Shown here: piece by piece, positions 1 through 64,000 of the stretch
Position numbering within the stretch: the first letter of the stretch is position 1
How the letters are laid out: every line of letters starts with the position of its first letter
Assembly (NCBI RefSeq): GCF_003334815.1
Contig: NZ_QOWO01000014.1
Reading direction: 5' to 3' (one strand)
From: Escherichia coli
GTDB taxonomy: Bacteria; Pseudomonadota; Gammaproteobacteria; Enterobacterales; Enterobacteriaceae
DNA length: 64,000 nt
The notes under the pieces: model-generated
Told to the model about the DNA's origin: nothing
The model's input: only the letters and a program-made list of their open reading frames with translations
The model's database searches: none
Translations under genes and position numbers: made by a program

Positions 1-87
1 TCAGATTCATCAGCATACTGTCATGACCCGCCACCGGGATAACCTGCATTTCAGTAACAACAGGCGTCGTAAATTGAGAACTCATAT
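1..87 (-). CDS. gudD: Glucarate dehydratase, N-terminal 29 codons only (gene runs off the window start)
   Basis: Reverse complement of 1..87 translates [28 protein letters not shown], closely paralogous to the gudX N-terminus; lies downstream of gudP-gudX on the same strand. Confidence 0.8.
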
Positions 88-105
88 TTATGTCCTTTTT
101 CAGAA

Positions 106-1446
106 TCAATGACGGCCGAAAACGGGACGTTTACGGTCAAAGGTCCAGCCGGGGATCAGGTACTGCATCGGACCTGCGTCGTTACGCGCACCGCCAGGCA
201 GACGTTTATAGGCCTCATGTGCCTTTTGTACCTGTTCCCAGTCCAGTTCCACGCCCAGACCGGGCGCATCAGGAACGGCAATTTTTCCGTTTTTAATCTC
301 CAGCGGATTTTGGGTCAGGCGACAATCGCCCTCCTGCCAAATCCAGTGGGTATCGATAGCGGTAGGATTACCCGGTGCCGCCGCGCCCACATGGGTAAAC
401 ATCGCCAGAGAGATATCGAAATGGTTATTAGAATGGCAGCCCCAGGTCAGCCCCCAGTCGTCGCAAAGCTGCGCCACACGGACTGCACCGGAAAGCGTCC
501 AGAAGTGCGGATCGGCAAGTGGAATATCTACCGCATTGAGCATCACCGCATGACCCATTTCGCGCCAGTTGGTGGCGATCATGTTAGTCGCGACGGGCAA
601 GCCGGTCGCCCGTCGAAATTCCGCCATCACTTCACGTCCGGAGAAGCCCTGTTCTGCGCCGCATGGATCTTCGGCATAGGTAAGAACATCATTCAGCCCT
701 TTGCATAAAGAAATGGCTTCATCAAGCAGCCATGCACCGTTGGGATCAACGGTAATCCGCGCATCCGGGAAGCGTTTCTTCAATGCACGAACAGTGTCGA
801 TTTCTTGCTCGCCAGGTAACACGCCGCCCTTAAGTTTGAAATCTTTAAAGCCGTAGCGATCCTGTGAGGCTTCCGCCAGACGCACAACGGCTTCGCTGTT
901 CATTGCTTTCTGATGCCGCAACTGATACCACTCATGGTTGCCCGGCGTATTTTCCACATAAGGAAGATCGGTTTTGGTCCGATCACCGATATAAAACAGA
1001 TAACCGAGGACGGTAATAGCCTCGCGTTGCTTGCCTGGCCCTAACAGTTCGCAGACCGGAACATTCAGCGCCTTACCTAGCAGGTCAAGCAAAGCGGCTT
1101 CCAGCGCCGCCACGGCGTTAACGCGTAATTCAAAGGTCCAGGCACCTTTACCGAAGGTATCAAAATCGGCGGCCTGATTACCTTTATGCACCTGCTGGAC
1201 CACTTTATTCAGTCGCGCAACTTCCTGGCCCAGAACCATCGGAATAGCATCGACAAGCGTCTGATAAATCACATCTCCGCCCGGCGCTTCACCAATGCCG
1301 GTATGCCCGGCGTTATCGGTGAGTACCACAATATTGCGGGTGAAATATGCGTTATGTGCCCCACCAATATTAAGCAACATGCTGTCATGCCCGGCCACCG
1401 GAATGACTTTCATATCAGTAATAACAGGACTGGATTGTGTCGCCAT
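106..1446 (-). CDS. gudX: Glucarate dehydratase-related protein (enolase superfamily)
   Basis: ORF track 106..1461; product begins [24 protein letters not shown], so I trim the start to the ATG at 1446; 1 nt from gudP stop. Confidence 0.88.
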
Positions 1447-1447
1447 C

Positions 1448-2800
1448 TTATTGCCCCGCAACAGGTTTCAACTCGATACGCTTGATATCGCCCACCAGCA
1501 CCAGGTAGCTCAGTACCGCGATTAAGGCATGAACACCAACATAAATCAGCGCCCCATTAAACGAGCCAGTCGTGCCAACGATATAACCAATTGCGATTGG
1601 CGTGACGATGCCAGAAATGTTACCGAACATGTTGAACAGGCCACCGGAAAGACCGCTGATCTCTTTTGGCGCGGTATCTGCCATTACTGCCCAACCCAGC
1701 GCCCCGATGCCCTTACCGAAGAAGGCCAGCGCCATAAAGCCGATGATCATCCACTCAACGTTGACGTAGTTGCAGAACACCATCACCATCGACAGCAACA
1801 TGCCCATTACGATCGGTGTTTTACGCGCAATGTTCAGCGATCCCGTGCGGCGCATCAGCCAGTCGGAAATAATCCCACCCAGCACACCGCCGATAAAACC
1901 GCAAACCGCCGGAACGGAAGCCACAAAGCCCGCTTTCAGAATCGACATCCCGCGTGCCTGCACCAGATAAACCGGGAACCAGGTAATAAAGAAGTAAGTC
2001 AGGGCGTTGATACAGTACTGACCGATATAAACGCCGATCATCATCCGTGACCCTAGCAGCTGTTTGATCTGCCCCCACTTCACGCTGAACGGCACTTTAA
2101 CTTTGGTGTTTTGCTGATCCATATTGATCAGCGCACCACCCGCGGCGATGTACTCCAGCTCTTTCTTATTTACCCCCGGATGTTGATTTGGCTCGTGGAT
2201 GACTTTCAACCAGATAAAGCTGATGACAATCCCCAGACCGCCCATAAAGAAGAAGACGTGTGACCAGCCCACTTCATGCGTCAGCCAGCCCATAATCGGC
2301 GCGAAGATCACCGTTGCGAAGTATTGAGCGGAGTTAAAAATCGACACCGCCGTTCCCCTTTCCTGCGCCGGAAACCAGGCCGCAACAATGCGACTGTTGC
2401 CGGGGAAAGATGGCGCTTCAGCAAGCCCGACCAGGAAGCGCAGCGTAAACAGGGCAACGATAATGCCGAATCCACTAAAGATATCGACGAAGCCTTGCAG
2501 CAAGGTAAACATCGACCAGATAAAGATCGACCAGAAGTAGACGCGTTTTGAACCAAAACGGTCCAGCAACCAGCCACCAGGGATCTGCCCGATAACATAA
2601 GCCCATGAGAAAGCAGAGAACACATAGCCCATTCCCACGGGATCAAGGCCGATATCTTTGGCCATTTCCGAACCGGCGATAGAGAGCGTAGCGCGGTCGC
2701 CGTAGTTGAAGGATGTGACGATAAACAACATCACCACTATCCAGTAACGAGCATTTGTGCGTTTTTCCACACTGCTCGCAGCCTGACTTAAAGAACTCAT
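1448..2800 (-). CDS. gudP: MFS transporter, D-glucarate/galactarate permease
   Basis: 450-aa ORF with 12-TM hydrophobic profile and MFS motif GDRATLS...; first gene of gudP-gudX-gudD. Confidence 0.9.
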
Positions 2801-3234
2801 TGTTGCACTCCTGAAAATTCGCGTTAGCCACGCTCACTCTGGACTGCGACATCGCCAGGAAATCAGAGGTGACGTAGGGTGTTTTTTGCCGTTTTTATAG
2901 GTCGTTCGCCGAATACGGCGCGTGTTTATATCTGGCAATAGCAGTATAAAAAGCGCGCCATAGCGGCTCACCGTGCAACAACACAACATTAATGCGTTCA
3001 ATGAGGCCCGATTTTGGCATTAGCCCTGGACGGTGGAATCCACTTCACGGAAATGAAAACAAGAACAAGAAAGGAAGGGTTAAAACGAAGAAATAAAGAA
3101 GAGTATGAAATGGATCGCTTGACTCCAGGCAAACGCCAGTAAAAATCCGCGCTATGAAGCAGTTTTTACTGGCATTTGCCTGAAAAGATTCGATTCAGCA
3201 CCGCTAAAACGACATTTACCGCTCGCTGAACATA

Positions 3235-3684
3235 TCAGGACAACAGCGTGCCCCACTGTTCGACCCACGGATTTGATTCCGTTTCCGGTTCCGGGTTCTC
3301 ACTGGCGTCAATCAACAGCATTTCGCCAACCCGCTGAGCGCTCTGTTCCTGCAACAAGGCATCGAACTGTTTGCCGCCATTGCAGAAATTCACATAACTA
3401 CTGTCGCCGAGCGCAATCACGCCATAACGCAGATTCGGCTGGAAGCCCAGACTATCTTTGATTCCCTGAAAGAGTGGCACAATGCTATCAGGAAGGTCGC
3501 CCTGCCCGGTCGTGGACGTAACCACCAGAACATACTTATCCTGATAGGGCAGCCAGTCGCTTAATTCAGGATCTTCAAATACCGTTGCTTTGTGGCCCTG
3601 CGCGGTCAGAATCGCTTCCGCTTCTTCGGCCACTAACAGTGAATTCCCGTACATGGTGCCGACAAAAATACCAATTTCCGCCAT
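3235..3684 (-). CDS. yqcA: Flavodoxin-like protein
   Basis: 149-aa ORF, N-terminal [15 protein letters not shown] and [11 protein letters not shown] flavodoxin FMN-binding signatures. Confidence 0.88.
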
Positions 3685-3701
3685 ACCGTTTTCTCCCTGG
3701 A

Positions 3702-4484
3702 TTAGGAACTTATCTCTCCATCCTGACCCGATGGCGCACTGAACTCAACCCTTTCATTTTCAGGAAGCAGACCGCGCCAGCCAAATTGTGATAACGCCTG
3801 CATCCAGGTGTCGTCCAGGCCCGCGTGAATAGTCAGCGGCTCGCCAGTAAAAGGATGCGTCAATGACAACTGACTGGCATGTAGCATTAACCGCTGGAGG
3901 CCAAAATGCTCAGCACCGCTGCGATTCTGGCGTAAATCGCCATGTTTGCTATCGCCAATAATCGGATGACGCAAATGGGCAAGATGTCGGCGAAGCTGAT
4001 GTTTGCGTCCGGTTTTCGGCTCCAGTTCCACCAGGCCGTAGCGCGTGGTCGGGTAACGTCCGGTCGCTACCGGCATTTCTACGGTCGCCAGACCGCGATA
4101 ATGCGTCACTGCTGGCTGCGGGCCTTTATCTTCGCGGGCAAATTTATCAGCGATTTTGTCCAGTTCTTCCACCAGTGGATAATCCAGCACCGCTTCTTCC
4201 ATCAACCAGCCGCGCACAATCGCATGGTAACGTTTCTGGATTTGGTGCTGTTCAAACTGTTGTGCCAGCAGCCGTCCGGCCTCGCTGGATAATCCCATCA
4301 ACAACACACCAGAAGTGGGTCGGTCCAGACGATGAGCAGTAAAAACATGCTGGCCTATCTGGTCACGCACGGTTTGCATGACCACTACTTTCTCGTCGCG
4401 ATCCAGCCAGCTGCGGTGAACCAGCCAGCCGGAGGGTTTATTTACCGCAACCAGCCATTCATCCTGATAGAGTATTTCCAGCAT
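3702..4484 (-). CDS. truC: tRNA pseudouridine(65) synthase (RluA family)
   Basis: 260-aa ORF with RluA-family motif [13 protein letters not shown]; overlaps yqcC stop by 1 nt. Confidence 0.88.
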
Positions 4485-4813
4485 TAGCTCGCATCATCCG
4501 CAAAAAGAGCATCCAGTTTTTCCAGCTCAGCCAGAATAAGCGCGCGTTGCGGATGGTCCGTCGCCAGCGCCATTTCATAATAGGGTGCAACGGCAAAAGC
4601 GCCCGGTAACGGCTGTTTGTTATCTAACAAATCGTGCATTCGCGGGATCAGCACCCACTGCAACCACTCCAGTGGTTCCATGGTGTCCATAAAGAACGGT
4701 TGGGTACTATTAAATTGATGCGGCTGGGGTTCATCGTTTCGCCAGTGCTGATGTTCACGCAGTAACGCTTCAAGCGCCTGCAACTGGAGACGAACGCGGT
4801 CATGAGTGGTCAT
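4484..4813 (-). CDS. yqcC: DUF446 family protein
   Basis: 109-aa ORF MTTHDRVRLQLQALEALLREHQHW...; position between truC and csrB. Confidence 0.82.
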   Translation of the reverse strand: MTTHDRVRLQLQALEALLREHQHWRNDEPQPHQFNSTQPFFMDTMEPLEWLQWVLIPRMHDLLDNKQPLPGAFAVAPYYEMALATDHPQRALILAELEKLDALFADDAS

Positions 4814-4855
4814 AAAGCAACCTCAATAAGAAAAACTGCCGCGAAGGATAGCAGG

Positions 4856-5224
4856 AATAAAAAAAGGGAGCACTGTATTCACAGCGCTCCCGGTTCGTTT
4901 CGCAGCATTCCAGCTACTTTTGTTGCTCCCTGCTCATCCTTGACAACTTTTCCTCTGGCCTTGCGGCCAATCGTTCATCCTGAACTATTGCTTCCTGCTC
5001 ACACCACCCCGATGTGATACTTCATCCTGAAGTGTCCCTGGCCTTCCTGACCCACCGAATCATCCTGACCGGTTCTCATTCTCCATCCTGGAGGTGTCCT
5101 TTAACGCGTCCTGCGTCATCCTCTTCGCTTCATCCAGAAGCCTTTCCCTGAAACACCATCCTGGTGTGTCCTGCAGAAGTGTCATCATCCTGATGTTCAC
5201 TTCGTTGTCTGACTCCCTGTCGAC
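4856..5224 (-). ncRNA. csrB: CsrB small RNA (CsrA-sequestering); ends approximate to within about 5 nt
   Basis: Minus strand carries about 18 repeats of CAGGA(U/A)G / AGGA motifs (seen as catcctg / tcctg on plus strand 4930..5220) and ends in a GC hairpin plus U-run (plus 4857..4889); no credible ORF. Confidence 0.85.
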
Positions 5225-5397
5225 GAAGATAGAATCGTCTTTTTCGCGAAGTCTTACAAGGCGCTTACAGACAATGCCTTAAGGAAAATTTCATATGAAA
5301 GTTAAGAATTAACAATCAACATTTTGATTTTAAATGAAAATAACGATTCTTATCTTTTTAAGTATTCGCTTATTTCCTGGCGATCTCCTACAGAGTC

Positions 5398-5415
5398 TGT
5401 AAGAGATCTCTCACA
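5398..5415. promoter_or_regulatory. 18-bp near-palindrome TGTAAGAGATCTCTCACA, matches the UvrY/SirA response-regulator site upstream of csrB
   Basis: Near-perfect inverted repeat about 175 bp upstream of the inferred csrB 5' end; recalled consensus TGTGAGAGATCTCTTACA. Confidence 0.6.
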
Positions 5416-5434
5416 ACCAGATGGGGTATTTGGA

Positions 5435-5980
5435 TTACAGAAGAGGCTTAAGTTGATTAAGGAATTCCGCAAGATTTGAGGCTAAATGCGTCCGTTTACG
5501 TGTTCCCAGCGTCTCTTTGCACACTTCACCGGAGAGATTACACACCGAGATGACCTCTAACTCTTCTTCCAGCGTCGCGATAAATAGTGTGGGCGGCAGT
5601 TTTAGCCTTTTCTGAGTCACCAGATGACCAATCAGATTTTCCTGCACCCGACGGAAGTCGTCTTCACTCCAGGTTTGCAGCAATGTCAGTTTGATATCGC
5701 CAAACTGCGCGTGCATATCCCCGGCAAACTGAGTCGTATAAAAGGTATGAATTGTGGGTTGTATCACAATATCAAAAGCGCGTTCAACCGCGTTTACATT
5801 TTGTTCCCCGGTAAACGGCTGGGGTTGCCAGTATACGGCATCTTCGGTAGTTGAAATAATGCACGGTGAAGGAACACCGTACAGTTCCTCACTTAACGGC
5901 CAGCTTTTATGCTCTTCATGCCACGCATCGCAGTAGCGTGCAGTAAAATCTTTCAGGGCTTGTGCGGTCAAATCGTCCAC
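5435..5980 (-). CDS. syd: SecY-interacting protein Syd
   Basis: 181-aa [43 protein letters not shown]... Confidence 0.88.
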
Positions 5981-6047
5981 TAATTTCTCTCTTCACTTAA
6001 ACCAGATACACTTGTCGTTTAGTTTATCTGGTTTATGACGGTGAAAC

Positions 6048-6896
6048 ATGTCTTCTTATGCAAACCATCAGGCACTTGCGGGCCTGACTCTTGGAAAATC
6101 AACCGATTACCGGGATACCTATGACGCCAGCCTACTGCAAGGCGTTCCACGCAGCCTGAATCGCGACCCGCTGGGTCTGAAAGCGGATAACCTGCCTTTT
6201 CACGGTACGGATATCTGGACGCTGTATGAACTTTCCTGGCTGAATGCGAAAGGTTTGCCGCAGGTCGCTGTCGGTCATGTTGAACTTGATTACACCAGCG
6301 TAAATCTGATTGAGTCGAAGAGTTTTAAGCTCTATCTCAACAGTTTTAACCAGACGCGTTTTAATAACTGGGATGAGGTGCGCCAGACGCTGGAGCGCGA
6401 CTTAAGCACTTGCGCTCAGGGTAAGATTAGCGTGGCGTTATATCGTCTTGATGAACTGGAAGGCCAGCCGATAGGTCATTTTAATGGCACTTGCATTGAT
6501 GACCAGGATATCACTATCGATAACTATGAATTCACTACTGACTATCTGGAGAATGCCACCTGTGGTGAAAAAGTAGTGGAAGAGACGCTTGTCAGCCACC
6601 TGCTGAAATCAAACTGCCTGATCACCCATCAACCAGATTGGGGTTCGCTCCAAATTCAGTATCGTGGACGCCAAATTGACAGAGAAAAACTGCTGCGTTA
6701 CCTGGTCTCATTCCGTCATCACAACGAGTTCCACGAACAGTGCGTGGAACGCATCTTTAATGACCTGTTACGCTTCTGCCAGCCAGAAAAATTGAGCGTT
6801 TACGCACGTTATACCCGTCGTGGCGGTCTGGACATTAACCCGTGGCGCAGTAATAGCGATTTTGTCCCATCGACCACAAGACTGGTTCGGCAATAA
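6048..6896 (+). CDS. queF: NADPH-dependent 7-cyano-7-deazaguanine (preQ0) reductase
   Basis: 282-aa [38 protein letters not shown]...; two-domain QueF type. Confidence 0.9.
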
Positions 6897-7007
6897 ATTT
6901 TTTCTCAATTTTGCGTGCTGGATTCACGCAGAAGGTTGTGAAAGGTCATCAGGCAGGGCTATTGTAATCAAAGGGAATGACGATATTCGTCCCATAAGGA
7001 GTTTTTC

Positions 7008-8372
7008 TTGATTACACATATTAGCCCGCTTGGCTCCATGGATATGTTGTCGCAGCTGGAAGTGGATATGCTTAAACGCACCGCCAGCAGCGACCTCTAT
7101 CAACTGTTTCGCAACTGTTCACTTGCCGTACTGAACTCCGGTAGTTTGACCGATAACAGCAAAGAATTGCTGTCTCGTTTTGAAAATTTCGATATTAACG
7201 TCTTGCGCCGTGAACGCGGCGTAAAGCTGGAACTGATTAATCCCCCGGAAGAGGCTTTTGTCGATGGGCGAATTATTCGCGCTTTGCAGGCCAACTTGTT
7301 CGCGGTCCTGCGTGACATTCTCTTCGTTTACGGGCAAATCCATAACACCGTTCGTTTTCCCAACCTGAATCTCGACAACTCCGTCCACATCACTAACCTG
7401 GTCTTTTCCATCTTGCGTAACGCTCGCGCGCTGCATGTGGGTGAAGCGCCAAATATGGTGGTCTGCTGGGGCGGTCACTCAATTAACGAAAACGAGTATT
7501 TGTATGCCCGTCGCGTCGGAAACCAGCTGGGCCTGCGTGAGCTGAATATCTGCACCGGCTGTGGTCCGGGAGCGATGGAAGCGCCGATGAAAGGTGCTGC
7601 GGTCGGACACGCGCAGCAGCGTTACAAAGACAGTCGTTTTATTGGTATGACAGAGCCGTCGATTATCGCCGCTGAACCGCCTAACCCGCTGGTCAACGAA
7701 TTGATCATCATGCCAGATATCGAAAAACGTCTGGAAGCGTTTGTCCGTATCGCTCACGGTATCATTATCTTCCCTGGCGGTGTGGGTACGGCAGAAGAGT
7801 TGCTCTATTTGCTGGGAATTTTAATGAACCCGGCCAACAAAGATCAGGTTTTACCATTGATCCTCACCGGCCCGAAAGAGAGCGCCGACTACTTCCGCGT
7901 ACTGGACGAGTTTGTCGTGCATACGCTGGGTGAAAACGCGCGCCGCCATTACCGCATCATCATTGATGACGCAGCTGAAGTCGCTCGTCAGATGAAAAAA
8001 TCGATGCCGCTGGTGAAAGAAAATCGCCGTGATACAGGCGATGCCTACAGCTTTAACTGGTCAATGCGCATTGCGCCAGATTTGCAAATGCCGTTTGAGC
8101 CGTCTCACGAGAATATGGCTAATCTGAAGCTTTACCCGGATCAACCTGTTGAAGTGCTGGCTGCCGACCTGCGCCGTGCGTTCTCCGGTATTGTGGCGGG
8201 TAACGTAAAAGAAGTCGGTATTCGCGCCATTGAAGAGTTTGGTCCTTACAAAATCAACGGCGATAAAGAGATTATGCGTCGTATGGACGACCTGCTACAG
8301 GGTTTTGTTGCCCAGCATCGTATGAAGTTGCCAGGCTCAGCCTACATCCCTTGCTACGAAATCTGCACGTAA
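7008..8372 (+). CDS. ppnN: Nucleotide 5'-monophosphate nucleosidase (LOG-family, YgdH)
   Basis: 454-aa ORF starting at TTG 7008 with AAGGAG Shine-Dalgarno at 6996..7001; LOG motif [10 protein letters not shown]. Confidence 0.88.
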
Positions 8373-8928
8373 TCTCCGCTCCCCCGGTGACGTTTGTTGC
8401 CGGGTTTTCTCGTTTTTGGTCACTTACTCATCAACTCATTTCATTTGTTATATGAATGTTTCTTACCACCCTCACGCGACAAATATCATCACAGTTAATA
8501 TGTCATACAATTTATGTTGCAACGCAAACGTTTCCCTATTTTCATAAACCGTATTTTATCGCTATGAAAAAGAAATTATCGCCATGATTAACTAAAAGTA
8601 TTGATTTTTTCAGTTCAACCTACATATATTGCGCGCCCCGGAAGAAGTCAGATGTCGTTTAATGGGCAAATATTGCCCTTAAATTCTCTTTTACTTTTGA
8701 TTTACAGAGTAAAGCGTTGGGATAATCTATCTTCCAAGTAGATTATTGTATTTGAGATCAAGATCACTGATAGATACATAACTTGTGTGTATCTTTCCGC
8801 CCTCAAATTATTACGGCGGTAAATGATTAAGCCATCGCCGATAGACAGATTTCATTTTTACGGTCAGGCACCTTCCCGGGCTGAACTGGCTAAAAGCTGA
8901 ATTATTTGCATTCCTCCAGGAGAAATAG

Positions 8929-10218
8929 ATGGAAACGACTCAAACCAGCACGATTGCGTCGAAAGACTCTCGTAGTGCCTGGCGCAAGACAGACACCATG
9001 TGGATGCTGGGCCTTTACGGCACGGCAATCGGCGCGGGCGTGCTGTTCCTGCCAATCAACGCCGGTGTTGGCGGTATGATCCCGCTGATCATCATGGCTA
9101 TCCTTGCGTTCCCGATGACGTTTTTTGCTCACCGCGGCCTGACTCGCTTCGTACTGTCTGGTAAAAACCCGGGCGAAGACATCACCGAGGTTGTAGAAGA
9201 ACACTTTGGTATTGGCGCAGGTAAACTGATTACCCTGCTCTACTTCTTCGCTATCTACCCGATCCTGCTGGTTTATAGCGTGGCAATCACCAATACCGTT
9301 GAAAGCTTCATGTCTCACCAGCTGGGTATGACGCCACCGCCGCGTGCGATTCTATCGCTGATCCTGATCGTGGGTATGATGACCATCGTTCGCTTCGGTG
9401 AGCAGATGATCGTTAAAGCGATGAGTATTCTGGTATTCCCGTTTGTTGGCGTACTGATGCTGCTGGCTCTGTACCTGATCCCGCAGTGGAACGGCGCTGC
9501 ACTGGAAACGCTGTCTCTGGACACTGCATCTGCAACCGGAAACGGTCTGTGGATGACCCTGTGGCTGGCAATTCCGGTAATGGTGTTCTCGTTCAACCAC
9601 TCTCCGATCATCTCTTCTTTCGCCGTTGCGAAGCGTGAAGAGTACGGCGATATGGCAGAACAGAAATGCTCGAAGATCCTGGCATTCGCACACATCATGA
9701 TGGTGCTGACCGTAATGTTCTTCGTCTTCAGCTGTGTACTGAGCCTGACTCCGGCAGACCTGGCTGCGGCTAAAGAGCAGAACATCTCGATTCTGTCTTA
9801 CCTGGCTAACCACTTTAACGCACCGGTTATCGCGTGGATGGCTCCGATTATCGCGATTATCGCTATCACCAAATCCTTCCTCGGTCACTACCTGGGCGCA
9901 CGTGAAGGCTTCAACGGTATGGTGATTAAATCTCTGCGTGGTAAAGGTAAGTCTATCGAAATCAACAAGCTGAACCGTATCACTGCGCTGTTCATGCTGG
10001 TAACGACCTGGATTGTTGCCACCCTGAACCCGAGCATCCTGGGTATGATTGAAACCCTGGGCGGTCCAATCATCGCGATGATCCTGTTCCTGATGCCGAT
10101 GTACGCAATTCAGAAAGTACCGGCAATGCGTAAGTACAGCGGTCACATCAGCAACGTATTCGTTGTCGTGATGGGTCTGATTGCAATCTCCGCAATCTTC
10201 TACTCTCTGTTCAGCTAA
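8929..10218 (+). CDS. sdaC: Serine:H+ symporter (HAAAP family)
   Basis: 429-aa polytopic membrane [45 protein letters not shown]... Confidence 0.92.
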
Positions 10219-10275
10219 GTCCTTTCGCGCCGCTTTCGGGCGGCGCTTCCTCCGTTTTAACGCGATGTATTTCCT

Positions 10276-11643
10276 ATGATTAGCGTATTCGATATTTTCA
10301 AAATCGGCATTGGCCCTTCCAGTTCTCATACCGTTGGACCAATGAAAGCGGGTAAACAATTTACCGACGATCTGATTGCCCGTAACCTGCTTAAAGACGT
10401 GACCCGCGTGGTGGTTGACGTGTACGGCTCGCTCTCTCTGACCGGTAAAGGCCACCACACTGATATCGCCATTATTATGGGCCTGGCGGGTAACCTGCCG
10501 GATACCGTGGATATCGATTCCATCCCCAGTTTTATTCAGGATGTGAATACTCATGGTCGCCTGATGCTGGCAAACGGTCAGCATGAAGTGGAGTTCCCGG
10601 TTGATCAGTGCATGAACTTCCACGCCGACAACCTTTCTCTGCATGAAAACGGTATGCGCATTACCGCGCTGGCGGGCGATAAAGTCGTTTACAGCCAGAC
10701 TTACTACTCTATTGGCGGTGGCTTTATCGTTGATGAAGAGCATTTTGGCCAGCAGGATAGCGCACCGGTTGAAGTTCCTTATCCGTACAGTTCAGCAGCC
10801 GATCTGCAAAAACATTGTCAGGAAACCGGGCTGTCACTCTCTGGCCTGATGATGAAAAACGAGCTGGCGCTGCACAGCAAAGAAGAGCTGGAACAGCACC
10901 TGGCGAACGTCTGGGAAGTCATGCGCGGCGGTATTGAGCGCGGTATTTCCACCGAAGGCGTGTTGCCTGGCAAACTGCGCGTTCCACGCCGTGCTGCGGC
11001 ACTACGCCGGATGCTGGTCAGCCAGGATAAAACCACCACTGACCCGATGGCGGTTGTTGACTGGATCAACATGTTTGCACTGGCAGTGAACGAAGAGAAC
11101 GCTGCTGGCGGTCGCGTGGTGACTGCGCCGACTAACGGTGCGTGCGGGATTATCCCGGCAGTTCTGGCGTACTACGACAAGTTTATCCGCGAAGTGAACG
11201 CTAACTCACTGGCTCGTTACCTGCTGGTAGCCAGCGCCATTGGTTCTCTTTATAAGATGAACGCGTCGATTTCTGGTGCTGAAGTGGGTTGCCAGGGTGA
11301 AGTTGGCGTGGCGTGCTCAATGGCGGCGGCTGGTCTGGCAGAACTATTAGGCGCAAGCCCGGCGCAGGTGTGCATCGCGGCGGAAATCGCCATGGAGCAC
11401 AACCTCGGTCTGACGTGTGACCCGGTCGCCGGACAGGTACAGGTGCCATGCATCGAGCGTAACGCCATTGCGGCAGTAAAAGCGGTGAACGCCGCACGTA
11501 TGGCGCTGCGCCGTACCAGCGAGCCGCGCGTCTGCCTCGATAAAGTTATCGAAACCATGTACGAAACAGGTAAAGATATGAACGCCAAGTACCGCGAAAC
11601 CTCTCGCGGCGGCCTGGCAATGAAGATCGTTGCCTGCGATTAA
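10276..11643 (+). CDS. sdaB: L-serine dehydratase (Fe-S, single chain)
   Basis: 455-aa ORF MISVFDIFKIGIGPSSSHTVGPM...; immediately downstream of sdaC. Confidence 0.92.
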   Translation: MISVFDIFKIGIGPSSSHTVGPMKAGKQFTDDLIARNLLKDVTRVVVDVYGSLSLTGKGHHTDIAIIMGLAGNLPDTVDIDSIPSFIQDVNTHGRLMLANGQHEVEFPVDQCMNFHADNLSLHENGMRITALAGDKVVYSQTYYSIGGGFIVDEEHFGQQDSAPVEVPYPYSSAADLQKHCQETGLSLSGLMMKNELALHSKEELEQHLANVWEVMRGGIERGISTEGVLPGKLRVPRRAAALRRMLVSQDKTTTDPMAVVDWINMFALAVNEENAAGGRVVTAPTNGACGIIPAVLAYYDKFIREVNANSLARYLLVASAIGSLYKMNASISGAEVGCQGEVGVACSMAAAGLAELLGASPAQVCIAAEIAMEHNLGLTCDPVAGQVQVPCIERNAIAAVKAVNAARMALRRTSEPRVCLDKVIETMYETGKDMNAKYRETSRGGLAMKIVACD

Positions 11644-12510
<867 letters not shown>

Positions 12511-12564
12511 CGGCGAGCCGGATACGCCGCAAACGTCGTATCCGGCATTATCACATCAGCGCAT

Positions 12565-13713
12565 TTACCAGGCGGTATGGTAAAGCTCTACAATATCCTC
12601 AAGCGTTGCTTCACGCGGGTTGCCACCGGTACAAACATCATCCAGTGCCGCCTGCGCCAGTGCCGGAATGTCTTCCTTGCGTACACCAACATCACGCAAA
12701 TGTGGCGGAATACCGACATCACGGTTGAGAGCAAACACCGCTTCAACAGCGGCATTACGCGCCTCTTCCAGGCTCATACCTTCCACTTTCACGCCCATAA
12801 CGCGCGCGATATCGCGGTACTTCTCACCGGTAAAGTCAGCGTTATAACGCATGACATGCGGTAACAGGATGGCGTTCGCAACACCGTGTGGAGTGTTATA
12901 AAACGCGCCCAGTGGATGCGCCATACCATGCACCAACCCTAACCCAACATTCGAGAAGCCCATACCCGCAACATACTGCCCGAGCGCCATTTCTTCTCCG
13001 GCATCCTTATCACCAGCAACCGATCCTCGCAGCGCCCCAGCAATGATTTCAATCGCTTTAATGTGCAGTGCATCGGTTAGCGCCCACGCGCCACGGGTAA
13101 TATACCCCTCAATAGCATGAGTGAGCGCATCGACACCCGTCGCAGCTTTCAGCGCTGGAGGCATACCATCCATCATGTCAGCGTCAATAAACGCCACCTG
13201 CGGGATATCATGCGGATCAACGCAAACAAACTTGCGCCGTTTCTCTTCGTCAGTGATCACGTAGTTAATGGTCACTTCTGCCGCAGTACCTGCTGTGGTA
13301 GGAATTGCCAGAATCGGTACACTGGGTTTATTGGTCGGGGAAAGCCCTTCCAGGCTACGCACATCGGCAAACTCCGGGTTGTTGCTGATAATGCCAATCG
13401 CTTTACAAGTATCCTGTGGAGAACCACCACCAATAGCGATCAGGTAATCCGCGCCGCTATTCTGGAATACACCGAGCCCTTCTTTGACGACAGTAATTGT
13501 TGGGTTGGGCACTACGCCGTCGTAAATCGCCCATGCCAGCCCTGCAGCATCCATCTTATCGGTCACTTTCGCCACCACGCCGCATTGCACCAGCGTTTTA
13601 TCGGTGACGATCAGCGCCTTCTGATAACCACGGCGTTTCACCTCATCGGTTAAAGCCCCAACAGCACCCCGACCAAACCATGCCGTTTCGTTCAGAATCA
13701 TTCTGTTAGCCAT
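12565..13713 (-). CDS. fucO: L-1,2-propanediol oxidoreductase (lactaldehyde reductase, Fe-ADH)
   Basis: MANRMILNETAWFGRG...; Fe-alcohol dehydrogenase motifs; second ATG chosen for better SD spacing. Confidence 0.9.
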   Translation of the reverse strand: MANRMILNETAWFGRGAVGALTDEVKRRGYQKALIVTDKTLVQCGVVAKVTDKMDAAGLAWAIYDGVVPNPTITVVKEGLGVFQNSGADYLIAIGGGSPQDTCKAIGIISNNPEFADVRSLEGLSPTNKPSVPILAIPTTAGTAAEVTINYVITDEEKRRKFVCVDPHDIPQVAFIDADMMDGMPPALKAATGVDALTHAIEGYITRGAWALTDALHIKAIEIIAGALRGSVAGDKDAGEEMALGQYVAGMGFSNVGLGLVHGMAHPLGAFYNTPHGVANAILLPHVMRYNADFTGEKYRDIARVMGVKVEGMSLEEARNAAVEAVFALNRDVGIPPHLRDVGVRKEDIPALAQAALDDVCTGGNPREATLEDIVELYHTAW

Positions 13714-13740
13714 CATCCTTCTCCTTGTTGCTTTACGAAA

Positions 13741-14388
13741 TTACTCTTCAATTCGTAACCCATAGGTTTTGAATTTCTCCAGCACTACGGCAATCTCTTC
13801 ATCGCTCAGCACTGGCACCGGGTCCGTAATCGCCAGGGTCGTCAGGTAAAGTTGCGCCAGCACTTCAACTTCATGCGCCAGCCATAACGCTTTTTCCAGA
13901 TTCACCTCACAAGCGATAAGCCCATGATGTTGTAACAAAGTTGCCTTACGATTTTTGAGAGCCAGCGCAACATGTTCAGAAAGTTCGCGTGTTCCAAAGG
14001 TCGCATAAGGCGCGCAAGGAATAGAATTACCGCCAGCCGCCGCAATCATGTAGTGAATAGCGGGGATCGATCGGTTAAGAATGGAAACTGCCGTGCAATG
14101 AACGGCATGATTGTGAACAACCGCGTTGGCATCCGGTCTGCTTTGATAGGCTGCCATATGGAAACGCCATTCGCTTGAGGGGAGCTTTCCTTCCTCATGT
14201 TTACCGTTGCCATCAATAAAGACAATATGCGACTCCGTCAGTTTTTCATATGGAATGCCTGTAGGCGTAATCAGCATCCCATCCTGATAACGTACACTGA
14301 CGTTCCCCGCTGTCCCCTGGTTCAGTCCCAGGCGGGTCATTTCCAGGCAAGTGTCAATAATCTGACGAGCAAGTTTATTTCGTTCCAT
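13741..14388 (-). CDS. fucA: L-fuculose-1-phosphate aldolase (class II)
   Basis: 215-aa ORF MERNKLARQIIDTCLEMTRLGLNQGTAGNVSVRY... Confidence 0.92.
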   Translation of the reverse strand: MERNKLARQIIDTCLEMTRLGLNQGTAGNVSVRYQDGMLITPTGIPYEKLTESHIVFIDGNGKHEEGKLPSSEWRFHMAAYQSRPDANAVVHNHAVHCTAVSILNRSIPAIHYMIAAAGGNSIPCAPYATFGTRELSEHVALALKNRKATLLQHHGLIACEVNLEKALWLAHEVEVLAQLYLTTLAITDPVPVLSDEEIAVVLEKFKTYGLRIEE

Positions 14389-14726
14389 TAGCTACCTCTC
14401 TCTGATTCAAAACAGGGCAATAATGTTGTTCCTTTCACACTATTGAATTAGCCGTTTAATTACCCACCATCTTCTTCCTGATTAACAAGAAAGAAATTCA
14501 CAAGCTTATATTTTGTGACCTGGTTCAACTAATCACAGTAAATAACTGCAAGTTCTCTTTTTATAACCCCATTAAAAATGACCGCTCTTAAAAATATTTA
14601 TCAAAACGGTCATTTTTCTATTCCTCCAAGCCCGGAATGACCGTTTTCGGCACAAACAATTAATACGGTCATCTGATTTGTGTTTTTTATGATTTATTTT
14701 CTGAAACGGGCATGAAATTTCGATTA

Positions 14727-14748
14727 TTAAAGTGATGGTAGTCACATA
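14727..14748. promoter_or_regulatory. CRP-like site aGTGA-N6-TCACA in the fucA/fucP divergent control region
   Basis: Sequence ttaaAGTGATggtagTCACATaaa, one mismatch from TGTGA-N6-TCACA core. Confidence 0.45.
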
Positions 14749-14934
14749 AAGTCACCTTCTAGCTAATAAGTGTGACCGCCGTCATATTACAGAGCGTTTT
14801 TTATTTGAAAATGAATCCATGAGTTCATTTCAGACAGGCAAATATTCACTGATATGAAGCCCGAACTCGCTGGTTTTGCACTTTTGAAAACATAACCGAT
14901 TACGTGCTTAAGCTTCTGAACCTAAGAGGATGCT

Positions 14935-16251
14935 ATGGGAAACACATCAATACAAACGCAGAGTTACCGTGCGGTAGATAAAGATGCAGGGCAAAGCAGA
15001 AGTTACATTATTCCATTCGCGCTGCTGTGCTCACTGTTTTTTCTTTGGGCGGTAGCCAATAACCTTAACGACATTTTATTACCTCAATTCCAGCAGGCTT
15101 TTACGCTGACAAATTTCCAGGCTGGCCTGATCCAATCGGCCTTTTACTTTGGTTATTTCATTATCCCAATCCCTGCTGGGATATTGATGAAAAAACTCAG
15201 TTATAAAGCAGGGATTATTACCGGGTTATTTTTATATGCCTTGGGTGCTGCATTATTCTGGCCCGCCGCAGAAATAATGAACTACACCTTATTTTTAGTT
15301 GGCCTATTTATTATTGCAGCCGGATTAGGTTGTCTGGAAACTGCCGCAAACCCTTTTGTTACGGTATTAGGGCCGGAAAGTAGTGGTCACTTCCGCTTAA
15401 ATCTTGCGCAAACATTTAACTCGTTTGGCGCAATTATCGCGGTTGTCTTTGGGCAAAGTCTTATTTTGTCTAACGTGCCACATCAATCGCAAGACGTTCT
15501 CGATAAAATGTCTCCAGAGCAATTGAGTGCGTATAAACACAGCCTGGTATTATCGGTACAGACACCTTATATGATCATCGTGGCTATCGTGTTACTGGTC
15601 GCCCTGCTGATCATGCTGACGAAATTCCCGGCATTGCAGAGTGATAATCACAGTGACGCCAAACAAGGATCGTTCTCCGCATCGCTTTCTCGCCTGGCGC
15701 GTATTCGCCACTGGCGCTGGGCGGTATTAGCGCAATTCTGCTATGTCGGCGCACAAACGGCCTGCTGGAGCTATTTGATTCGCTACGCTGTAGAAGAAAT
15801 TCCAGGTATGACTGCAGGCTTTGCCGCTAACTATTTAACCGGAACCATGGTGTGCTTCTTTATTGGTCGTTTCACCGGTACCTGGCTCATCAGTCGCTTC
15901 GCACCACACAAAGTCCTGGCCGCCTACGCATTAATCGCTATGGCACTGTGCCTGATCTCAGCCTTCGCTGGCGGTCATGTGGGCTTAATAGCCCTGACTT
16001 TATGCAGCGCCTTTATGTCGATTCAGTACCCAACAATCTTCTCGCTGGGCATTAAGAATCTCGGCCAGGACACCAAATATGGTTCGTCCTTCATCGTTAT
16101 GACCATTATTGGCGGCGGTATTGTCACTCCGGTCATGGGTTTTGTCAGTGACGCGGCGGGCAACATCCCCACTGCTGAACTGATCCCCGCACTCTGCTTC
16201 GCGGTCATCTTTATCTTTGCCCGTTTCCGTTCTCAAACGGCAACTAACTGA
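14935..16251 (+). CDS. fucP: L-fucose:H+ symporter (MFS)
   Basis: 438-aa ORF MGNTSIQTQSYRAVDKDAGQSRSYIIPFALLCSLFFLWAVANNLNDILLPQF... Confidence 0.92.
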   Translation: MGNTSIQTQSYRAVDKDAGQSRSYIIPFALLCSLFFLWAVANNLNDILLPQFQQAFTLTNFQAGLIQSAFYFGYFIIPIPAGILMKKLSYKAGIITGLFLYALGAALFWPAAEIMNYTLFLVGLFIIAAGLGCLETAANPFVTVLGPESSGHFRLNLAQTFNSFGAIIAVVFGQSLILSNVPHQSQDVLDKMSPEQLSAYKHSLVLSVQTPYMIIVAIVLLVALLIMLTKFPALQSDNHSDAKQGSFSASLSRLARIRHWRWAVLAQFCYVGAQTACWSYLIRYAVEEIPGMTAGFAANYLTGTMVCFFIGRFTGTWLISRFAPHKVLAAYALIAMALCLISAFAGGHVGLIALTLCSAFMSIQYPTIFSLGIKNLGQDTKYGSSFIVMTIIGGGIVTPVMGFVSDAAGNIPTAELIPALCFAVIFIFARFRSQTATN

Positions 16252-16283
16252 ACATATTTTCCGAATAAAGTGAGGAATCTGTA

Positions 16284-18059
16284 ATGAAAAAAATCAGCTT
16301 ACCGAAAATTGGTATCCGCCCGGTTATTGACGGTCGTCGCATGGGTGTTCGTGAGTCGCTTGAAGAACAAACAATGAATATGGCGAAAGCTACGGCCGCA
16401 CTGCTGACCGAGAAACTGCGCCATGCCTGCGGAGCTGCCGTCGAGTGTGTCATTTCCGATACCTGTATCGCGGGTATGGCTGAAGCCGCTGCTTGCGAAG
16501 AAAAATTCAGCAGTCAGAATGTAGGCCTCACCATTACGGTAACGCCTTGCTGGTGCTATGGCAGTGAAACCATCGACATGGATCCAACCCGCCCGAAGGC
16601 CATTTGGGGCTTTAACGGCACTGAACGCCCCGGCGCTGTTTACCTGGCAGCGGCTCTGGCAGCTCACAGCCAGAAAGGCATCCCAGCATTCTCCATTTAC
16701 GGTCATGACGTTCAGGATGCCGATGACACATCGATTCCTGCCGATGTTGAAGAAAAACTGCTGCGCTTTGCCCGCGCCGGTTTGGCCGTCGCCAGCATGA
16801 AAGGTAAAAGCTATCTGTCGCTGGGCGGCGTTTCGATGGGTATCGCCGGTTCCATTGTTGATCACAACTTCTTTGAATCCTGGCTGGGAATGAAAGTCCA
16901 GGCGGTGGATATGACCGAACTGCGTCGCCGTATCGATCAGAAGATTTACGACGAAGCCGAATTGGAAATGGCACTGGCCTGGGCTGATAAAAACTTCCGC
17001 TATGGCGAAGATGAAAATAACAAACAGTATCAACGTAATGCCGAGCAAAGCCGCGCAGTTCTGCGCGAAAGTTTACTGATGGCGATGTGTATCCGCGACA
17101 TGATGCAAGGCAACAGCAAACTGGCCGATATTGGTCGCGTGGAAGAATCACTTGGCTACAACGCCATCGCTGCGGGCTTCCAGGGGCAACGTCACTGGAC
17201 CGATCAATATCCCAATGGTGACACCGCCGAAGCGATCCTCAACAGTTCATTTGACTGGAATGGCGTGCGCGAACCCTTTGTCGTGGCGACCGAAAACGAC
17301 AGTCTTAACGGCGTGGCAATGCTAATGGGTCACCAGCTCACCGGCACCGCTCAGGTATTTGCCGATGTGCGTACCTACTGGTCACCAGAAGCAATTGAGC
17401 GTGTAACGGGGCATAAACTGGATGGACTGGCAGAACACGGCATCATCCATTTGATCAACTCCGGTTCTGCTGCGCTGGACGGTTCCTGTAAACAACGCGA
17501 CAGCGAAGGTAACCCGACGATGAAGCCACACTGGGAAATCTCTCAGCAAGAGGCTGACGCTTGCCTCGCCGCTACCGAATGGTGCCCGGCGATCCACGAA
17601 TACTTCCGTGGCGGCGGTTACTCTTCCCGCTTCCTTACCGAAGGCGGCGTCCCGTTCACCATGACTCGTGTCAACATCATCAAAGGCCTGGGACCGGTAC
17701 TGCAAATCGCGGAAGGCTGGAGCGTGGAATTGCCGAAGGATGTGCATGACATCCTCAACAAACGCACCAACTCAACCTGGCCAACCACCTGGTTTGCACC
17801 GCGCCTCACCGGTAAAGGGCCGTTTACGGATGTGTACTCGGTAATGGCGAACTGGGGCGCTAACCATGGGGTTCTGACCATCGGCCACGTTGGCGCAGAC
17901 TTTATCACTCTCGCCTCCATGCTGCGTATCCCGGTATGTATGCACAACGTTGAAGAGACCAAAGTGTATCGTCCTTCTGCCTGGGCTGCGCACGGCATGG
18001 ATATTGAAGGCCAGGATTACCGCGCTTGCCAGAACTACGGTCCGTTGTACAAGCGTTAA
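16284..18059 (+). CDS. fucI: L-fucose isomerase
   Basis: 591-aa [39 protein letters not shown]... Confidence 0.92.
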
Positions 18060-18167
18060 TACATTACTCCCTGATGTGATGCCCGGTCGCTCCGGCTACC
18101 GGGCCTGAACAAGCAAGAGTGGTTAGCCGGATAAGCAATGTTATCCGGCTATATTGCAGGAGCGATT

Positions 18168-19586
18168 ATGAAACAAGAAGTTATCCTGGTACTCGACTGT
18201 GGCGCGACCAATGTCAGGGCCATCGCGGTTAATCGGCAGGGCAAAATTGTTGCCCGCGCCTCAACGCCTAATGCCAGCGATATCGCGATGGAAAACAACA
18301 CCTGGCACCAGTGGTCTTTAGACGCCATTTTGCAACGCTTTGCTGATTGCTGTCGGCAAATCAATAGTGAACTGACTGAATGCCACATCCGCGGTATCGC
18401 CGTCACCACCTTTGGTGTGGATGGCGCTCTGGTAGATAAGCAAGGCAATCTGCTCTATCCGATTATTAGCTGGAAATGTCCGCGAACAGCAGCGGTTATG
18501 GACAATATTGAACGGTTAATCTCCGCACAGCGGTTGCAGGCTATTTCTGGCGTCGGAGCCTTTAGTTTCAATACGTTATATAAGTTGGTGTGGTTGAAAG
18601 AAAATCATCCACAACTGCTGGAACGCGCGCACGCCTGGCTCTTTATTTCGTCGCTGATTAACCACCGTTTAACCGGCGAATTCACTACTGATATCACGAT
18701 GGCCGGAACCAGCCAGATGCTGGATATCCAGCAACGCGATTTCAGTCCGCAAATTTTACAAGCCACCGGTATTCCACGCCGACTCTTCCCTCGTCTGGTG
18801 GAAGCGGGTGAACAGATTGGTACGCTACAGAACAGCGCCGCAGCAATGCTCGGCTTACCCGTTGGCATACCGGTGATTTCCGCAGGTCACGATACCCAGT
18901 TCGCCCTTTTTGGCGCTGGTGCTGAACAAAATGAACCCGTGCTCTCTTCCGGTACATGGGAAATTTTAATGGTTCGCAGCGCCCAGGTTGATACTTCGCT
19001 GTTAAGTCAGTACGCCGGTTCCACCTGCGAACTGGATAGCCAGGCAGGGTTGTATAACCCAGGTATGCAATGGCTGGCATCCGGCGTGCTGGAATGGGTG
19101 AGAAAACTGTTCTGGACGGCTGAAACACCCTGGCAAATGTTGATTGAAGAAGCTCGTCTGATCGCGCCTGGCGCGGATGGCGTAAAAATGCAGTGTGATT
19201 TATTGTCGTGTCAGAACGCTGGCTGGCAAGGAGTGACGCTTAATACCACGCGGGGGCATTTCTATCGCGCGGCGCTGGAAGGGTTAACTGCGCAATTACA
19301 GCGCAATCTACAGATGCTGGAAAAAATCGGGCACTTTAAGGCCTCTGAATTATTGTTAGTCGGTGGAGGAAGTCGCAACACATTGTGGAATCAGATTAAA
19401 GCCAATATGCTTGATATTCCGGTAAAAGTTCTCGACGACGCCGAAACGACCGTCGCAGGAGCTGCGCTGTTCGGTTGGTATGGCGTAGGGGAATTTAACA
19501 GCCCGGAAGAAGCCCGCGCACAGATTCATTATCAGTACCGTTATTTCTACCCGCAAACTGAACCTGAATTTATAGAGGAAGTGTGA
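18168..19586 (+). CDS. fucK: L-fuculokinase (FGGY family)
   Basis: ORF track starts at 18138, but that ATG lies inside an intercistronic hairpin; ATG 18168 has a CAGGAG SD and gives [19 protein letters not shown]... Confidence 0.88.
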
Positions 19587-19587
19587 A

Positions 19588-20010
19588 ATGCTGAAAACAA
19601 TTTCGCCGTTAATTTCTCCCGAACTATTGAAAGTGCTGGCAGAGATGGGACATGGAGATGAAATTATTTTTTCCGATGCTCACTTTCCCGCCCATTCGAT
19701 GGGACCGCAGGTGATCCGCGCTGATGGCCTGTTGGTGAGCGACTTGCTCCAGGCGATTATCCCGTTATTTGAACTGGACAGTTATGCACCGCCGCTGGTG
19801 ATGATGGCGGCGGTAGAAGGTGACACTCTCGATCCTGAAGTAGAACGACGTTACCGTAATGCGCTTTCACTACAAGCCCCGTGTCCTGACATCATCCGCA
19901 TCAATCGTTTTGCGTTTTATGAACGGGCGCAAAAAGCCTTTGCGATCGTTATCACAGGCGAACGAGCGAAGTACGGGAATATTCTTTTAAAAAAAGGGGT
20001 AACACCGTAA
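19588..20010 (+). CDS. fucU: L-fucose mutarotase (RbsD/FucU family)
   Basis: 140-aa [37 protein letters not shown]... Confidence 0.9.
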
Positions 20011-20067
20011 TCTCATACCGGTACGCCCGCATGACGCGGGCGGTTATCGAATGATGGGGTGAAAAAT

Positions 20068-20799
20068 ATGAAAGCGGCACGCCAGCAAGCGATAGTCGAC
20101 CTGCTGCTGAACCATACCAGCCTGACCACGGAAGCTCTCTCTGAACAGCTAAAGGTCAGTAAAGAAACCATTCGTCGCGATCTCAATGAATTACAGACGC
20201 AGGGTAAAATTCTGCGCAATCATGGACGCGCTAAATATATCCACCGTCAAAATCAAGACAGTGGCGATCCCTTTCACATCAGGCTGAAAAGCCATTATGC
20301 GCATAAAGCAGATATCGCGCGCGAGGCGCTCGCGTGGATTGAAGAAGGGATGGTGATAGCCTTAGACGCCAGTTCAACTTGCTGGTATCTGGCACGCCAG
20401 TTGCCTGACATCAACATTCAGGTCTTCACCAATAGCCATCCGATTTGCCATGAACTCGGTAAACGCGAACGCATTCAACTGATCAGTTCCGGCGGCACAC
20501 TTGAGCGCAAATATGGCTGTTACGTCAATCCCTCGCTGATTTCCCAACTTAAATCGCTGGAAATCGATCTGTTTATTTTTTCTTGTGAAGGGATCGATAG
20601 CAGCGGCGCACTGTGGGACTCCAATGCGATCAACGCTGATTACAAATCGATGCTATTAAAACGTGCCGCGCAATCGTTGTTATTGATTGATAAAAGTAAA
20701 TTTAATCGTTCAGGGGAAGCCCGCATCGGGCATCTGGATGAGGTAACGCACATTATTTCTGATGAGCGCCAGGTTGCAACTTCTTTGGTAACAGCCTGA
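20068..20799 (+). CDS. fucR: DeoR-family transcriptional activator of the fucose regulon
   Basis: MKAARQQAIVDLLLNHTSLTTEALSEQLKVSKETIRRDLNEL... (DeoR HTH); the ORF track start at 20059 is an in-frame GTG 3 codons upstream. Confidence 0.87.
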   Translation: MKAARQQAIVDLLLNHTSLTTEALSEQLKVSKETIRRDLNELQTQGKILRNHGRAKYIHRQNQDSGDPFHIRLKSHYAHKADIAREALAWIEEGMVIALDASSTCWYLARQLPDINIQVFTNSHPICHELGKRERIQLISSGGTLERKYGCYVNPSLISQLKSLEIDLFIFSCEGIDSSGALWDSNAINADYKSMLLKRAAQSLLLIDKSKFNRSGEARIGHLDEVTHIISDERQVATSLVTA

Positions 20800-20842
20800 C
20801 GGAAAGGGTAGCAGGCCGGAGACGACGCCCCGGCCTTGCCTG

Positions 20843-21943
20843 TTATCGCTCGTCGCGACGACCACCCACCGCAGCCCAGATGCGGCGGACGTGCACCGTC
20901 ACTTCTTCGCGATCGTGATACAACTGCCGCGCCTGAATCTGAGCATTTATGCCATGTTCATCAAGCTGTGCCTGAATATACGCCAGATTGTGTGACACTT
21001 CTTCGTAGCGTTTTTTCATCGGCAGTTTGAGGTTGAAAATGGTTTCACGGCACCAGCCATTAACCAGCCACTGCGCCATCAATGCCGCAACTTTCGCCGG
21101 TTTTTCAACCATATCGCATACCATCCAGGAGATATTGCTGCGCGTCGGACGGAATTTGAAACCGTCTTCCCGCAGCCACGTCACCTGTCCGGTATCCATC
21201 AGACTTTGCGCCATCGGGCCGTTGTCGACGGAATAAACCCACATGTTGCGCTTCACCAGTTGGTAGGTCCAGCCGCCAGGGCAAGCGCCTAAATCCACCG
21301 CCCACATCCCGTTCGCCAGGCGTTCATCCCACTCATCCGCAGGAATAAACACATGAAATGCCTCTTCCAGTTTGAGCGTGGAACGACTCGGCGCATCTGC
21401 CGGAAATTTCAGGCGCGGAATGCCCATATAGAACGGCGAATTATTGTTGCTGTATGAGTAACCGGTATAGCAGCAGCCTGGTGCAATAAAGAATACATGC
21501 ACAACCGGACGCTTCGGCGTTTCATAGTTCGCCAGCACCCCGGCATCGCGCAAGGCAGCGCGTAGCGGAACAGTAAATTTACGGCAGAATTTCAGTAACT
21601 CTTTGCTTTCGTTGGTATCGGCAACTTCAACACGCAGTTCACCGCCCTTCTCTACTACGCCCTGTAACATGCCGACAATGGGGGTAATACGATCTTCTGG
21701 CGGCAAATGCTGCAGGAGTTCCCCCACCACAAACCACTGGCGGGCAAAAATTAATGAACTGAACGGCAGCTCACGGATTAACTTATCGCCATCATCAGGT
21801 TGATAACATTCATAAATGACATAACCCGCATTCTCTTTCACGCGGGCAAAACCGAAAATTTCCCGCTGGCCGGCTTTATCGGTAATTTCTGCGGCGCACT
21901 CTTTTTCAAAGCCCGGACGGCACAGCAATACAACCTTATTCAT
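20843..21943 (-). CDS. rlmM: 23S rRNA 2'-O-ribose C2498 methyltransferase
   Basis: 366-aa [28 protein letters not shown]...; THUMP-like N-terminus plus methyltransferase C-terminus. Confidence 0.88.
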
Positions 21944-22331
21944 GACTTACGCCCTTGCGCTTTAAACGGATAGCACCAACTAACATTAACGCCCAGCCCG
22001 CGAGGAAGCTCACGCCGCCAACCGGAGTGACAAACGCCCACAAACGCAGATGGGACAGCGCCAGGCAATAAAGGCTGCCGCTGAACAACACCGTGCCTAA
22101 CGCGAGGAAAACGCTACTCCAGTAAAACCAGATACTGATGCGACGCTGCATTGCCACCGCCAGACCTAAGATCGCCAGCGTATGAAACGCCTGGTATTCG
22201 AGGCCGGTCTGGATCCAGCCCATCTCAACGGCCCCCATGGTTTTACTTAACACATGCGCGCCAAAAGCGCCCAGAGCCACAAAAATGAAGCCGCTAATGG
22301 CGGCGAAAATCAGCATAAAACGGCTGGTCAT
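21936..22331 (-). CDS. ygdD: DUF423 inner-membrane protein
   Basis: 131-aa four-helix hydrophobic ORF; overlaps rlmM start by 8 nt. Confidence 0.82.
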
Positions 22332-22349
22332 GGTCGTACCCTACGTAAA

Positions 22350-23267
22350 TTATTGTTCATAACGAAAGCGGAATTTTTCTTGTTCAGCAGCGGCTTTCGC
22401 CAGGATCCATTGGCGAAAGGCGGCTATTTTACCCAGTTCTGCCTGACTGTCATGACAAACCAGATAAAAAGCATTTTTACTGACCAGAACATCATTAAAC
22501 GGGCAAACAAGACGTCCGGCCTCGATTTCAGATTGCGCCATCACGTTATTTGCCAGCGCCACTCCCTGCCCGTGGATAGCCGCTTGCAGCACCATGGCGC
22601 TATGGCTAAAAATTGGCCCTTGCTGAACGTTGATATGATTTAACCCCAACTGTCGGGTATATGTCTGCCAGTCACGGCGCGAAGCATCATGTAATAACGT
22701 ATGTTTAGCCAGATCTTCCGGTGTCTTCAAGGGTTTTTCGCCAGTCAGCAGTAGCGGCGAACACACCGGCAATAAATATTCGGCGTACAGTTTTTCCACC
22801 CGTAGCCCCGGCCAGTTGCCCCGACCATAAAATATCGCCACATCAACATCATCCGCCAGCTTATCTTCCTGACGATCAACCGCCTGGATTCGAACGTCAA
22901 TTCCCGGATAAGCTGAATTAAAGCTGGAAAGTCGCGGAACCAACCAATGAATGGCGAAACTGGGGAGTAAACTGACCGTCAACGCCCCCTTGGCGCTACG
23001 GGCCTGGAGTTTACGCGTCGCTTCGGTTAATTGCGAAAATATCTCTTTGATATCGAGGAAATAGCTTTGCCCTTCCTCGGTCAGCAGGAGTGAACGATTA
23101 CGGCGGCGGAACAGTTTTAGCCCCAAAAAATCCTCAAGAGACTTGATTTGATGACTTACTGCGGCTTGGGTCACAAAAAGCTCTTCTGCTGCGCGAGTGA
23201 AACTTAAATGGCGTGCTGCGGCATCAAAAACTCGTAAGGCATTTAGCGGTGGTAATCGTTTAGACAT
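22350..23267 (-). CDS. gcvA: LysR-family regulator of the glycine cleavage system
   Basis: 305-aa ORF MSKRLPPLNALRVFDAAARHLSFTRAAEELFVTQAAVSHQIKSLE... (LysR HTH); divergent from gcvB. Confidence 0.92.
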   Translation of the reverse strand: MSKRLPPLNALRVFDAAARHLSFTRAAEELFVTQAAVSHQIKSLEDFLGLKLFRRRNRSLLLTEEGQSYFLDIKEIFSQLTEATRKLQARSAKGALTVSLLPSFAIHWLVPRLSSFNSAYPGIDVRIQAVDRQEDKLADDVDVAIFYGRGNWPGLRVEKLYAEYLLPVCSPLLLTGEKPLKTPEDLAKHTLLHDASRRDWQTYTRQLGLNHINVQQGPIFSHSAMVLQAAIHGQGVALANNVMAQSEIEAGRLVCPFNDVLVSKNAFYLVCHDSQAELGKIAAFRQWILAKAAAEQEKFRFRYEQ

Positions 23268-23395
23268 GGCTATTAAACTTTGATGTTAAATGAATTTAAC
23301 AATTAGATCACACTATGTAACCTATTAGTTTTTTTAATCTGAGCCATTATAAATTGTCCGTTGAGCTTCTACCAGCAAATACCTATAGTGGCGGC

Positions 23396-23601
23396 ACTTC
23401 CTGAGCCGGAACGAAAAGTTTTATCGGAATGCGTGTTCTGGTGAACTTTTGGCTTACGGTTGTGATGTTGTGTTGTTGTGTTTGCAATTGGTCTGCGATT
23501 CAGACCATGGTAGCAAAGCTACCTTTTTTCACTTCCTGTACATTTACCCTGTCTGTCCATAGTGATTAATGTAGCACCGCCTAATTGCGGTGCTTTTTTT
23601 T
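23396..23601 (+). ncRNA. gcvB: GcvB small RNA; ends approximate
   Basis: Starts ACTTCCTGAGCCGGAACGAAAAG, contains the G/U-rich seed tgtgatgttgtgttgttgtgtttg (23461..23484) and ends in hairpin gcaccgcctaattgcggtgc plus T8; divergent from gcvA as in the known arrangement. Confidence 0.85.
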
Positions 23602-23617
23602 ACCTTGCGATCGCGAA

Positions 23618-23845
23618 TTACTGATCCAGTTCGACCATCTCTTTCACGTCAGTACGGTTGATCTGCTGTTTGTTGCCATTAGCGTCTTTATACGAAATCA
23701 TACCGGTATCGTTATCAGTCTGTGGTTTGCCGTCAGAGACGATGGTACGTCCGTCATTGGTGTGCATCACATAGTTCGAACCGGAACAGGCGCTCAGGGC
23801 AAAAGTCAGCATACAGGCAGAAATAATTGCGGCAGTCTTTTTCAT
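23618..23845 (-). CDS. ygdI: DUF903 small lipoprotein
   Basis: [22 protein letters not shown] lipobox signal peptide; paralogue of ygdR in this window. Confidence 0.85.
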
Positions 23846-24036
23846 CATCTTCTCCTTAAAGCGATTAATAAATCTTAATAGTATTGATTAACAGGCTAAA
23901 ATTAACGCCTAACACTATTCAGCATATGTTACTTACGCGGCTTCGCCAGGATATCCAGATAATTCTGATGGTTAGCACTCTCCTTGTATCAAAGTGAATT
24001 TTGCGTCACGATCGGTGCATCAAGCCGAGGAGTACC

Positions 24037-25242
24037 ATGAACGTTTTTAATCCCGCGCAGTTTCGCGCCCAGTTTCCCGCACTACAGGATGCGGGCGTCT
24101 ATCTCGACAGCGCCGCGACCGCGCTTAAACCTGAAGCCGTGGTTGAAGCCACCCAACAGTTTTACAGTCTGAGCGCCGGAAACGTCCATCGCAGCCAGTT
24201 TGCCGAAGCCCAACGCCTGACCGCGCGTTATGAAGCTGCACGAGAGAAAGTGGCGCAATTACTGAATGCACCGGATGATAAAACTATCGTCTGGACGCGC
24301 GGCACCACTGAATCCATCAACATGGTGGCACAATGCTATGCGCGTCCGCGTCTGCAACCGGGCGATGAGATTATTGTCAGCGTGGCAGAACACCACGCCA
24401 ACCTCGTCCCCTGGCTGATGGTCGCCCAACAAACTGGAGCCAAAGTGGTGAAATTGCCGCTTAATGCGCAGCGACTGCCGGATGTCGATTTGTTGCCAGA
24501 ACTGATTACTCCCCGTAGTCGGATTCTGGCGTTGGGTCAGATGTCGAACGTTACTGGCGGTTGCCCGGATCTGGCGCGAGCGATTACCTTTGCTCATTCA
24601 GCCGGGATGGTGGTGATGGTTGATGGTGCTCAGGGGGCAGTGCATTTCCCCGCGGATGTTCAGCAACTGGATATTGATTTCTATGCTTTTTCAGGTCACA
24701 AACTGTATGGCCCGACAGGTATCGGCGTGCTGTATGGTAAATCAGAACTGCTGGAGGCGATGTCGCCCTGGCTGGGCGGCGGCAAAATGGTTCACGAAGT
24801 GAGTTTTGACGGCTTCACGACTCAATCTGCGCCGTGGAAACTGGAAGCTGGAACGCCAAATGTCGCTGGTGTCATAGGATTAAGCGCGGCGCTGGAATGG
24901 CTGGCAGATTACGATATCAACCAGGCCGAAAGCTGGAGCCGTAGCTTAGCAACGCTGGCGGAAGATGCGCTGGCGAAACGTCCCGGCTTTCGTTCATTCC
25001 GCTGCCAGGATTCCAGCCTGCTGGCCTTTGATTTTGCTGGCGTTCATCATAGCGATATGGTGACGCTGCTGGCGGAGTACGGTATTGCCCTGCGGGCCGG
25101 GCAGCATTGCGCTCAGCCGCTACTGGCAGAATTAGGCGTAACCGGCACACTGCGCGCCTCTTTTGCGCCATATAATACAAAGAGTGATGTGGATGCGCTG
25201 GTGAATGCCGTTGACCGCGCGCTGGAATTATTGGTGGATTAA
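24037..25242 (+). CDS. csdA: Cysteine desulfurase / sulfinate desulfinase (class V aminotransferase)
   Basis: [32 protein letters not shown]...; GAGGAG SD before ATG 24037; the ORF track start at 24001 is an upstream extension. Confidence 0.88.
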
Positions 25243-25685
25243 TGACAAACCCGCAATTCGCCGGACATCCGTTCGGCACAACCGTAACCGCAGAAACGTT
25301 ACGCAATACCTTCGCACCGTTGACGCAATGGGAAGATAAATATCGCCAGTTGATCATGCTGGGGAAACAGCTTCCGGCATTGCCAGACGAGTTAAAAGCG
25401 CAGGCTAAAGAGATTGCCGGATGCGAAAACCGCGTCTGGCTGGGATATACAGTGGCTGAAAACGGCAAAATGCATTTCTTTGGCGACAGCGAAGGGCGCA
25501 TTGTGCGCGGCCTGCTGGCGGTGTTGTTGACTGCCGTTGAGGGGAAAACCGCCGCCGAGTTGCAGGCACAGTCACCACTGGCATTGTTTGATGAGCTGGG
25601 ATTACGTGCGCAGCTTAGCGCCTCACGCAGCCAGGGGTTAAATGCGTTAAGCGAGGCGATTATCGCTGCGACGAAGCAGGTTTAA
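25242..25685 (+). CDS. csdE: Sulfur-acceptor protein (SufE-like)
   Basis: 147-aa ORF overlapping csdA stop; SufE-family sequence with conserved cysteine motif AGCENRVW. Confidence 0.88.
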
Positions 25686-25735
25686 GCACAGAACCGGGTC
25701 GGATAAGACGTTCGCGTCTCATCCGACCTGATTGT

Positions 25736-26542
25736 TTAACCCTGACGCGCCGCTTTCGCCATCATCTTCTTCAGCGCATGAGAAACCGCAACAAACCCAA
25801 AGGTGGCGGTCACCATCGTTGCCGCGCCAAATCCAGATGCACAATCCATCCGCTTCGGCCCTTCTGCCGTGGCTTTCATCGCACACACCGTACCGTCTGA
25901 CTGCGGGTACACCAGCGCTTCAGTAGAAAACACGCAATCCACGCCGAGCTTACCTTTACTGTTTTTCACTACGCCAAAATCGCTTTTCAGGCGCTCGCGC
26001 AACTTCGCCGCCAGCGGGTCCTGAATCGTTTTCGCCAGATCGGTAACCTGAATCTGCGTCGGATCAATCTGCCCACCCGCGCCACCGGTTGTGACCAGTG
26101 GGATTTTATTGCGCCGACAATAAGCAATCAGCGCCGCTTTGGGCCGTACACTATCAATGGCATCAATCACGTACGAATAACCCACGCTCATATACTGCGC
26201 TACGTTATCCGGCGTCACGAAATCATCCACCACCGTTACACGGCACTCCGGGTTAATCTGGCGAATACGCTCCGCCATAACTTCCGCTTTTGCCAGCCCA
26301 ACGTTATCGCGCAGGGCATGAATTTGCCGATTGGTATTGGTGACGCACACATCATCCATATCGATAAGCGTGATTGCGCCAATCCCCGTGCGCGCCAGCG
26401 CTTCCGCCGCCCAGGAACCGACACCACCGATACCAACCACACAAATATGCGCGTCAGCAAACAGTTGCAACGCTTTTTCACCATACAGACGCGCTGTGCC
26501 ACCAAAACGCTGACGCCATGCATCACTAATTACCACAGACAT
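25736..26542 (-). CDS. tcdA: tRNA threonylcarbamoyladenosine dehydratase (ThiF/MoeB-like E1 fold)
   Basis: 268-aa ORF with nucleotide-binding motif VVGIGGVGSW. Confidence 0.88.
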   Translation of the reverse strand: MSVVISDAWRQRFGGTARLYGEKALQLFADAHICVVGIGGVGSWAAEALARTGIGAITLIDMDDVCVTNTNRQIHALRDNVGLAKAEVMAERIRQINPECRVTVVDDFVTPDNVAQYMSVGYSYVIDAIDSVRPKAALIAYCRRNKIPLVTTGGAGGQIDPTQIQVTDLAKTIQDPLAAKLRERLKSDFGVVKNSKGKLGVDCVFSTEALVYPQSDGTVCAMKATAEGPKRMDCASGFGAATMVTATFGFVAVSHALKKMMAKAARQG

Positions 26543-26595
26543 AGCACCTCAGAATTAAAAAGGGCGAGGTTATCCCTCACCCTAAACGCATAAAT

Positions 26596-26693
26596 GCCTG
26601 ATGCGCTACGCTTATCAGGCCTACATAACTCCTGCAATATTTTGGATTTGCATGATTTGTAGGCCGGATAAGGCGTTCACGCCGCATCCGGCA
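26596..26693. repeat. Pair of REP elements (BIME-like) in the tcdA-mltA gap
   Basis: gcctgatgcgctacgcttatcaggcctac (26596..26624) and gtaggccggataaggcgttcacgccgcatccggca (26659..26693), classic REP palindromes in opposite orientation. Confidence 0.7.
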
Positions 26694-26780
26694 TGAACAA
26701 CGCGCACTTAGTCAATAATCAGGATGTGAGGTTACCCCTCACCCTGTCATATCCGTAAAAACGGCATACAGAATATCACA

Positions 26781-27878
26781 TCAGCCGCTAAAGACGTTAC
26801 CTGCGCCCGGGGCGGTTTTCAGCACCCAGACACGTCCATAGTGGTTGTACCAACCTGCGCGGTGTCCGGCTTCCGGCCCGATCCCTTGATAGATATCGAA
26901 GTGTTGGCCTTTGATTGCACCACCGACATCCAGCGCCACCATCAGACGCAGTTCGTACTGACCATTAAATTTGCCGTTATTATCCAGCAACGGCACTTCT
27001 GCCAGCAAGGTAGTACCTGGCGGAATAATGGAACGATCAGAGGCAACTGACGCGCGACCAACCAGCGGCACCGCACTTGCCCCTTTCACCGGAGCAAAAG
27101 ATTGCGGTTTAAAGAAGACGAAAGACGGGTTCTGTTCCAGCAGCTCGCGAACCTCGGCTTCACTGTGTGTTTCGCCCCAGTGACGAATCGCCTGCATCGA
27201 CATATCTTCTTTTTTCACTTCGCCACGGTCGATCAGCACCTTACCAATGCTGCGATAGGCATGACCGTTTTTCCCTGCATAGCTGAAAAAGTTAAGCGGA
27301 CTGCCATCACCAAAGTCGATATACCCACTACCCTGCACATCCATAATGAAGTTATCCATCAGGGAGTTACTGTAAGCGAGAATATATTTATCACTCAATG
27401 CCCCCGCGTAGATCTCCGCACGAGACGGCAGACGACCACGTTTTGGCGGCATACGGTAAATAGGATACTGGAACTCGCCCTGGCGGGTATGGCGCGCCTG
27501 AATTACCGGCGTGTAATAACCGGTAAACTGCACGTTACCATAGTTGTCGGCACCTTCCATCTGCCAGGCATCAATGCCGAACTGGCGCATATTGCGGGTA
27601 TCACCGCCTGCGCGCAGCCACTCTTGCACCGCGTTATAAACATTACTCTGGTTGCCATACAGACGCGGTGACGAATTACGGATATGGTTAATTTGCTCGG
27701 CAAAATCACCGGCGTTAATCGGCGCGCCAACGGCATCTGGCTGGTTCACCAGAGAGAAAGGCTGGGTAAATTTCCCGTCTTTATATTGCTGTCCGCGATC
27801 GGTTGGTTTGGAAGAGCAGGCGGCAAGCATTGCCACAACCGTGCCCATAAGAAGGTACTTTACCCAACGTCCTTTCAT
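26781..27878 (-). CDS. mltA: Membrane-bound lytic murein transglycosylase A (lipoprotein)
   Basis: Product starts MKGRWVKYLLMGTVVAMLAACSS (lipobox) at ATG 27878; the ORF track 433-aa version is a spurious 68-codon upstream extension. Confidence 0.87.
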   Translation of the reverse strand: MKGRWVKYLLMGTVVAMLAACSSKPTDRGQQYKDGKFTQPFSLVNQPDAVGAPINAGDFAEQINHIRNSSPRLYGNQSNVYNAVQEWLRAGGDTRNMRQFGIDAWQMEGADNYGNVQFTGYYTPVIQARHTRQGEFQYPIYRMPPKRGRLPSRAEIYAGALSDKYILAYSNSLMDNFIMDVQGSGYIDFGDGSPLNFFSYAGKNGHAYRSIGKVLIDRGEVKKEDMSMQAIRHWGETHSEAEVRELLEQNPSFVFFKPQSFAPVKGASAVPLVGRASVASDRSIIPPGTTLLAEVPLLDNNGKFNGQYELRLMVALDVGGAIKGQHFDIYQGIGPEAGHRAGWYNHYGRVWVLKTAPGAGNVFSG

Positions 27879-28044
27879 TGTTCTCTTCTTCAGGTTAAAA
27901 AATAAGGCGCAACGAAGATAACAAACCGCCGCGTTTAATGAAATGAGCAGCCTCTCCCTGACGCAAATTTTGCACAAAAAATAGGCTTTAGTGATTTGTT
28001 TTTGTTCAAAATCATGCCAAATCCGTGATCGGGGTAAAAAAAGG

Positions 28045-28072
28045 TTGCATGAAAACGCGAGCGGAGTATAGT
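28045..28072 (+). promoter_or_regulatory. Sigma70-type promoter for the initiator tRNA gene
   Basis: TTGCAT (28045..28050), 16-bp spacer, TATAGT (28067..28072), then GC-rich discriminator GCGC and an upstream A-tract; tRNA begins about 14 nt downstream. Confidence 0.5.
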
Positions 28073-28085
28073 GCGCATCCACGGA

Positions 28086-28162
<77 letters not shown>

Positions 28163-28170
28163 ATTATTGA

Positions 28171-28192
28171 ACACCCTAACGGGTGTTTTTTT
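28171..28192 (+). terminator. Rho-independent terminator after tRNA-fMet
   Basis: acaccc-taac-gggtgt hairpin followed by TTTTTTT. Confidence 0.65.
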
Positions 28193-28235
28193 GTTTCTGG
28201 TCTCCCATAAAAAAGCGCCATTCAGCGCCTTTTTA

Positions 28236-29489
28236 TCATCCCCTTCTCGCCAGCGTCGCCCCATCGGCAAAATACGCTTTAATCCCCGCAAGAATAGACT
28301 CCGCAACTTCCTGCTGGAAAGTCGCCGTTTTCAGTTTACGCTCTTCCTCAACGTTACTGATAAACGCCGTTTCGACCAGAATGGAGGGAATATCTGGTGC
28401 CTTTAGTACGGCAAACCCGGCCTGTTCAACTTGATTTTTATGCAGCTTGTTGATTTTACCGAGCTTATTCAGTACCGCTTTACCAAACTTCAGGCTGTCG
28501 GCAATGGTCAGCGACTGTACCATATCGAACATGGTGTGGTCGACATAGCGGTCACCGCTTTTGCTCACGCCACCAATCAAGTCCGAGGCGTTCTGGGTTT
28601 GTGCCAGATATTTTGCCGCAGTACTGGTTGCACCTTTGGTTGAGAGCGCAAACACAGAGGAACCGCTCGGCTGACGACTGGTAAAGGCGTCGGCATGGAT
28701 AGAGACAAACAGGTCAGCACGCTGTTTCTGGGCTTTTGCTACGCGCACTTGCAATGGAATGAAGATGTCTTCATTGCGCGTCATGTACACCTTCATATTG
28801 CCCTCTTTCTCGATCAGAGAGCGCAAACGGCGAGCTATTTGCAATACCACATCTTTTTCGCGCGTTTTGTATTTCCCCACCGCACCGGAGTCTTCGCCAC
28901 CGTGGCCAGGGTCAAGCATAATGACAATCGGACGATCGCGCCCTGCTTTACCCGGTTGTGGACCACTTTGCGCTGGCGGCACCTGCTTTTCGAGGTCGCC
29001 TTTGTTGTAATCCTCCAGCAGCGCCAGCAGCGGGTCCTGCATATCCTGTGCATTGGCCGGATAGAGGTCCATCACCAGACGTTCTTTAAACCCGGCGACC
29101 GGCGCAAGGGCAAACAGCTGCGGTTTTACGTTTTGCTTTAATTCAAAAACCATCCGTACGGTTTGCGGGTCAAATTGCCCGACGCGCGCCGACTTGATGA
29201 ACGGGTCGTCTGCACGAATTTGTGCCGCCATCCCCTTGAGTACCGAGTTCAGGTTTACATCTTCGATATCCACCACCACGCGTTCAGGGTTACTCAACGC
29301 GAACTGCTTATATTTCAGCTGACGATTTGATTCCACCGTCACGCGGGTGTAGCTGGACGCAGGCCAGACGCGCACCGCCACGACCTGGCTGACCGCAGCC
29401 AGACTGACCTGACTTACGCTCAATAGCCACATGGCACCCGCGCCTTGCAGTAAACGACGACGGCTGATTGCAGTGTTGGATCCTGACAT
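28236..29489 (-). CDS. amiC: N-acetylmuramoyl-L-alanine amidase (Tat-exported)
   Basis: Product starts [23 protein letters not shown] (twin-arginine signal) at ATG 29489 with GGGAGAGG SD; the ORF track start at 29579 is an upstream extension. Confidence 0.87.
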
Positions 29490-29720
29490 GCCTCTCCCGA
29501 GCAAAAGAAATCTAAGCTGTGTAACAAGTAAACGACTAATTTGACCGGAAACTTTAGCGAAAGACGCATAATCTGTCATCTAATAAACGGTAAACATTCT
29601 TTTTATATTCACGGCATTACTGATAAAAAAGTCGCTCTCGCATAAAATTTACACTTGCACCCTGCGAAAAAACAGAATAAAAATACACTAATTTCGAATA
29701 ATCATGCAAAGAGGTGTGCC

Positions 29721-31052
29721 GTGGTAAAGGAACGTAAAACCGAGTTGGTCGAGGGATTCCGCCATTCGGTTCCCTATATCAATACCCACCGGGGAAAAAC
29801 GTTTGTCATCATGCTCGGCGGTGAAGCCATTGAGCATGAGAATTTCTCCAGTATCGTTAATGATATCGGGTTGTTGCACAGCCTCGGCATCCGTCTGGTG
29901 GTGGTCTATGGCGCACGTCCGCAGATCGACGCAAATCTGGCTACGCATCACCACGAACCGCTGTATCACAAGAATATACGTGTGACCGACGCCAAAACAC
30001 TGGAACTGGTGAAGCAGGCTGCGGGAACATTGCAACTGGATATTACTGCTCGCCTGTCGATGAGTCTCAATAACACGCCGCTGCAGGGCGCGCATATCAA
30101 CGTCGTCAGTGGCAATTTTATTATTGCCCAGCCGCTGGGCGTCGATGACGGCGTGGATTACTGCCATAGCGGGCGTATCCGGCGGATTGATGAAGACGCG
30201 ATCCATCGTCAACTGGACAGCGGTGCAATAGTGCTAATGGGGCCGGTCGCTGTTTCAGTCACTGGCGAGAGCTTTAACCTGACCTCGGAAGAGATTGCCA
30301 CTCAACTGGCCATCAAACTGAAAGCTGAAAAGATGATTGGTTTTTGCTCTTCCCAGGGCGTCACTAATGACGACGGTGATATTGTCTCCGAACTTTTCCC
30401 TAACGAAGCGCAAGCGCGGGTAGAAGCCCAGGAAGAGAAAGGCGATTACAACTCCGGTACGGTGCGCTTTTTGCGTGGCGCAGTGAAAGCCTGCCGCAGC
30501 GGCGTGCGTCGCTGTCATTTAATCAGTTATCAGGAAGATGGCGCGCTGTTGCAAGAGTTGTTCTCACGCGACGGTATCGGTACGCAGATTGTGATGGAAA
30601 GCGCCGAGCAGATTCGTCGCGCAACAATCAACGATATTGGCGGTATTCTGGAGTTGATTCGCCCACTGGAGCAGCAAGGTATTCTGGTACGCCGTTCTCG
30701 CGAGCAGCTGGAGATGGAAATCGACAAATTCACCATTATTCAGCGCGATAACACGACTATTGCCTGCGCCGCGCTCTATCCGTTCCCGGAAGAGAAGATT
30801 GGGGAAATGGCCTGTGTGGCAGTTCACCCGGATTACCGCAGTTCATCAAGGGGTGAAGTTCTGCTGGAACGCATTGCCGCTCAGGCGAAGCAGAGCGGCT
30901 TAAGCAAATTGTTTGTGCTGACCACGCGCAGTATTCACTGGTTCCAGGAACGTGGATTTACCCCAGTGGATATTGATTTACTGCCCGAGAGCAAAAAGCA
31001 GTTGTACAACTACCAGCGTAAATCCAAAGTGTTGATGGCGGATTTAGGGTAA
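29721..31052 (+). CDS. argA: N-acetylglutamate synthase (amino-acid kinase plus GNAT domains)
   Basis: Starts at GTG 29721 ([34 protein letters not shown]) with AAGAGG SD; the ORF track start at 29655 is an extension. Confidence 0.87.
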
Positions 31053-31062
31053 GCGATGAAAA

Positions 31063-31110
31063 TCGTCGGATGCGACATGCGTAACACTCGTACGTCGCAT
31101 CCGGCAATTA
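31063..31110. repeat. REP-like palindrome between convergent argA and recD
   Basis: gtcggatgcgacatgcg...cgtacgtcgcatccggc inverted repeat. Confidence 0.5.
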
Positions 31111-31113
31111 CGT

Positions 31114-32940
31114 TTATTCCCGTGAACTAAACAACGCCGCCAGACCACTGCGCCGCTCAGTACGAGTGGCGATTGCCGCACTTAATATGCGCTCATCGGC
31201 ATACAGCGACAGACGGCGACGCGCGCGGGTCACCGCGGTATAAACCAGCTCTCGCGTTACTACCGGCGTGCGTTGGCTCGGCAAAATCAACGCCGCATGG
31301 TCGAACTCCGATCCCTGCGATTTATGTACCGTCATCGCCCACGTAGTTTCGTGCTCTGGCAAGCGACTCGGTTGCACAGACTTAATATTGCCGTCCGGCA
31401 TCGCAAACCAGACGCGCGTCCCCTGCCCGCGATCCAGCGCAATACCGATATCGCCATTAAACAACCCAAGCGCGCTGTCATTACGGGCAATCATCACCGG
31501 TCGACCTTCGTACCAACGAGAGTGCGGATGACGATGAATTTTGCGCTTCTGTTGCATAAACTGCTCAATTCGCTCATTCAGTCCAGCCACGCCAAACGGC
31601 CCTTCCCGCAGGGCGCACAAAAGCTGGTACTCATTGAACGCCTGAATGATTAAATCCGGCTCGGCACGCGCTTGCAGCAGATCCAGATAACGTCCGTAAC
31701 CCGCAAGAGCTTCCTCAAGCATCGCAATATAATCTTCGCCGCTCTGTAAAAGCCGTTTTTCGATATCAGTAAAATCCTGCTGAAAAACGGTTTTCACTGC
31801 CGTTTTATCACCACGGTTGATCGCCGCAGCTAACTGACCAATGCCAGAATCGCTGCCGAAACGATAGCTTTTTTGCAGCAGGCAGAGACTGTCGCGCAAA
31901 GATGCCGCTTCTGTGCCGGTTCCTGCCGGAACGTGAGTCCCCGTCAGGCGGCTTAGCTGCCTGGCACGCTCGGCGGTAAAGCCCGCGTTGGCATAAGCGC
32001 AGATATCGCCCAGCACAGCCCCAGCCTCAACCGAGGCCAGTTGATCACGATCGCCGAGAAAGATCACTCGCGCATGATCGGGCAAGGCGTCGATCAGTCT
32101 CGACATCATAGGCAGATCGATCATTGACGCTTCATCTACCACCAGCACATCAAGATGCAGCGGGTTACCGGCATGATGACGTAAACGCTGGCTACCCGGC
32201 TGCGCGCCCAGCAATCGGTGCAAAGTGCTGGCATCTTCCGGAATGCGTTTCTTTTGTTCATCGGTCAGCGGTAACTGTCGCAAAGCCTTGCCGAGAGATT
32301 CGGTTAAGCGCGCGGCAGCTTTACCCGTTGGTGCAGCCAGACGGATACGGCAGCGTTCGCCGTCGGCCATTTGAATTAACGCTGCCAGCAACTTCGCTAC
32401 GGTGGTCGTTTTACCGGTGCCAGGGCCGCCGGAAATCACCGAGATCCGCCGCGTCAGCGCCACTGCCGCCGCAACTTTTTGCCAGTTAATTTCATCGCTT
32501 ACTGGAAAAAGTTTGTCCAGGGTTTGCGCCAGTAGAGCTTCATCAACCTCAATGGCATGATTCACTTCGTTGAAAAAGCGTGCCACTGTGCGCTCGTTAC
32601 ACCACATGCGATTCAAATAAAGACGATCGCCACAGAGGATCATCGGCGTGGGTTCATCTCCCCTGCTGACCGCTTGAGAAGCCAGCAAGCATTCTTCCCA
32701 ATTTTGTAGCTCACCGATTTCACTGACACAGGTCGCCAACAGCGGATGCGACGCCTCGTTATTTTCCAGTCGTGAAAGCGGCAAACAAACGTGTCCCTCT
32801 CCGGCATCATGACTTAACAGTGCCGCCGCGAGGGTGACGGCAGGATGTTCATCTCCCGCCACGGTCAGGGCAAATTGCACATCCAGCGGGCGTAGCTGTT
32901 TGTGCTCCACAGCTTCCAGTAATTGCTTTTGCAATTTCAT
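31114..32940 (-). CDS. recD: RecBCD enzyme subunit RecD (5'-3' helicase)
   Basis: 608-aa ORF; Walker [10 protein letters not shown]; start overlaps recB stop. Confidence 0.93.
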
Positions 32941-35900
32941 TACGCCTCCTCCAGGGTCATACCGGCAAACATCTCATCCATCAGGGCAATCAACCCGGCG
33001 TTGGGTCGGGTTGTGTAAATCCCCTGTTGCGGATGTTCTTTATCAACGCCACGCAGGAACAGATAAATAACGCCGCCAAAGTGGTGCTCATAGTCGTAAT
33101 CAGCAATGCGATGGCGCAGATAACGATGCAGCGCCAGGGTATAAAGCTGATATTGCAGATCATAGCGGTGTGCCTGCATTGCCGCTGCCATAGCCTGTTG
33201 GGTGTAAGCCGAACTGTCTTCACCCAACCAGTTGGATTTATAGTCGAGCAGGTAATAACGCCCTTCGTGGCGGAACACCAGGTCGATAAAGCCTTTTAAC
33301 ATGCCACGTACCTGCATGAACTCCAGCGGCGGGCAGCCTGCGGATAGCGGGTCAAACTGGCGGATTAACGTATCAAGCTGACTGGCGATAAGCGGTTCAC
33401 TAATCGGCAGATAAAACTCCATCTCCACCTGTTTATTGCGGGCGGAAAGTTGACTCAGGCTTACGCCGGTTTCATTGAGAGGTGCCTGGAGGACAGCCGT
33501 GATCCACTCGGTCAATACCGGTTCCCACTGCGATTCAAAGCCGCCGAGTTCCAGTTTTTCCCGCACCCAGTTCGGGTCAACCGGCTGGGTAAAATCCAGG
33601 TCTTCAAACAAACTGTGCAAGAACGTCCCCGGTGACGCACCGCGCGGAAACTGATGTGGTGTTAACGTCGGTTCTTCAACGACGCTGGCAACGCCTGCAG
33701 CATCGACATCCAGCCGAGGCATCAAATCCTGGGCGATACCGTGACCACGCTGTTGCAAACCAGAGTAGCTGGTGACGCGCCAGTTATCGCCGGGCAATCG
33801 TTGTAACGTCTTCGCATTCAGCTCTGCTGTAGAAACATCATTAACCTGCCAGGGTTGGTTATCACCAGTTTGTGCCGTTTGCCAGGCAATATCATCATCG
33901 CATAACGCTTCAATACAGGTGCGAAGCCCTGCCGCATCTTGCGGTTCCCCTTTTTGCAGCAAACGCCCGAGCGCACTTTGGTGGACGTCGGTGTCACCTT
34001 TTTTATCGCCACGACGGCGCACCAGCGGTGCAACGCCGAGACTGCAATGCCAAACCGAACGTGTCAGCGCCACGTAAAGCAAACGCAGATCTTCCGCCAG
34101 ACGTTCGGCCTCCGCGAGGTCGACGCTTTCTGGCGCAGCATTAAGATCCAGAACTGCCTCAAACGAGTGGCGATCGTGATAAAACGCCTGCTCCTGGACG
34201 CGGAAATTGGTGATAAACGGCAGCCAGACCAATGGATATTCCAGCCCTTTCGATTTGTGGATCGTGACAATCTGCACCAGATGTTTATCACTTTCGAGAC
34301 GCATTTGTTGGCTGGAGGCATTACTGTCTGGCTCGAGGATATGTTGCGATAACCAGCGTACCAGCGCATGTTCACTTTCCAGCTGCGTTCCGGCTTCTTG
34401 TAGCAGTTCGCTGATATGCAAGATATCGGTAAGACGCCGCTCACCGCCTGCCGTTGCCAGCAAGTTTTCAGCAATGTTACGCGCCGACATCAGCGCCCGC
34501 AGCATCGGCATAACGCCACGTTTGCGCCAGATTTGCCGATAACCATCGAACTCTTCGACTACCACATCCCACGCATGTTCGTCATTGTTCAGCGTTTCGA
34601 TATCCAGCGCGTTCAGCCCCATCATTGACGTTGCCAGCGCACTACGCAGGGTGTTCTCACGTTCGGGCGTCATCACCGCCTGCAACAACCAAAGCATTTC
34701 CTGCGCTTCCAGAGTTTCAAAAACACTGTCGCGGTTCGAAAGGTAAACGGAAGGGATTTCCAGCAACGTTAAGGCATCGCGCACCTGGGCGGCCTCCTGG
34801 CGGCTGCGCACCAGCACACTGATGTCCGAAGCACGCACCGGACGCGCGTCGTCGCCGTTCATCAGCAACGCTTCGCCCCGCTGTCCGGCTTGTAGCCAGT
34901 CGCGGATTTGCGCAGCACATACCTGCGCCATGGTACTTTGATAATCGCCAACGCCGCAGCTTTCGCCTTCCATCAGCCACATTTTCATCGCAGGCTGTGT
35001 TTCACCTTTAAATACAAAACGTAACGCCTGATTTTTCCCGGCTGATTTCACTGGAATAAACGGTATTTCGCGAAACATGAACGCGTCATCAGTCTGGCTG
35101 AAAAGCTTATTCACGCTGTTCACCATTCCTGGTGCGGAACGCCAGTTGGTGTCTAAAGTGTAGTGGGCGTGAACTTCGCTACGCGCCTTCATATAAGTGA
35201 AGATATCCGCACCCCGGAATGCATATATGGCCTGCTTCGGGTCGCCAATTAGCAACAATGCGGTTTCCGGCTGATGGTGCCAGATACGGCGAAAAATTCG
35301 GTACTGCTGGGGGTCGGTATCCTGAAATTCATCGATCATTGCCACCGGGAATCGCGTACGGATCGCCGCTGCCAACACCTCACCGCTTTCGCTACGCAGC
35401 GCGGAATCGAGCCGACTTAACATGTCATCAAAACCCAATTCGCCACGGCGGCGTTTTTCACGCGCTACTGTTTCGCGGATCTCAGCCAATGCGCGGGTGA
35501 TCACCAGATCGCGGATCGACAATGGTTCTGCAAGCAGTTGATCGATCGCCTCAAACAGTGGATGTCGCGGGGTTCCCCCCCCGGCCTTCGTGCGATCTTC
35601 TAAGAAACGCTGGGAGAATTTTTCCAGCGACTCCGGCAACTGATAACTGTTTGTCTCTTCTTCTGCCCAGGCGCTGATCTTGTCGATCCATTTAGCCTGA
35701 TTGCTACGGTTAAACTTGCGTCGATCAATACCAGAAGATTCGATCAGCGCATCCAGTTCACCCACTGCGTCGCGCCACTGCTGTTTTACCGTATCAATAC
35801 GCGCCACAATTTGCGCGTGACGGGAAGCCAGCGTTTCATCATCGGGCGGCGGTGCTTTGATAACCGGCGCTTCGCCTTGCAGATAACGATTAATATCGCG

Positions 35901-36482
35901 CAGCAACGCCTGCGGCCCTTTCCAGGTTTCAAAGACGACCTGGGCTATTTCACGCGGCAGCGGGTAGCAGTGGCGACGCCAGAAATCGGCGCAGGCCTGG
36001 TAGCGTAGCAGAGACTCATCTTCAATCAGCTGCTGCTCAAACAGCATGCCGGATTCAAAGGCATTCAGGTTGAGCATGCGCTGGCAAAAGCCGTGAATAG
36101 TAAAGACTGCCGCTTCATCCATCTGCCGTTCGGCTAACAACAACCACTGCGCGGCTTGCGCTTTATCGTCGATCTCTTCCAGCAGGCGTTCGTACAGTGG
36201 ATTGTCGGTGGTTTCACGCAGACAGGCGATGCGCAACTCGTGGATATTGCTACGGATACGACCGCGCAATTCTGCCGTGGCAGCCTCGGTAAAGGTGACC
36301 ACCAGCAGTTCTTCAACGGTCAGCGGGCGGGGAAAGGCGGCGGAACCGCCTAGTCCAAGTAACAGGCGCAAATAGAGCGCCGCAATCGTAAAGGTTTTGC
36401 CTGTGCCGGCAGAGGCTTCAATCAGGCGCTCACCCTGTAAGGGCAAGCGCAAAGGATCTAGTGTCTCGGCGACATCACTCAT
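32940..36482 (-). CDS. recB: RecBCD enzyme subunit RecB (3'-5' helicase / nuclease)
   Basis: [37 protein letters not shown] (UvrD-like Walker A); start ATG 36482 overlaps ptrA stop by 8 nt. Confidence 0.93.
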
Positions 36483-39363
36483 TCTTTTCACTCATCAGGG
36501 GCATTGTTTGCTGCAACGCGCTGACGTTCTCCCACACTTTCCAGCCTTCAGGGTGTACATATTCGGCTTTCCCGTTCTGGCTGCCGGAAATCTGCGACAG
36601 AATAGCCATGCCTTGCGGCTCGACCACCGCCTGATGGAAGAAATCAGCAAGTTTTTGCGGCGTCAGCAGTTTTATCTGGGCCACGATTTTATCACGCGAA
36701 TCGAAGCGCATATTGCCGCGATCGAAATCTTTACTTAACTTCGATGCTTCTTCGCCGAGCGTTTGCGGTGCCTGCAGCATCTGGGTAATTACCGCCTGCT
36801 GGATTTGCGCAAACTCATCTGGCTTCATCGCTCGCAATTTTGCCTCTGCGGTTGGGAAAAACGCCTTGTAACGCTCCCACAAGAATGAAGGCTGTTTATC
36901 ATTGCTTTGCAAAAGGAAGCCCATGCCCCACTGACGCCCCACGCTCATTGGAAACGCAAACACGGCATAGCCCAATTGTTCTTCGGTACGCAACTGATTG
37001 TAGAACCACGGCTGTACGATCTGCCCCAACAGAGAGCTATAGGCTGAGCTGGTGTATTCATCGTAGCCAGTCGGTACAAATACCGCTGCCAGTGCGGAGT
37101 CGGTGCTGTTACCGGCTTTTTCAAAGATGACGGATTGTTTTTTATCGACCACTACATCTTTGTTTCGACACCACTCTGAACCATCAGCGCCCAACTGTTT
37201 TTGCACATCGCGTGCCAGCGTTGTTGCCTGGGCCTCGGTCATGTTGCCGATAACCATAAACTCTGGTCGAGCCCCTGATTTTAAGGCGTCGCGATAGGCC
37301 AGCACCTCTTTCAACGTAATGGAGGGCAAAATTTTACGCCGTTCATCTCGCGAGAAGTACGGCACTTGCGAGAGCATCTGCGCGGGCATAATCGCCTGCT
37401 CAAACGCTTTACCCTTTTCTGCGGAATCCATCATCTGGTTATACCAGGACTTCGCCTGCTCAAGCTGATCTTCCGTAGCGGTATAGCTAAAGTACCCCTC
37501 GAGCAATGCCTGGAACAGCTGCGGCAGACGCTGGGTGTAACCATTAGCATTAACCATAAGGCCGTTGTTAGCGTTGGTGGAAAAACTTATGCCACCAACC
37601 GACGCCTGGTTGCTTAACTGATCAAGCGCCAGCCCTGCGAGATAATCATTGAGCGCAAACATCACCTGATTGCGGGCGCTGTCCATGGCTTTCGGATTAC
37701 GCAAAATCAGGCTGACATCAGCTTTGGGCTCGCTGGCAAAATAACGGCTTGGCGCATACACCACGCGCAGATTCGACTCATCAACAATCAGCTCTGGATG
37801 GTCGTATTTCTTCTCTGACTTAATCAGCGAGAAATCATCAGGAATATAAGGGTTAAGCTCTGGCAAAGAGAGCGCAATGTCGGCGGCTTTTTTCTGCCAG
37901 TCGGCGAAAGTTTGTGCGCTGATTTTATCGACCTGATACGGCGCATCGACAAAGTAAGCCGTTTTGTTGTGCGGCTCTTTCGGGCTGATATACCAGATAC
38001 GCGCATTCTGCGGCGTCATCATCGCCAGACGTTCCTTTACTGCTTTAGCATCGTACCGATCGGCAATATTGACTGCATCCAGCGTATGCTCAACAGGAAC
38101 GCGAATCATGGTATCTGCCAGCCATTCGACGTAATCCATATCACGGGTGATCGACGGATAACGGAAGTCGATATCCAGCACATTCGCCAGTTCATCGAAG
38201 TATTGTTTATCAATGCCTTTTTCACGTAACAGATTGAGATAGCTAAAAATTGCCGCCACAACCTGATCGCGATTAGCCAGGCCTTTATCGGTTAAAGACG
38301 CAGAGATCGCTAATACGCCGCTGTTGCCGTTGACGATAGGATCGGAGTTGGCGCTAATGCCCTCAACTAATCCCTGCTTTTGCAGCCAGTCAGAAAGTGT
38401 ACCTGGGCTGCGATTGCCAATCAGATAGGTAATCAATTCATCGGTTTTACTACGGAACTTCGCTGAGTTGTTATCGATGCGAAACTCAACGCGCAACACT
38501 TTACGCGGCAGCGCAGGGACGTAATGAATGATAATGCCCTTTTGCGCGTCGGTGACTACCGGCACGGTGATTTCCGGTTTTTTGCTCTCTTTGTTCGGCA
38601 CGCGACCAAAGGTGTCCGCCGCCATTTTTGCCAACTCCGGCAGCGGTTTATTACTGTAAATAACCGCCTTCATCAAATTGGCGGAATAGTACTTCTCGTG
38701 GAAATCTTTCAGCGCCTGCTGCACCGGATTACCAGGTTTGTCGCTTAAAGTTTCGAGGTTACCACCAGAAAACTTTGAACCGGGGTGTGCCGGGTTAATG
38801 GTTTCTGCGCTGACCTGTGCCATGCGCATCCCGTCACGCGTACGCGCCATGGTTAATTCAGCGTTCACCGCATTACGCTCACGTTCGGCATATTTCTTGT
38901 CGAGCAAAGGTTCAGCAATAGCATCGGCCAGGCGGTCTACCGCACCAGGCAAGGCGTCGTTCTCAACTTCCAGATAGAAAGCCGTGCGATACGGCGCAGT
39001 GCTGGCATTGTGACTACCGCCGTGCATTTTGAGATATTCGGCCAGACTGTCAGCCTGCGGGTACTTTTTCGACCCCATCAGACTCATATGTTCAAGGTAA
39101 TGTGCCAGCCCCTGGTACGCCTCGGGATCTTCCAGCGACCCAACGGGCACCACCAGCGCCGAGAGCGATTTAACTGCCTGCGGATCAGAAACCAGCAAGA
39201 CCACCATACCGTTATCCAGACGTATAGCCTGATACTGGCGGTTATCTTTATCACTTTTACGGATGGTTTCCTGAATCGGCTGCCATCCCGTTTCTGCCTG
39301 ACTTAAGGGTGCCCAAAGGGCAACTAACAACAATAATGCTTTGAACCAGGTGCTGCGGGGCAT
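36475..39363 (-). CDS. ptrA: Protease III / pitrilysin (M16 metalloprotease, periplasmic)
   Basis: 962-aa ORF with signal peptide MPRSTWFKALLLLVALWAPLSQA and inverted zinc motif HYLEH. Confidence 0.93.
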   Translation of the reverse strand: MPRSTWFKALLLLVALWAPLSQAETGWQPIQETIRKSDKDNRQYQAIRLDNGMVVLLVSDPQAVKSLSALVVPVGSLEDPEAYQGLAHYLEHMSLMGSKKYPQADSLAEYLKMHGGSHNASTAPYRTAFYLEVENDALPGAVDRLADAIAEPLLDKKYAERERNAVNAELTMARTRDGMRMAQVSAETINPAHPGSKFSGGNLETLSDKPGNPVQQALKDFHEKYYSANLMKAVIYSNKPLPELAKMAADTFGRVPNKESKKPEITVPVVTDAQKGIIIHYVPALPRKVLRVEFRIDNNSAKFRSKTDELITYLIGNRSPGTLSDWLQKQGLVEGISANSDPIVNGNSGVLAISASLTDKGLANRDQVVAAIFSYLNLLREKGIDKQYFDELANVLDIDFRYPSITRDMDYVEWLADTMIRVPVEHTLDAVNIADRYDAKAVKERLAMMTPQNARIWYISPKEPHNKTAYFVDAPYQVDKISAQTFADWQKKAADIALSLPELNPYIPDDFSLIKSEKKYDHPELIVDESNLRVVYAPSRYFASEPKADVSLILRNPKAMDSARNQVMFALNDYLAGLALDQLSNQASVGGISFSTNANNGLMVNANGYTQRLPQLFQALLEGYFSYTATEDQLEQAKSWYNQMMDSAEKGKAFEQAIMPAQMLSQVPYFSRDERRKILPSITLKEVLAYRDALKSGARPEFMVIGNMTEAQATTLARDVQKQLGADGSEWCRNKDVVVDKKQSVIFEKAGNSTDSALAAVFVPTGYDEYTSSAYSSLLGQIVQPWFYNQLRTEEQLGYAVFAFPMSVGRQWGMGFLLQSNDKQPSFLWERYKAFFPTAEAKLRAMKPDEFAQIQQAVITQMLQAPQTLGEEASKLSKDFDRGNMRFDSRDKIVAQIKLLTPQKLADFFHQAVVEPQGMAILSQISGSQNGKAEYVHPEGWKVWENVSALQQTMPLMSEKNE

Positions 39364-39538
39364 TCACGGACCTCATAATCAACTTAATTTTCTGTCCAGA
39401 TTCAACACGTTAACGCAAATCATCTGCCAGAATTTAATCTTGTGCTGCACGAGTCAGCCTATGTTTATATAACCATCAGTCCGTGACTGGTGCGCATCAT
39501 AAAGTAAGCGGATAGATTGCGCAATTTTTATACAGCAC

Positions 39539-42500
39539 TCATGACTGATTAAAGCGAAACAGCGGTAACAGGAAACGTTGCGACTGTTCAACGATGGCCT
39601 CCATTGTCTCTGGTGTTAATTGCCGCCAGAGCCTTTGATACCAGATATCATCACCTTCGCCACGCACCATCATGTTGCCTTCGTAAGCCTGAAGGAATTT
39701 CGTACGGGCTTTTTGCAACGTGGAATCGTCATCCAGCATGGCATCGTTTTGCGCGTCATAACAGGTTTTTAGCCACGCGCCGCCACTTTCAGGTAACACC
39801 AGCAATGGCGCGGACATTCCTTCACGATACCCCTCAATCAGTTGTGAGAGGTAATGCAAAGCCTGTTCGGCTGCAAGCGGCGGAAAACGCCACTCGCCGT
39901 CTTTGCGTAGAAAAAGGCGACTTTCACCATTACCACCGCTGGCACAGTAGACAAGGTGTTCCAGCCAAAGTTGCATTCCCTGGGCCACACTTAATAAAGA
40001 GGGACGCCAGCGCAACAGGCCATCCGGCTGCACCTGCGGCAACCAGCCAGTTATCTGCACACCGTTGCAGGCGAGATCAATTTCCATACTCTGCCCCGGC
40101 TGGCGACAGGCAATGACTCTGTCGGCAAGCTGCTGCATCTCCTGGCACTGTGTTTCCCAGAAAATTTCACCAAAAGCGCCATACGGTAAATCCCCTGCCG
40201 CTCGGAAGCGGCGGAACAAGCGTTCGGCATCATCCTGCTCAACCAGTGCATTCAATAACTGCTGATTGATTTGATAACGGCTAAGTCCTTCCAGAATAAA
40301 TGGCTCGGTGTCGGGGATTTCGCTGTCTTCAGTACGGAAGTTCACCTGCAAACGCATCTGGAAAAATGCCCGCACCGGATGTGCCCAGAATCGTTGTAGC
40401 GTTTCCAGCGGCACGGTTTCCGGTAAGGTAAACGGCAGCGGCTGAACAAATTCAGAATGTGCTTTACCAGCCTGGCTGGCCGCAGGTAGCCATTCACGAG
40501 CATAGCTTTGTCGTTCGCCTGGCTGGTAGTTTTGTGGATCAAACGGCATCCGGGTATGGAGGCAAGTAAGATGCGCTTTTACCCTTGCCTCGCTTTCATC
40601 ACAGTTGAGCGCTTCATCGCCCGGTAGATAATGACTTTGCCCGATGTAGTCGATCAGTTCCTGCACCAGTACCGACGGGAAACGCTCACTGTTATCCTGA
40701 ATGGAACGACCGATATAGCTGATATAGAGTTTTTGCTGCGCGGAAATTAACGCTTCCAGGAACAGATAGCGGTCGTCATCGCGACGGCTACGGTCGCCAC
40801 GCTTCGGTTTCTGGCTCATCAGGTCAAAGCCCAATGGCGCAAGCTGACGTGGATAAACGCCGTCGTTCATTCCCAGCAGGCAAACCACTTTGAACGGAAT
40901 TGAACGCATTGGCATCAGAGTACAAATGTTAACCGGTCCGGCGAGAAAACGCTGGCTGATACGTTCTTGATCCAGACGCTGTGCCAGTTCATCACGCAAT
41001 AGTGACAGCGGCACCGCGTCGCCATACTGCGCACCTAAACCTTCGGCGATAATCGCCTGCCATTGTTGTTCGATCAGCGTCATCGCCGCTTCGGTTTCCG
41101 CATCCGGCAGGAAGAAGGCGTTGAGCATATCGCGACAAACCGGCAACCACTCTTCCAGCGGACGCTCCTGTGCCAGCCCGCGACGCCAGATGTTTAGCTG
41201 CATTAGCAGTGAAGCCAGATGCCCCACCAGTTCTGCAATTAAGCCGCTCGATTCATCATAAGGTAGAACCGATTGCCACTCGCCCTGCGCGCTCTCCATC
41301 GCGTAGCCCAACAACATACGCGTCAGGCCAAATCGCCAGGTGTGTTGTCCGGTGGCGGGGAGTTCCAGCTCGCGAACGTTGTCGTCATCTATGCCCCAAC
41401 GAATGCCGGATTCGTTGACCCACTGGCGTAAATAACGCAGCCCTTCTTCGGTGATGTCAAACCGCGCCGCCAGCACCGGCACATCCAGCAACGCCAGCAC
41501 ATCCTCTGACACAAAACGACTGTCAGGCAGTGATAACAGGCTGATAAACGCTTCCAGTACCGGATGTGACTGCCGCGCACGACGGTCGGAAATGGCGTAA
41601 GGTAGGTAACGATCCGCAGGTGCGCTACCAAACACAGCCTGAATAAACGGACTGTAGCTGTCGATATCAGCCACCATCACGATGATGTCGCGCGGAGTAA
41701 GTGTCGGGTCTTCCTCCAGCATCGCCAGCAGGCGATCGTGTAAAACTTCAACTTCACGCTGCGGGCTATGGCAAACGTGGAAGGTGATACTGCTATCCAG
41801 TGGATCAAGCGGGCGTTTGTTATCGCTACGGGAAAACTCTTCGATGTTCACACCAGCAACGGCGCGGTTTTCCAGTTCCAGAATGTCAGACTGAATGTTA
41901 TGCAGCAGGTTATCTGGCGTGACATCGACAAAGGCGTCCAGCTCCTGGCTGCTCTCCAGGTCAGAAAGGAGATAAATGTAGTCGCGCCCAAGCTTACCCC
42001 ATGAAGCCAGCAGCGGGTTGCCGACATCCTGTTCACCATCGCTGTTAAAGAGCTGCCCGGCATTTTCGCTATCACGAAATAGCGGCAATTCGCGATCTTC
42101 AAAACTGTGTCGACGCTGACGGGTCAGCAGTTTCGCCAGATAAGCAGGATCTTTAATATCGCCCCAGTAATAACGGCAGGGGTTGGTAAACAGGAGATGG
42201 ATTTCAATATGTTTACCCAGCGCCTGTAGCGCCTGGAGATAAACAGGCGGTAACGCGGAAATACCGCATATAAAGACGCGCGAAGGTAACCCCGGCGGGC
42301 AGGTCGTCGCGGACTCCAGCGTTTCGATAAAGCGCTGATAGAGATTGGCGCGGTGCCAGCGCGGTTGCCCGAGTTGATGGGTATATTCCACCAGCGCCTT
42401 CCACAACGGGGCTTGCCAGGCCTGTGCTTCTCCCAGCCCTTCAACCAAATGTCCTGTTTCCCACTGTGCCAGCCAGTCCGGACGATAGACCAGATACTGG

Positions 42501-42907
42501 TCAAACAGGTCCGCCGCTTTTGAGGAAAGCTGGAACAGTTTTCGCTTGTCGCTATCGTCAGTCAGATAATGCCGCAACAGGGTAAAGTCTTCGCGCTCCA
42601 GCAATTGCGGCAGCAGAGTCATCAGTTTCCAGCTCATGCTCTGTTTGTTAAAGGCGCTCTCTTTGGGGATTTCCGGTAACACCCGGACGAACATATCCCA
42701 GATAAAGCTCGCTGGCAGCGGAAAATCAATGTTTGCCGCAATACCAAACTTTTGCGACAGGGTCATTTGCAGCCACTGTGCCATACCGGTACTTTGCACC
42801 AGAATCATCTCTGGTTCGAAAGGATCGTCCAGCCGTTCGCGTTCGACAATAAACTCCATCAACGCTTCCAGCACGTCCAGACGATTGGAATGGTAGACCC
42901 TTAACAT
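39539..42907 (-). CDS. recC: RecBCD enzyme subunit RecC
   Basis: 1122-aa ORF MLRVYHSNRLDVLEALMEFIVERERLDDPFEPEMILVQSTGMAQWLQ... Confidence 0.93.
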   Translation of the reverse strand: MLRVYHSNRLDVLEALMEFIVERERLDDPFEPEMILVQSTGMAQWLQMTLSQKFGIAANIDFPLPASFIWDMFVRVLPEIPKESAFNKQSMSWKLMTLLPQLLEREDFTLLRHYLTDDSDKRKLFQLSSKAADLFDQYLVYRPDWLAQWETGHLVEGLGEAQAWQAPLWKALVEYTHQLGQPRWHRANLYQRFIETLESATTCPPGLPSRVFICGISALPPVYLQALQALGKHIEIHLLFTNPCRYYWGDIKDPAYLAKLLTRQRRHSFEDRELPLFRDSENAGQLFNSDGEQDVGNPLLASWGKLGRDYIYLLSDLESSQELDAFVDVTPDNLLHNIQSDILELENRAVAGVNIEEFSRSDNKRPLDPLDSSITFHVCHSPQREVEVLHDRLLAMLEEDPTLTPRDIIVMVADIDSYSPFIQAVFGSAPADRYLPYAISDRRARQSHPVLEAFISLLSLPDSRFVSEDVLALLDVPVLAARFDITEEGLRYLRQWVNESGIRWGIDDDNVRELELPATGQHTWRFGLTRMLLGYAMESAQGEWQSVLPYDESSGLIAELVGHLASLLMQLNIWRRGLAQERPLEEWLPVCRDMLNAFFLPDAETEAAMTLIEQQWQAIIAEGLGAQYGDAVPLSLLRDELAQRLDQERISQRFLAGPVNICTLMPMRSIPFKVVCLLGMNDGVYPRQLAPLGFDLMSQKPKRGDRSRRDDDRYLFLEALISAQQKLYISYIGRSIQDNSERFPSVLVQELIDYIGQSHYLPGDEALNCDESEARVKAHLTCLHTRMPFDPQNYQPGERQSYAREWLPAASQAGKAHSEFVQPLPFTLPETVPLETLQRFWAHPVRAFFQMRLQVNFRTEDSEIPDTEPFILEGLSRYQINQQLLNALVEQDDAERLFRRFRAAGDLPYGAFGEIFWETQCQEMQQLADRVIACRQPGQSMEIDLACNGVQITGWLPQVQPDGLLRWRPSLLSVAQGMQLWLEHLVYCASGGNGESRLFLRKDGEWRFPPLAAEQALHYLSQLIEGYREGMSAPLLVLPESGGAWLKTCYDAQNDAMLDDDSTLQKARTKFLQAYEGNMMVRGEGDDIWYQRLWRQLTPETMEAIVEQSQRFLLPLFRFNQS

Positions 42908-42919
42908 AGCGGCTCCTGA

Positions 42920-43243
42920 CTACTGACGATTCGGGCAATGCAGGCGGGTCATCTCGCCTTCTCTGCCCCCGGGTGAAACTAGCGTAACGCTGATGCTGAC
43001 ACATCCCGCCTGCGATGTCTGCATTCGGTTGACCTGCCAGTTGGCAGGTGGCGAAATCGCGCGCAGTTGCGTTTGCTGCCAGCCATGCCGCCAGAGCTGT
43101 TGGTACTGGTTTCTGCTGGCAAGACTGTTCATTAATGTTCGCTGGAAACCCGATAACGCAGTGACAATCATCACCATCAACACCATCGCCAACATTACCT
43201 CCGGCAGGCTAAAGCCTTGTTGATTCTTCAGGGAAGCTGACAT
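42920..43243 (-). CDS. ppdC: Prepilin peptidase-dependent protein C (pseudopilin-like)
   Basis: [26 protein letters not shown], class III prepilin-type N-terminus; ATG 43243 with GAGAGG SD. Confidence 0.83.
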
Positions 43244-43635
43244 AACGCCCTCTCTTTCAGCGGACAAAAATCGCTCCAGCCGCGTGGCGAAAAAACAATG
43301 TTTCCATCAATGACTTCGCCTGTTCGCCACAACGAAACGCCTTCATAACCGGCAATCAATAAGGCTTCATTATCTGCCAGTAAACGCAAACAAACCTGGG
43401 CATCGGTTTCAGCGTACTGCGAGCACTGAACTGCTGGCTGCGTCTGCCAGGAGTGCATTTTTCCCCACGCCAGCGCCGACTGAACGATGGCCTGGCGGCG
43501 CAATGACTGACTTTCCATGCTCACGCGAGAGGCAAAACTGCGATCCTGTTGGCTCATTCCTTGTAATAGCAAACTACCCAAAACCAGCAGCATCAGGACC
43601 AGAGCCAGTGACGAAACACCCTTTTCGCGGTTCAC
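43228..43635 (-). CDS. ygdB: DUF2509 protein in the pseudopilin cluster
   Basis: 135-aa [29 protein letters not shown]; overlaps ppdC and ppdB. Confidence 0.82.
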
Positions 43636-44195
43636 AGGTTGAATCCTGTCACGCTATAGCTGGCATTCACCACGGTTTGCGGTTCAGACTTACTGGCAGC
43701 ACGCATATTAACCGTCAACACCGGCGAGAAGCCGCTGACATCCTGACGTACGACCTGAAAAGTGTCGATAATGATGGCATCCGGATTAGTGACTTTATCC
43801 CAGCCCTTACCTTCACAGGATGTCGCACCGCGTAGCGTTTCCAGCACATGCTCCTTCAGACGAAATCCAATCTGGTCGGACTCTTTTACCGGTTCGCGAT
43901 CCCAGATACCGTTACTGTTCGCATCCCACTGCACAATGACACAGTCACCCTGTCCGACAATTTCCAGCCCTTCGCCGGTACAGATGCCATGACAATAACC
44001 CGCCCTCTGGAGATGCTTCGCGACGGTAAATACCCGCAGCCAGATTTCATCTTCCAGCGCCAGCTTACGGGTGCTCGTTAAACTTTCACGCTGTAACGCA
44101 GGCAGAAAGCGTGCCGCCCCCAGCAACAATACGCTACTGATCGCCATAGCAATCAACACTTCCAGCAGAGAAAAACCTTGCTCTTTTACAGGCAT
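43632..44195 (-). CDS. ppdB: Prepilin peptidase-dependent protein B (pseudopilin-like)
   Basis: [30 protein letters not shown]; start ATG 44195; the ORF track 267-aa version is an 80-codon upstream extension overlapping ppdA. Confidence 0.83.
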
Positions 44196-44656
44196 CCTTC
44201 TGTTTCTCCTTGCTGACAAAGCCGGAGTCTTCCCCACGGCGAAACCACCAGCCACCACTCGCCCGTTGAGTTTTTGAAGCGAATATGCCCGGCCCATGCG
44301 GTATTGCGCAGGCCAAAGAAAGCAAGCGAAGGTGTCAGGTCGCTCATTTCGACTTCGGGCCAGCGTGGCACAAAGACCAATGGTGAACTGCCATGACAGG
44401 TATTGGCCCCAGCAGCGGAACTCACAAGGCACCATAACGTCCCCTCCCTGATAACGCTGATACTGTGGTCGCGGTTATGCCAGTTGGCATCTTCACGTAA
44501 ATAGAGCAAATAGTCCCGCGCCTGGCTGGCGGTTTGCCATAGCCGTTGCGACTGCTGCCAGTATTGCCAGCCATAGAGTCCACTTGCGCTTAGCATGACC
44601 AAAATCAGCATCGCGACCAGCGTTTCAATCAGCGTATAACCACGTTGTGTTTTCAT
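44186..44656 (-). CDS. ppdA: Prepilin peptidase-dependent protein A (pseudopilin-like)
   Basis: 156-aa [33 protein letters not shown], prepilin-type N-terminus. Confidence 0.87.
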
Positions 44657-44791
44657 GCCGGCAGTATGGAGCGAGGAGAAAAAAAGACGAGGGCCAGTTT
44701 CTATTTCTTCGGCGCATCTTCCGGACTATTTACGCCGTTGCAGGACGTTGCAAAATTTCGGGAAGGCGTCTCGAAGAATTTAACGGAGGGT

Positions 44792-44818
44792 AAAAAAACC
44801 GACGCACACTGGCGTCGG
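44792..44818 (-). terminator. Rho-independent terminator downstream of thyA
   Basis: Minus strand reads agccgacgc-cagtgt-gcgtcgg followed by TTTTTTT (plus-strand A-run 44792..44798). Confidence 0.65.
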
Positions 44819-44839
44819 CTCTGGCAGGATGTTTCGTAA

Positions 44840-45634
44840 TTAGATAGCCACCGGCGCTTTAATGCCCGGATGCGGATCGTAGCCTTCAATCTCAAAGTCT
44901 TCGAAACGGTAGTCGAAGATGGATTCGGGTTTACGTTTGATAATCAACTTCGGCAGCGGACGCGGTTCGCGGCTTAATTGCAGATGAGTTTGATCCATAT
45001 GGTTGCTGTACAGATGCGTGTCGCCACCGGTCCAGACAAAATCACCCACTTCCAGATCGCACTGCTGCGCCATCATATGCACCAATAACGCGTAGCTGGC
45101 AATGTTGAACGGCAGGCCGAGGAAGACGTCACAGGAGCGCTGATAAAGCTGGCAAGAGAGTTTGCCGTCTGCCACATAGAACTGGAAGAATGCATGGCAC
45201 GGTGCCAGCGCCATTTTATCCAGTTCGCCTACGTTCCACGCTGAAACAATAATGCGGCGCGAATCCGGGTCGTTTTTCAGCTGGTTCAGTACCGTAGTGA
45301 TCTGGTCAATATGACGACCATCTGGCGTTGGCCAGGCGCGCCACTGTTTACCATACACTGGCCCGAGGTCGCCGTTTTCATCGGCCCATTCGTCCCAGAT
45401 GGTGACATTGTTTTCGTGTAGATAAGCAATGTTAGTGTCGCCCTGCAGAAACCACAGCAGTTCATGGATGATGGAACGCAGGTGGCAACGTTTAGTTGTC
45501 ACCAGCGGGAATCCATCTTGCAGGTTAAAACGCATCTGATGACCAAAAATGGAAAGCGTTCCGGTTCCGGTACGGTCGTTTTTCTGTGTGCCTTCGTCGA
45601 GCACTTTTTGCATCAGTTCTAAATACTGTTTCAT
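44840..45634 (-). CDS. thyA: Thymidylate synthase
   Basis: 264-aa [39 protein letters not shown]... with active-site region [12 protein letters not shown]. Confidence 0.95.
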
Positions 45635-45640
45635 GGTTCC

Positions 45641-46516
45641 TCAGGAAACGTGTTGCTGTGGGCTGCGACGATATGCCCAGACCATCATGATCACACCCGC
45701 GACAATCATCGGGATGGAAAGAATTTGCCCCATGCTGATGTACTGCACCCAGGCACCGGTAAACTGCGCGTCGGGCTGGCGGAAAAACTCAACAATGATG
45801 CGAAACGCGCCGTAACCAATCAGGAACAAACCTGAGACAGCTCCCATTGGGCGTGGTTTACGAATATACAGGTTGAGGATAATAAACAGCACCACACCTT
45901 CCAGCAGCAGCTCGTAAAGCTGTGATGGGTGGCGCGGCAGCACACCGTAAGTGTCGAAAATGGATTGCCACTGCGGGTTGGTTTGCAGCAGCAAAATATC
46001 TTCTGTACGGGAGCCAGGGAACAGCATGGCAAACGGGAAGTTCGGGTCAACGCGGCCCCACAATTCACCGTTAATAAAGTTGCCCAGACGCCCGGCACCA
46101 AGACCAAACGGAATGAGTGGTGCGATAAAATCAGAGACCTGGAAGAAGGAACGTTTAGTACGGCGGGCGAAGATAATCATCACCACGATAACGCCAATCA
46201 GGCCGCCGTGGAAAGACATGCCGCCGTCCCAGACACGGAACAGATACAGCGGATCGGCCATAAACTGCGGGAAATTGTAGAACAGAACATAACCAATACG
46301 TCCCCCGAGGAAGACGCCGAGGAAGCCCGCATAGAGTAAGTTTTCAACTTCATTTTTGGTCCAGCCGCTGCCCGGACGATTCGCCCGTCGTGTTGCCAGC
46401 CACATTGCAAAAATGAAACCCACCAGATACATCAGGCCGTACCAGTGAAGCGCCACGGGTCCTATTGAGAAAATGACCGGATCAAACTCCGGAAAATGCA
46501 GATAGCTACTGGTCAT
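45641..46516 (-). CDS. lgt: Prolipoprotein diacylglyceryl transferase
   Basis: 291-aa polytopic [37 protein letters not shown]... Confidence 0.93.
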
Positions 46517-46666
46517 CTGTCACCACAAGTTCTTGTTATTTCGCTGAAAGAGAACAGCGATTGAAATGCGCGCCGCAGGTTTCAGGCGCTCCAAAGGTGC
46601 GAATAATAGCACAAGGGGACCTGGCTGGTTGCCGGATACCGTTAAAAGATATGTATATGATCCGCG

Positions 46667-48913
46667 CTATAACCCTCCGCGAATCAGCCCGCCCATGCCG
46701 CGACGCTCCATAAAGGCTGCAACCTGATGGCGAACTTCGGTCGCCAGTTGCGCTTCCAGACTACGCTGCGCAAGATTTTCTGCTTCGGCATAATCAATGC
46801 GCCGCAGCAGGTATTTTGCCCGCGCTACAGAACGTCCGTTCATAGACAGATGGCGATACCCAAGCCCAATGAGGATTGCCACGCACATGGGATCGCCCGC
46901 CATTTCACCGCACAAACGGAGATCGATTCCATGTATTTCCGCTTCCCGGGCGATCATCGCCAGAGCTCGTAACATTGCAGGATGAAGACTGTCATAAATG
47001 TTCGCCACCCGGGTATTGTTGCGATCAACGGCCAGAATGTATTGAGTCAGATCGTTGGTGCCAACAGAGATGAAATCGACCCGCTTTGCCAGATGCGGCA
47101 GCATAAATACCATTGACGGCACTTCCAGCATGATGCCGATACGTGGTTTGGGAATTTCGTAACCGATCATCTCCTCGACTTCACGTCCGGCACGTTCAAT
47201 CAGGCGGCGTGCTTCATCAACTTCATCGAGGCTTGTGACCATCGGCAACAGAATATTCAGGTTGCCCGTAGCGGCATTAGCACGCAGCATCGCCCGCACC
47301 TGGATCAAGAAGATCTCCGGCTGATCGAGCGTAATGCGAATCCCACGCCAACCCAGGCATGGATTCTCTTCGCTGATCGGCATGTAAGGCAGCTGCTTAT
47401 CTGCTCCGACATCCAGCGTACGCAAGGTGACGGGTTTATCATTGAACATTTGCAGCATCCCCTGATACTGCGCCACCTGTTCTTCTTCCGACGGGAAACC
47501 ACTTTGCAGCATGAATGGGATTTCAGTGCGATAAAGACCGATGCCATCAATACGGCTGCCCAGTTTTTCTTCATGTTCCGGGCTTAAACCAGCATTGAGC
47601 ATGACTTTTATACGCTCACCGCTTTTTAACTGCGCGGGTAAATTGACGTCATCTTCCGCCAGACGGCTAAGCTCAATCTCTTCACTAATTAGCCGCTGAT
47701 ATTCTTGCAGCAGTACCGGCTCCGGATCGACCAGCAATTCACCGCGATAGCCATCAACGATCAGCGTCCTACGATGCAGCACCGAAGGCTGAATATCCGC
47801 GCCCATCACGGTAGGGATCCCCAGCGCACGTACCATGATCGCAGCATGGGAGTTGGCTGCGCCATCTCGCACGACAACACCGACTAAGCGATCCTGGGGC
47901 AGCTCAGCAAGCGTTGTCGCTGACAGTTCATCTGCCACCAGAATGAAACGTTCCGGCCAGGCGTTCGGCCCTTGATTAGCGTCATCAAGATGAAACAGCA
48001 ATCGCTGACCCAGCGCACGTAAATCGCCAGCCCGCTCTTTGAGATAGTTATCACTTAGCGCGGCAAACTGTTCGGCAAATTTTTCAATGACCGTTTTTAC
48101 CGCCCACTCTGCCACCGAGCCTTTATCAACCTCGGCAAACAATTCGCGACGCAGCCGGGTGTCCGAAAGCAGGTGCGAGTAAAGATCGAAAATAGCCGCC
48201 GTTTCTTTTTGTGCACCGGCGGCAAAGCGTTTGCTGTAGCGGCGAAACTCGTTTGCCGCTTCTTCCAGCGCCCCGGTCAGTCGTTCGCGTTCCAGAGCCG
48301 GATCCAGCGTTGATGCCTGATACACCTGTTCCATTAAAGGTAACGTGGCATCCTGCCAGCCTTCGGCAATCGCCACACCAGGTGCTGCCGGTAATGCGCG
48401 GATTCGCGTCTGGCGATATTGCCCAAACAAGGCAGTCAACTGCGACTGAGAAAGAATAGCTGCCATCTGGGTGGCAAGCGTCACCAGGAAGGATTCTTCA
48501 CTTTCGTCATACTGGCGCAACTCTCGTTGCTGTACCACCAGTACACCAAGCAACTGGCGACGTTGAATAATTGGTACGCCTAAAAACGCGCGGAAACGTT
48601 CTTCTTTTACGGAGGGGATGTATTTGAAGCTGGGGTGCTTTTGCGCATCTGCAAGGTTTATCGGTTCCGCCAGCCTGCCAACCAGGCCGACGATCCCTTC
48701 ATCAAACGCGAGCGTTACAGTGCGACCGCGTGGTTTTTTCAGCCCCCGGGTCGCCATCAGGTAGTAACAACGTCGATCATGATCGGCCAGGTAGACCGAA
48801 CAGACCTCGGTATCCATCGCAAGACAGATGTCGGTAACCAGAATATTTAACGCCTCATTCAGGCGTGGTGCGCTGGCTACCTTTTCGACTATTTCGCGCA
48901 GGCGAGTGAGCAT
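46667..48913 (-). CDS. ptsP: PEP-protein phosphotransferase enzyme I-Ntr (GAF domain plus EI)
   Basis: 748-aa ORF; N-terminal GAF-like region followed by EI PEP-utilising domains. Confidence 0.92.
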   Translation of the reverse strand: MLTRLREIVEKVASAPRLNEALNILVTDICLAMDTEVCSVYLADHDRRCYYLMATRGLKKPRGRTVTLAFDEGIVGLVGRLAEPINLADAQKHPSFKYIPSVKEERFRAFLGVPIIQRRQLLGVLVVQQRELRQYDESEESFLVTLATQMAAILSQSQLTALFGQYRQTRIRALPAAPGVAIAEGWQDATLPLMEQVYQASTLDPALERERLTGALEEAANEFRRYSKRFAAGAQKETAAIFDLYSHLLSDTRLRRELFAEVDKGSVAEWAVKTVIEKFAEQFAALSDNYLKERAGDLRALGQRLLFHLDDANQGPNAWPERFILVADELSATTLAELPQDRLVGVVVRDGAANSHAAIMVRALGIPTVMGADIQPSVLHRRTLIVDGYRGELLVDPEPVLLQEYQRLISEEIELSRLAEDDVNLPAQLKSGERIKVMLNAGLSPEHEEKLGSRIDGIGLYRTEIPFMLQSGFPSEEEQVAQYQGMLQMFNDKPVTLRTLDVGADKQLPYMPISEENPCLGWRGIRITLDQPEIFLIQVRAMLRANAATGNLNILLPMVTSLDEVDEARRLIERAGREVEEMIGYEIPKPRIGIMLEVPSMVFMLPHLAKRVDFISVGTNDLTQYILAVDRNNTRVANIYDSLHPAMLRALAMIAREAEIHGIDLRLCGEMAGDPMCVAILIGLGYRHLSMNGRSVARAKYLLRRIDYAEAENLAQRSLEAQLATEVRHQVAAFMERRGMGGLIRGGL

Positions 48914-48925
48914 AATTGGCGTGAC

Positions 48926-49456
48926 TTAACCTCTTTTACGTCGATAAGCAGATGCGTTTTGTGGTTTTGGCGTATTTTCCTGCAGTGACATCACCACACT
49001 CGCGAACTCTTTCATTACCCTACGGTAGACATCACGTTTAAATGACACCACCTGTCTGACCGGATACCAGTAACTTACCCATCGCCAGCCGTCAAACTCT
49101 GGTGTACTGCTGGTTTGCATATTGATTTCTGCATCGCCGCTCACCAGCTGCAAGAGAAACCATTTTTGTTTTTGGCCGATACAAACCGGCTTCGTGTCCC
49201 AACGCACCAAACGTTTCGGTAATTTGTAGCGCAACCAGTTACGCGTTGAAGCAAGGATTCGAACGTCTTTGCGGCTTAATCCTACTTCTTCAAACAATTC
49301 ACGGTACATCGCCTGCTCTGCGGATTCTCCGGGGTTGATTCCGCCTTGCGGAAATTGCCAGGAGTGCTGACCAAATCGCCGGGCCCACATTACCTGCCCC
49401 TGGCGATTACAAATCACGATACCTACGTTTGGGCGGTAGCCATCGTCATCAATCAC
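48926..49456 (-). CDS. rppH: RNA pyrophosphohydrolase (Nudix)
   Basis: 176-aa ORF with Nudix box [23 protein letters not shown]. Confidence 0.92.
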
Positions 49457-49559
49457 CGGACTACCTCAAAATAAAGCTTTATATACGAATGATTGTTTCA
49501 TACTCCAGGAAGACGGTAAACCACTCTCTGCAGGGCATTACACACTAATAACAATTGAA

Positions 49560-49960
49560 TAACTCACAGTTATGTGCAGAGTTATAAACAGAGGAAGGGG
49601 TGGATAGCCGTTTTTATTCACCTTTTCTGTGGATAGAGTTGTGAAGAACTACGGAATTACTACGGGAAAACCCGGAGCATTCTGAATAAGCCCGATATAG
49701 ACATTTTAAAATATTCATTATCAGTCAATGCATTACATGTAATTTTAGTAATGAAAAAGAGTAATTCGTGACCCAGGTCACACCTCTCATTTACGGGTTG
49801 GCGAAAGATCAACCAATGCCGTATTTATCCACAGAATGTGCCACTAAGTTAAGCACTGAACCACTAAAAACTGGAGTTTCGTCGCACGTCAAGGCTGTAA
49901 ATGGAAACAGTAGTGGAGGTTTTTCACAGTTATCCCAGCTTTCTGTGGATAACATGGTGT
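49560..49960. other. DnaA-box cluster consistent with DnaA-reactivating sequence DARS2 (non-coding chromosomal element); boundaries approximate
   Basis: Three DnaA-box-like 9-mers clustered at 49599..49636 (GGTGGATAG, TTATTCACC, TGTGGATAG) and two perfect TTATCCACA boxes in inverted orientation at 49825..49833 and 49944..49952; a 685-bp intergenic gap at the locus where DARS2 is reported. Confidence 0.55.
49809..49955 (-). CDS. ygdT: 48-codon hypothetical ORF inside the DnaA-box region; possibly non-coding
   Basis: ATG...TGA ORF translating MLSTESWDNCEKPPLLFPFTALTCDETPVFSGSVLNLVAHSVDKYGIG; both ends coincide with the two perfect DnaA boxes; the ygdT name is a guess from recalled K-12 gene order. 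Confidence 0.3.
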   Translation of the reverse strand: MLSTESWDNCEKPPLLFPFTALTCDETPVFSGSVLNLVAHSVDKYGIG

Positions 49961-50140
49961 AAGATCCTGTTTATTTTCAGTGACCAGATTTGGAAAACCC
50001 GTTGCAGTGTTGCGCAACTCGATTACCGGCAACCTAAAAAGCAATATAAATCAGAGAATTGAACAACGTATGTGGAAAAAGTTACACTGCGAATATTCGG
50101 CACATAATTGCTGTTTGTTTTTTAATCAAGGTATCATGAC

Positions 50141-50830
50141 ATGTCCCAACCTCGCCCACTGCTCTCTCCTCCCGAAACTGAAGAACAGTTGTTAGCGCAA
50201 GCACAGCAACTTTCTGGTTATACATTGGGAGAACTGGCGGCACTTGTCGGGCTGGTTACGCCAGAGAATTTAAAACGCGATAAAGGCTGGATTGGCGTGT
50301 TACTGGAGATCTGGCTAGGTGCCAGCGCAGGGAGTAAACCTGAGCAAGATTTTGCTGCTCTGGGCGTGGAACTTAAAACTATCCCTGTGGATAGTCTTGG
50401 TCGTCCGCTGGAAACAACATTCGTTTGTGTTGCCCCGTTAACGGGCAATAGCGGGGTGACCTGGGAAACCAGCCACGTGCGCCACAAACTCAAACGCGTA
50501 CTGTGGATACCGGTTGAAGGCGAGCGCAGCATCCCGCTGGCGCAGCGTCGCGTTGGATCACCGTTGCTGTGGAGCCCGAATGAAGAGGAAGACCGGCAGC
50601 TACGCGAAGACTGGGAAGAATTAATGGATATGATTGTTCTCGGTCAGGTTGAGCGGATTACCGCTCGTCACGGGGAGTATTTACAGATACGACCGAAAGC
50701 AGCGAATGCGAAAGCGCTTACCGAAGCCATTGGTGCCCGGGGCGAACGGATTCTGACGCTGCCACGCGGCTTTTATTTGAAGAAGAATTTCACCAGTGCA
50801 CTACTGGCCCGTCATTTTCTGATCCAGTAG
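50141..50830 (+). CDS. mutH: DNA mismatch repair endonuclease MutH
   Basis: 229-aa [40 protein letters not shown]... Confidence 0.93.
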
Positions 50831-50898
50831 CCATCGCTTTGACCTGCCGCTTTCCGGGCATATAATTACCGCTTCATTTTTTTGGCAGGGCTTTTTAG

Positions 50899-51612
50899 AT
50901 GTTATTTGCATGGATAACCGATCCTAACGCCTGGCTTGCGCTCGGTACGCTGACGCTGCTGGAGATCGTTCTTGGGATCGACAATATTATTTTCCTTTCT
51001 CTGGTGGTGGCAAAGCTTCCCACAGCACAACGTGCTCATGCGCGCCGTCTGGGGTTGGCGGGAGCCATGGTTATGCGTCTGGCGCTGCTGGCATCAATCG
51101 CCTGGGTTACGCGCCTGACAAATCCGCTTTTTACAATATTCAGTCAGGAAATTTCTGCCCGTGATTTGATTCTGCTTCTGGGTGGCTTGTTCCTTATCTG
51201 GAAAGCCAGCAAGGAAATCCACGAATCCATTGAAGGTGAAGAAGAAGGGCTGAAAACACGCGTTTCATCATTCCTCGGCGCTATCGTGCAGATTATGCTG
51301 CTGGATATTATCTTTAGCCTCGACTCGGTGATTACGGCTGTGGGTCTGTCAGATCACCTGTTTATTATGATGGCAGCCGTGGTGATTGCCGTAGGCGTGA
51401 TGATGTTCGCCGCGCGCTCGATTGGTGATTTTGTCGAACGCCATCCTTCGGTAAAAATGCTGGCGCTCTCTTTCCTGATTCTGGTGGGCTTTACCCTGAT
51501 TCTGGAAAGTTTCGACATCCACGTACCGAAAGGTTACATCTACTTCGCGATGTTCTTCTCTATTGCGGTTGAAAGCCTCAACTTGATTCGCAACAAAAAG
51601 AATCCGCTCTGA
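50899..51612 (+). CDS. ygdQ: TerC-family integral membrane protein
   Basis: 237-aa multi-[46 protein letters not shown]... Confidence 0.87.
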
Positions 51613-51749
51613 TACTCCGTACGCTCTCCTGCGGGAGGGCGTACTCACTCCTTTTACCCTCACAGTTTAAGATTTTCCTGCTTTCAAGATATATAACGTC
51701 GGTTTATAAACAGACTATTATCATAGGTAGGCCAAATGAGGATAACCGG

Positions 51750-51968
51750 ATGAAAAAATGGGCAGTAATAATTTCTGCAGTCGGACTGGCGTTTGCTGTT
51801 TCCGGGTGTTCCAGTGATTACGTCATGGCGACCAAAGATGGCCGTATGATTTTGACCGATGGAAAACCTGAAATTGATGATGATACCGGGCTGGTGAGTT
51901 ATCACGATCAGCAAGGTAACGCGATGCAAATTAACCGTGATGATGTTTCGCAAATTATTGAACGTTAA
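51750..51968 (+). CDS. ygdR: DUF903 small lipoprotein
   Basis: [32 protein letters not shown]... lipobox; about 50 percent identical to ygdI at 23618..23845. Confidence 0.85.
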
Positions 51969-52075
51969 CAAATAAGGTCAGCATCCGGCTGGCCTTAAGA
52001 TTTTTCTCTTTCCCTTTTCCCTTCCCTCTGCCATTTTTATATTCCTTATGTCGTGATTATAAAAAGGAAACGGCT

Positions 52076-53116
52076 ATGCAATATCACCGTATACCCCACA
52101 GTTCGCTGGAAGTCAGCACGCTGGGGCTTGGCACGATGACGTTTGGTGAACAGAACAGCGAAGCCGACGCCCACGCACAACTCGACTATACCGTCGCTCA
52201 GGGCATTAACCTTATCGACGTTGCCGAAATGTACCCAGTACCTCCGCGCCCCGAAACGCAAGGGTTAACCGAAACCTACGTCGGCAACTGGCTGGCGAAA
52301 CATGGCAGCCGCGAAAAGTTAATTATCGCCTCCAAAGTGAGCGGACCGTCGCGCAATAATGACAAGGGCATCCGCCCGGATCAGGCGCTGGATCGGAAGA
52401 ATATCCGCGAAGCGCTGCATGACAGCCTCAAGCGCCTACAGACTGATTACCTCGATCTTTATCAGGTGCACTGGCCGCAGCGCCCGACCAACTGCTTCGG
52501 CAAACTCGGTTATAGCTGGACGGATTCTGCGCCTGCGGTTTCGCTGCTGGATACGCTGGACGCACTGGCAGAGTGCCAACGCGCGGGAAAAATTCGTTAT
52601 ATCGGCGTGTCGAACGAAACTGCATTTGGCGTAATGCGCTACCTGCATCTGGCGGACAAACACGATCTGCCGCGTATTGTCACCATTCAGAACCCTTACA
52701 GTCTGTTAAACCGCAGTTTTGAAGTAGGTCTGGCAGAAGTCAGCCAGTATGAAGGGGTCGAACTGCTGGCCTATTCGTGCCTGGGTTTCGGCACGCTGAC
52801 CGGGAAATATCTCAATGGTGCAAAACCCGCTGGCGCACGTAATACGCTCTTTAGTCGGTTCACCCGCTATAGCGGTGAGCAAACGCAAAAAGCCGTCGCG
52901 GCGTATGTTGATATCGCCAGACGTCATGGCCTGGACCCTGCTCAGATGGCGCTCGCGTTTGTACGCCGTCAACCGTTTGTTGCCAGCACTCTGCTGGGCG
53001 CAACCACGATGGATCAGCTGAAAACTAACATCGAAAGTTTGCATCTGGAGTTAAGCGAAGACGTATTAGCTGAAATTGAAGCGGTGCATCAGGTTTATAC
53101 TTATCCGGCACCATAA
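52076..53116 (+). CDS. tas: Aldo-keto reductase (NADPH-dependent)
   Basis: 346-aa ORF MQYHRIPHSSLEVSTLGLGTMTFGEQNSEADAHAQLDYTVAQGINLIDVAEMY. Confidence 0.9.
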   Translation: MQYHRIPHSSLEVSTLGLGTMTFGEQNSEADAHAQLDYTVAQGINLIDVAEMYPVPPRPETQGLTETYVGNWLAKHGSREKLIIASKVSGPSRNNDKGIRPDQALDRKNIREALHDSLKRLQTDYLDLYQVHWPQRPTNCFGKLGYSWTDSAPAVSLLDTLDALAECQRAGKIRYIGVSNETAFGVMRYLHLADKHDLPRIVTIQNPYSLLNRSFEVGLAEVSQYEGVELLAYSCLGFGTLTGKYLNGAKPAGARNTLFSRFTRYSGEQTQKAVAAYVDIARRHGLDPAQMALAFVRRQPFVASTLLGATTMDQLKTNIESLHLELSEDVLAEIEAVHQVYTYPAP

Positions 53117-53147
53117 GATTAACGCCGGTTAAAACCGGCGTTAAATA

Positions 53148-56514
<3,367 letters not shown>

Positions 56515-56580
56515 TCAGTAAAAGCGAATGGAGGGAGATTACACGAGATAAAGAACGCGAGCGACAGTAAATTAGGTGCG

Positions 56581-56668
56581 AAAAAAAACCTGCGCATCCG
56601 CGCAGGTTGGTGCAAGAGACAGGGTACGAAGAGCGTACCGAATAATCTCACCAATCAATACCTCTGGG
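56581..56668 (-). ncRNA. omrA: OmrA small RNA (88 nt)
   Basis: Minus strand reads CCCAGAGGTATTGATTGGTGAGATTATTCGGTACGCTCTTCGTACCCTGTCTCTTGCACCAACCTGCGCGGATGCGCAGGTTTTTTTT. Confidence 0.87.
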
Positions 56669-56782
56669 ATCTTGATTGTGGTCTGCACGACGACTCTTCG
56701 CCAGCGAGAAAACGCAAAGGAATGAAGGGAAATGCAACGAGGTGTGTAAATTGTCGGTTACTGTTACAGATTGATGACCGGC

Positions 56783-56864
56783 AAAAAAAACCTGCGCATC
56801 TGCGCAGGCTGGTGTAATTCATGTGCTCAACCCGAAGTTGACTTCACCTATCAATACCTCTGGG
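56783..56864 (-). ncRNA. omrB: OmrB small RNA (82 nt)
   Basis: Minus strand reads CCCAGAGGTATTGATAGGTGAAGTCAACTTCGGGTTGAGCACATGAATTACACCAGCCTGCGCAGATGCGCAGGTTTTTTTT; shares 5' and 3' ends with omrA. Confidence 0.87.
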
Positions 56865-57077
56865 ATCACCACTTTAGCAACCTGAAGCCAAACGCCACCA
56901 GCGGTCAATCGCAACAGCGTTTCGCAAAGTGTAACCAAAGGTTTGCAATCTCTTTTTTTGTCTTACTTATTTGCGTTTGGCTCACATTCCCACGATGAAA
57001 ACACGCCACCCCTTGAACCAACGGGCGTTTTCCGTAACACTGAAAGAATGTAAGCGTTTACCCACTAAGGTATTTTC

Positions 57078-58109
57078 ATGGCGACCATAAAGGATGTAGC
57101 CCGACTGGCAGGCGTTTCAGTCGCCACCGTTTCCCGCGTCATTAATAATTCACCCAAAGCCAGCGAAGCTTCCCGGCTGGCTGTGCATAGTGCAATGGAG
57201 TCTCTTAGCTATCACCCGAACGCCAACGCCCGTGCGCTGGCGCAGCAGACCACTGAAACGGTCGGTCTGGTCGTTGGTGATGTTTCCGATCCGTTTTTCG
57301 GTGCAATGGTGAAAGCGGTCGAACAGGTGGCTTATCACACCGGTAATTTTTTATTGATTGGCAACGGTTACCACAACGAACAAAAAGAGCGTCAGGCCAT
57401 TGAGCAACTGATCCGCCATCGCTGTGCTGCGTTGGTCGTCCATGCCAAAATGATCCCGGATGCTGATTTAGCCTCATTAATGAAACAAATGCCCGGTATG
57501 GTGCTGATCAACCGTATCCTGCCTGGCTTTGAAAACCGTTGTATTGCTCTGGACGATCGTTACGGTGCCTGGCTGGCAACGCGTCATTTAATTCAGCAAG
57601 GTCATACCCGCATTGGTTATCTGTGCTCTAACCACTCTATTTCTGACGCCGAAGATCGTCTGCAAGGGTATTACGATGCCCTTGCTGAAAGTGGTATTGC
57701 GGCCAATGACCGGCTGGTGACATTTGGCGAACCAGACGAAAGCGGCGGCGAACAGGCAATGACCGAGCTTTTGGGACGAGGAAGAAATTTCACTGCGGTA
57801 GCCTGTTATAACGATTCAATGGCGGCGGGTGCGATGGGCGTTCTCAATGATAATGGTATTGATGTACCGGGTGAGATTTCGTTAATTGGCTTTGATGATG
57901 TGCTGGTGTCACGCTATGTGCGTCCGCGCCTGACCACCGTGCGTTACCCAATCGTGACGATGGCGACCCAGGCTGCCGAACTGGCTTTGGCGCTGGCGGA
58001 TAATCGCCCTCTCCCGGAAATCACTAATGTCTTTAGTCCGACGCTGGTACGTCGTCATTCAGTGTCAACTCCGTCGCTGGAGGCAAGTCATCATGCAACC
58101 AGCGACTAA
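57078..58109 (+). CDS. galR: Galactose operon repressor (LacI family)
   Basis: 343-aa ORF with HTH MATIKDVARLAGVSVATVSRVINN. Confidence 0.93.
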   Translation: MATIKDVARLAGVSVATVSRVINNSPKASEASRLAVHSAMESLSYHPNANARALAQQTTETVGLVVGDVSDPFFGAMVKAVEQVAYHTGNFLLIGNGYHNEQKERQAIEQLIRHRCAALVVHAKMIPDADLASLMKQMPGMVLINRILPGFENRCIALDDRYGAWLATRHLIQQGHTRIGYLCSNHSISDAEDRLQGYYDALAESGIAANDRLVTFGEPDESGGEQAMTELLGRGRNFTAVACYNDSMAAGAMGVLNDNGIDVPGEISLIGFDDVLVSRYVRPRLTTVRYPIVTMATQAAELALALADNRPLPEITNVFSPTLVRRHSVSTPSLEASHHATSD

Positions 58110-58115
58110 CCGCAG

Positions 58116-59378
58116 TTAAAGCAATTCCAGCGCCAGTAATTCTTCGATGGTCTGGCGACGGCGAATCAACCGCGCCTGACCATTATCAAACAGAACTTCT
58201 GGTAACAGCGGACGGCTATTGTAGTTGGATGACATTGATGCGCCATATGCCCCTGTATCATGCAGTACCAGATAATCACCTGCCTTCACTTCCGGCAAGG
58301 CGCGGGTTTCAACATTTCCCCCTTCCTGCTGGGTAAAGACATCGCCCGATTCACATAACGGTCCGGCGACGACGGTTTCCACCGTTGGCGCGTGTTCCAG
58401 AGAACGACCATCAGCTGCCAGGGCACTGATATGGTGGTAACTACCGTACATTGCCGGGCGCATCAGATCGTTGAACCCGGCATCAACCAGCACAAAGTGG
58501 CGGCTCCCCATTTGTTTGACGCTCCGCACCTGAGTAATTAATACGCCAGACTGCGCTACCAGGAAGCGACCCGGTTCAATTTCCAGTTTCACAGGGTGGC
58601 CCAAATGGCGGGCGATTTGCTCACGCGCGGCATTCCACAGACCATAATAATGTTCGGTATCAACCGCCTCTTCACCCTGTTGATAAGGAACAGAAAGCCC
58701 ACCGCCCGCAGAAATAGCCTGTAAATCCTGACCGAATTCGATGACCTGACGCACCATAGCACCACACACCTGTTCCAGATGGGCATAATCAACGCCAGAA
58801 CCAATGTGCATGTGAATGCCGACCAGCTGCAGATGATGACGTTGTATCACGTCCAGTGCGGCGGGCAGATCGGTGTACCAGATACCGTGCTTGCTGTTTT
58901 CGCCACCGGTATTGGTTTTTTGGCTATGTCCGTGACCAAACCCCGGATTAACGCGCAGCCATACCCGATGCCCTGGCGAAACCTGGCCCAGTTGGTCGAG
59001 CATATCAACAGAACCCGCATTCACCGGAATTTGCAATTCACTGACGCGTTCAAGCGTCGCCTGATCGATAACATCTGCCGTAAAAACAATATCATCGGGG
59101 TGCGTTTGCGGATTGTAACCCGCCGCCAACGCACGCTCTATTTCGCCTAACGAGACGGAATCCACTTTCACGCCCTGCTCACGCATTAAGCGCAAAATAT
59201 GAATATTGGAACAGGCTTTCTGTGCAAAGCGCACCACATCAAACTGTTTCAGCGCTGCAATCTGCCGACGAATAATTTGCGCATCGTAGACCCACACCGG
59301 GCAGCCAAATTCAGCGGGCAAACGCAGCAGATTTTCGGCGGTGAGATCGGTATCGGTGCTGAACAGTGAATGTGGCAT
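58116..59378 (-). CDS. lysA: Diaminopimelate decarboxylase
   Basis: 420-aa ORF MPHSLFSTDTDLTAENLLRLPAEFGCPVWVYDAQIIRRQIAAL... Confidence 0.93.
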   Translation of the reverse strand: MPHSLFSTDTDLTAENLLRLPAEFGCPVWVYDAQIIRRQIAALKQFDVVRFAQKACSNIHILRLMREQGVKVDSVSLGEIERALAAGYNPQTHPDDIVFTADVIDQATLERVSELQIPVNAGSVDMLDQLGQVSPGHRVWLRVNPGFGHGHSQKTNTGGENSKHGIWYTDLPAALDVIQRHHLQLVGIHMHIGSGVDYAHLEQVCGAMVRQVIEFGQDLQAISAGGGLSVPYQQGEEAVDTEHYYGLWNAAREQIARHLGHPVKLEIEPGRFLVAQSGVLITQVRSVKQMGSRHFVLVDAGFNDLMRPAMYGSYHHISALAADGRSLEHAPTVETVVAGPLCESGDVFTQQEGGNVETRALPEVKAGDYLVLHDTGAYGASMSSNYNSRPLLPEVLFDNGQARLIRRRQTIEELLALELL

Positions 59379-59499
59379 AACAAACTCCAGATAAGTGCTT
59401 TTTTATGATTACGCCACATCATAAAAAGAATAAAAAATATCGATTTATGTCGAGTCTATGCAAAAATGATATGGATTACCGGATTGCGAGAGAGCGCTA

Positions 59500-60435
59500 A
59501 TGGCCGCCGTTAACTTACGTCATATTGAAATTTTTCATGCGGTAATGACCGCCGGAAGCCTGACTGAGGCGGCACACCTGCTACACACCTCACAGCCAAC
59601 CGTCAGCCGCGAACTTGCGCGCTTTGAGAAGGTGATCGGGCTGAAATTGTTTGAGCGCGTACGTGGGCGATTACATCCTACCGTGCAAGGACTGCGTCTG
59701 TTTGAAGAAGTGCAACGATCCTGGTACGGACTGGATCGCATTGTCAGCGCCGCAGAAAGTCTGCGCGAGTTTCGCCAGGGAGAACTGTCTATTGCCTGCC
59801 TGCCGGTCTTTTCGCAATCTTTTTTACCGCAGCTCCTGCAACCCTTTCTGGCACGTTATCCCGATGTCAGCTTAAATATCGTGCCCCAGGAATCACCGCT
59901 ACTTGAAGAGTGGCTCTCGGCCCAGCGTCATGATTTAGGACTCACTGAAACGCTCCATACGCCTGCGGGAACAGAACGTACCGAATTACTCTCTTTAGAT
60001 GAAGTGTGTGTGTTACCTCCGGGTCATCCGCTGGCGGTAAAAAAGGTATTAACGCCGGATGATTTTCAGGGTGAGAACTACATCAGCCTTTCCCGTACTG
60101 ACAGCTATCGCCAGTTGCTGGATCAGCTATTTACTGAACATCAGGTTAAACGACGCATGATCGTAGAAACCCACAGCGCCGCGTCAGTCTGCGCAATGGT
60201 ACGGGCGGGGGTAGGTGTTTCGGTGGTTAACCCGCTCACCGCACTAGATTATGCGGCAAGCGGTTTAGTGGTGCGGCGGTTCAGTATTGCGGTTCCGTTC
60301 ACCGTCAGCCTGATCCGCCCCCTGCACCGCCCGTCATCAGCGCTGGTTCAGGCGTTTAGTGGGCATTTACAAGCGGGGTTACCGAAACTGGTCACTTCTC
60401 TTGACGCTATTTTGTCGTCAGCTACGACAGCATAA
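59500..60435 (+). CDS. lysR: LysR-type activator of lysA
   Basis: 311-aa ORF with LysR HTH; divergent from lysA. Confidence 0.92.
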
Positions 60436-61114
60436 AAGCGACAGCATCCTCGGCATGGATCGCCGCGGTATCAAACACAGGCAAAACACTGCGCTCTTCT
60501 GGCACCAGTAAACCAATTTCTGTGCAGCCAAAAATGACGCCCTGTGCGCCCTGTTCTGCAAGGCGAGCAATCACTTGCGCATAATAAGCGCGTGACGCTT
60601 CGGTAAATTGCCCCAGACACAGTTCTTCAAAAATAATCTGATTAATTTTCGCCCGTTCATCCGCTTCAGGAATAAGACAATTGATGGAAAATTGTTCCGT
60701 CAGCCGCCCGCGATAAAAATCCTGTTCCATGGTGTAACGCGTACCCAGCAGCGCCACACGAGTCATTCCGGCCCCGGTAATTGCACGTCCGGTGGCATCC
60801 GCAATGTGTAAGAAAGGCAGAGTGCAACGTGACTCAATGGCATCCGCCACTTTATGCATCGTATTGGTACATAACACAATACCTTCTGCGCCCGCCCGCT
60901 GTAAGCCAAGCGCCGCCTCAGCCAGAATGTCCCCGGTTTTATCCCATTCCCCGCGACGCTGGCACTCTTCTATTTCATGAAAATCGACGCTATGTAGCAG
61001 CACTTGCGCAGAGTGAAGCCCACCAAGCCGCTGTTTAATGCCTTCATTTATCAAACGATAGTAAGGAATGGTGGATTCCCAGCTCATTCCTCCCAGCAAA
61101 CCAATTGTTTTCAT
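60422..61114 (-). CDS. ygeA: Broad-specificity amino-acid racemase (Asp/Glu racemase family)
   Basis: [25 protein letters not shown] from ATG 61114 with AGGAGAGAGGA SD; the ORF track start at 61183 is an extension. Confidence 0.85.
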
Positions 61115-61203
61115 TCCTCTCTCCTGATGTGTGTTACCGCAACAAGGCTGAATAAGGAACGAGACAAACGCCTCAACGGCCAAGTGCCCAATCTCTATTA
61201 ACG

Positions 61204-61236
61204 AAAAAAGGGCCGGATGTACAGCACATCCGGCCC
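61204..61236 (-). terminator. Rho-independent terminator downstream of araE
   Basis: Minus strand gggccggatgt-gctgt-acatccggccc followed by TTTTTT. Confidence 0.65.
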
Positions 61237-61242
61237 GTGAAA

Positions 61243-62661
61243 TCAGACGCCGATATTTCTCAACTTCTCGCCTGCCATCAGTTTGCGTTCGATATGTTCC
61301 AGCGTGACATTTTTGGTTTCCGGAATGAGCCAGAAAGTAATGCCCACAAACGCAATGTTCAGCGCAGTGTAGAGCCAGAACGTACCGGCAGCGCCAATGC
61401 TATCAAGCAGTGTCAGGAAGGTCGCGCCGATAATCATATTCGACACCCAGTTCGTGGTGGTCGAACAGGTAATACCGAAATCGCGGCATTTCAGCGGCTG
61501 AATTTCAGAGCACAGGATCCACACCACTGGCGCGGCGCTCATCGCATAACCGGCAATACACATCATCGTCATGCCAACAGAGAGCCAGGACAAGCCACTG
61601 GAAGCCGTACCGTTATCAAACTGCATCAGGCAATAGCCCAGCACCAGAGTGCCTAACGCCATCACGCTGAAACCAATTTTCAGAGCCGGTTTACGCCCTG
61701 CTTTATCTACCGTAAACACCGCAATAAAGGTGGCGAACATAAAGGTCAGCCCTACGACCAGAGTCGCAATCATCTGTTGTTCTGTGGTCGTAAAGCCCGC
61801 CATTTTGAAGATACGCGGCGCGTAGTACATGATGATGTTCATACCGGTAAACTGCTGCATCGCCTGCAACAACATACCGAGAAACACAGCACGACGGACG
61901 TTACGGTTGATCTTAAACAGTGCCCAACCGCCCTGTTTTAACTTCAGGCTTTCACGAATTTCGTTGAGTTCTTCTCGCGCTTTTTCCGACGTATCGCGCA
62001 GCATACGCAATACTTCTTCCGCCTCAATATGACGCCCCTTTTCCGCCAGCCAGCGCGGGCTATTTGGCAGGAAGACTACCAGAATAATCAGCAGAACTGC
62101 TGGTAAAGCAAGAACCCCCAACATTGCGCGCCAGTTACCGCTATAACTGAACGCTGTATCGGATAAAAACGCCAGCACGATGCCGAGTGTGACCATCAAC
62201 TGGTACATACTGATCATCTTACCGCGAACGTTTTCACTTGCCATTTCAGAAAGATACAGAGGAGCGGTGTAAGACGCGATCCCGACAGCAATGCCCAGCA
62301 CCACACGAGCGGCGATTAACATCTCTACGCTGGTCGCAAAAGCGGACCCTATAGAACCGAGTACAAACAGGATGGCCCCCGCCATCAGGCTGTATTTACG
62401 CCCCAGGCGGAACGACAGCCAACCATTAAACAGCGCACCAATTGCTGCACCGAGCATCATGCTACTAACCACCCATTCCTGCAAACGACTGGTCAGCACA
62501 AAGTGATCGGTAATGAACGGCAACGCTCCGGCGATTACGCCGATATCAAGACCAAATAACAATCCTGCGACCGCAGCAGCTACCGAAACAAACATATTCA
62601 TACGCCGCGTATCCCGCAAAGAACGTGGCGTTAAAGCAGATTCCGTATTGATAGTAACCAT
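61243..62661 (-). CDS. araE: Arabinose:H+ symporter (MFS sugar porter)
   Basis: [42 protein letters not shown] from ATG 62661 with AGGA SD; the ORF track 515-aa version is a 43-codon upstream extension. Confidence 0.9.
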
Positions 62662-62880
62662 TTTTTCCTGCCAGCAGAGAGTAAGACATAGTGAAAAAAT
62701 ACGTGAACAACTCACGCAGGTGTCAGGTCGGAAACAGCATAAATATGGATTAAATTGCTGCGACATGTCGTTATGTGATGGATATTCCAATTTTCAAATT
62801 AAGTTGAATTATTGAGATTATTATTAACCACCTAATTTTACAGCAGATAAAATTCATAAAGTTCATTAATTGATAATTAA

Positions 62881-62913
62881 TATGGATTATTTCATAACCA
62901 TGATATGGATTAT
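62881..62913. promoter_or_regulatory. Direct repeat TATGGATTAT x2 upstream of araE, candidate AraC half-sites
   Basis: Identical 10-mers at 62881..62890 and 62904..62913; reads ATAATCCATA on the araE strand, resembling the AraC TCCATA half-site. Confidence 0.35.
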
Positions 62914-62928
62914 GATGATCTACAGGTA

Positions 62929-62953
62929 TAAAAAACCCTGCCATGCGGCAGGG
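62929..62953 (-). terminator. Rho-independent terminator downstream of kduD
   Basis: Minus strand ccctgcc-gcat-ggcaggg followed by TTTTTT. Confidence 0.55.
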
Positions 62954-62975
62954 TCATAAAAGTAAGAAGAATGAA

Positions 62976-63737
62976 TTAACGCGCCAGCCAACCGCCATCC
63001 ACGGCAATGGTATAACCATTCACATAATCTGAAGCGCTGGAGGCAAGGAACACTATCGGCCCCATCAGGTCACTCGGCAGTCCCCAACGACCAGCTGGAA
63101 TGCGGTCGAGAATTTCCGCGCTACGTTGTTCATCTGCCCGTAGTTGTTGAGTATTGTTGGTCGCCATGTAACCCGGGGCTATCGCATTAACATTAATGTT
63201 GTGTTTAGCCCATTCGTTCGCCATCAATCGCGTCACACCCATCACGCCGCTTTTTGATGCGGTATAAGAAGGCACACGGATCCCGCCCTGGAAGGAGAGC
63301 ATTGACGCGATATTGATAATCTTGCCGCCATTGCCTTGCGCGATAAAGTGTTTCGCCGCTGCCTGAGACATGAAGAATACGCTCTTGATATTCAGGTTCA
63401 TGACATCGTCCCAGTCCTTTTCGCTGAACTCGAGAGCATCTTCGCGGCGAATCAATCCGGCGTTATTCACCAGGATATCAATATGACCAAACTCCGCTAC
63501 CGCGCGATCCAGCAGTGCTGGAATACCATCAATCTTTCGCAGATCGGCGGTCAGGCTTAAAAAACGACGCCCCAGCGCTGTGACCTGCTCGATGGTTTCA
63601 GTCGGTTCAACGATGTTAATGCCAACAATGTCACAGCCCGCTTGCGCCAGCCCCAACGCCATCCCCTGACCCAGTCCAGTATCACAACCAGTGACGACCG
63701 CAACTTTACCTTCGAGAGAAAATGCACTTAAAATCAT
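62976..63737 (-). CDS. kduD: 2-dehydro-3-deoxy-D-gluconate 5-dehydrogenase (SDR)
   Basis: 253-aa ORF with SDR Rossmann motif VTGCDTGLGQG. Confidence 0.92.
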   Translation of the reverse strand: MILSAFSLEGKVAVVTGCDTGLGQGMALGLAQAGCDIVGINIVEPTETIEQVTALGRRFLSLTADLRKIDGIPALLDRAVAEFGHIDILVNNAGLIRREDALEFSEKDWDDVMNLNIKSVFFMSQAAAKHFIAQGNGGKIINIASMLSFQGGIRVPSYTASKSGVMGVTRLMANEWAKHNINVNAIAPGYMATNNTQQLRADEQRSAEILDRIPAGRWGLPSDLMGPIVFLASSASDYVNGYTIAVDGGWLAR

Positions 63738-63766
63738 AACAATACCTTATTCGTTTATGCCCACAA

Positions 63767-64000
63767 CTAGCGCAAATCTTTAACGGCCACATGGTCCATA
63801 TCATCAAAGACCTGGTTTTCACCGACCATGCCCCAGATAAAGGTATAAGCTTTGGTTCCGACACCGGAATGGATCGACCAGCTCGGGGAGATCACCGCCT
63901 GCTCGTTATGCATCACAATATGACGCGTTTCTTGCGGCTGCCCCATCATGTGGAAAACGCAGGCGTCATCATCCATATTGAAATAGAAATAAACTTCCAT
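63767..64000 (-). CDS. kduI: 5-dehydro-4-deoxy-D-glucuronate isomerase, C-terminal part (gene runs off the window end)
   Basis: ORF fragment ...[51 protein letters not shown] upstream of kduD. Confidence 0.85.

Follow-up and report, generated by a model that had tools for sequence, protein, structure and literature searches.

The interval at positions 31114-42907 of the window (the whole 64-kb stretch of DNA that was analysed) is the standard, long-known chromosomal RecBCD (exonuclease V) locus of E. coli, in the middle of which lies the protease gene ptrA. We consider it probable that, in this standard locus, recB is translated by termination-reinitiation from ptrA, that RecD synthesis is matched to that of RecB, and that the Chi octamers are ordinary. 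Earlier papers already describe the locus, its operon structure and both gene overlaps, and have raised the idea that ptrA and recB are coupled. What the present analysis adds is small: the conservation over 80 Enterobacteriaceae species of the ptrA/recB overlap and of a weak recB and a strong recD ribosome-binding site, together with a natural exception that has a 413-nt spacer and one relative with the same neighbourhood and no ptrA. These additions could aid the design of a direct test of how RecB is kept below ten molecules per cell.

Table 1. Features of the locus and Chi octamers of the window, in window coordinates
Feature	Position	Strand	Description and basis
recD, exodeoxyribonuclease V alpha subunit	31114..32940	-	608 aa; RefSeq annotation of 100%-identical genome
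Strong Shine-Dalgarno for recD	32945..32952	-	GGAGGAGG, within last recB codons; sequence read
recB stop / recD start	32938..32942	-	TAATG, 1-nt overlap at 32940; read directly
recB, exodeoxyribonuclease V beta subunit	32940..36482	-	1180 aa, ATG start
ptrA stop / recB start	36475..36482	-	ATGAGTGA, 8-nt overlap; read directly
Weak recB ribosome-binding region	36483..36502	-	gcccctgatgagtgaaaaga, inside ptrA coding sequence; anti-SD energy
ptrA, pitrilysin (protease III)	36475..39363	-	962 aa
recC-ptrA spacer	39364..39538	-	175 nt; promoter and 5' UTR of ptrA-recB-recD operon; operon structure from PMC12342828
Published Hfq-binding site, ptrA 5' UTR	39378..39413	-	identical to the 36 nt removed in PMC12342828
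recC, exodeoxyribonuclease V gamma subunit	39539..42907	-	1122 aa
Chi in gudP	1492..1499	-	VLVG
Chi in recD	32139..32146	-	starts in codon 265; VLVV
Chi in recB	36299..36306	-	starts in codon 59; LLVV, just before TFT
Chi in ptrA	39150..39157	-	starts in codon 69; ALVV
Chi in recC	42388..42395	-	starts in codon 171; ALVE
Chi in ppdA	44245..44252	-	WLVV
Chi in lplT	53672..53679	-	SLVG
Chi in lplT	54014..54021	-	TLVG
Chi, non-coding	56895..56902	-	sole non-coding copy; 31 to 38 nt upstream of OmrA-B family sRNA gene

Gene content and operon structure

Gene limits were taken from the RefSeq annotation of a 100%-identical genome mapped onto the window, with genes placed by BLAST. Several complete E. 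coli genomes, among them FORC 064 and ML35, match the interval with 100% identity, and the locus was found in 5,426 of 5,426 complete E. coli genomes. NCBIfam equivalog models covered the whole of RecD (NF008127, 1139.9 bits against a cutoff of 671), RecB (NF008128, 2335.9 against 1697) and RecC (NF008289, 2129.2 against 1470), and the pitrilysin equivalog NF011681 of the M16 family matched residues 1-959 of PtrA (1855.5 bits, cutoff 765). PtrA is a periplasmic protein, and its N-terminus, MPRSTWFKALLLLVALWAPLSQA followed by E, is signal-peptide-like by look alone. A sequence-only reading of the same DNA had named recD, recB, ptrA and recC in this order; the annotation mapping and the NCBIfam models agreed with it, and recomputation of the coordinates of every feature it had claimed revealed no miscount. 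In a mechanical list of open reading frames recB begins further upstream, at a GTG at 36491; the annotated ATG yields the known RecB N-terminus. The Chi-regulated helicase-nuclease activity of this RecBCD is predicted from 100% identity to annotated E. coli genes.

Gene order and sizes, the 1-nt and 8-nt overlaps, the recC-ptrA spacer with its published Hfq site, and the flanking genes ppdC and argA, one at each end, are all shared with the known E. coli recC-ptrA-recB-recD locus; within the interval there is no difference of substance, and the window is another strain. The window carries a single tRNA-Met at a place where the reference carries three, which changes the coordinate offset between the two for genes left of amiC.

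The genes ptrA, recB and recD have been described as one operon (PMC12342828), and in Serratia the genes lie on one transcript (PMC10545897). recC would be expressed separately, and ptrA, recB and recD would form one polycistronic operon with its promoter in the recC-ptrA spacer, which in related species measures 18 to 186 nt (median 152). RecB protein per mRNA doubled when the Hfq site before ptrA, which lies about 2.9 kb upstream of recB, was deleted (PMC12342828); Hfq would throttle the translation of ptrA at that gene's ribosome-binding site. A consensus scan found no promoter-like site near the ptrA 3' end and no convincing terminator at the junctions, which is weak evidence; with fewer promoter-like sites in the real sequence than in shuffled versions, and none close to the junctions, the scan was uninformative.

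The ptrA/recB and recB/recD overlaps

Read directly, the minus strand at the ptrA/recB junction is GAAAAGAATGAGTGATGTC, with the recB ATG at 36482..36480 and the ptrA TGA at 36477..36475, and that at the recB/recD junction is GAGGAGGCGTAATGAAA, with the recB TAA at 32942..32940 and the recD ATG at 32940..32938. Both overlaps had been claimed from the sequence alone, the former as 8 nt and the latter as a recD start overlapping the recB stop at 32940, and the direct read showed them in place, with one nucleotide shared in the latter. The recB/recD overlap had been published previously (PMC2586629). When the 50 genes of the window were ranked by anti-Shine-Dalgarno duplex energy, recD came first (-12.1 kcal/mol) and recB 47th (-2.5 kcal/mol). 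The ribosome-binding site of recB has previously been located inside ptrA, with coupling suggested (PMC12342828).

Within E. coli, the 71-nt ptrA/recB junction was present at an identity of at least 95% in all 5,426 complete genomes. Beyond E. coli, comparison was made across 80 Enterobacteriaceae species. The order recC-ptrA-recB-recD was found in 77 of the 77 loci with enough flanking sequence. ptrA and recB overlapped in 79 of the 80 species (by 4 nt in 45, 8 nt in 31 and 20 nt in 3), and the overlap was retained despite divergence of the junction into 47 distinct sequences. The Shine-Dalgarno match of recB was weak in all 80 species (median -3.0 kcal/mol), that of recD was strong throughout (median -9.9 kcal/mol, 78 species), and recB and recD overlapped in 79 of 79 species, through ATGA or GTGA (4 nt) in 71 and TAATG (1 nt) in 8. 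The exception at the ptrA/recB junction was Intestinirhabdus alba (L018), in which a 413-nt spacer replaces the overlap and recB has a better Shine-Dalgarno than usual (-5.8). In addition, one relative with the same gene neighbourhood (L083) carries recC-recB-recD without ptrA. These two loci indicate that the ptrA/recB overlap is dispensable. More distant relatives of RecB were mostly from reduced-genome symbionts, in which recB-recD is kept and the surroundings are rearranged, and have little bearing on the overlap; in one symbiont locus (L084), faint traces of ptrA persist upstream of recB. The view of ptrA as an insertion rests on work on the evolution of RecBCD gene order (Cromie 2009), as cited in PMC12342828, and on the L083 locus.

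It can reasonably be inferred that translation of recB is coupled to that of ptrA, as already proposed in print (PMC12342828). Ribosomes ending ptrA at its UGA would sit a few nucleotides beyond the recB AUG, and a small fraction of them would restart there by termination-reinitiation. Because recB is almost without a Shine-Dalgarno of its own, its output is proposed to be low and tied to ptrA translation. The start of recD, at a UAAUG junction behind the very strong GGAGGAGG, would match RecD synthesis to that of RecB, as is usual when two proteins belong to the same complex. The commonest gene overlaps in E. coli are -4, -1 and -8 nt, and such pairs, when tested, were coupled by termination-reinitiation (PMC10666635). 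The recB/recD (-1, TAATG) and ptrA/recB (-8) junctions both fall within these three classes, and coupling is predicted at each. Overlapping pairs are enriched among the subunits of complexes (PMC10666635), a category to which RecB and RecD belong; the stoichiometry argument does not apply at ptrA/recB, because PtrA acts as a protease in the periplasm and is no partner of RecB. An overlap by itself is no proof of coupling. The kept overlap, the weak recB Shine-Dalgarno and, as indirect evidence, the published Hfq-site deletion are consistent with ptrA-recB coupling, to which the 80-species comparison lends modest support.

Other accounts of the junctions were weighed against coupling. The overlaps could be neutral, having arisen because the genome is compact and ptrA was inserted, with recB initiating de novo, inefficiently and independently of ptrA translation, possibly also on transcripts that start inside ptrA. 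Overlaps are indeed frequent, 9 of the 35 same-strand neighbour pairs in the window overlapping, three of them by 8 nt, and the aas/lplT junction bears the identical octamer ATGAGTGA; the loss of the overlap in I. alba and the absence of ptrA in L083 also fit such an account. The recB AUG and the preceding 10 nt, moreover, were predicted to be unpaired in minimum-energy and centroid structures alike and would be reachable for free ribosomes. Neutrality does not, however, sit well with an overlap kept in all but one species although the junction sequence diverges, with the very weak recB Shine-Dalgarno match in every species, or with the altered translational efficiency of RecB upon deletion of a site before ptrA (PMC12342828). 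The coupling found in tested E. coli pairs with such overlaps (PMC10666635) and, weakly, the scan result at the ptrA 3' end also speak against it, and we regard the neutral account as unlikely. A hairpin covering the recB start, melted by ribosomes that translate the end of ptrA, would be a classic coupling mechanism. The 141-nt ptrA/recB junction folded slightly better than its shuffles (z = -1.59), but 9 of 200 shuffles folded as well, which is not significant, and the unpaired recB start argues against masking. The fold of the recB/recD junction was likewise unremarkable (z = -0.20). With both folds unremarkable the hairpin idea was dropped, and we give it very little credence. Termination-reinitiation remains the preferred reading of the ptrA/recB junction.

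Chi octamers in the window

An exhaustive scan of the 64-kb window for the exact Chi octamer 5'-GCTGGTGG-3' found nine copies, four of them in the interval. The sequence-only reading had listed copies at 36299..36306 (recB), 42388..42395 (recC) and 53672..53679 (lplT), and each is present; its list was incomplete, as it had itself said, and within the interval it held two of the four, those in recD (32139) and ptrA (39150) having been missed. The orientation bias that it had suggested checking is complete, with nine of nine copies on the minus strand. In eight of these the octamer is on the coding strand and is read as G-CTG-GTG-G (Leu-Val), and over the 80 species 269 of 274 coding-strand copies were in the CTG-GTG frame. 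The GC skew of the plus strand was negative in 14 of 16 bins, which makes the minus strand G-rich and, on that ground, probably the leading strand. On the leading strand Chi has the orientation active for the repair of broken replication forks, and its strand and codon bias is textbook material. Coding Chi would arise as the codon string xxG-CTG-GTG-Gxx in genes transcribed in the direction of replication, which would place it on the leading strand.

In the window, Chi exceeded the expectation from dinucleotide shuffles (1.92 expected; 0 of 100 shuffles reached 9). It was also one of 12 octamers with a strand difference of at least 9, and thus not unique in this respect. The E. coli genome averages 217 Chi per Mb (bioRxiv 10.1101/2021.07.08.451572), which predicts 13.9 copies in 64 kb, where nine were observed, and 2.6 in the 11.8-kb interval, where four were observed (Poisson P(>=4) = 0.26). 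The frequency and orientation of Chi have been attributed to codon usage plus gene orientation (10.1101/2021.07.08.451572). The copies here follow from the choice of Leu-Val codons and from gene orientation, occur at the ordinary genomic density and are of no particular significance to the rec genes.

We also weighed whether Chi in recB, recC and recD is kept by locus-specific selection, for example selection favouring repair of the genes for the enzyme that reads Chi. Shuffling synonymous codons in the four genes gave an expectation of 0.63 copies against the four observed (P = 0.003), so independent codon usage is not the full explanation; 4 of their 9 Leu-Val-[VADEG] sites are Chi. Chi made up a fraction of 0.36 of such sites in the four genes and 0.12 in flanking ORFs, and Chi recurred at the same codons of the locus in 26 to 47 of the 80 species, the upper figure belonging to the copy that starts in recB codon 59. 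The test was, however, post hoc, and the species are not independent samples. Chi per kb equals the genome average, ptrA is equally dense in Chi although it is unrelated to recombination, and the ratio of observed to expected copies in flanking control ORFs was similar to that in the four genes (2.69 vs 3.17; 80 species). The sites, moreover, encode conserved Leu-Val-Val motifs in preferred codons, and CTG-GTG is among the most abundant codon pairs (10.1101/2021.07.08.451572). We therefore think locus-specific selection on Chi exceedingly improbable. Scarcely more probable is a combined proposal that the Leu-Val-codon Chi of the rec genes and ptrA is selected beyond codon usage and that, separately, the conserved ptrA/recB overlap sets RecB dosage via ptrA translation. 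If it were true, the locus for the enzyme that reads Chi would be exceptionally rich in the very site that this enzyme recognises, and RecB dosage would be controlled through the translation of an envelope-protease gene. The discovery value is small, since the overlaps and Chi are both typical of the genome and already described.

Under the preferred reading, that Chi is ordinary here, the copies in the window do not differ from known E. coli Chi hotspots: the octamer is exact, mostly on the coding strand in the CTG-GTG frame and probably on the leading strand, and a copy occurs about once every 5 to 7 kb; recombination activity of these copies is predicted from sequence.

Gene limits and junctions of the rec locus

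Long minus-strand open reading frames occupy 31114..32940, 32940..36491, 36475..39363 and 39539..42907 of the window. By megablast, the interval was matched in all 5,426 complete E. coli genomes, three of which lacked a match covering at least 80% of it, and several genomes, FORC 064 and ML35 among them, were 100% identical over it and annotated there as recD, recB, ptrA and recC. Gene coordinates were obtained by transferring the RefSeq annotation of FORC 064 to the window by BLAST. The translations of RecD, RecB, PtrA and RecC have both ends as expected of E. coli proteins, and each scores above the curated NCBIfam equivalog cutoff along its whole length. One of 5,429 matches to the locus in the E. 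coli collection fell on a record labelled plasmid.

Direct reading of the minus strand showed that the final A of the recB stop TAA (32942..32940) is also the first base of the recD ATG (32940..32938), and that the recB ATG (36482..36480) precedes the ptrA stop TGA (36477..36475) in an 8-nt overlap, ATGAGTGA. Thus, the gene coordinates and both overlaps reported in the sequence-only reading are correct. The locus itself is already known, and the 1-nt recB/recD overlap has been published (PMC2586629). Among same-strand neighbours in the window, 9 of 35 pairs overlap, including three with an 8-nt overlap. The octamer ATGAGTGA recurs in the aas/lplT overlap (54334..54341), and rlmM/ygdD overlap by ATGAATAA (21936..21943). 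The three commonest gene spacings across E. coli are -4, -1 and -8 nt, those pairs of this kind that have been tested turned out to be coupled through termination-reinitiation, and genes for subunits of the same complex are enriched in overlaps (PMC10666635).

Upstream of recC, the pseudopilin-like genes ppdA-ppdB-ygdB-ppdC (42908..44656, minus strand) overlap successively by 10, 4 and 16 nt; since this chain stops 12 nt ahead of the recC ATG, recC too lies directly behind functionally unrelated genes. At the other end, the 61-nt spacer between convergent recD and argA (31053..31113) contains an inverted repeat, GCCGGATGCGAC...GTCGCATCCGAC, which looks like a REP-like element or a two-way terminator. 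Between mltA and amiC (region 27879..28235), the window has one tRNA-Met gene (28086..28162, plus strand), whereas the otherwise near-identical FORC 064 stretch has three tandem copies (L001 15753..16049) and is 221 nt longer, reflecting either copy-number variation or assembly collapse of the metZWV repeat.

Features of the rec locus, Chi octamers and small RNA genes in the window
Feature	Position	Strand	Source
recD	31114..32940	-	FORC 064 annotation mapped by BLAST
recB	32940..36482	-	FORC 064 annotation mapped by BLAST
ptrA	36475..39363	-	FORC 064 annotation mapped by BLAST
recC	39539..42907	-	FORC 064 annotation mapped by BLAST
Chi	1492	-	exact octamer
Chi	32139	-	exact octamer
Chi	36299	-	exact octamer
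Chi	39150	-	exact octamer
Chi	42388	-	exact octamer
Chi	44245	-	exact octamer
Chi	53672	-	exact octamer
Chi	54014	-	exact octamer
Chi	56895	-	exact octamer
CsrB	4856..5215		Rfam
GcvB	23396..23601		Rfam
ES036 (CssrF)	26617..26659		Rfam
OmrA-B	56581..56668		Rfam
OmrA-B	56783..56864	-	Rfam

Conservation of the ptrA/recB overlap and translation of recB

Scanning species-representative genomes with RecB gave 80 Enterobacteriaceae loci (RecB identity 68-98%), and the order recC-ptrA-recB-recD was found in all 77 with enough flanking sequence. After start-codon refinement, 45 species had a 4-nt ptrA/recB overlap (ATGA), 31 an 8-nt overlap and three a 20-nt overlap; recB and recD overlapped by 4 nt in 71 and 1 nt in eight. 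The ptrA/recB junction occurs in 47 distinct versions, so the overlap has been kept through sequence change; within E. coli, the 71-nt junction is present at at least 95% identity in every complete genome. In Serratia, ptrA heads an operon containing recB and recD (PMC10545897). In E. coli, recC is expressed apart from the polycistronic ptrA-recB-recD operon, and ptrA probably interrupted an older order recC-recB-recD (PMC12342828).

Anti-Shine-Dalgarno pairing upstream of recB is weak (-2.5 kcal/mol, rank 47 of 50 window genes), whereas that of recD, with the strong Shine-Dalgarno GGAGGAGG at 32945..32952, ranks first (-12.1 kcal/mol); this contrast is seen in all 80 species, where the medians were -3.0 and -9.9 kcal/mol, respectively. 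The predicted fold of the ptrA/recB junction (z = -1.59) gave no sign of hairpin unmasking at the recB start, because the start region is unpaired, and that of the recB/recD junction was unremarkable (z = -0.20). The published Hfq site was located at 39378..39413 in the ptrA 5' UTR, about 2.9 kb upstream of recB; its deletion doubled RecB proteins per mRNA (PMC12342828). While the anatomy and conservation of the locus are observed, we infer from the weak recB site in all species, the unpaired start and the effect of the Hfq-site deletion that ribosomes finishing ptrA may reinitiate at the recB AUG with low efficiency, which would hold RecB at low levels that scale with ptrA translation. For recD, GGAGGAGG and the UAAUG junction are consistent with tight coupling to recB, by which RecB and RecD synthesis could be matched.

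Alternatively, the ptrA/recB overlap may have no obligatory role. The sole exception among the 80 species, Intestinirhabdus alba (L018), has a GC-rich 413-nt non-coding spacer (L018 9588..10000) without a long ORF, and a better recB Shine-Dalgarno match (-5.8 kcal/mol). Likewise, a relative with RecB, RecC and RecD about 58-60% identical (L083; GCA_018257615.1, 1581..10434) lacks ptrA: in the neighbourhood ppdB-DUF2509-recC...recD-argA-amiC, as in E. coli, recC is followed directly by recB after a 45-nt gap, and the gene calls give an 8-nt recB/recD overlap. Older reports also place promoters closer to recB and recD. Dependence of recB translation on that of ptrA, as implied by the sequence-only reading, is a reasonable interpretation, and one already in print (PMC12342828). 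Several reduced genomes retain recB-recD alone, and one (L084) has faint ptrA remnants upstream of recB.

Chi sites in and around the rec genes

An exhaustive scan for GCTGGTGG found nine copies, all on the minus strand. The three noted from the sequence alone were recovered, but that list was incomplete even within the rec interval, missing the copies in recD (32139) and ptrA (39150). Dinucleotide shuffles of the window gave 1.9 expected; this is not the appropriate comparison for E. coli, whose genome contains 1,008 Chi at a density of 217 per Mb (10.1101/2021.07.08.451572). The genome-average rate predicts 13.9 copies for the 64-kb window; for the rec interval it predicts 2.6, against four observed (Poisson P(>=4) = 0.26). 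Plus-strand GC skew was negative in 14 of 16 4-kb bins; therefore the minus strand is G-rich and presumably the leading strand. Each of the nine Chi is oriented in the way that predominates in E. coli (PMC8022716). Eight are in minus-strand genes, on the coding strand and all in the frame xxG|CTG|GTG|Gxx (Leu-Val), and Chi frequency and orientation have been ascribed to the CTG|GTG codon pair and to gene co-orientation with replication (10.1101/2021.07.08.451572). In the window, 11 other octamers likewise show a strand difference of 9 or more.

Synonymous-codon shuffling within genes gave 0.63 Chi expected in the four-gene locus against four observed (P = 0.003), and 3.06 against four in the other 46 window genes; four of the nine Leu-Val-[VADEG] sites in recD, recB, ptrA and recC are Chi. 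Enrichment specific to the rec genes was rejected, since across the 80 species flanking long ORFs showed an observed/expected ratio similar to that of the four genes (2.69 vs 3.17); Chi therefore generally exceeds what independent codon choice would give. Chi recurred at the same codon in recB (codon 59, 47 of 80), recC (codon 171, 26 of 80), ptrA (codon 69, 26 of 80) and recD (around codon 265, most), counted over species that are non-independent samples. These recurring codons are conserved Leu-Val-Val motifs in preferred codons. The recB Chi lies within LLVV immediately before TFT, which we take to be helicase motif Ia, and ptrA, unrelated to recombination, behaves like the rec genes. We conclude that Chi in this locus is the ordinary, expected background of the E. 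coli genome.

The window also contains small RNA genes above Rfam gathering thresholds (CsrB, GcvB, ES036 and two OmrA-B copies). The one intergenic Chi (56895..56902, minus strand) covers nucleotides 31 to 38 upstream of the start of the minus-strand OmrA-B family gene at 56783..56864, and thus about at its presumed -35 promoter element.

Follow-up and report, generated by a model that had tools for sequence, protein, structure and literature searches.

The ppdA-ppdB-ygdB-ppdC cluster of Escherichia coli occupies the minus strand directly upstream of recC, which raises the question of what four small pilin-like genes do beside a recombination gene and whether recC depends on their transcription. 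We analyzed the cluster within a 64,000-nucleotide stretch of E. coli DNA, referred to here as the window. The best explanation, to which we assign an overall probability of roughly 0.88 with its transcription scheme included, is that the four genes supply the type IVa "competence" pilus of E. coli with its core minor pilins.

The ppdA-ppdB-ygdB-ppdC locus

The initial annotation had reported an overlapping, pseudopilin-like group of four genes in front of recC, and both sequence and annotation bear out its coordinates, overlaps and gene names. The locus reads as follows (a slash marks the predicted prepilin cleavage position).

42920-44656, minus strand: minor-pilin cluster ppdA-ppdB-ygdB-ppdC, directly upstream of recC
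44186..44656, minus strand: ppdA, 156 aa; minor pilin with class III signal MKTQRG/YTLIE; MG1655 b2826
43632..44195, minus strand: ppdB, 187 aa, ATG at 44195; minor pilin with signal MPVKEQG/FSLLE and predicted GspJ/PilW-like fold
43228..43635, minus strand: ygdB, 135 aa, GTG start, DUF2509; non-canonical minor pilin
42920..43243, minus strand: ppdC, 107 aa, ATG at 43243; minor pilin, signal ending in /FSLPE
39539..42907, minus strand: recC, 1122 aa; downstream gene of the transcription unit, from open reading frame and annotation

Annotation of the window was taken from identical E. coli records covering 1-22800 and about 22700-64000. The four genes are b2823-b2826 in MG1655, and every one of 5426 complete E. 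coli genomes has all of them annotated. A mechanical list of open reading frames extends ppdB (to 267 aa) and ppdC (to 115 aa, from a TTG start); the shorter starts used here agree with the RefSeq and MG1655 annotation and are kept in orthologues. Inspection of the sequence confirmed overlaps of 10 bp (44186-44195), 4 bp (43632-43635) and 16 bp (43228-43243), at the positions first reported, and the overlapping stops and starts would couple translation of the four pilin genes. The ppdC stop codon (TAG, 42922-42920) and the recC ATG (42907-42905) are indeed close, separated by 12 intergenic nt; the previously given distance of 13 bp is the coordinate difference. The operon is already known from E. 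coli K-12, where it has been named, annotated and studied experimentally, and the observation is real and ordinary.

Three canonical prepilins and a non-canonical fourth

In a class III prepilin signal, a short basic leader has Gly as its last residue, the next position (+1) is Phe, Tyr or Met, and position +5 is Glu. Such signals are present in PpdA (G6/Y..E11), PpdB (G7/F..E12) and PpdC (G10/F..E15), and G7, F8 and E12 of PpdB are invariant among 69 orthologues. Searches with hidden Markov models of pilin families, which had been proposed as a check, placed all three proteins above cut-off. The prepilin cleavage/methylation motif TIGR02532 (curated cut-off, 16.3 bits) scored 24.3 bits in PpdA, 29.5 in PpdB and 24.5 in PpdC, and Pfam N_methyl matched with E = 5e-7, 1e-8 and 2e-6, respectively; because of these scores and matches, the motifs are above chance. 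The NCBIfam equivalog scores of the cluster proteins far exceed their cut-offs (PRK10506 for PpdA, 249.6 bits against a cut-off of 158; PRK10557 for PpdB, 326 bits; PRK10332 for PpdC, 217 bits), and PpdC also matches Pfam T2SSppdC. To judge from the gene names ("prepilin peptidase dependent") and the literature, a prepilin peptidase of the PilD/GspO family would cleave and N-methylate the products. PpdA, PpdB and PpdC would be made as prepilins, cut by the peptidase after the conserved Gly and anchored in the inner membrane through the hydrophobic helix at their N-terminus.

YgdB departs from this scheme: its Gly6 is invariant, the +1 residue is Val, Ala11 replaces Glu at +5, and none of the motif models matches. 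Absence of Glu at +5 is a trait of GspK-type tip subunits. YgdB does have a hydrophobic helix and a predicted pilin fold, and it matches GspK and GspI. We conclude that YgdB, as judged from its cleavage-site Gly and its model, is a fourth, non-canonical pilin. The initial count of three prepilin-type products holds for the motif, and pilin-like character extends to all four. The locus contains a quartet of small, overlapping pilin genes with one product, YgdB, lacking Glu5.

The AF2 model of PpdB (pLDDT 89.5) had as top Foldseek match in the PDB EpsJ, a GspJ (2ret_H, probability 0.99, E = 0.01), and by sequence PpdB weakly matched the Thermus pilin TTHA1219. The pilin fold, a hydrophobic N-terminal alpha-helix of about 50 residues on an antiparallel beta-sheet, was found. 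A sequence search of the PDB gave no match for PpdA, YgdB or PpdC, and Foldseek returned nothing significant in the PDB for YgdB. Lack of homology to pseudopilins had been named as a ground for rejecting the assignment; by TIGR02532, Pfam and the EpsJ match, the genes are of pilin or pseudopilin type.

The ppdA promoter region

Transcription of the cluster would start in the thyA-ppdA spacer, downstream of the strong thyA terminator. Comparison across loci outlined these features.

44792..44822, minus strand: intrinsic terminator of thyA, made up of an 11-bp hairpin and a trailing U run, predicted to isolate the ppdA promoter from thyA
44757..44778, minus strand: distal CRP-S-like 22-mer, TTCTTCGAGACGCCTTCCCGAA, a putative site
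44738..44752, minus strand: direct repeat TGCAA-N5-TGCAA, which follows the distal site at 17-18 nt throughout
44705..44726, minus strand: proximal CRP-S-like 22-mer; the E. coli version (GTCCGGAAGATGCGCCGAAGAA) is degenerate, that of other genera TTCTTCGTAACGCGCCGAATAA-like
44663..44668, minus strand: CATACT, an instance of the conserved hexamer CAyACT, located 6 nt upstream of the ppdA start codon

The terminator folds with -16.6 kcal/mol (z = -2.5) and is conserved with compensatory changes in 70 loci. CRP-S sites are of the type TGCGA-N6-TCGCA with C6 and G17. Allowing up to two mismatches, this pattern was absent from the thyA-ppdA spacer and occurred 33 times in the window, with 45 occurrences expected by chance; the best core match upstream of E. 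coli ppdA agrees at 6/10 positions. Comparative footprinting took over from the exact pattern search. The distal site matches the validated CRP-S site of E. coli ppdD, TTCTTCGTAACGCCTCGCAAAT, at 15/22 positions, and its left half reads TGCGA in 14, TTCGA in 12 and TTCGG in 22 of 70 loci. The centres of the distal and proximal sites are 52 bp apart.

In the direct repeat, the first TGCAA is present in 47/70 loci and the second in 65/70, with the 5-nt spacer kept in 70/70. The ppdD promoter carries TGCAAC at the same 17-nt distance. In this rigid arrangement, a small side observation common to both promoters, TGCAA comes 17 nt after a CRP-S-like site. The repeat may act as a -35 element or a protein site. 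We rejected it as a sigma-54 -24/-12 promoter on inspection, since it lacks the GG of the -24 box and its spacing falls one base short. The hexamer nearest to ppdA reads CATACT, CACACT or CAGACT in 62/70 loci at fixed spacing, and no Shine-Dalgarno sequence precedes the ppdA ATG. We infer that CATACT may be a -10 box or mark a leaderless start of ppdA.

In published work, the cluster belongs to the Sxy/CRP-S competence regulon and is induced by Sxy, with ppdA the most strongly induced gene (PMC12616744), and the ppdA promoter has served as a CRP-S bait (bioRxiv 10.1101/284836). According to the literature, induction needs both Sxy and cAMP-CRP (PMC12616744, citing Sinha 2009 and Jaskolska 2015; bioRxiv 10.1101/284836). 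From this literature and the conserved sites, the ppdA promoter would be silent unless Sxy (TfoX) and cAMP-CRP act at CRP-S-type sites.

Predicted read-through into recC and a candidate promoter inside ppdC

The initial annotation proposed that the pilin genes are co-transcribed with recC, and named a separating terminator or an independent recC promoter as what would refute this. A scan found no terminator between ppdA and recC, and the two genes at the boundary meet in a short conserved segment.

42908..42919, minus strand: ppdC-recC junction, 12 nt with the recC Shine-Dalgarno sequence CAGGAG (42918-42913)

The junction measures 12 nt in 69/79 loci; a further 8 have 13-17 nt and 2 have 29 nt, and CAGGAG is conserved. 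Because there is no terminator and the gap is only 12 nt, a Sxy-induced transcript would have to enter recC, and read-through of the pilin transcript would be structurally unavoidable. A terminator-like hairpin inside ppdB (44158-44135) was discarded: it has only 3 G-C pairs and lies within sequence coding for the conserved hydrophobic helix, and the total of 2 such hairpins is below the 3.2 expected from shuffled sequence.

The other half of the question is whether recC has a promoter of its own. Within ppdC we found a block that is invariant across 78 Enterobacteriaceae loci, synonymous sites included.

42993..43021, minus strand: promoter-like element in ppdC, with CAGACA (43021-43016), a 17-nt spacer, TGT (43001-42999) and CAGCAT (42998-42993)

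Its mean entropy is 0.09 bit, compared with 0.98 for the cluster, and all five invariant synonymous sites outside Met and Trp codons fall in it. The layout of the block is that of a promoter (-35 box, variable 17-nt spacer, TG, -10 box), with a predicted transcription start near 42986, about 2962507 in MG1655, and a published CRISPRi guide described as targeting the "recC promoter" maps to 42965-42984, adjoining the element. By eye, the block shows neither symmetry nor a match that would suggest a LexA box or a CRP site. Over 42700-44900, a search of Rfam gave no match to an RNA family at a threshold as loose as E <= 1. The element is probably a constitutive promoter of recC, a candidate that would be a weak sigma-70 promoter written in the ppdC coding sequence. 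That a recC promoter should be embedded in ppdC is a small side observation.

We weighed this against a simple five-gene operon, in which recC has no promoter of its own, all transcription comes from the thyA-ppdA spacer and the ppdC block is an RNA processing, sRNA or protein-binding site. Such an operon would be in keeping with the missing terminator, the 12-nt gap between ppdC and recC, which is too short to hold a promoter, and the conserved junction. It also agrees with the listing of ppdAB-ygdB-ppdC-recC as one operon with alike cistron half-lives (PMC3936743), and with a simple sigma-70 scan that flagged nothing on the minus strand, the ppdC element included, each of its hexamers being weak. 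However, the pilin promoter needs Sxy and is practically inactive in normal growth, whereas RecC is constitutive (PMC6536506; PMC12616744), each cell containing about 5 molecules during ordinary growth (PMC6536506). The exact promoter layout of the invariant block and the "recC promoter" guide of an independent group speak against it too, and we consider the simple operon improbable.

Because the ppdC element is invariant at synonymous sites and the CRISPRi guide lies nearby, we conclude that expression of recC most likely takes two routes, rather than relying on the pilin promoter alone. Co-transcription with recC is supported in its positive part by the absent terminator, the conserved 12-nt junction and the operon listing, but sole dependence of recC on it probably does not hold. 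The independent recC promoter that had been named as contrary evidence probably exists, inside ppdC. It would allow RecC to be made while the pilins are silent.

The element in ppdC, apparently a recC promoter, would constrain five synonymous sites family-wide and explain why the pilin cluster and recC never separate. Three observations, the tight junction in 79/79 species, the strong Sxy-dependent upstream promoter and the synonymous-site-invariant candidate promoter in ppdC, are compatible with a further reading that we hold to be doubtful: that the linkage is functional, not historical, with a basal ppdC promoter and Sxy-induced read-through from the ppdA promoter. If so, the basal promoter would set the few RecC molecules per cell, and read-through would lift RecC while the DNA-uptake pilus is built. 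The subunit balance of RecBCD would shift, and with it the fate of incoming DNA between degradation and recombination.

The pilus system

The cluster had been called orphaned from any assembly machinery. This is correct for the window, in which no pilus ATPase, secretin, platform gene or prepilin peptidase is annotated, but not for the chromosome: ppdD-hofBC and hofMNOPQ are found elsewhere in E. coli, and the system is spread over at least three loci. The other parts of the pilus would be the major pilin PpdD, the ATPase HofB, the platform protein HofC, the alignment proteins HofMNOP and the secretin HofQ. Earlier publications have already assigned the four proteins to the PpdD/Hof type IVa pilus as its minor pilins. 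From the literature, the four minor pilins together are thought to form a complex that primes filament assembly and ends at the pilus tip. Cisneros 2012, cited in PMC5131608, reported that PpdAB-YgdB-PpdC prime the assembly of both pseudopili and pili, and the Ppd set can substitute for PulHIJK in priming assembly of PulG (PMC5131608). PpdD pili have been reconstituted from the four genes in combination with hofBC, hofMNOPQ and gspO (bioRxiv 10.1101/856302).

The four proteins could instead be spare type II secretion pseudopilins, paralogues of GspH, GspI, GspJ and GspK serving the cryptic Gsp secreton. The Pfam family name T2SSppdC, EpsJ as the best structural match of PpdB and the GspK and GspI matches of YgdB point that way, but minor subunits of type II secretion systems and type IV pili have a common fold, and structural matches cannot discriminate between them. 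Sxy co-regulates the cluster with ppdD and the hof genes, the cluster makes PpdD pili with the Hof machinery, and its genes are positional orthologues of Haemophilus comNOPQ, which is required for DNA uptake (PMC1635313; PMC12616744). We regard a role as spare pseudopilins as very unlikely.

The preferred assignment to the type IVa pilus places the cluster in the dormant DNA-uptake/type IV pilus apparatus of enterobacteria, an apparatus that bears on whether, and when, E. coli acquires DNA in nature. Piliation or natural transformation of E. coli is rare in the laboratory, and the physiological role is thinly documented. PMC12616744 and PMC3330819 describe the pilin genes as silent in the laboratory and E. 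coli as not regarded as naturally competent. In this sense of laboratory silence the genes are "cryptic", as the initial annotation put it; if decay is meant, the word does not fit the selection pattern described below.

Conservation of the cluster

The order thyA-ppdA-ppdB-ygdB-ppdC-recC is kept in 79/79 species loci. For each gene, about 70-77 distinct species sequences have an uninterrupted reading frame. The proteins evolve fast (47-77% identity, compared with 91-100% for ThyA), yet the Cys pairs and Gly6 are invariant in orthologues, as are Gly, Glu5, Cys and Trp residues. The entropy at third codon positions is 1.25-1.52 bit, versus 0.61-0.94 bit at positions 1 and 2, and by this comparison of sequences each of the four genes bears the codon-position signature of purifying selection. 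A conserved block at the 3' end of ygdB (43285-43261) was rejected as a case of synonymous-site constraint; it is explained by the invariant residues G119, W120, D122, C124 and P125.

That the genes are functionless relics, retained for the recC promoter and 5' region so that deletion would harm recC, is hardly credible: laboratory silence, the constrained element in ppdC and the fast protein evolution speak for it, but the far greater variation of third positions in all four genes, the intact frames and the invariant residues speak against it, and a nucleotide-level constraint on only 29 nt of 1.7 kb cannot explain why the other three genes are preserved.

Comparison with known systems

The closest counterpart is Haemophilus influenzae comNOPQ (pulG/HI0938-HI0941), likewise four small prepilin-type genes directly upstream of recC in the same orientation, and a member of the Sxy/CRP-S competence regulon (PMC1635313; PMC12616744). 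BLAST cannot link the two sets, the sequences being too diverged, and orthology rests on position and size (PMC1635313). The likeness is taken from the literature, and the role in DNA uptake is demonstrated for comNOPQ and weakly documented for the E. coli ppd set.

GspH-GspI-GspJ-GspK (PulHIJK, EpsHIJK) resemble the cluster in having four subunits, one of them without Glu5, and in the matches of PpdB (structurally best to EpsJ) and YgdB (to GspK and GspI). They differ in that GspK, at about 280-330 aa, includes an additional helical domain, against 135 aa for YgdB, and in that the gsp genes lie inside a complete secreton operon, whereas the ppd genes are regulated with the competence pilus. 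FimU-PilV-PilW-PilX are the core minor pilins of the type IVa pilus of Pseudomonas aeruginosa; their operon differs in also encoding PilY1 and PilE and in lacking linkage to recC. To the type IV pilus system of E. coli and EHEC (PpdD/HCP, hofBC, hofMNOPQ and gspO/pppA), finally, the ppd cluster is not an analogue: it is a member.

The four-gene cluster upstream of recC

The window spans gudD to kduI/yqeF of the Escherichia coli chromosome and differs from MG1655 at 1 base across 10 kb around recC. Directly upstream of recC lies ppdA-ppdB-ygdB-ppdC, the MG1655 genes b2826-b2823, the essentials of which are already known from databases and the literature:

44186-44656, minus strand, ppdA (b2826)
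43632-44195, minus strand, ppdB
43228-43635, minus strand, ygdB (GTG start)
42920-43243, minus strand, ppdC (b2823, last of the MG1655 set)

The starts and stops of the initial annotation matched the sequence exactly, with overlaps of 10, 4, and 16 bp between consecutive genes; the recC ATG follows at 42907, 12 nt after the ppdC stop. A 2.2-kb cluster region with at least 95% identity and the same gene names was found in 5426/5426 complete E. coli genomes. Mechanical ORFs on the minus strand were too long for both ppdB (43632-44435, 267 vs. 187 aa) and ppdC (42920-43267, 115 aa from a TTG vs. 107). Both the annotation and alignments of orthologues favour the shorter forms, in which the prepilin Gly is residue 7 of PpdB and residue 10 of PpdC.

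The cluster encodes four pilin-fold proteins

PpdA, PpdB, and PpdC scored far over the cut-offs of their own NCBIfam equivalogs, and also passed the generic prepilin cleavage/methylation model TIGR02532 (24.3, 29.5, and 24.5 bits, respectively; cut-off 16.3). Pfam N_methyl was concordant for all three, and PpdC additionally matched T2SSppdC. The best Foldseek match of the PpdB model (pLDDT 89.5) was the T2SS pseudopilin EpsJ (probability 0.99, E = 0.01), and PpdB is weakly similar in sequence to the Thermus pilin TTHA1219. For YgdB the sole family match was DUF2509. Across 72 aligned orthologues, its Gly6 and two Cys pairs are invariant, the hydrophobic segment is conserved, and Ala stands where canonical pilins carry Glu5. 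The AlphaFold model of YgdB (pLDDT 92), for which Foldseek gave no significant match, shows a 58-residue helix leading into a beta-sheet. From the profile matches, the YgdB alignment, and the predicted models we therefore conclude that all four products are pilin-fold proteins, three being canonical and YgdB lacking Glu5; the initial annotation was right that the genes are pilin-like. The correspondence of the individual proteins to GspH, I, J, and K could be only partly resolved.

PMC5131608 names the four proteins as minor pilins of the E. coli type IV pilus and, citing Cisneros 2012, recounts that in a mutant lacking functional pulHIJK they primed the Klebsiella PulG pseudopilus for assembly. 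The cluster had been described as orphaned from assembly machinery. Within the 64-kb window there is indeed no pilus ATPase, platform, or secretin gene, but the description holds only relative to that window because the machinery is located elsewhere on the chromosome, in MG1655 as ppdD-hofB-hofC (0.11 Mb) and hofMNOPQ (3.52 Mb). PpdD pili are assembled from constructs in which the four genes accompany hofB, hofC, hofMNOPQ, and gspO (bioRxiv 10.1101/856302).

The cluster is conserved and under purifying selection

Using the RecC N-terminus as query, an anchor independent of the pilin genes, and one genome per species, we collected 80 Enterobacteriaceae loci. The order thyA-ppdA-ppdB-ygdB-ppdC-recC was found in 79/79 loci having upstream DNA. 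Outside Escherichia, identity was 47-77% for the four pilins, compared with 91-100% for the flanking ThyA and 75-91% for the RecC N-terminus, showing that the pilins evolve much faster; this divergence would fit evolution driven by surface exposure or by interactions. In every cluster gene, third codon positions had a column entropy of 1.25-1.52 bit, whereas first and second positions reached just 0.61-0.94 bit, and for each gene about 70-77 distinct sequences kept an intact reading frame. Both observations show purifying selection rather than decay, and the term 'cryptic' in the initial annotation was thus overstated.

The thyA-ppdA spacer contains a terminator and a candidate promoter module

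At the 3' end of thyA (44822-44792, minus strand) a strong hairpin precedes a U run (-16.6 kcal/mol, z = -2.5). The hairpin is kept in 70 species with compensatory stem changes (CCGACGC/GCGTCGG, CCGGCGC/GCGCCGG, CCGGTGC/GCGCCGG). A simple terminator scan overlooked this intrinsic terminator, on account of which the pilin genes need their own promoter within the 183-bp spacer. Footprinting of the spacer (44657-44839, minus strand) across 70 loci revealed rigidly spaced elements, listed here with two candidate -10 boxes:

44778-44757, minus strand, distal CRP-S-like 22-mer (left half TGCGA, TTCGA, or TTCGG; right half TTCC-)
44738-44752, minus strand, direct repeat TGCAA-N5-TGCAA (5-nt spacer in 70/70 loci)
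44726-44705, minus strand, second CRP-S-like 22-mer (centre 52 bp from that of the distal 22-mer)
thyA-ppdA spacer, minus strand, CTCG block, after the second 22-mer in footprint order
exactly 6 nt upstream of the ppdA start codon, minus strand, CAyACT
44721-44716, minus strand, candidate ppdA -10 box GAAGAT (would mean a ~55-nt leader)
44668-44663, minus strand, alternative candidate ppdA -10 box CATACT, the CAyACT hexamer above (would mean a leaderless mRNA)

The distal 22-mer lies 17 nt from the second TGCAA copy in 67/70 loci, and the repeat lies 81-83 nt from the ppdA ATG in 70/70. The footprint contained no Shine-Dalgarno sequence before ppdA, for which reason the ppdA mRNA may be leaderless.

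By consensus alone the E. coli ppdA CRP-S-like site is weak (6/10 core positions matched). We compared window 44738-44778 with the MG1655 ppdD promoter (L084:3551-3752), whose validated CRP-S site, TTCTTCGTAACGCCTCGCAAAT, equals the ppdA distal site at 15/22 positions and has TGCAAC 17 nt downstream, the same spacing as from the ppdA distal site to the second TGCAA. Both promoters also carry CGGAA(T/G)(C/A)TGC about 13-14 nt further on. As far as sequence comparison goes, this shared layout suggests a promoter module common to Sxy-dependent pilus genes. The spacer layout and the likeness to ppdD support the published Sxy/CRP-S regulation of ppdA; the shared layout itself is a minor, checkable side observation.

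recC is open to read-through and probably has its own promoter

In 69/79 species ppdC and recC are separated by 12 nt, in 8 by 13-17 nt, and in the other 2 by 29 nt, and the recC Shine-Dalgarno sequence CAGGAG is conserved at the junction. A simple scan of the minus strand from ppdA to recC found neither a sigma-70-like site nor a convincing terminator. Given the tiny conserved gap and the lack of a terminator, any ppdC transcript runs on into recC, and we think that recC receives read-through when Sxy is active.

A sliding-entropy scan singled out one nearly nucleotide-invariant block in the cluster, 43009-42987 (0.09 bit vs. a mean of 0.98), 12 nt downstream of a CAGACA. Together they contain a candidate element near-invariant in 78 Enterobacteriaceae loci:

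43021-43016 (CAGACA), 17 nt, TGT, 42998-42993 (CAGCAT), minus strand, candidate recC promoter in ppdC

The first ten bases of the spacer vary freely. Over the four genes, 20/567 third-codon positions are near-invariant, 15 of these in Met or Trp codons; the remaining five, which are synonymous sites (CAG, ACA, TGT, GTC, AGC), all fall inside the ppdC block, a clustering equalled in 37/20000 label-shuffle trials. In layout the element resembles a weak sigma-70 promoter of the extended -10 type, with a predicted start near 42986. Independently, a CRISPRi study used a 'recC promoter' guide that maps to window 42965-42984. During ordinary growth a cell contains ~5 RecC molecules (PMC6536506); the Sxy-dependent pilin promoter is off under these conditions. 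The invariant layout, the guide, and RecC in ordinary growth together make it fairly probable that a separate recC promoter lies within ppdC, a minor, checkable side observation. The initial annotation had counted an independent recC promoter as refuting its co-transcription reading; the read-through part of that reading stands, but such a promoter probably exists.

Other features of the window

Known small RNAs unrelated to the pilin cluster reached Rfam gathering scores:

4856-5215, minus strand, CsrB
23396-23601, plus strand, GcvB
56581-56668 and 56783-56864, minus strand, OmrA/OmrB pair
26617-26659, minus strand, ES036 (CssrF)

The tRNA-Met array differs in copy number from that of the otherwise near-identical strain 720632: the window has a single initiator-type gene (28086-28162, plus strand), whereas three tandem copies are annotated in strain 720632 (L001 5167-5463).

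Comparison with known systems

In PMC3936743, ppdAB-ygdB-ppdC-recC serves to illustrate what a polycistronic operon is. Sxy induces the cluster, ppdA most strongly, and the recC synteny of comNOPQ and ppdAB-ygdB-ppdC across Pasteurellaceae and Enterobacteriaceae was restated in 2025 (PMC12616744). Cameron and Redfield (PMC1635313) regarded the cluster as orthologous to H. influenzae pulG-HI0941 (comNOPQ) because these genes, like the E. coli cluster, adjoin recC.

Follow-up and report, generated by a model that had tools for sequence, protein, structure and literature searches.

The rppH-mutH intergenic region

The DNA considered here (the window) is a stretch of 64,000 nucleotides of the E. 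coli chromosome. Around the region that concerns us, translation and the RefSeq annotation identify the flanking open reading frames as those of PtsP and RppH, read from the minus strand, and of MutH and YgdQ, read from the plus strand. The gap that separates rppH from mutH spans 684 bp (49457-50140). A first-pass annotation of the sequence had rightly drawn attention to a long gap, while counting it as 685 bp. It is present in 5,425 of 5,426 complete E. coli genomes, and 683 of its 684 bases are those of MG1655, the sole difference being a T at 50069 where K-12 has a C. A single feature is annotated in it by RefSeq, ygdT (b4610), an open reading frame of 48 codons on the minus strand (49809-49955). 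For comparison we collected rppH neighbourhoods from 80 species and aligned the gap of 36 Enterobacterales with that of the window, giving 37 sequences; the length of the gap is near-constant among them, between 676 and 712 bp.

Identity of the DnaA box cluster

The DnaA boxes clustered in the rppH-mutH gap make up DARS2 (DnaA-reactivating sequence 2) of E. coli, an identification that we hold to be nearly certain. This is an already known and well-studied element, reportedly the subject of Fujimitsu 2009 in E. coli K-12, and meeting the box cluster again amounts to the rediscovery of a textbook element of replication control. The identification comes from exact matching of the window to the oligonucleotides published by Kasho et al. 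(2014; PMC4245941, Table S1). About 30 published DARS2 primers and oligonucleotides match exactly, at mutually consistent positions. Among them are the primers used for deletion of the core, those used for substitution of boxes IV, V and VI and of IBS1-2, and the oligonucleotides for FBS1, FBS2-3, FBS4-5 and FBS6. The stretch left between the two primers of each substitution pair coincides base for base with a predicted site. Fragment primers MutH-4 and MutH-2 bound positions 49591-50045, which is the published, experimentally defined full-length DARS2 of 455 bp. Frimodt-Moller et al. (2015; PMC4585315) used deletion primers that delimit 49614-49648, the same segment as the deltaCore deletion of Kasho. 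Since the published primers and oligonucleotides match exactly and place 49591-50045, the region is DARS2 itself.

The genomic position agrees with this: the element sits in the rppH (ygdP)-mutH intergenic region, as DARS2 does. Over its 455 bp it is 100% identical to MG1655 (the T at 50069 falls outside), and comparison with the DARS2 of E. coli K-12 (PMC4245941, PMC8682772) shows the same locus and the same sequence, with boxes I-VI, IBS1-2 and FBS1-6 at the bases predicted from the primers and no difference within the element. Because the sequence is identical to an experimentally defined one, its identity as DARS2 is effectively irrefutable. The first-pass annotation had named DARS2 correctly, and its wording, 'DARS2-like', was too cautious for what is the element itself; the alignment to the published core and to the IHF and Fis sites that it proposed is exact at all mapped sites. 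Chance clustering of the boxes is ruled out as well: the 455 bp contain seven matches to TTATNCACA with no more than one mismatch, where 0.37 would be expected from the remainder of the window (Poisson P ~1e-7).

The DnaA boxes

Three 9-mers resembling DnaA boxes, GGTGGATAG, TTATTCACC and TGTGGATAG, occupy 49599-49636 in alternating orientation, just as had been noticed at first pass, and two of them are core boxes I and II. The leftmost one does not belong to the core. Placed at about 49599-49608, and reading CTATCCACC on the minus strand with two mismatches to TTATCCACA, it was rejected as a core box for lying outside the deltaCore deletion and for being unconserved: E. coli and E. albertii alone keep it, and it has already changed in a divergent Escherichia genome. 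The same listing had overlooked the conserved core box III. The deltaCore deletion, bounded by primers MutH-14 and MutH-15, covers 49614-49648 and removes three boxes: box I (TTATTCACC, plus strand, 49614-49622), with one mismatch to TTATNCACA; box II (CTATCCACA, minus strand, 49628-49636), which forms a head-to-head pair with box I; and box III (TTCTTCACA, minus strand, 49640-49648), which has the orientation of box II and lies 3 bp away from it. Read along the plus strand, the core has the order 9-5-9-3-9, that is TTATTCACC(+)-TTTTC-TGTGGATAG(-)-AGT-TGTGAAGAA(-). It fits the published description, in which box I is inverted relative to boxes II and III and 5 bp separate the head-to-head pair I and II (PMC6868365), and the 'double DnaA box' gTTCTTCACAactCTATCCACAg of another study (PMC11317965) corresponds to boxes II and III taken together. 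All three are near-invariant in the 37 Enterobacterales.

The other boxes are spread over the rest of the element. Box IV (TTATTCAGA, minus strand, 49681-49689) has one mismatch and is exactly the 9 nt replaced by primers Ksh-30/Ksh-31. Boxes V and VI are perfect copies of TTATCCACA, which occurs exactly twice in the window, at 49825-49833 on the plus strand (box V, exactly the 9 nt replaced by Ksh-32/Ksh-33) and at 49944-49952 on the minus strand (box VI, exactly the 9 nt replaced by Ksh-34/Ksh-35). Both copies are part of a perfect inverted repeat of 12 nt (49825-49836 and 49941-49952), and on this point the initial reading holds entirely. Box V is invariant in the 37 Enterobacterales and is found in most Vibrionaceae.

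Box VI has company on both sides. On its left, separated by 5 bp, TTATCCCAG (49930-49938, plus strand) has three mismatches to the box consensus and, despite this weak match, is invariant in Enterobacterales as GTTATCC(C/A)A; box VI and this opposite-facing partner repeat the geometry of core boxes I and II. On its right, 2 bp beyond, a degenerate box, CTTACACCA (49955-49963, minus strand), makes up with it a 'double DnaA box', and the sequence tCTTACACCAtgTTATCCACAg, which is box VI together with the degenerate box, is listed for a DARS2 peak of DnaA occupancy (PMC11317965). The degenerate box falls in an invariant block, GGTGTAAGATCCTGTT. Box VI, with TTATCCCAG on one side and the degenerate box on the other, is thus a copy of the layout of the core.

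IHF and Fis sites

Just two near-matches to the IHF consensus, TAANNNNTTGATW, exist in DARS2, each with one mismatch, and they are the IHF sites IBS1 (49707-49719) and IBS2 (49723-49735), 3 bp apart, as published (PMC4245941). The subIBS1-2 primers replace 49714-49728, which covers the inner arms of both. The Fis site FBS1 (GAGTAATTCGTGACC, 49759-49773), non-essential, is a perfect match to GNNYANNNNNTRNNC; its 15 nt are exactly those replaced by Ksh-3/Ksh-4, and it lies within oligonucleotide FIS-1U. By contrast, FBS2-3 (49800-49824, with a GATC at 49807) are essential for activation of DARS2. Primers MutH-24/MutH-25 delete the crucial 21-mer 49804-49824, Ksh-20/Ksh-21 replace 49800-49817, and oligonucleotide F23U corresponds to 49792-49829; the motif AAAGATC of FBS2-3 is near-invariant from Enterobacterales through Vibrionaceae. 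The rightmost Fis site, FBS6 (50001-50015), also non-essential, is the 15 nt replaced by Ksh-9/Ksh-10 and lies within FIS-4U (49993-50023). A minimal DARS2, the deltaRight construct (49591-49823), stimulates initiation from a plasmid, and boxes IV-VI and the right half of the element are dispensable in plasmid assays (PMC4245941).

How the element works

A sequence identical to this one promotes the release of ADP from ADP-DnaA in biochemical experiments, in a manner that depends on both IHF and Fis (PMC4245941), and the steps that follow have all been the matter of published experiments on this exact sequence (PMC4245941, PMC8682772, PMC11724364). In window coordinates, ADP-DnaA assembles on the core (boxes I-III, 49614-49648), where boxes I and II carry two DnaA molecules head to head. 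IHF, at IBS1-2 (49707-49735), bends the DNA, so that Fis bound at FBS2-3 (about 49800-49824) meets the DnaA dimer. ADP leaves, and apo-DnaA takes up ATP, yielding ATP-DnaA competent for initiation. When ATP-DnaA is high, it nucleates on box V and oligomerizes over the flanking low-affinity sites, evicting Fis in a negative feedback; box V has been described as the nucleation site of these Fis-evicting oligomers (PMC8682772).

Occupancy in vivo is documented by DnaA ChIP-seq, which gives three strong peaks in DARS2, of 78x, 199x and 213x (PMC11317965), and so bears out the binding anticipated by the first-pass annotation. Read in NC_000913.3 numbering, these peaks fall at window positions 49603, 49785 and 49980. 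A footnote of the study refers to NC_000913.2, a reading that we rejected, as it would put the DARS2 peaks in ygdQ/ygdR; NC_000913.3 was adopted because it is the only numbering that places them in the rppH-mutH gap. Box VI lies about 30 bp to the left of the strongest DARS2 peak and carries the 'double box' of that peak; it is a strong DnaA site in vivo (PMC11317965).

Conservation of the right half

Across the 37 Enterobacterales, next to no change is seen in the core, FBS2-3, box V or box VI. Mean identity to E. coli reaches 0.73-0.91 over 49877-49996, against 0.33-0.51 over 49677-49796. Conservation of DARS2 therefore peaks in its right half, the very half that is dispensable in plasmid assays. 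The spacing between boxes V and VI is also maintained: it is 119 bp in 29 of the 30 Enterobacterales tested, and 118-121 bp, mostly 120, in Vibrionaceae. Taken with the boxes on either side of box VI and with the LexA-like site described below, this suggests that the right half may be a regulatory module for DnaA and LexA, its fixed spacing kept under selection.

Conservation over 49800-49997 might instead reflect a structured RNA, such as a small RNA or a long mutH leader, rather than DNA to which proteins bind. RNA-seq fragments from both strands speak for it, as does a terminator-like hairpin on the minus strand (49782-49767). Yet the region of this hairpin is poorly conserved, Rfam returns no match even at E <= 1, and RNAalifold, run on 30 species for either strand, finds as its main helix only the invariant inverted repeat of boxes V and VI, with covariation of about zero; its other helices are short, near-invariant and located around two GATC blocks. 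Conserved blocks are, moreover, known or plausible protein sites, spaced by variable DNA of fixed length. Lacking Rfam matches and covariation on either strand, a conserved RNA was rejected, and we regard it as very improbable.

The ygdT open reading frame

That ygdT may be an annotation artefact of a DNA-level element had been suspected from its position between the two perfect boxes, where it was said to begin and end exactly. Its ATG (49953-49955) does abut box VI, while its stop codon (49809-49811) lies 13 nt past box V, in the 21-mer of the Fis sites. Window position 49955, where the frame starts, corresponds to 2,969,476 of NC_000913.3, minus strand. The suspicion itself is supported by comparative evidence. 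Only one of the 37 aligned sequences has indels in the 147 nt under ygdT, but the frame is interrupted by internal stops in 24 of 34 Enterobacterales other than Escherichia, and only 15 of these 34 have a start codon (ATG, GTG or TTG) at the corresponding position. Diversity at the three codon positions is flat, 0.31/0.32/0.27, against 0.06/0.03/0.40 for rppH used as a control in the same genomes, and no third-position bias was seen in ygdT across the aligned species. Between E. coli and Citrobacter, one codon change is synonymous and 15 are nonsynonymous; between E. coli and Kluyvera the counts are 0 and 21. Set against each other, conservation at the nucleotide and at the codon level thus reveals conserved DNA blocks and no coding signature beyond Escherichia. 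In K. pneumoniae the locus tags of rppH and mutH are consecutive, and therefore no gene is annotated between them.

The peptide stretches that do appear conserved, LSTE.WDN, FTALT and SVDK, are what results from translating, respectively, box VI and its neighbour, the block GTCAAGGCTGTAAAT, which is that of the LexA-like site, and box V. Considering these features of the sequence, we infer that the open reading frame is a by-product of conserved DNA, its 'residues' being those of box VI with its partner, of the LexA-like block and of box V in translation. Homologues of YgdT in databases are unnamed predictions of 36-76 amino acids from the same locus, with frameshifted, read-through and indel variants among the Escherichia-like ones; Pfam has no domain on them and NCBIfam no YgdT model. 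In the literature searched there is no report of the protein, matches to 'YgdT' being misspellings of YdgT or the polymerase motif 'YGDTDS'.

A genuine young gene, specific to Escherichia, coding for a small protein and overlapping DARS2, would account for some of what is seen, and it would be expressed from a minus-strand transcript. One directional RNA-seq study assembled such a transcript, at about 49768-49984, in all seven conditions; its 5' end is given as 49984 or 50037, and its 3' end coincides with the weak terminator-like hairpin mentioned above (49782-49767). The frame is unbroken in E. coli, E. albertii and a divergent Escherichia, the three genomes of the genus that were compared, AGGA, akin to a Shine-Dalgarno sequence, is found 8 nt 5' of the ATG, and PGAP annotates the gene in E. 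coli genomes. Against this, the coding signature is absent outside the genus and, between two Escherichia lineages, four codon changes are nonsynonymous and one is synonymous. Disrupted variants, the absence of any family or domain, the silence of the literature searched and the coincidence of each conserved peptide with a DNA motif all point the same way. We therefore think a young gene improbable. The AGGA belongs to an invariant DNA block, TAAGATCCTGTT, and both it and the transcript may be incidental. We conclude that the region is transcribed, with an open reading frame that appears to be under no selection at the protein level, and that ygdT is most likely not a functional protein gene. 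This matters in practice: annotation pipelines carry ygdT through thousands of E. coli genomes without a sign of protein-level selection, and deleting or tagging it means mutating sites of DARS2, namely the Fis-site 21-mer, box V and box VI.

A LexA box-like palindrome between boxes V and VI

The interval that separates the two perfect boxes contains a palindrome of the type CTG-N10-CAG, GGCTGTAAATGGAAACAGTA (49893-49912), that resembles the LexA boxes of the SOS response. Measured from start to start, it follows box V by 68 bp and precedes box VI by 51 bp, and its distance to the ATG of mutH is 228 nt. We scored it with a heterology-index matrix built from 15 E. coli LexA boxes, each verified in MG1655. 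Its index is 11.06, rank 2 of the 63,981 20-mers of the window, inside the leave-one-out range of the 15 verified boxes (2.4-15.6, median 7.5) but toward its weak end. The score alone is not significant, because the window has another 20-mer that does no worse. What weight the E. coli site has comes only from its conservation and from a gel-shift experiment with its orthologue.

As to conservation, the CTG and CAG half-sites are invariant in the 37 Enterobacterales, and the rppH-mutH gap of Vibrionaceae has its best LexA-like 20-mer at the same offset. The Photobacterium versions are near-canonical, with half-sites kept, a variable spacer and indices of 5.5-9.6 (TACTGTATAAATACTCAGTT, for example, has 5.5), while many Vibrio species have the left half-site only. 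As to experiment, LexA shifts a V. parahaemolyticus mutH probe in EMSA (Sanchez-Alberola 2012; PMC3323433), and this probe contains the orthologous LexA-like site. In Salmonella, mutH is 3.6-fold up with nalidixic acid and a putative SOS box has been placed 228 bp from its ATG (PMC8072944), the same distance as found here. A search for a strong sigma-70 promoter across the LexA-like box gave none on either strand; the minus-strand TTGACG (49892-49887) has no credible -10 element to go with it.

The Vibrionaceae and Salmonella sites occupy a position homologous to that of the E. coli palindrome, which, with a heterology index of 11.1, is weaker than the Photobacterium versions at 5.5-8. Neither of the two studies puts its mutH LexA or SOS site inside DARS2, and in the literature searched we found no mention of LexA tied to DARS2 as a locus. 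A LexA-type site would reside, unconnected with DARS2 in that literature, in the most conserved half of the element; if true, this is a possible route by which DNA damage could reach the recharging of the initiator.

What the right half may be for

Two readings of the conserved right half have to be weighed. According to one, the perfect boxes and their surroundings are mainly an upstream regulatory region of mutH, with DnaA and LexA acting as transcription factors, as at uvrB by DARS1. The position of the LexA-like box, conserved from Enterobacterales to Vibrionaceae, fits well with this, as do the binding of LexA to the V. parahaemolyticus probe, the response of Salmonella mutH to nalidixic acid, the fact that DARS2 activity on plasmids does without the right half, and the presence of DARS1, too, upstream of a LexA box, that of uvrB, about 300 bp off. 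It is less easy to reconcile with the location of the mutH promoter: the transcript has its main 5' end near 50126, behind a promoter-like site at 50081-50108, and the LexA-like box is some 200 bp upstream, too far for simple occlusion. The role of box V in the feedback of DARS2 is already demonstrated, and an index of 11.1 marks the E. coli LexA-like site as weak beside known boxes, whose median is 7.5. We take regulation of mutH to be a real possibility, somewhat short of an even chance as the main role of the right half; it is not exclusive of a role in the reactivation of DnaA.

The other reading is bolder, and we offer it tentatively, as rather unlikely in its full form. The right half would be an ancient composite module, made of box V, the LexA box and box VI with its core-like partner, its geometry fixed from Enterobacterales to Vibrionaceae; LexA, set between convergent DnaA sites of high affinity, would link the SOS response either to the recharging of DnaA or to a DnaA-dependent control of mutH, and ygdT would be the shadow of this arrangement.

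DARS2 among related elements

DARS1 is located in the bioD-uvrB intergenic region, upstream of uvrB, and its core has the same layout as that of DARS2: TTATCCACT-ATTCC-TGTGGATAA-CCA-TGTGTATTA in the former, TTATTCACC-TTTTC-TGTGGATAG-AGT-TGTGAAGAA in the latter. In both, box I is inverted relative to boxes II and III, and the spacers are of 5 bp and 3 bp. Both elements are upstream of a DNA-repair gene, and both have a LexA or LexA-like box within a few hundred bp of the core, at about 300 bp for DARS1 (the uvrB LexA box) and at about 245 bp, within the element, for DARS2. Unlike DARS2, DARS1 works without IHF and Fis, and it is devoid of the IBS/FBS region and of boxes IV-VI. With datA and oriC, DARS2 shares a cluster of DnaA boxes combined with an IHF site involved in DNA looping, and ChIP-seq occupancy by DnaA is comparable (213-218x; PMC11317965). 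The outcome differs: datA leads to ATP hydrolysis and oriC to unwinding, whereas DARS2 leads to the release of ADP and, for this, additionally needs Fis.

Conservation and spacing of the element

The rppH-mutH gap (49457-50140) keeps a near-constant length in Enterobacterales, 676-712 bp in the rppH neighbourhoods fetched from other species (L002-L051). The distance between the two perfect DnaA boxes of DARS2, box V (49825-49833, plus strand) and box VI (49944-49952, minus strand), is 119 bp in 29 of 30 Enterobacterales species, and 118-121 bp, mostly 120, in Vibrionaceae. The most conserved part of DARS2 is the half that plasmid assays reported to be dispensable. Box VI itself belongs to a second core-like set of boxes (49930-49963), which reads TTATCCCAG (plus), 5 bp, TGTGGATAA (minus), 2 bp, TGGTGTAAG (minus). 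This set is invariant in Enterobacterales and is not present as such in Vibrionaceae. Of the DnaA ChIP-seq peaks published for the DARS2 locus, the strongest is close to this set (PMC11317965); Table 1 of that study is labelled NC_000913.2, yet its coordinates fit NC_000913.3 only.

Strongly conserved blocks also appear outside published DARS2, left of its boundary, at 49491-49525 and 49563-49590. They comprise TGATTGTTTC and ACGGTAAACCACT, close to 49482, where the 5′ end of rppH has been reported, and a conserved box-like TTATAAACA at 49582-49590. These blocks may represent the rppH promoter or an additional DnaA site. On the other side, the sole difference of the gap with respect to MG1655 (50069, T in the window, C in K-12) falls in the stretch that separates DARS2 from the promoter-like site of mutH, 2 bp from TTTTCCACA, a DnaA box of consensus class on the minus strand (50071-50079).

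mutH is not adjacent to rppH in Photorhabdus, Providencia, Arsenophonus and Morganella (L037, L045, L046, L050, L053, L055, L057, L060, L061). No DARS2 motif was found within 3 kb upstream of rppH in the six of these loci that were scanned (L037, L045, L046, L053, L060, L061); DARS2, if it exists there, must be located elsewhere.

Transcripts across the element

In one study, directional RNA-seq assembled a discrete minus-strand transcript over ygdT, the annotated 48-codon ORF within DARS2, at about 49768-49984, with 5′ ends reported from 49918 to 50037. A terminator-like hairpin (49782-49767, minus strand), which overlaps the Fis site FBS1, is located right at the 3′ end of this transcript. 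Plus-strand fragments are listed as well (49585-49712 and 49719-49894). As for the name, the 'YgdT' cited in papers as an H-NS/Hha-type protein is YdgT (Cnu).

A LexA-like palindrome between boxes V and VI

With a matrix built from 15 E. coli LexA boxes, the top score of the window (10.9) is that of TGCTGTATGAGTAACCGGTA (21448-21467), where CGG replaces CAG in the right half-site. Between boxes V and VI sits a palindrome resembling the LexA (SOS) box, GGCTGTAAATGGAAACAGTA (49893-49912), and our literature search found no connection between it and DARS2. Both its half-sites are invariant in the 37 aligned Enterobacterales. In Vibrionaceae the corresponding site is found at the same offset, and this orthologue was bound by LexA in EMSA, using a mutH probe from V. 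parahaemolyticus (PMC3323433).

Follow-up and report, generated by a model that had tools for sequence, protein, structure and literature searches.

Two ancient paralogous DUF903 lipoprotein genes, ygdR and ygdI, in one conserved region of the Escherichia coli chromosome

The genes ygdR and ygdI are the founding members of the YgdI/YgdR lipoprotein family (NCBIfam NF033216, Pfam PF06004), from which they show no difference. The pair is already known: both genes carry an annotation, the family takes its name from the two of them, and structures have been deposited. Beyond their own family, the proteins have a fold in common with the Sm/Hfq-like small beta-barrels, at sequence identities of 4–19%. 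Unlike Sm/Hfq-like proteins, YgdR is lipidated and exported to the periplasm, and no RNA substrate is expected for it; periplasmic export and the single chains described by NMR would argue against an RNA-binding ring of the Sm/Hfq kind for YgdI and YgdR. A second point of comparison is provided by the small envelope proteins under RpoS or Rcs control, MliC, Ivy, OsmB, Slp, YcfJ and YmgG, which are induced together with the pair in the same experiments. Some of the six, such as MliC and Slp, are likewise small lipoproteins listed for the outer membrane. We found no sequence or fold relation between any of these six proteins and DUF903, and the inhibitor activity that is known for MliC and Ivy would be hypothetical for DUF903. 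Finally, Col plasmids and phages encode small lipoproteins for exclusion or release, among them MbeD/Exc, the colicin lysis proteins, Llp/Cor and TraT. The likeness here lies in the carriage of a small lipoprotein as cargo on a tiny mobilizable plasmid: on one 4.1-kb plasmid, a pair of DUF903 genes adjoins mbeB/mbeD/mobC, with no colicin or immunity gene annotated beside the pair.

The two genes studied here lie in a stretch of 64,000 nucleotides of E. coli DNA (contig NZ_QOWO01000014.1), referred to below as the window. The original prediction, made from the letters of this stretch, had described ygdR and ygdI as paralogous DUF903 lipoproteins, each with a lipobox, located about 28 kb apart and without an assigned function, and had called the retention of two copies in one region unexplained.

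Identity and architecture of YgdR and YgdI

The gene names given in the original prediction were right, as the RefSeq annotation and the coordinates of the open reading frames agree. A 2,001-base query (positions 51000-53000) matched, at 100% identity, an E. coli record in which the gene is annotated as 'lipoprotein YgdR' (WP_000758655.1). This piece of about 2 kb is 100% identical in many E. coli genomes, and the genes annotated in these matches are ptsP, rppH, ygdT, mutH, ygdQ, ygdR, tas, lplT and aas. At its full extent, the ygdI reading frame covers 23618..23848 (minus strand) and encodes 76 residues, with an in-frame ATG one codon upstream, at 23848, of the start chosen by RefSeq. The RefSeq start is the second ATG, which yields the 75-residue product listed in Table 1 at the same coordinates as those predicted earlier. 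The coordinates place the two genes 27.9 kb apart on opposite strands, in accordance with the predicted spacing, and tblastn searches with YgdR and YgdI detected these two copies and no third family member within the window.

Table 1 Positions of the ygdR and ygdI features, of further RNA genes in the window and of two plasmid-borne family members
Feature	Position	Strand	Description and basis
ygdR CDS	51750..51968	+	72-aa prolipoprotein; ORF and RefSeq annotation, NF033216, PF06004
ygdR lipobox V17-S18-G19-C20	51798..51809	+	Translation; Cys20 is the lipidated first mature residue
Most conserved block of the ygdQ-ygdR spacer, TTTAAGATTTTCCTGCTTTC	51666..51685	+	Footprint over 80 species loci
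TTTATAA, putative -10-like element, conserved	51703..51709	+	Footprint; not called by a simple promoter scan
ygdR Shine-Dalgarno sequence GAGGA, 7 nt before the ATG	51738..51742	+	Sequence; conserved in the footprint
Intrinsic-terminator-like hairpin followed by a T-run	51973..51997	+	Directly after the ygdR stop codon
ygdI CDS	23618..23845	-	75 aa from the RefSeq start; ORF and RefSeq coordinates, NF033216
ygdI lipobox L17-S18-A19-C20 (75-aa numbering)	23786..23797	-	Translation; +2/+3 are Ser-Gly
CsrB	4856-5215	-	Rfam gathering threshold
OmrA/OmrB pair	56581-56668 and 56783-56864	-	Rfam gathering threshold
ES036 (CssrF), short match	26617-26659	-	Rfam gathering threshold
Plasmid DUF903 gene	L002 2120-2347		NZ_JBSTNM010000004.1; ~2.5-kb plasmid
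Plasmid DUF903 gene	L096 1501-1728		NZ_CP035389.1; ~2.5-kb plasmid

Paralogy had been proposed on the basis of a common core sequence. Pairwise BLASTP aligned YgdR and YgdI with 43 identities over 72 positions (60%) and one gap (E = 1e-31); the core is directly visible in this alignment, and the low identity that could have undone the proposal did not materialise. Both proteins score above the curated cut-off of 42 bits of the NCBIfam model NF033216, 'YgdI/YgdR family lipoprotein' (105.9 bits for YgdR and 113.2 bits for YgdI), and YgdR matches Pfam PF06004 over model positions 1-49 of 49 (E 2e-24), which bears out the DUF903 assignment. Among complete E. coli genomes, ygdR was found in 5424 of 5426 and ygdI in all 5426, in each case with at least 99% identity in 5423. 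The two genes are E. coli core genes and ancient paralogues.

YgdR and YgdI have the same architecture: the signal peptide ends in a lipobox, and a single domain of about 52 residues follows it. The predicted lipoboxes are present in both translations, VSG/CSS in YgdR and LSA/CSG in YgdI, and the cysteine (Cys20) is invariant in 51 aligned family members. The Pfam model LPAM_1 gave no significant match to YgdR (E 1.5), and the lipobox call is a reading of the sequence. By established rules, both lipoproteins would be processed by Lgt, LspA and Lnt. An aspartate at position +2 is the established signal for retention of lipoproteins in the inner membrane. The residues at +2/+3 after the lipidated cysteine are Ser-Ser in YgdR and Ser-Gly in YgdI, and since the aspartate signal is absent, outer-membrane sorting is expected for both proteins; the Lol pathway would carry them to the inner leaflet of that membrane. 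In published work, YgdI was present in the outer-membrane and the vesicle fractions (PMC8284480), and the literature searched yielded no localisation of YgdR.

The domain itself is a small beta-barrel of five to six strands with the Sm/Hfq-like (SH3-like) fold, beginning 3–4 residues after the lipidated cysteine. In the AF2 model of YgdR (pLDDT 86), the first strand starts at residue 23, three residues past Cys20, so that the barrel would have to lie directly on the membrane. YgdR residues 21-72 are identical to the chains of PDB entries 2JN0 (NMR) and 3FIF (crystal), and six further family members have been solved: 2RA2 (Salmonella YgdI), 5CAI, 2RD1, 3BDU, 2RB6 and 2K57. A fold search of AFDB50 returned family members only, with no informative fusions. 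The family is small: of 1.84 billion representatives searched, 168 clusters at 50% identity match with E <= 0.001, and its named members are mostly from Gammaproteobacteria, with a few others. Conserved columns in the 51 members (Cys20, G31, K39-P40, D43, T46-G47, Y51, D53 and G56) fall mostly in turns, and no catalytic motif is apparent among them. Since the conserved turn residues (DG, GKP, D..TG, D..G) come without a catalytic motif, a binding module is the most likely role for the barrel; judging from the absent catalytic features, the barrel is probably not an enzyme. A conserved acidic surface was considered and rejected: YgdR carries a net charge of -6, whereas values in the family run from -10 to +3 with a median of -2.

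Age, synteny and constraint of the duplicates

In a codon alignment, ygdI and ygdR are 60% identical at the nucleotide level and 37% identical at third positions, and dS between them is not computable owing to saturation of synonymous sites. In a sensitive blastn search of complete E. coli genomes, neither gene's query detected the other gene. Saturation of dS and the lack of cross-detection indicate that the duplication is old and that no recent gene conversion has taken place. A rough neighbour-joining tree of the family, built on about 52 columns and carrying no support values, groups the YgdR type (ending ..IIER) with Aeromonas and Halopseudomonas sequences, and the YgdI type (ending ..ELDQ) with other Enterobacterales and plasmid sequences.

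Conservation of the ygdR neighbourhood was examined in 80 species-level loci, which are the 80 matches most similar to YgdR in a scan with a five-sequence alignment and are all Enterobacteriaceae-like. Wherever the DNA reaches, the order rppH-mutH-(ygdQ)-ygdR-tas-lplT is kept; a few loci end early. Further away, Rouxiella (Yersiniaceae) retains mutH-ygdR and Musicola (Pectobacteriaceae) retains mutH-ygdQ-ygdR-tas, and in Aeromonas a YgdR-like gene lies in an unrelated place. Synteny of ygdI outside E. coli was followed on three contigs: csdE-csdA/ygdI-gcvA is retained on two long Enterobacteriaceae-like contigs, and csdE-csdA/ygdI also on a more distant one that ends right after ygdI.

Two observations on individual loci were made along the way. 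The TerC-family gene ygdQ is missing, and mutH adjoins ygdR, in loci titled Enterobacter, Leclercia, Lelliottia, Silvania and one Buttiauxella (L029, L031, L036, L038, L041, L047, L051, L054, L055, L059, L063, L065, L075, L078 and others); it is also missing in Rouxiella and present in Musicola. Locus L073 (CACSKA010000005.1), titled 'Chryseobacterium sp. 18061', carries a typical Enterobacteriaceae rppH-mutH-ygdQ-ygdR-tas-lplT locus with gene coordinates nearly equal to those of L050, a record of the same study titled 'Citrobacter sp. 18056'. The L073 assembly is probably mislabelled or contaminated.

In comparisons against E. coli, with dS at about 1.5, the median dN/dS of YgdR was 0.026, an estimate biased in favour of YgdR because the loci were chosen by their similarity to it. 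At the 18 loci comparable for all genes, dN/dS was 0.015 for YgdR, 0.020 for Tas, 0.023 for RppH, 0.036 for MutH and 0.039 for LplT, and between E. coli and Citrobacter amalonaticus, YgdR is 100% identical and MutH 89%. YgdR is clearly under strong purifying selection, despite the bias in the choice of loci.

For two genes placed at random on a circle of roughly 5 Mb, simple arithmetic gives a chance of about 1% that they lie no more than 28 kb from each other, which makes an old local duplication likelier than chance proximity. The most economical account is an old local duplication whose products have been kept in one conserved synteny block. We found no relic of a larger duplicated segment; one candidate, an Aminotran_5 gene near the Rouxiella ygdR, was rejected at only 23% identity to CsdA.

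These data bear on the simplest alternative, that ygdI and ygdR are interchangeable back-up or dosage copies whose proximity is due to chance. The two proteins are indeed alike in domain, predicted location and length, are 60% identical with all family-conserved residues in common, and no notable single-gene phenotype emerged from the literature searched. Yet a dN/dS of about 0.02 across a whole order, together with fixed synteny for each gene, is unexpected for fully redundant copies; regulation differs between the two; and random placement would bring two genes this close with a probability of only about 1%. We therefore consider plain redundancy very unlikely.

Regulation and surroundings of the two loci

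The 170 nt upstream of ygdR were footprinted over the 80 loci. One block of the ygdQ-ygdR spacer, TTTAAGATTTTCCTGCTTTC, stands out, followed by the conserved TTTATAA and the Shine-Dalgarno sequence (Table 1). The left half of the block, T(A/C)AGA, stands 79-86 nt ahead of the ygdR start codon in about 74 of 82 loci, a constant spacing, and its right half varies among loci; a block of this type is absent in Rouxiella and Musicola. The published RcsB box is TN(G/A)GAN4TC(T/C)NA (PMC7913699). The TTTAAGATTTTCCTGCTTTC block agrees with it at 12 of 14 positions, the left half-site TAAGA being perfect and conserved. No exact RcsB box lies near ygdR or ygdI, and the window as a whole holds three, a chance-level number. 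The conserved upstream element of ygdR is itself real, and its assignment as an RcsB site is no more than plausible. Since a terminator-like hairpin follows directly on its stop codon, ygdR looks monocistronic.

Upstream of ygdI, the comparison drew on four other upstream sequences from three contigs. The sequence TATGCT (23926-23921) is conserved in two of three other loci. A sigma-S-like -10 candidate, CAATACT (23886-23880), was rejected, as it is not conserved in the three other loci.

Published data place the two genes in different regulons. Expression of ygdI depends strongly on RpoS: RpoS positively regulates ygdI in Citrobacter rodentium, where its expression is also lower in a cpxRA mutant (PMC6153362); YgdI belongs to the RpoS-dependent proteome of Salmonella (PMC5437024), and a study related to RpoS used a strain with a ygdI::yfp reporter (PMC13162491). 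For ygdR, induction through Rcs on cell-wall damage is noted in a table of PMC5105897. The same work reports that an inhibitor of LolCDE raised ygdI 25-53 fold and ygdR 8-12 fold. Both genes are also up after treatment with a cathelicidin-derived peptide (PMC6737244) and after a rapid acid shift, and in ampicillin-treated persisters YgdI is among the most newly made proteins, beside RpoS, MliC and YcfJ (PMC6414554). Overexpression of ygdI brought no reported benefit in one tolerance test (PMC12591173). The literature searched on ygdI and ygdR gives expression, localisation and screening data only; the statement that the proteins have no assigned function holds, and two very strongly conserved core envelope proteins remain without one.

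Taking these lines together, we lean, by a modest degree, towards the reading that ygdI and ygdR are old local duplicates with partitioned regulation, whose products are made under stress and act at the outer membrane as a binding module, not as enzymes. Under this reading, expression would be split between the stationary-phase and general-stress (RpoS) regulon for ygdI and the envelope-damage (Rcs) regulon for ygdR, and such partitioning would keep both copies. In the published data, both genes rise on damage to lipoprotein transport, to the cell wall or to the membrane. The barrel would then most likely serve as a small membrane-hugging module that binds a conserved envelope partner under stress, conceivable partners being the part of an outer-membrane protein that faces the periplasm, a second lipoprotein or the head group of a lipid. 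The 28-kb spacing would be frozen synteny, a relic of the old local duplication, rather than a functional cluster. Membership of different stress regulons provides an ordinary reason for keeping a duplicate. The earlier statement that the retention of two copies is unexplained needs qualifying in view of their ancient divergence, their own conserved neighbourhoods and their different published regulons.

The sRNA gene gcvB (Rfam, 199 bits; 23396-23601, plus strand) converges on ygdI, whose stop codon occupies 23618-23620, leaving 16 nt between the two genes. The only hairpin after ygdI is the gcvB terminator (23573-23594), with no T-run behind it on the ygdI strand; ygdI transcription may consequently read antisense into gcvB. 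In trimethoprim and sulfamethoxazole, transposon insertions in ygdI gave an advantage in growth (PMC8767339). With the folate-linked gcvB converging on ygdI across a gap of 16 nt, a polar effect is a possible cause of this insertion phenotype, and antisense read-through into gcvB might likewise account for it.

In Aeromonas (L085 8001-8222 and 11657-12154) and at the third-paralogue locus of Pseudocitrobacter (L094 6001-6234 and 8965-9444), 3-4 kb separate a DUF903 gene from folA (DHFR), and E. coli thyA is, by synteny, about 7 kb from ygdR. Taken together with the appearance of ygdI in the trimethoprim screen, the proximity to folA and thyA may be coincidence.

Several further RNA genes were located in the window (Table 1). 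SroC originates from gltI. Its derivation from the 3' region of ygdR, remarked on in PMC12803456, is not supported at this locus, where a scan of the window with Rfam at the gathering threshold called no sRNA at or beside ygdR. The window holds a single tRNA-Met (CAT) gene, at 28086-28162. At the same site, E. coli K-12 has three tandem copies, metZ, metW and metV, and the source strain may have a reduced tRNA-Met array.

Plasmid-borne relatives and other paralogues

A tblastn search of PLSDB with YgdI found 468 places in 381 plasmid records, 278 of which are typed as mobilizable; they come mainly from Enterobacter, Pantoea and Klebsiella. In an evenly spaced sample of the matches, about half are plasmids of 2,494-2,519 bp with only three annotated genes, namely a DUF903 gene, Rop and a hypothetical protein. 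The DUF903 gene is the only recognisable cargo of these Rop/ColE1-type plasmids, and its 75-residue product is about 51-54% identical to YgdI. Among the papers found under the replicon label of this plasmid type, none mentions the cargo in its title or abstract.

Two tandem DUF903 genes, 21 nt apart, are carried by the 4,096-bp ColRNAI/MOBP plasmid (L097 25-258 and 280-507), and the same two-gene arrangement is found on a 557-kb plasmid of Pantoea soli (L099 3751-3978 and 4001-4228). Between the two plasmids, the upstream genes of the pairs are orthologous at 75% identity and the downstream genes at 81%, as against only 39-47% within a pair. The spacer of 21-22 nt contains AGGAG, and in Pantoea a YmgB/AriR-family gene precedes the pair, two genes upstream. 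Halopseudomonas has an independent tandem pair, 42-49% identical (L092 5544-5762 and 6001-6219). Single paralogues occur elsewhere: the third chromosomal copy of Pseudocitrobacter lies between an MFS gene and kefF-kefC-folA, and an Erwinia-named type on a metagenome contig (L101 6001-6225) adjoins a prophage end that carries genes for holins, a repressor, a tail protein and DinI. The plasmid-borne pair lies outside the window and is the one mildly novel observation.

The co-transcribed plasmid pairs of diverged genes hint at physical cooperation between paralogues, and regulatory partitioning leaves such pairs unaccounted for. By extension, YgdI and YgdR might be partners in an outer-membrane hetero-oligomer that requires both distinct copies. 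The diverged two-gene operon is conserved between plasmids as different as the ColRNAI and Pantoea ones, a separate tandem pair exists in Halopseudomonas, and many plasmid records hold two copies; moreover, Sm-like folds often oligomerise, and crystal entries of the family hold 2-8 chains each. On the chromosome, by contrast, 28 kb separate the two genes, which lie on opposite strands, have a terminator-like hairpin each and belong to different regulons in published data. The 2.5-kb plasmids manage with a single copy, and the solution NMR entries 2JN0 and 2K57 are single chains, which suggests a monomer in solution. We regard such a partnership as unlikely.

The mobility of the family raises another alternative, in which DUF903 lipoproteins would protect the cell, in the manner of inhibitors or immunity proteins, from an envelope attacker coming from outside, and ygdI and ygdR would be domesticated chromosomal versions. 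The attacker could be an enzyme of the lysozyme kind, a bacteriocin, a phage or an effector of a type VI system. Consistent with such a role, very small mobilizable plasmids, which occur widely in Enterobacter, Klebsiella and relatives, carry family members as their sole recognisable cargo, and variable extra paralogues occur on megaplasmids, beside the prophage end and at the third Pseudocitrobacter site. In published experiments, induction of ygdI and ygdR coincides with that of the lysozyme inhibitor genes mliC and ivy (PMC5105897, PMC6414554), and in one survey a DUF903 cluster was statistically associated with a Serratia type VI system (PMC12165300). Against it stands the extreme conservation of the core copies (dN/dS about 0.02), as immunity proteins usually evolve fast. 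PADLOC gave no match for YgdR, YgdI or the plasmid protein. The link to PHROG was discarded as not meaningful, being weak (best E 3e-5) and confined to the first 50-70 residues, signal peptide included; the families matched are all of unknown function or 'secreted protein'. Matches in phage collections proved to be short or mis-filed chromosomal pieces. A protective role of this kind appears doubtful to us.

A broader version, in which DUF903 lipoproteins form a mobile, self-sufficient envelope module, often as a diverged pair, and ygdI and ygdR represent its separately regulated chromosomal form, we likewise hold to be improbable. If it were true, the plasmid copies would confer a selectable envelope trait, for example protection from an outside agent or stabilisation of the outer membrane. 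The 2.5-kb plasmid with its single DUF903 cargo gene is a natural gain-of-function construct for phenotype screens.

Follow-up and report, generated by a model that had tools for sequence, protein, structure and literature searches.

The 26-bp inverted repeat between the convergent genes tas and lplT is probably the 3'-end hairpin, one without a U-run, of the aas-lplT mRNA, with the tas transcripts reading through it to a second hairpin. We infer that it serves as an exonuclease barrier, and it is probably a pause site as well, but it is not a demonstrated bidirectional terminator. The 3' end of lplT and its fold are already in a published genome-wide table, and the finding is thus an ordinary one that was already known; all of the candidate mechanisms discussed here belong to established classes.

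The repeat is at 53119-53144 of the window, by which we mean the whole 64-kb stretch of DNA that was analysed. Adding 2,919,521 to a window coordinate gives the coordinate in K-12 MG1655, where the repeat is at 2972640-2972665. A 371-nt stretch around it has a match in all but 2 of the 5426 complete E. coli genomes (5424), the annotation being tas, for an NADP(H)-dependent aldo-keto reductase (2971597-2972637 in MG1655), converging on lplT, for a lysophospholipid transporter (2972669-2973862, on the opposite strand). Beyond lplT in MG1655 come aas, omrA and omrB. The TAA stop codon of tas is at 53114-53116 on the + strand, 2 nt before the repeat, and the TAA of lplT (TTA on the + strand) is at 53148-53150 on the - strand, 3 nt before the repeat on that strand. 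The intergenic gap is 53117-53147, and the sequence-only reading was right that the repeat nearly fills it (26 of the 31 bp). On small RNAs at lplT or tas, a literature search turned up nothing beyond an overexpression-library screen in strain UTI89, in which a 4-kb region covering tas-lplT-aas (window 52076-56493) was enriched among filamentation-causing clones (PMC6206680), an observation unrelated to the hairpin.

On the + strand the junction reads CCA TAA GA TTAACGCCGGTT AA AACCGGCGTTAA ATA TTA, with arms TTAACGCCGGTT at 53119-53130 and AACCGGCGTTAA at 53133-53144, each of 12 nt and 100% complementary to the other, and a 2-nt AA spacer. It had been called a perfect 26-bp palindrome, and this is true of the arms but not of the centre, as the notation used at the time itself showed: the central AA reads TT on the opposite strand, so that 24 of the 26 positions are palindromic and the element, which we call the palindrome below, is not fully self-complementary. 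RNA from either strand folds to a hairpin with a stem of 10-11 bp and a loop of 4 nt. Its energy is -16.5 kcal/mol, which against shuffles is a z of about -4. No other perfect inverted repeat with a short spacer in the window is as long, and none besides it combines arms of 12 nt or more with a spacer of up to 10 nt, a class for which 30 dinucleotide-preserving shuffles gave a mean of 0.07 per window. When arms of at least 10 nt are allowed, the window has 10 perfect inverted repeats, each nested parse being counted, where shuffling leads one to expect about 1. Those with arms of 10-11 nt, at 61210-61236, 18124-18151, 11653-11677, 59400-59427 and 12517-12546, probably belong to other genes, as terminators or REP-like units. 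No second copy of the palindrome was found in the window with up to 3 mismatches. The only Rfam matches over it, in a scan of 51500-57000 with E up to 1, were to twister-P3 (23.4 bits against a gathering value of 39.9, E = 0.23) and to a Brucella sRNA (19 bits against 270), and both were rejected as chance hairpin matches.

Published maps place the primary 3' terminus of lplT mRNA, on the - strand, at 53111-53119 (2972632-2972640), with 2972633 = 53112 the dominant position (PMC10687069, Supplementary Data 3 and 4). It is 7-8 nt beyond the hairpin, overlapping the last tas codons, with a 3' UTR of 37 nt, and the fold listed for it is exactly the palindrome hairpin (PMC10687069). In the same table the terminus has rank 1439, is significant in 2 of the 3 LB RNAtag-seq libraries and has an R of 0.63, R being local read starts divided by the sum of local and downstream read starts (PMC10687069), so that appreciable RNA persists beyond this end. 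The lplT 3' end thus comes from one dataset (TRS, LB RNAtag-seq) and two of three replicates, and the signal is a middling one. With regard to the fold sequences in that table, the legend to Supplementary Data 3 has them begin 40 nt upstream of the terminus and extend to 10 nt past it; the coordinates show that they run from about 50 nt upstream to +1 (on both strands and in the thrL attenuator row), and the U-tract sequences from 10 nt upstream to 20 nt downstream, and 3' ends are best taken from the coordinates.

On the + strand the primary tas mRNA terminus is at 53183-53192 (2972704-2972713), with 2972710 = 53189 dominant, an R of 0.98 and a 3' UTR of 74 nt that runs through the palindrome (PMC10687069). 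Adams et al. 2021 (PMC7815308) have a single Term-seq 3' end here, on the + strand at 2972707 = 53186, which is classed as antisense to lplT. The tas 3' end is about 45 nt beyond the palindrome, and neither the Adams et al. Term-seq list nor the PMC10687069 table has a + strand 3' end at the palindrome itself. The Adams et al. list, which gives the strongest peak per 100 bp only and comprises about 1000 dominant ends, has no - strand end at this junction; lplT is weakly expressed, the read-start densities over the coding sequences of tas and lplT being 0.08-0.15 (PMC10687069). The supplements of Yan et al. 2018 have no entry for the tas-lplT locus, and a coordinate-prefix search of the TERMITe supplements gave, among the matches listed, only a Streptomyces genome. 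By the mapped ends the tas and lplT messages share about 75-78 nt of the junction, palindrome included. It had been suggested from the sequence that the palindrome may act as a bidirectional structural terminator, to be checked by mapping 3' ends on both strands. The maps bear this out for one strand only, as there is an RNA-level 3'-end structure for lplT, with its end at 53112, and no + strand end at the palindrome, tas ending at 53186-53189.

The Term-seq end at 53186 sits directly past the second hairpin, which in the flanking sequence reads ACGGCGCTG-CCAGATCCA-CAGCGCCGT. This hairpin is at 53150-53184 on the + strand, within the last lplT codons, with its core ACGGCGCTG...CAGCGCCGT at 53154-53180. 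Its energy on the + strand is -19.8 kcal/mol for 53150-53184, and is given as -21.5 for the longer fold sequence in the TRS table. Nothing is translated in the tas 3' UTR and the hairpin can fold freely there, but on the lplT strand it is in translated sequence, which leaves the palindrome as the only hairpin after the stop codon. The second hairpin is kept in Escherichia and Citrobacter, with one A-T to G-C double change in C. werkmanii. Over 22 Enterobacteriaceae 67% of alignment cells are paired; covariation is weak, with 9-59 of 500 shuffles reaching the observed value and coding constraint a confounding factor, and in a control the alignment slid by +3 scored higher than the true one. From this comparison of sequences the two-hairpin arrangement may be specific to Escherichia and Citrobacter.

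Some tas-strand transcription extends well into antisense lplT. A Rho termination region antisense to lplT is reported on the + strand at 53650 (2973171) with a Rho score of 7.6 (PMC7815308), about 460 nt past the tas 3' end, and its presence there indicates that polymerases pass both the palindrome and the second hairpin. C exceeds G on the + strand over 53190-53689 (C/G 1.2-1.9). For the - strand no such region has been reported beyond the palindrome, which weighs against the reading that we prefer below.

The sequence-only reading that there is no U-run on either side, and that this is not a canonical intrinsic terminator, is confirmed. The tails after the stem are AUAUUAAUGA on the + strand and UCUUAUGGUG on the - strand, in neither of which more than 2 U stand in a row; a Max U-tract of 2 is also what the TRS table gives (PMC10687069). 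As positive controls for terminator score we used the canonical terminators of the omrA and omrB sRNA genes, at 56581-56668 and 56783-56864 on the - strand (Rfam RF00079, 96.6 and 86.1 bits). A d'Aubenton-Carafa-type score, computed with modern energy parameters and rough only, is negative for the palindrome in every parse on both strands (-12 to -47), against +27 for OmrA and OmrB. The tail score is 0.4-2.3 for the palindrome against 4.2 for the two controls, and the run of at most 2 consecutive U compares with 6-8 in OmrA and OmrB. The GC-rich stem-loop of a canonical intrinsic terminator is thus present on both strands and the U-rich tract on neither. A simple terminator scan did not call the palindrome; its one call on the - strand was the second hairpin, because an AU-rich spacer comes after it.

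There remains the reading that the palindrome is a weak but genuine intrinsic terminator for lplT, with an imperfect U-containing tail, UUAAUCUUAU, and possibly aided by NusA/NusG, which we regard as doubtful although worth keeping in mind. The stem is strong and GC-rich, the 3' end 7-8 nt past it is at the canonical distance, and if the outer A-U pairs open there are 4-5 U within the first 8-10 tail positions. However there are never more than 2 consecutive U, the score is negative however the stem is parsed, and the R of 0.63 implies substantial RNA downstream. Also the stem starts 3 nt past the lplT stop codon, where a terminating ribosome interferes: with 2-3 nt between stop codon and stem, the ribosome footprint extends into the 5' arm, and under coupled transcription and translation the hairpin is then less likely to form. 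Finally the + strand has the same stem and a comparable tail, and yet an end about 7-9 nt past the stem is seen on the - strand (53112) and not on the + strand, for which the reported end is 53186-53189.

The 3'-end hairpin of the aas-lplT mRNA that we prefer would accommodate this difference between the strands. A stable GC-rich stem-loop 3 nt past the lplT stop would set the 3' end of the aas-lplT mRNA, with - strand transcripts either ending 7-8 nt past the stem or being trimmed back to that point by 3'-to-5' exonucleases. On the + strand the palindrome stem-loop would be internal to the 74-nt tas 3' UTR and be read through, and the end of tas mRNA would be set by the second hairpin, 10 nt further on and inside the lplT coding sequence. 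For each strand the mapped 3' end would then come after the last stable hairpin not unwound by ribosomes. The same stem with equally poor tails has a 3' end on the strand where no further hairpin comes after it and not on the other, as is predicted for exonucleolytic trimming to the first stable structure, and on the lplT strand we do have a stable untranslated stem-loop with a steady-state end just past it. The hairpin would thus be mainly an exonuclease barrier, and a pause site for transcripts that stop further downstream, with the stopping agent likely to be Rho or collision of converging polymerases rather than efficient intrinsic termination at the hairpin. An end 7-8 nt past the stem is also expected from true hairpin-dependent termination, and steady-state maps cannot tell termination from trimming.

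Collision could also be the main event, as in the overlapping bidirectional terminators of the Ju and Liu type, where a hairpin block pauses polymerases from both genes and head-on collisions, plus those of trailing polymerases, release them. Neither a U-run nor Rho would be needed for the 3' ends to overlap in this way, and we think it unlikely for this junction. The genes are convergent, there is a hairpin on both strands without a U-run, and the two mapped 3' ends are on opposite sides of the hairpin block with an overlap of about 75-78 nt; the class is described as unlike intrinsic terminators and Rho-independent, with the hairpin as pause or collision site. However the + strand end is past the second hairpin and not at the palindrome, and the Rho region 460 nt downstream on that strand shows that some polymerases escape. 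Both genes are also weakly expressed (densities 0.08-0.15), making frequent collisions unlikely.

Returning to the palindrome as the 3'-end hairpin of aas-lplT, the comparison of genomes indicates that it is under constraint within Escherichia. In BLAST searches the 31-nt gap is present in 5370 of the 5426 complete E. coli genomes, being identical in 5241 and 95-99% identical in 129. The query matched two places per genome, which we read as one locus matched on both strands, and with one locus per genome the palindrome is a single-copy element and not a REP-like repeat; a dispersed repeat of any kind (REP, BIME or other palindrome family) is ruled out. The search for the palindrome elsewhere in the genome, which the sequence-only reading had proposed, thus gave a single locus per genome, and the window has no other copy. 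In E. albertii all 26 nt are identical, although third-codon divergence between E. coli and E. albertii is 25% for tas and 28% for lplT, rates at which 26 sites would all stay unchanged with a probability of about 2-5 x 10^-4. In one E. coli isolate, 31B22CPO057 (L083 173-328), an IS1 is inserted inside the right arm, between TTAACGCCGGTTAAAACCGGCG and GTAATGGTGCC..., and the hairpin is destroyed.

Outside these species the junction is very different. We compared 80 loci encoding Tas relatives across genera, in 37 of which lplT converges on tas, with gaps from 2 to 1889 bp. Among the Enterobacterales junctions compared, the palindrome sequence is restricted to E. coli and E. albertii. There are unrelated GC-rich hairpins in one Enterobacter member (TTGCCCGGCG-CT-CGCCGGGCAA), in Phytobacter (GCCGGGCG...CGCCCGGC) and in Tatumella (TGTAGCCTGCCGCGGCAGGCTACA), canonical bidirectional terminators with an A-tract and a T-tract in Rahnella and Yersinia nurmii, and REP elements in the gap in Citrobacter and several Enterobacter; in one metagenome-assembled genome the gap is just 2 bp, with almost nothing there. 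No more than 100 nt from the lplT stop, 23 of the 37 loci have a perfect stem of 8 bp or longer with a loop of 3-9 nt, which is present and in none of 370 length-matched coding controls. We adopted this test as a stricter replacement for a comparison of best-hairpin energies within 110 nt after lplT, which gave a median of -19.1 kcal/mol against -15.8 for coding controls (p = 4e-6) on a high background.

A similar change is seen within E. coli, as about 1% of genomes have a 552-aa gene of the DUF4139 family between tas and lplT and the palindrome is replaced (L082 650-2500 in E. coli wlxctx60, L004 4042-5891, and L010). This allele has a canonical terminator after tas, GCCTGGTG...CACCAGGC TCTCTTTTCT, and a different hairpin with 12-bp arms, TTCACCAGATGG...CCATCTGGTGAA, abuts the lplT stop. 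The proteins of two E. coli alleles are 91% identical, and Superficieibacter has a 47%-identical DUF4139-family gene at the same junction, which points to the tas-lplT junction being an old hotspot for insertion and deletion.

The feature that is conserved, on the sequences compared, is a hairpin adjoining the lplT stop, whatever its sequence. That other Enterobacterales have hairpins of unrelated sequence, or REP elements, at this junction shows that structure is kept and sequence is not, and a hairpin kept without its sequence argues for a role as RNA structure and against a site for a sequence-specific protein. The alternative of a protein-binding site, also raised from the sequence, is therefore not upheld: the palindrome is conserved in Escherichia only, and is replaced by unrelated hairpins or REP elements elsewhere and by another hairpin in the minority E. 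coli allele, which points to selection on structure and not on a sequence motif. More generally a role at the DNA level, as a palindromic operator for a dimeric protein, a cruciform or a recombination site, seems to us hardly credible. The perfect 12-bp arms with a 2-bp spacer, the strict conservation within Escherichia and the IS1 in the right arm of one isolate would suit such a site, but the palindrome is flanked by the stop codons of the two genes and the gap holds no promoter-like site; for a transcription-factor operator a promoter position and orthologous conservation would be expected. It is also in single copy per genome, the orthologous junctions hold unrelated hairpins, REP elements or almost nothing, and an RNA 3' end maps right after it.

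There are also transcription start sites close to the palindrome. Two from Thomason et al. 2015, listed in PMC10687069 Supplementary Data 4, are at 2972629 (+) and 2972753 (-), which are 53108, 81 nt upstream of the tas 3' end, and 53232, 120 nt upstream of the lplT 3' end. A -10 box, TATACT, is at 53096-53101 on the + strand, inside the tas coding sequence (TATACG in at least one strain), and in the PMC10687069 data the read-start density in the 3' UTR is 2-8 times that in the coding sequence for both tas and lplT. Short RNAs of about 82 nt (+, 53108 to 53189) and about 121 nt (-, 53232 to 53112) are thus possible. That the palindrome and second hairpin form a module yielding two short, fully complementary RNAs, with the RNA pair or the duplex of mRNA ends coupling decay of the tas and aas-lplT mRNAs, is a speculation to which we give very little credence. 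If it were true, the sense/antisense pair, or a 75-78 bp mRNA-end duplex, could couple the decay of the two mRNAs by way of RNase III, for example.

For K-12 the outcome is that tas and aas-lplT gain defined, overlapping 3' UTRs, which has little import beyond annotation. The junction is also a natural example of a symmetric hairpin that marks a 3' end on one strand and is read through on the other, and predictors of terminators that take every palindrome to be bidirectional can learn from this one-strand behaviour. The changes seen from genus to genus, with unrelated hairpins, REP elements, an accessory gene and IS1, show that the space after lplT is selected for having some hairpin and not for the present sequence.

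With regard to known systems, the palindrome resembles the canonical intrinsic terminators of OmrA and OmrB in having a GC-rich stem-loop and an RNA 3' end 7-8 nt downstream, and differs from them in having no U-tract and a negative score, where theirs is +27. Overlapping bidirectional terminators have been described by Ju, Li and Liu 2019 (SEnd-seq) and in the preprint of Wang et al. 2022 (10.1101/2022.10.23.513370), and about 306 of them are cited among 704 convergent E. coli gene pairs. The tas-lplT junction is like these in being a convergent pair in which RNA from either strand can form a hairpin, a canonical U-run is missing, and the two transcripts have 3' ends that overlap over the stretch with the hairpins. 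However the end of tas is set by the second hairpin, so that the junction uses two adjacent hairpins with the palindrome marking the lplT end only, the overlap of about 75-78 nt exceeds one hairpin, and there is a Rho region downstream on the tas strand.

The third group comprises 3' stem-loops that block exonucleases and stabilise mRNA, such as REP elements and the ends to which Rho-terminated transcripts are trimmed (Dar and Sorek 2018; REP preprint 10.64898/2026.03.23.713779). REP-like hairpins that lack a U-run are an established class, attenuating transcription as well as blocking decay. The palindrome differs from REP elements in being single-copy, where REP and BIME are in many copies, and its sequence is unrelated to the REP consensus. 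REP elements do however occupy the very same tas-lplT gap in Citrobacter and Enterobacter, and like the exonuclease-blocking stem-loops generally the palindrome is stable, has no poly-U tract, and is in a 3' UTR with the RNA end a few nt past its stem.

Follow-up and report, generated by a model that had tools for sequence, protein, structure and literature searches.

Two short, closely related sequences follow one another on the same strand between aas and galR in the 64,000 nt stretch of Escherichia coli DNA analysed here (the window), and the question they raise is whether they are genes and, if so, which ones. The original prediction, made from the sequence alone, took them for the paralogous sRNA genes omrA and omrB at 56581-56864, and both the names and the coordinates prove to be right. 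All 88 bases of omrA and all 82 bases of omrB are identical to the K-12 MG1655 genes b4444 and b4445, respectively; the MG1655 record annotates ncRNAs of these lengths between aas and galR, which is also where they lie among the genes of the window. There are no mismatches to K-12 over the 584 nt intergenic region or over 1701 nt of surrounding sequence, and the 5' seed, where divergence from the reference OmrA and OmrB had been named as the contrary finding, aligns to them with zero divergence. The Rfam OmrA-B model (RF00079) matches omrA with 96.6 bits and omrB with 86.1 bits, in each case more than 45 bits above its gathering score of 40 bits, and model positions 1-87 of 87 are covered in both. 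Because the sequence is identical to that of K-12, the experimental literature on that strain applies directly to this locus.

It is thus virtually certain that the two elements are the E. coli sRNA genes omrA and omrB, which are paralogous and independently transcribed and whose products are Hfq-dependent and act in trans. This feature is already known and there is nothing new at the locus, as had been foreseen; both copies are simply the annotated K-12 genes. The positions of the two genes, their parts and their neighbours are collected in Table 1. Of 5426 complete E. coli genomes, 5424 contain a 701 nt region of this locus (5320 of them with at least 99% identity), and the median number of loci per genome is one. 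We note that four further RNAs in the window reach Rfam gathering level, namely CsrB (4856-5215, minus strand, 380 bits), GcvB (23396-23601, plus strand, 199 bits), one tRNA (28086-28159, plus strand) and ES036/CssrF (26617-26659, minus strand, 46.5 bits, threshold 37.6), and all of them fit an origin from the E. coli chromosome near 2.92-2.98 Mb.

Table 1. Genes, RNA parts and promoter elements of the omrA-omrB locus (window positions; promoter positions are counted from +1)
Feature	Position	Strand	Description and basis
aas	54334-56493	-	flanks omrA downstream, same strand
omrA	56581-56668	-	88 nt; +1 at 56668, 3' end at 56581; aas-proximal copy; Hfq-dependent sRNA
omrA intrinsic terminator	56581-56608	-	G+C-rich stem, GGAU loop, U8 tail; terminator scan and fold
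OmrA-specific central stem-loop GGUACGCUCUUCGUACC	56623-56639	-	minimum-energy and centroid folds, hairpin scan
OmrA nt 1-21, target-pairing 5' end CCCAGAGGUAUUGAUUGGUGA	56648-56668	-	motif search, fold, homologues, target complementarity
omrA promoter region	56669-56782	-	whole 114 nt spacer; footprint of 20 loci
omrA -10, CACAAT	56675-56680	-	-12C, -13C; distance from annotated +1
omrA conserved TGTAACA	56762-56768	-	-100 to -94; footprint of 20 loci
omrB	56783-56864	-	82 nt; +1 at 56864; galR-proximal copy; Hfq-dependent sRNA
omrB intrinsic terminator	56783-56810	-	CCUGCGC-AGAU-GCGCAGG, then U8; terminator scan, fold, homologues
OmrB nt 1-21, target-pairing 5' end	56844-56864	-	differs from OmrA at nt 16 alone (A for U)
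omrB -10, TAAAGT	56871-56876	-	-12T, sigma-70 type; distance from annotated +1
Second omrB-specific conserved block CTGTTGCGATTG	56906-56917	-	-53 to -42; nearly invariant in footprint of 20 loci
OmpR-type box in omrB promoter CAAACCTTTGGTTACACTTT	56926-56945	-	-81 to -62; the published box B2; includes T-75 and A-68
galR	57078-58109	+	flanking gene, divergent from omrB
lysA	58116-59378	-	flanking region, beyond galR

Anatomy and homologues of the two RNAs

The two RNAs had been described as about 85 nt long and 115 bp apart on one strand; they are indeed both on the minus strand, and the figures are slightly off, the lengths being 88 and 82 nt and the gap 114 nt. The near-identity of their ends and the divergence of their centres stand as described: 20 of the first 21 bases are the same in a pairwise alignment and 32 of the last 35 according to the repeat finder, and the central regions cannot be aligned and differ in length by 6 nt. 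The duplication that was read from this pattern fits the direct repeats found, whose start-to-start spacing is 196 nt for the 5' ends and 202 nt for the 3' ends, as well as the small shared promoter remnants discussed below. The 5' motif CCCAGAGGTATTGATWGGTGA (21 nt, CCCAGAGGTATTGAT[T/A]GGTGA) is present at exactly two places in the 64 kb window, 56648-56668 and 56844-56864, and has no matches in 100 dinucleotide-preserving shuffles of the window even when three mismatches are allowed. The 3' motif CACCARCCTGCGCRGATGCGCAGG-T8 (32 nt, CACCA[A/G]CCTGCGC[G/A]GATGCGCAGG-T8) is also present at exactly two places, 56581-56612 and 56783-56814, with no matches in shuffled window sequence.

In the predicted folds each RNA has an internal stem-loop, a G+C-rich terminator hairpin and, after it, eight U residues, and the folding energies have z-scores of -2.7 and -2.9 relative to shuffled sequences; the omrA terminator stem has eight pairs in the fold as it does in the Rfam model. 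The conserved, unstructured 5' end CCCAGAGGUAUUGAU-N-GGUG is present in both copies; that of OmrA is unpaired through nt 15 in the predicted fold, and the minimum-energy fold of OmrB pairs part of it. The terminator hairpin and its U-tail are predicted to form a typical Hfq-binding 3' module, and Hfq binding itself has been published (PMC2588501).

Homologues were sought by scanning species-representative genomes (298 Gb) for the exact first 15 nt of the Omr RNAs, and the retrieved loci were then searched with a profile built from the two E. coli Omr RNAs. The two steps together found 71 full-length copies in 48 Enterobacterales loci, in the genera Escherichia, Citrobacter, Enterobacter, Kosakonia, Kluyvera, Pluralibacter, Mangrovibacter, Serratia, Edwardsiella, Pantoea, Erwinia, Dickeya, Pectobacterium and Rahnella, among others. 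About 70 seed matches outside the Enterobacterales are due to chance; none of them extended to a full-length profile match. In every locus where aas was found the copies adjoin it and are co-oriented with it, and in the Enterobacteriaceae they usually lie between aas and galR.

In the alignment of these homologues nt 1-15 are invariant, which is partly a selection effect because this 15-mer was the search query, and nt 17-20, outside the query, are invariant as well. Nucleotides 54-60 (UU-N-CACC) and the terminator are invariant or nearly so, and nt 22-53 vary both in sequence and in length. The terminator stem is paired in 99.8% of cells across the 65 distinct homologues, compensatory double changes are seen at three of the eight pairs (G-C to A-U, U-A to C-G and C-G to U-A), and controls in which the pairing register was slid all collapse. 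The GUAC...GUAC stem of the OmrA-specific central stem-loop recurs, with sequence changes, in the OmrA-type copies of other genera.

The Pantoea and Erwinia loci (L030, L059, L102 and L076/L077) are organised differently, with two copies about 2 kb apart rather than about 115 nt. In Pantoea stewartii (L030, 2747-4879) the gap between them holds a paralogue of an FtsI-like penicillin-binding protein (NF011685, 687 bits, under the 737-bit cutoff), and galR is separated from the first Omr copy by a BisC-family S/N-oxide reductase. The aas-proximal copy has a longer and different body and a CCCACGC/GCGUGGG terminator.

Promoters and OmpR boxes

A generic sigma-70 scan found no promoter for omrA or omrB, as is to be expected of activator-dependent promoters with poor -35 elements, and the -10 elements in Table 1 were placed by conservation and by counting from the annotated +1. 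The -35 hexamers, CTGGCG for omrA and CTGGTG for omrB, are poor, which also is expected since the promoters depend on activators. The base at -12 sets the sigma factor preference, -12C making omrA sigma-S dependent and -12T making omrB sigma-70 dependent (PMC12692685). When anchored on +1 and compared without gaps the two promoters are 27% identical, which is the chance level; the duplication signal in them is confined to short blocks, the shared remnants being CGCTGG at the -35 region and TTGCG-TT near -45.

The footprint of 20 loci shows further conserved blocks of the omrA promoter at about -79 to -62 and -57 to -40. Among the 19 other closely spaced two-copy loci, 16 (all but Serratia and two Edwardsiella) have TGTAACA at -100 of the aas-proximal copy together with a -10 that is CACAAT or a close variant, and 17 (all but the two Edwardsiella) have TTACAYTTTGC at about -70 of the distal copy, usually with -12T. 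Copy-specific conserved promoter boxes have been described (PMC13425233) and are reproduced by this footprint.

A search for OmpR boxes upstream of each copy, which had been proposed with the original prediction, gave a clear box for omrB and weak matches alone for omrA. The weight matrix used was made from six 20 bp sites, F1-F3 of ompF and C1-C3 of ompC, the classical OmpR sites, which were confirmed to be present and contiguous in the K-12 ompF and ompC promoters. The omrB box at -81 to -62 scores 11.3 bits, which places it among the top 0.01% of window positions and on a level with F1 and C1 when these are scored in a leave-one-out test, and it is nearly invariant in the footprint from Escherichia to Edwardsiella. 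The T-75C/A-68G mutation in this box lowers OmpR activation from 81-fold to 3.3-fold and abolishes activation by RstA, which in that study was overproduced (PMC13425233). Upstream of omrA the best match to this crude six-site matrix is -0.8 bits, in the top 0.85% of positions, and this weak score is not evidence of absence because the matrix comes from six sites only and its own members C2 and C3 score poorly in the leave-one-out test. Direct binding of OmpR at omrA rests on published experiments, not on the sequence.

The second omrB block, CTGTTGCGATTG, is probably the published box B1, although that equation is ours; RstA control requires B1 as well as B2, and no factor was identified for B1 (PMC13425233). 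The copy-specific blocks are almost invariant from Escherichia to Serratia and Edwardsiella, and it may tentatively be suggested, with somewhat more doubt than confidence, that they are sites for additional transcription factors. The clearest candidate is the omrB block at -53 to -42, and the omrA blocks at about -100, -79 to -62 and -57 to -40 are others. One example would be a missing partner of RstA, which can activate omrB in vivo although it neither binds nor activates in vitro (PMC13425233). If this were true, omrA and omrB would be wired to further signals. The idea is not a new one, as the question of what binds these blocks was already raised by the authors of that study. We note in addition that a perfect 10 nt inverted repeat, AGCCAAACGC / GCGTTTGGCT at 56886-56895 and 56973-56982 (-22 to -31 and -109 to -118), brackets the omrB promoter; it is probably not meaningful, as by our own estimate chance alone would yield about 0.2 such repeats per 700 nt.

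Several loci differ from E. coli in how bodies and promoters are combined. The single copies of Enterobacter species, Superficieibacter, Lelliottia and Pseudescherichia (loci L027, L028, L037, L099 and L114) have an OmrA-type body under an omrB-type promoter with a B2-like box at about -70, and correspond to the chimeras of PMC13425233; in L027 the sRNA is about 2.8 kb away from aas. According to the same study the omrB promoter is always the one kept in single-copy species, and the locus of Siccibacter colletis (L080, 3950-4450) looks like an exception to this rule, as its single copy has an OmrA-type body and an OmrA-type promoter (TGTAACA at -100 and CACAAT at -10) and a second copy is absent from the 313 nt up to galR. 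In Mangrovibacter yixingensis (L092, 1699-1986) the two copies have nearly the same OmrB-like centre and yet two distinct promoter types (TGTAACA at -100 and TTACAYTTTGC at -70), which suggests either gene conversion between the transcribed parts or a separate duplication. Finally, the omrA promoter of E. coli strain 300709 (NZ_CP025903.1; L125, 1734-2947) is interrupted at about -63 (about window position 56731), between omrA and omrB, by an IS3-family transposase that cuts omrA off from the conserved boxes upstream; judged by this arrangement, the strain may be a natural variant that has lost activated omrA expression.

Other readings of the repeats

The two elements immediately precede aas, with which they share a strand, and the end of omrA is 87 nt before the aas start codon, so a hairpin with a U-tract in either could in principle be a cis-acting leader or attenuator structure that governs read-through into aas, rather than part of a trans-acting RNA. 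A permissive Rfam scan even gives sub-threshold Leu_leader matches over the two copies, but at 27.8 and 23.2 bits these fall far short of the gathering score, which is 50, and OmrA-B matches the very same bases at 86-97 bits. (The sub-threshold matches in the intergenic region, which also include SgrS at 15.2 and TeloSII_ncR49 at 24.5 bits, are terminator-driven noise far under their gathering scores.) An attenuator is very improbable here, because a separate conserved promoter precedes each copy, its -10 correctly spaced from a conserved +1, K-12 annotates discrete ncRNAs, and discrete 82 nt and 88 nt transcripts that act in trans from a plasmid have already been published, as has trans-regulation with compensatory mutations (PMC2588501). 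In Pantoea and Erwinia, moreover, one copy is about 2 kb and another gene away from aas, and its ends are still the same.

That the region encodes small proteins, the repeat being a duplicated coding sequence, is more improbable still. There are open reading frames to consider in the six frames, at 56655-56822 (minus strand, 55 aa), 56418-56654 (minus strand, 78 aa), 56576-56725 (plus strand, 49 aa) and 56771-56998 (plus strand, 75 aa), but they are annotated neither in K-12 nor in a PGAP-annotated strain, and the repeat units cross their boundaries and frames. Conservation, too, follows the RNA ends and promoter boxes and not a coding sequence, and the insertions and deletions of many lengths in the homologue alignments are a better fit to RNA ends and promoter blocks than to an open reading frame. 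Chance similarity, or a generic dispersed REP-type intergenic repeat with no specific function, has nothing in its favour beyond the presence of an intergenic repeat that contains a palindrome, and can be dismissed, as the motifs are confined to their two sites in the 64 kb and absent from the shuffles, their conservation across the Enterobacterales is at a single syntenic locus, and there is a median of one locus per E. coli genome rather than the many copies of a dispersed repeat.

Targets, mechanism and related sRNA systems

As the trans-acting sRNAs OmrA and OmrB, the two elements should pair with known mRNAs, and complementarity to K-12 target sequences is indeed found. Seed nt 1-9 pair with ACUUCUGGG at +12 to +20 of ompT and with CCUUUGGG at -17 to -10 of ompR, and the duplexes, at -17 to -19 kcal/mol, are equalled by 0.4-1.4% of shuffled seeds. 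The published pairing of nt 2-10 with the cirA ribosome-binding site is recovered, with a predicted duplex energy no better than that of shuffled seeds because the pairing is short, in line with PMC2588501. That study reports that OmrA and OmrB bind Hfq and that control needs Hfq and RNase E. It places the pairing of the conserved 5' end close to the translation start in ompT and cirA and within the 5' UTR in ompR, and it reports that control of every target tested is lost when the 5' end is mutated and regained with compensatory changes in the target. The earlier description of the pair as known regulators of outer-membrane proteins agrees with this and with PMC12692685, but is too narrow for the regulon of today, which also spans motility, biofilm, their own activator ompR-envZ, btuB, and carbon and lipid metabolism; csgD, flhDC, flgM, dgcM, btuB, fecA, ppc, actP and fabA, and feedback on ompR-envZ, were added by the later literature.

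Taken together, these data and the published experiments give the following mechanism. Each gene is transcribed from its own activator-dependent promoter to its own intrinsic terminator, and the shared single-stranded 5' end (nt 1 to about 21) pairs imperfectly with mRNAs, usually near the ribosome-binding site or in the early coding region. Among the known targets are ompT, cirA, fecA, fepA, ompR-envZ, csgD, flhDC, flgM, dgcM and btuB, to which ppc, actP and fabA were added more recently; pairing blocks translation and often triggers decay by RNase E, and the shared 3' hairpin and U-tail serve in both transcription termination and Hfq binding. EnvZ-OmpR activates both genes and the RNAs repress ompR-envZ, closing a negative feedback loop. 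The diverged promoters supply different inputs, omrA depending on sigma-S through -12C and omrB on sigma-70 and responding to overproduced RstA, and the diverged central regions allow for a few copy-specific targets. In this scheme the identity of the genes, their anatomy and conservation, the covariation of the terminator, the promoter motifs and the complementarity of seed and targets were computed here, and the dependence on Hfq and RNase E, the regulators and the target effects in vivo are from the literature.

Characterisation of OmrA and OmrB goes back to 2001-2006 and is still active, a review having appeared in 2025 and new papers on targets and regulators in 2026. The sequences studied here agree with OmrA (RygA, SraE; b4444) and OmrB (RygB; b4445) of family RF00079 in sequence, length, strand, flanking genes and promoter elements, and no difference from the K-12 pair was found; the window contains either the reference locus itself or that of a strain identical to it over at least 1.7 kb. 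The locus is a textbook case of sRNA duplication in which the seed and terminator are retained and the promoters and central region have diverged.

Other paralogous sibling sRNAs of enterobacteria and vibrios include GlmY/GlmZ and the Qrr sRNAs, and PrrF1/PrrF2 are a tandem pair in Pseudomonas. They are like omrA and omrB in being duplicated, often in tandem, with a shared seed and terminator and with diverged promoters that integrate different signals, and unlike them in that their sequences are unrelated and their regulators and targets are different; OmrA and OmrB are also redundant on most targets, whereas GlmY and GlmZ are hierarchical (this comparison is drawn in part from the introduction of PMC13425233). 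MicF and MicC are similar to OmrA and OmrB in being Hfq-dependent and in remodelling the envelope, and MicF is likewise activated by OmpR, its gene adjoining the C1-C3 sites in the K-12 ompC promoter region. They belong, however, to other sequence families with other seeds, are single-copy, and act on the porin mRNAs ompF and ompC, whereas the targets of OmrA and OmrB are TonB-dependent receptors, OmpT and OmpR.
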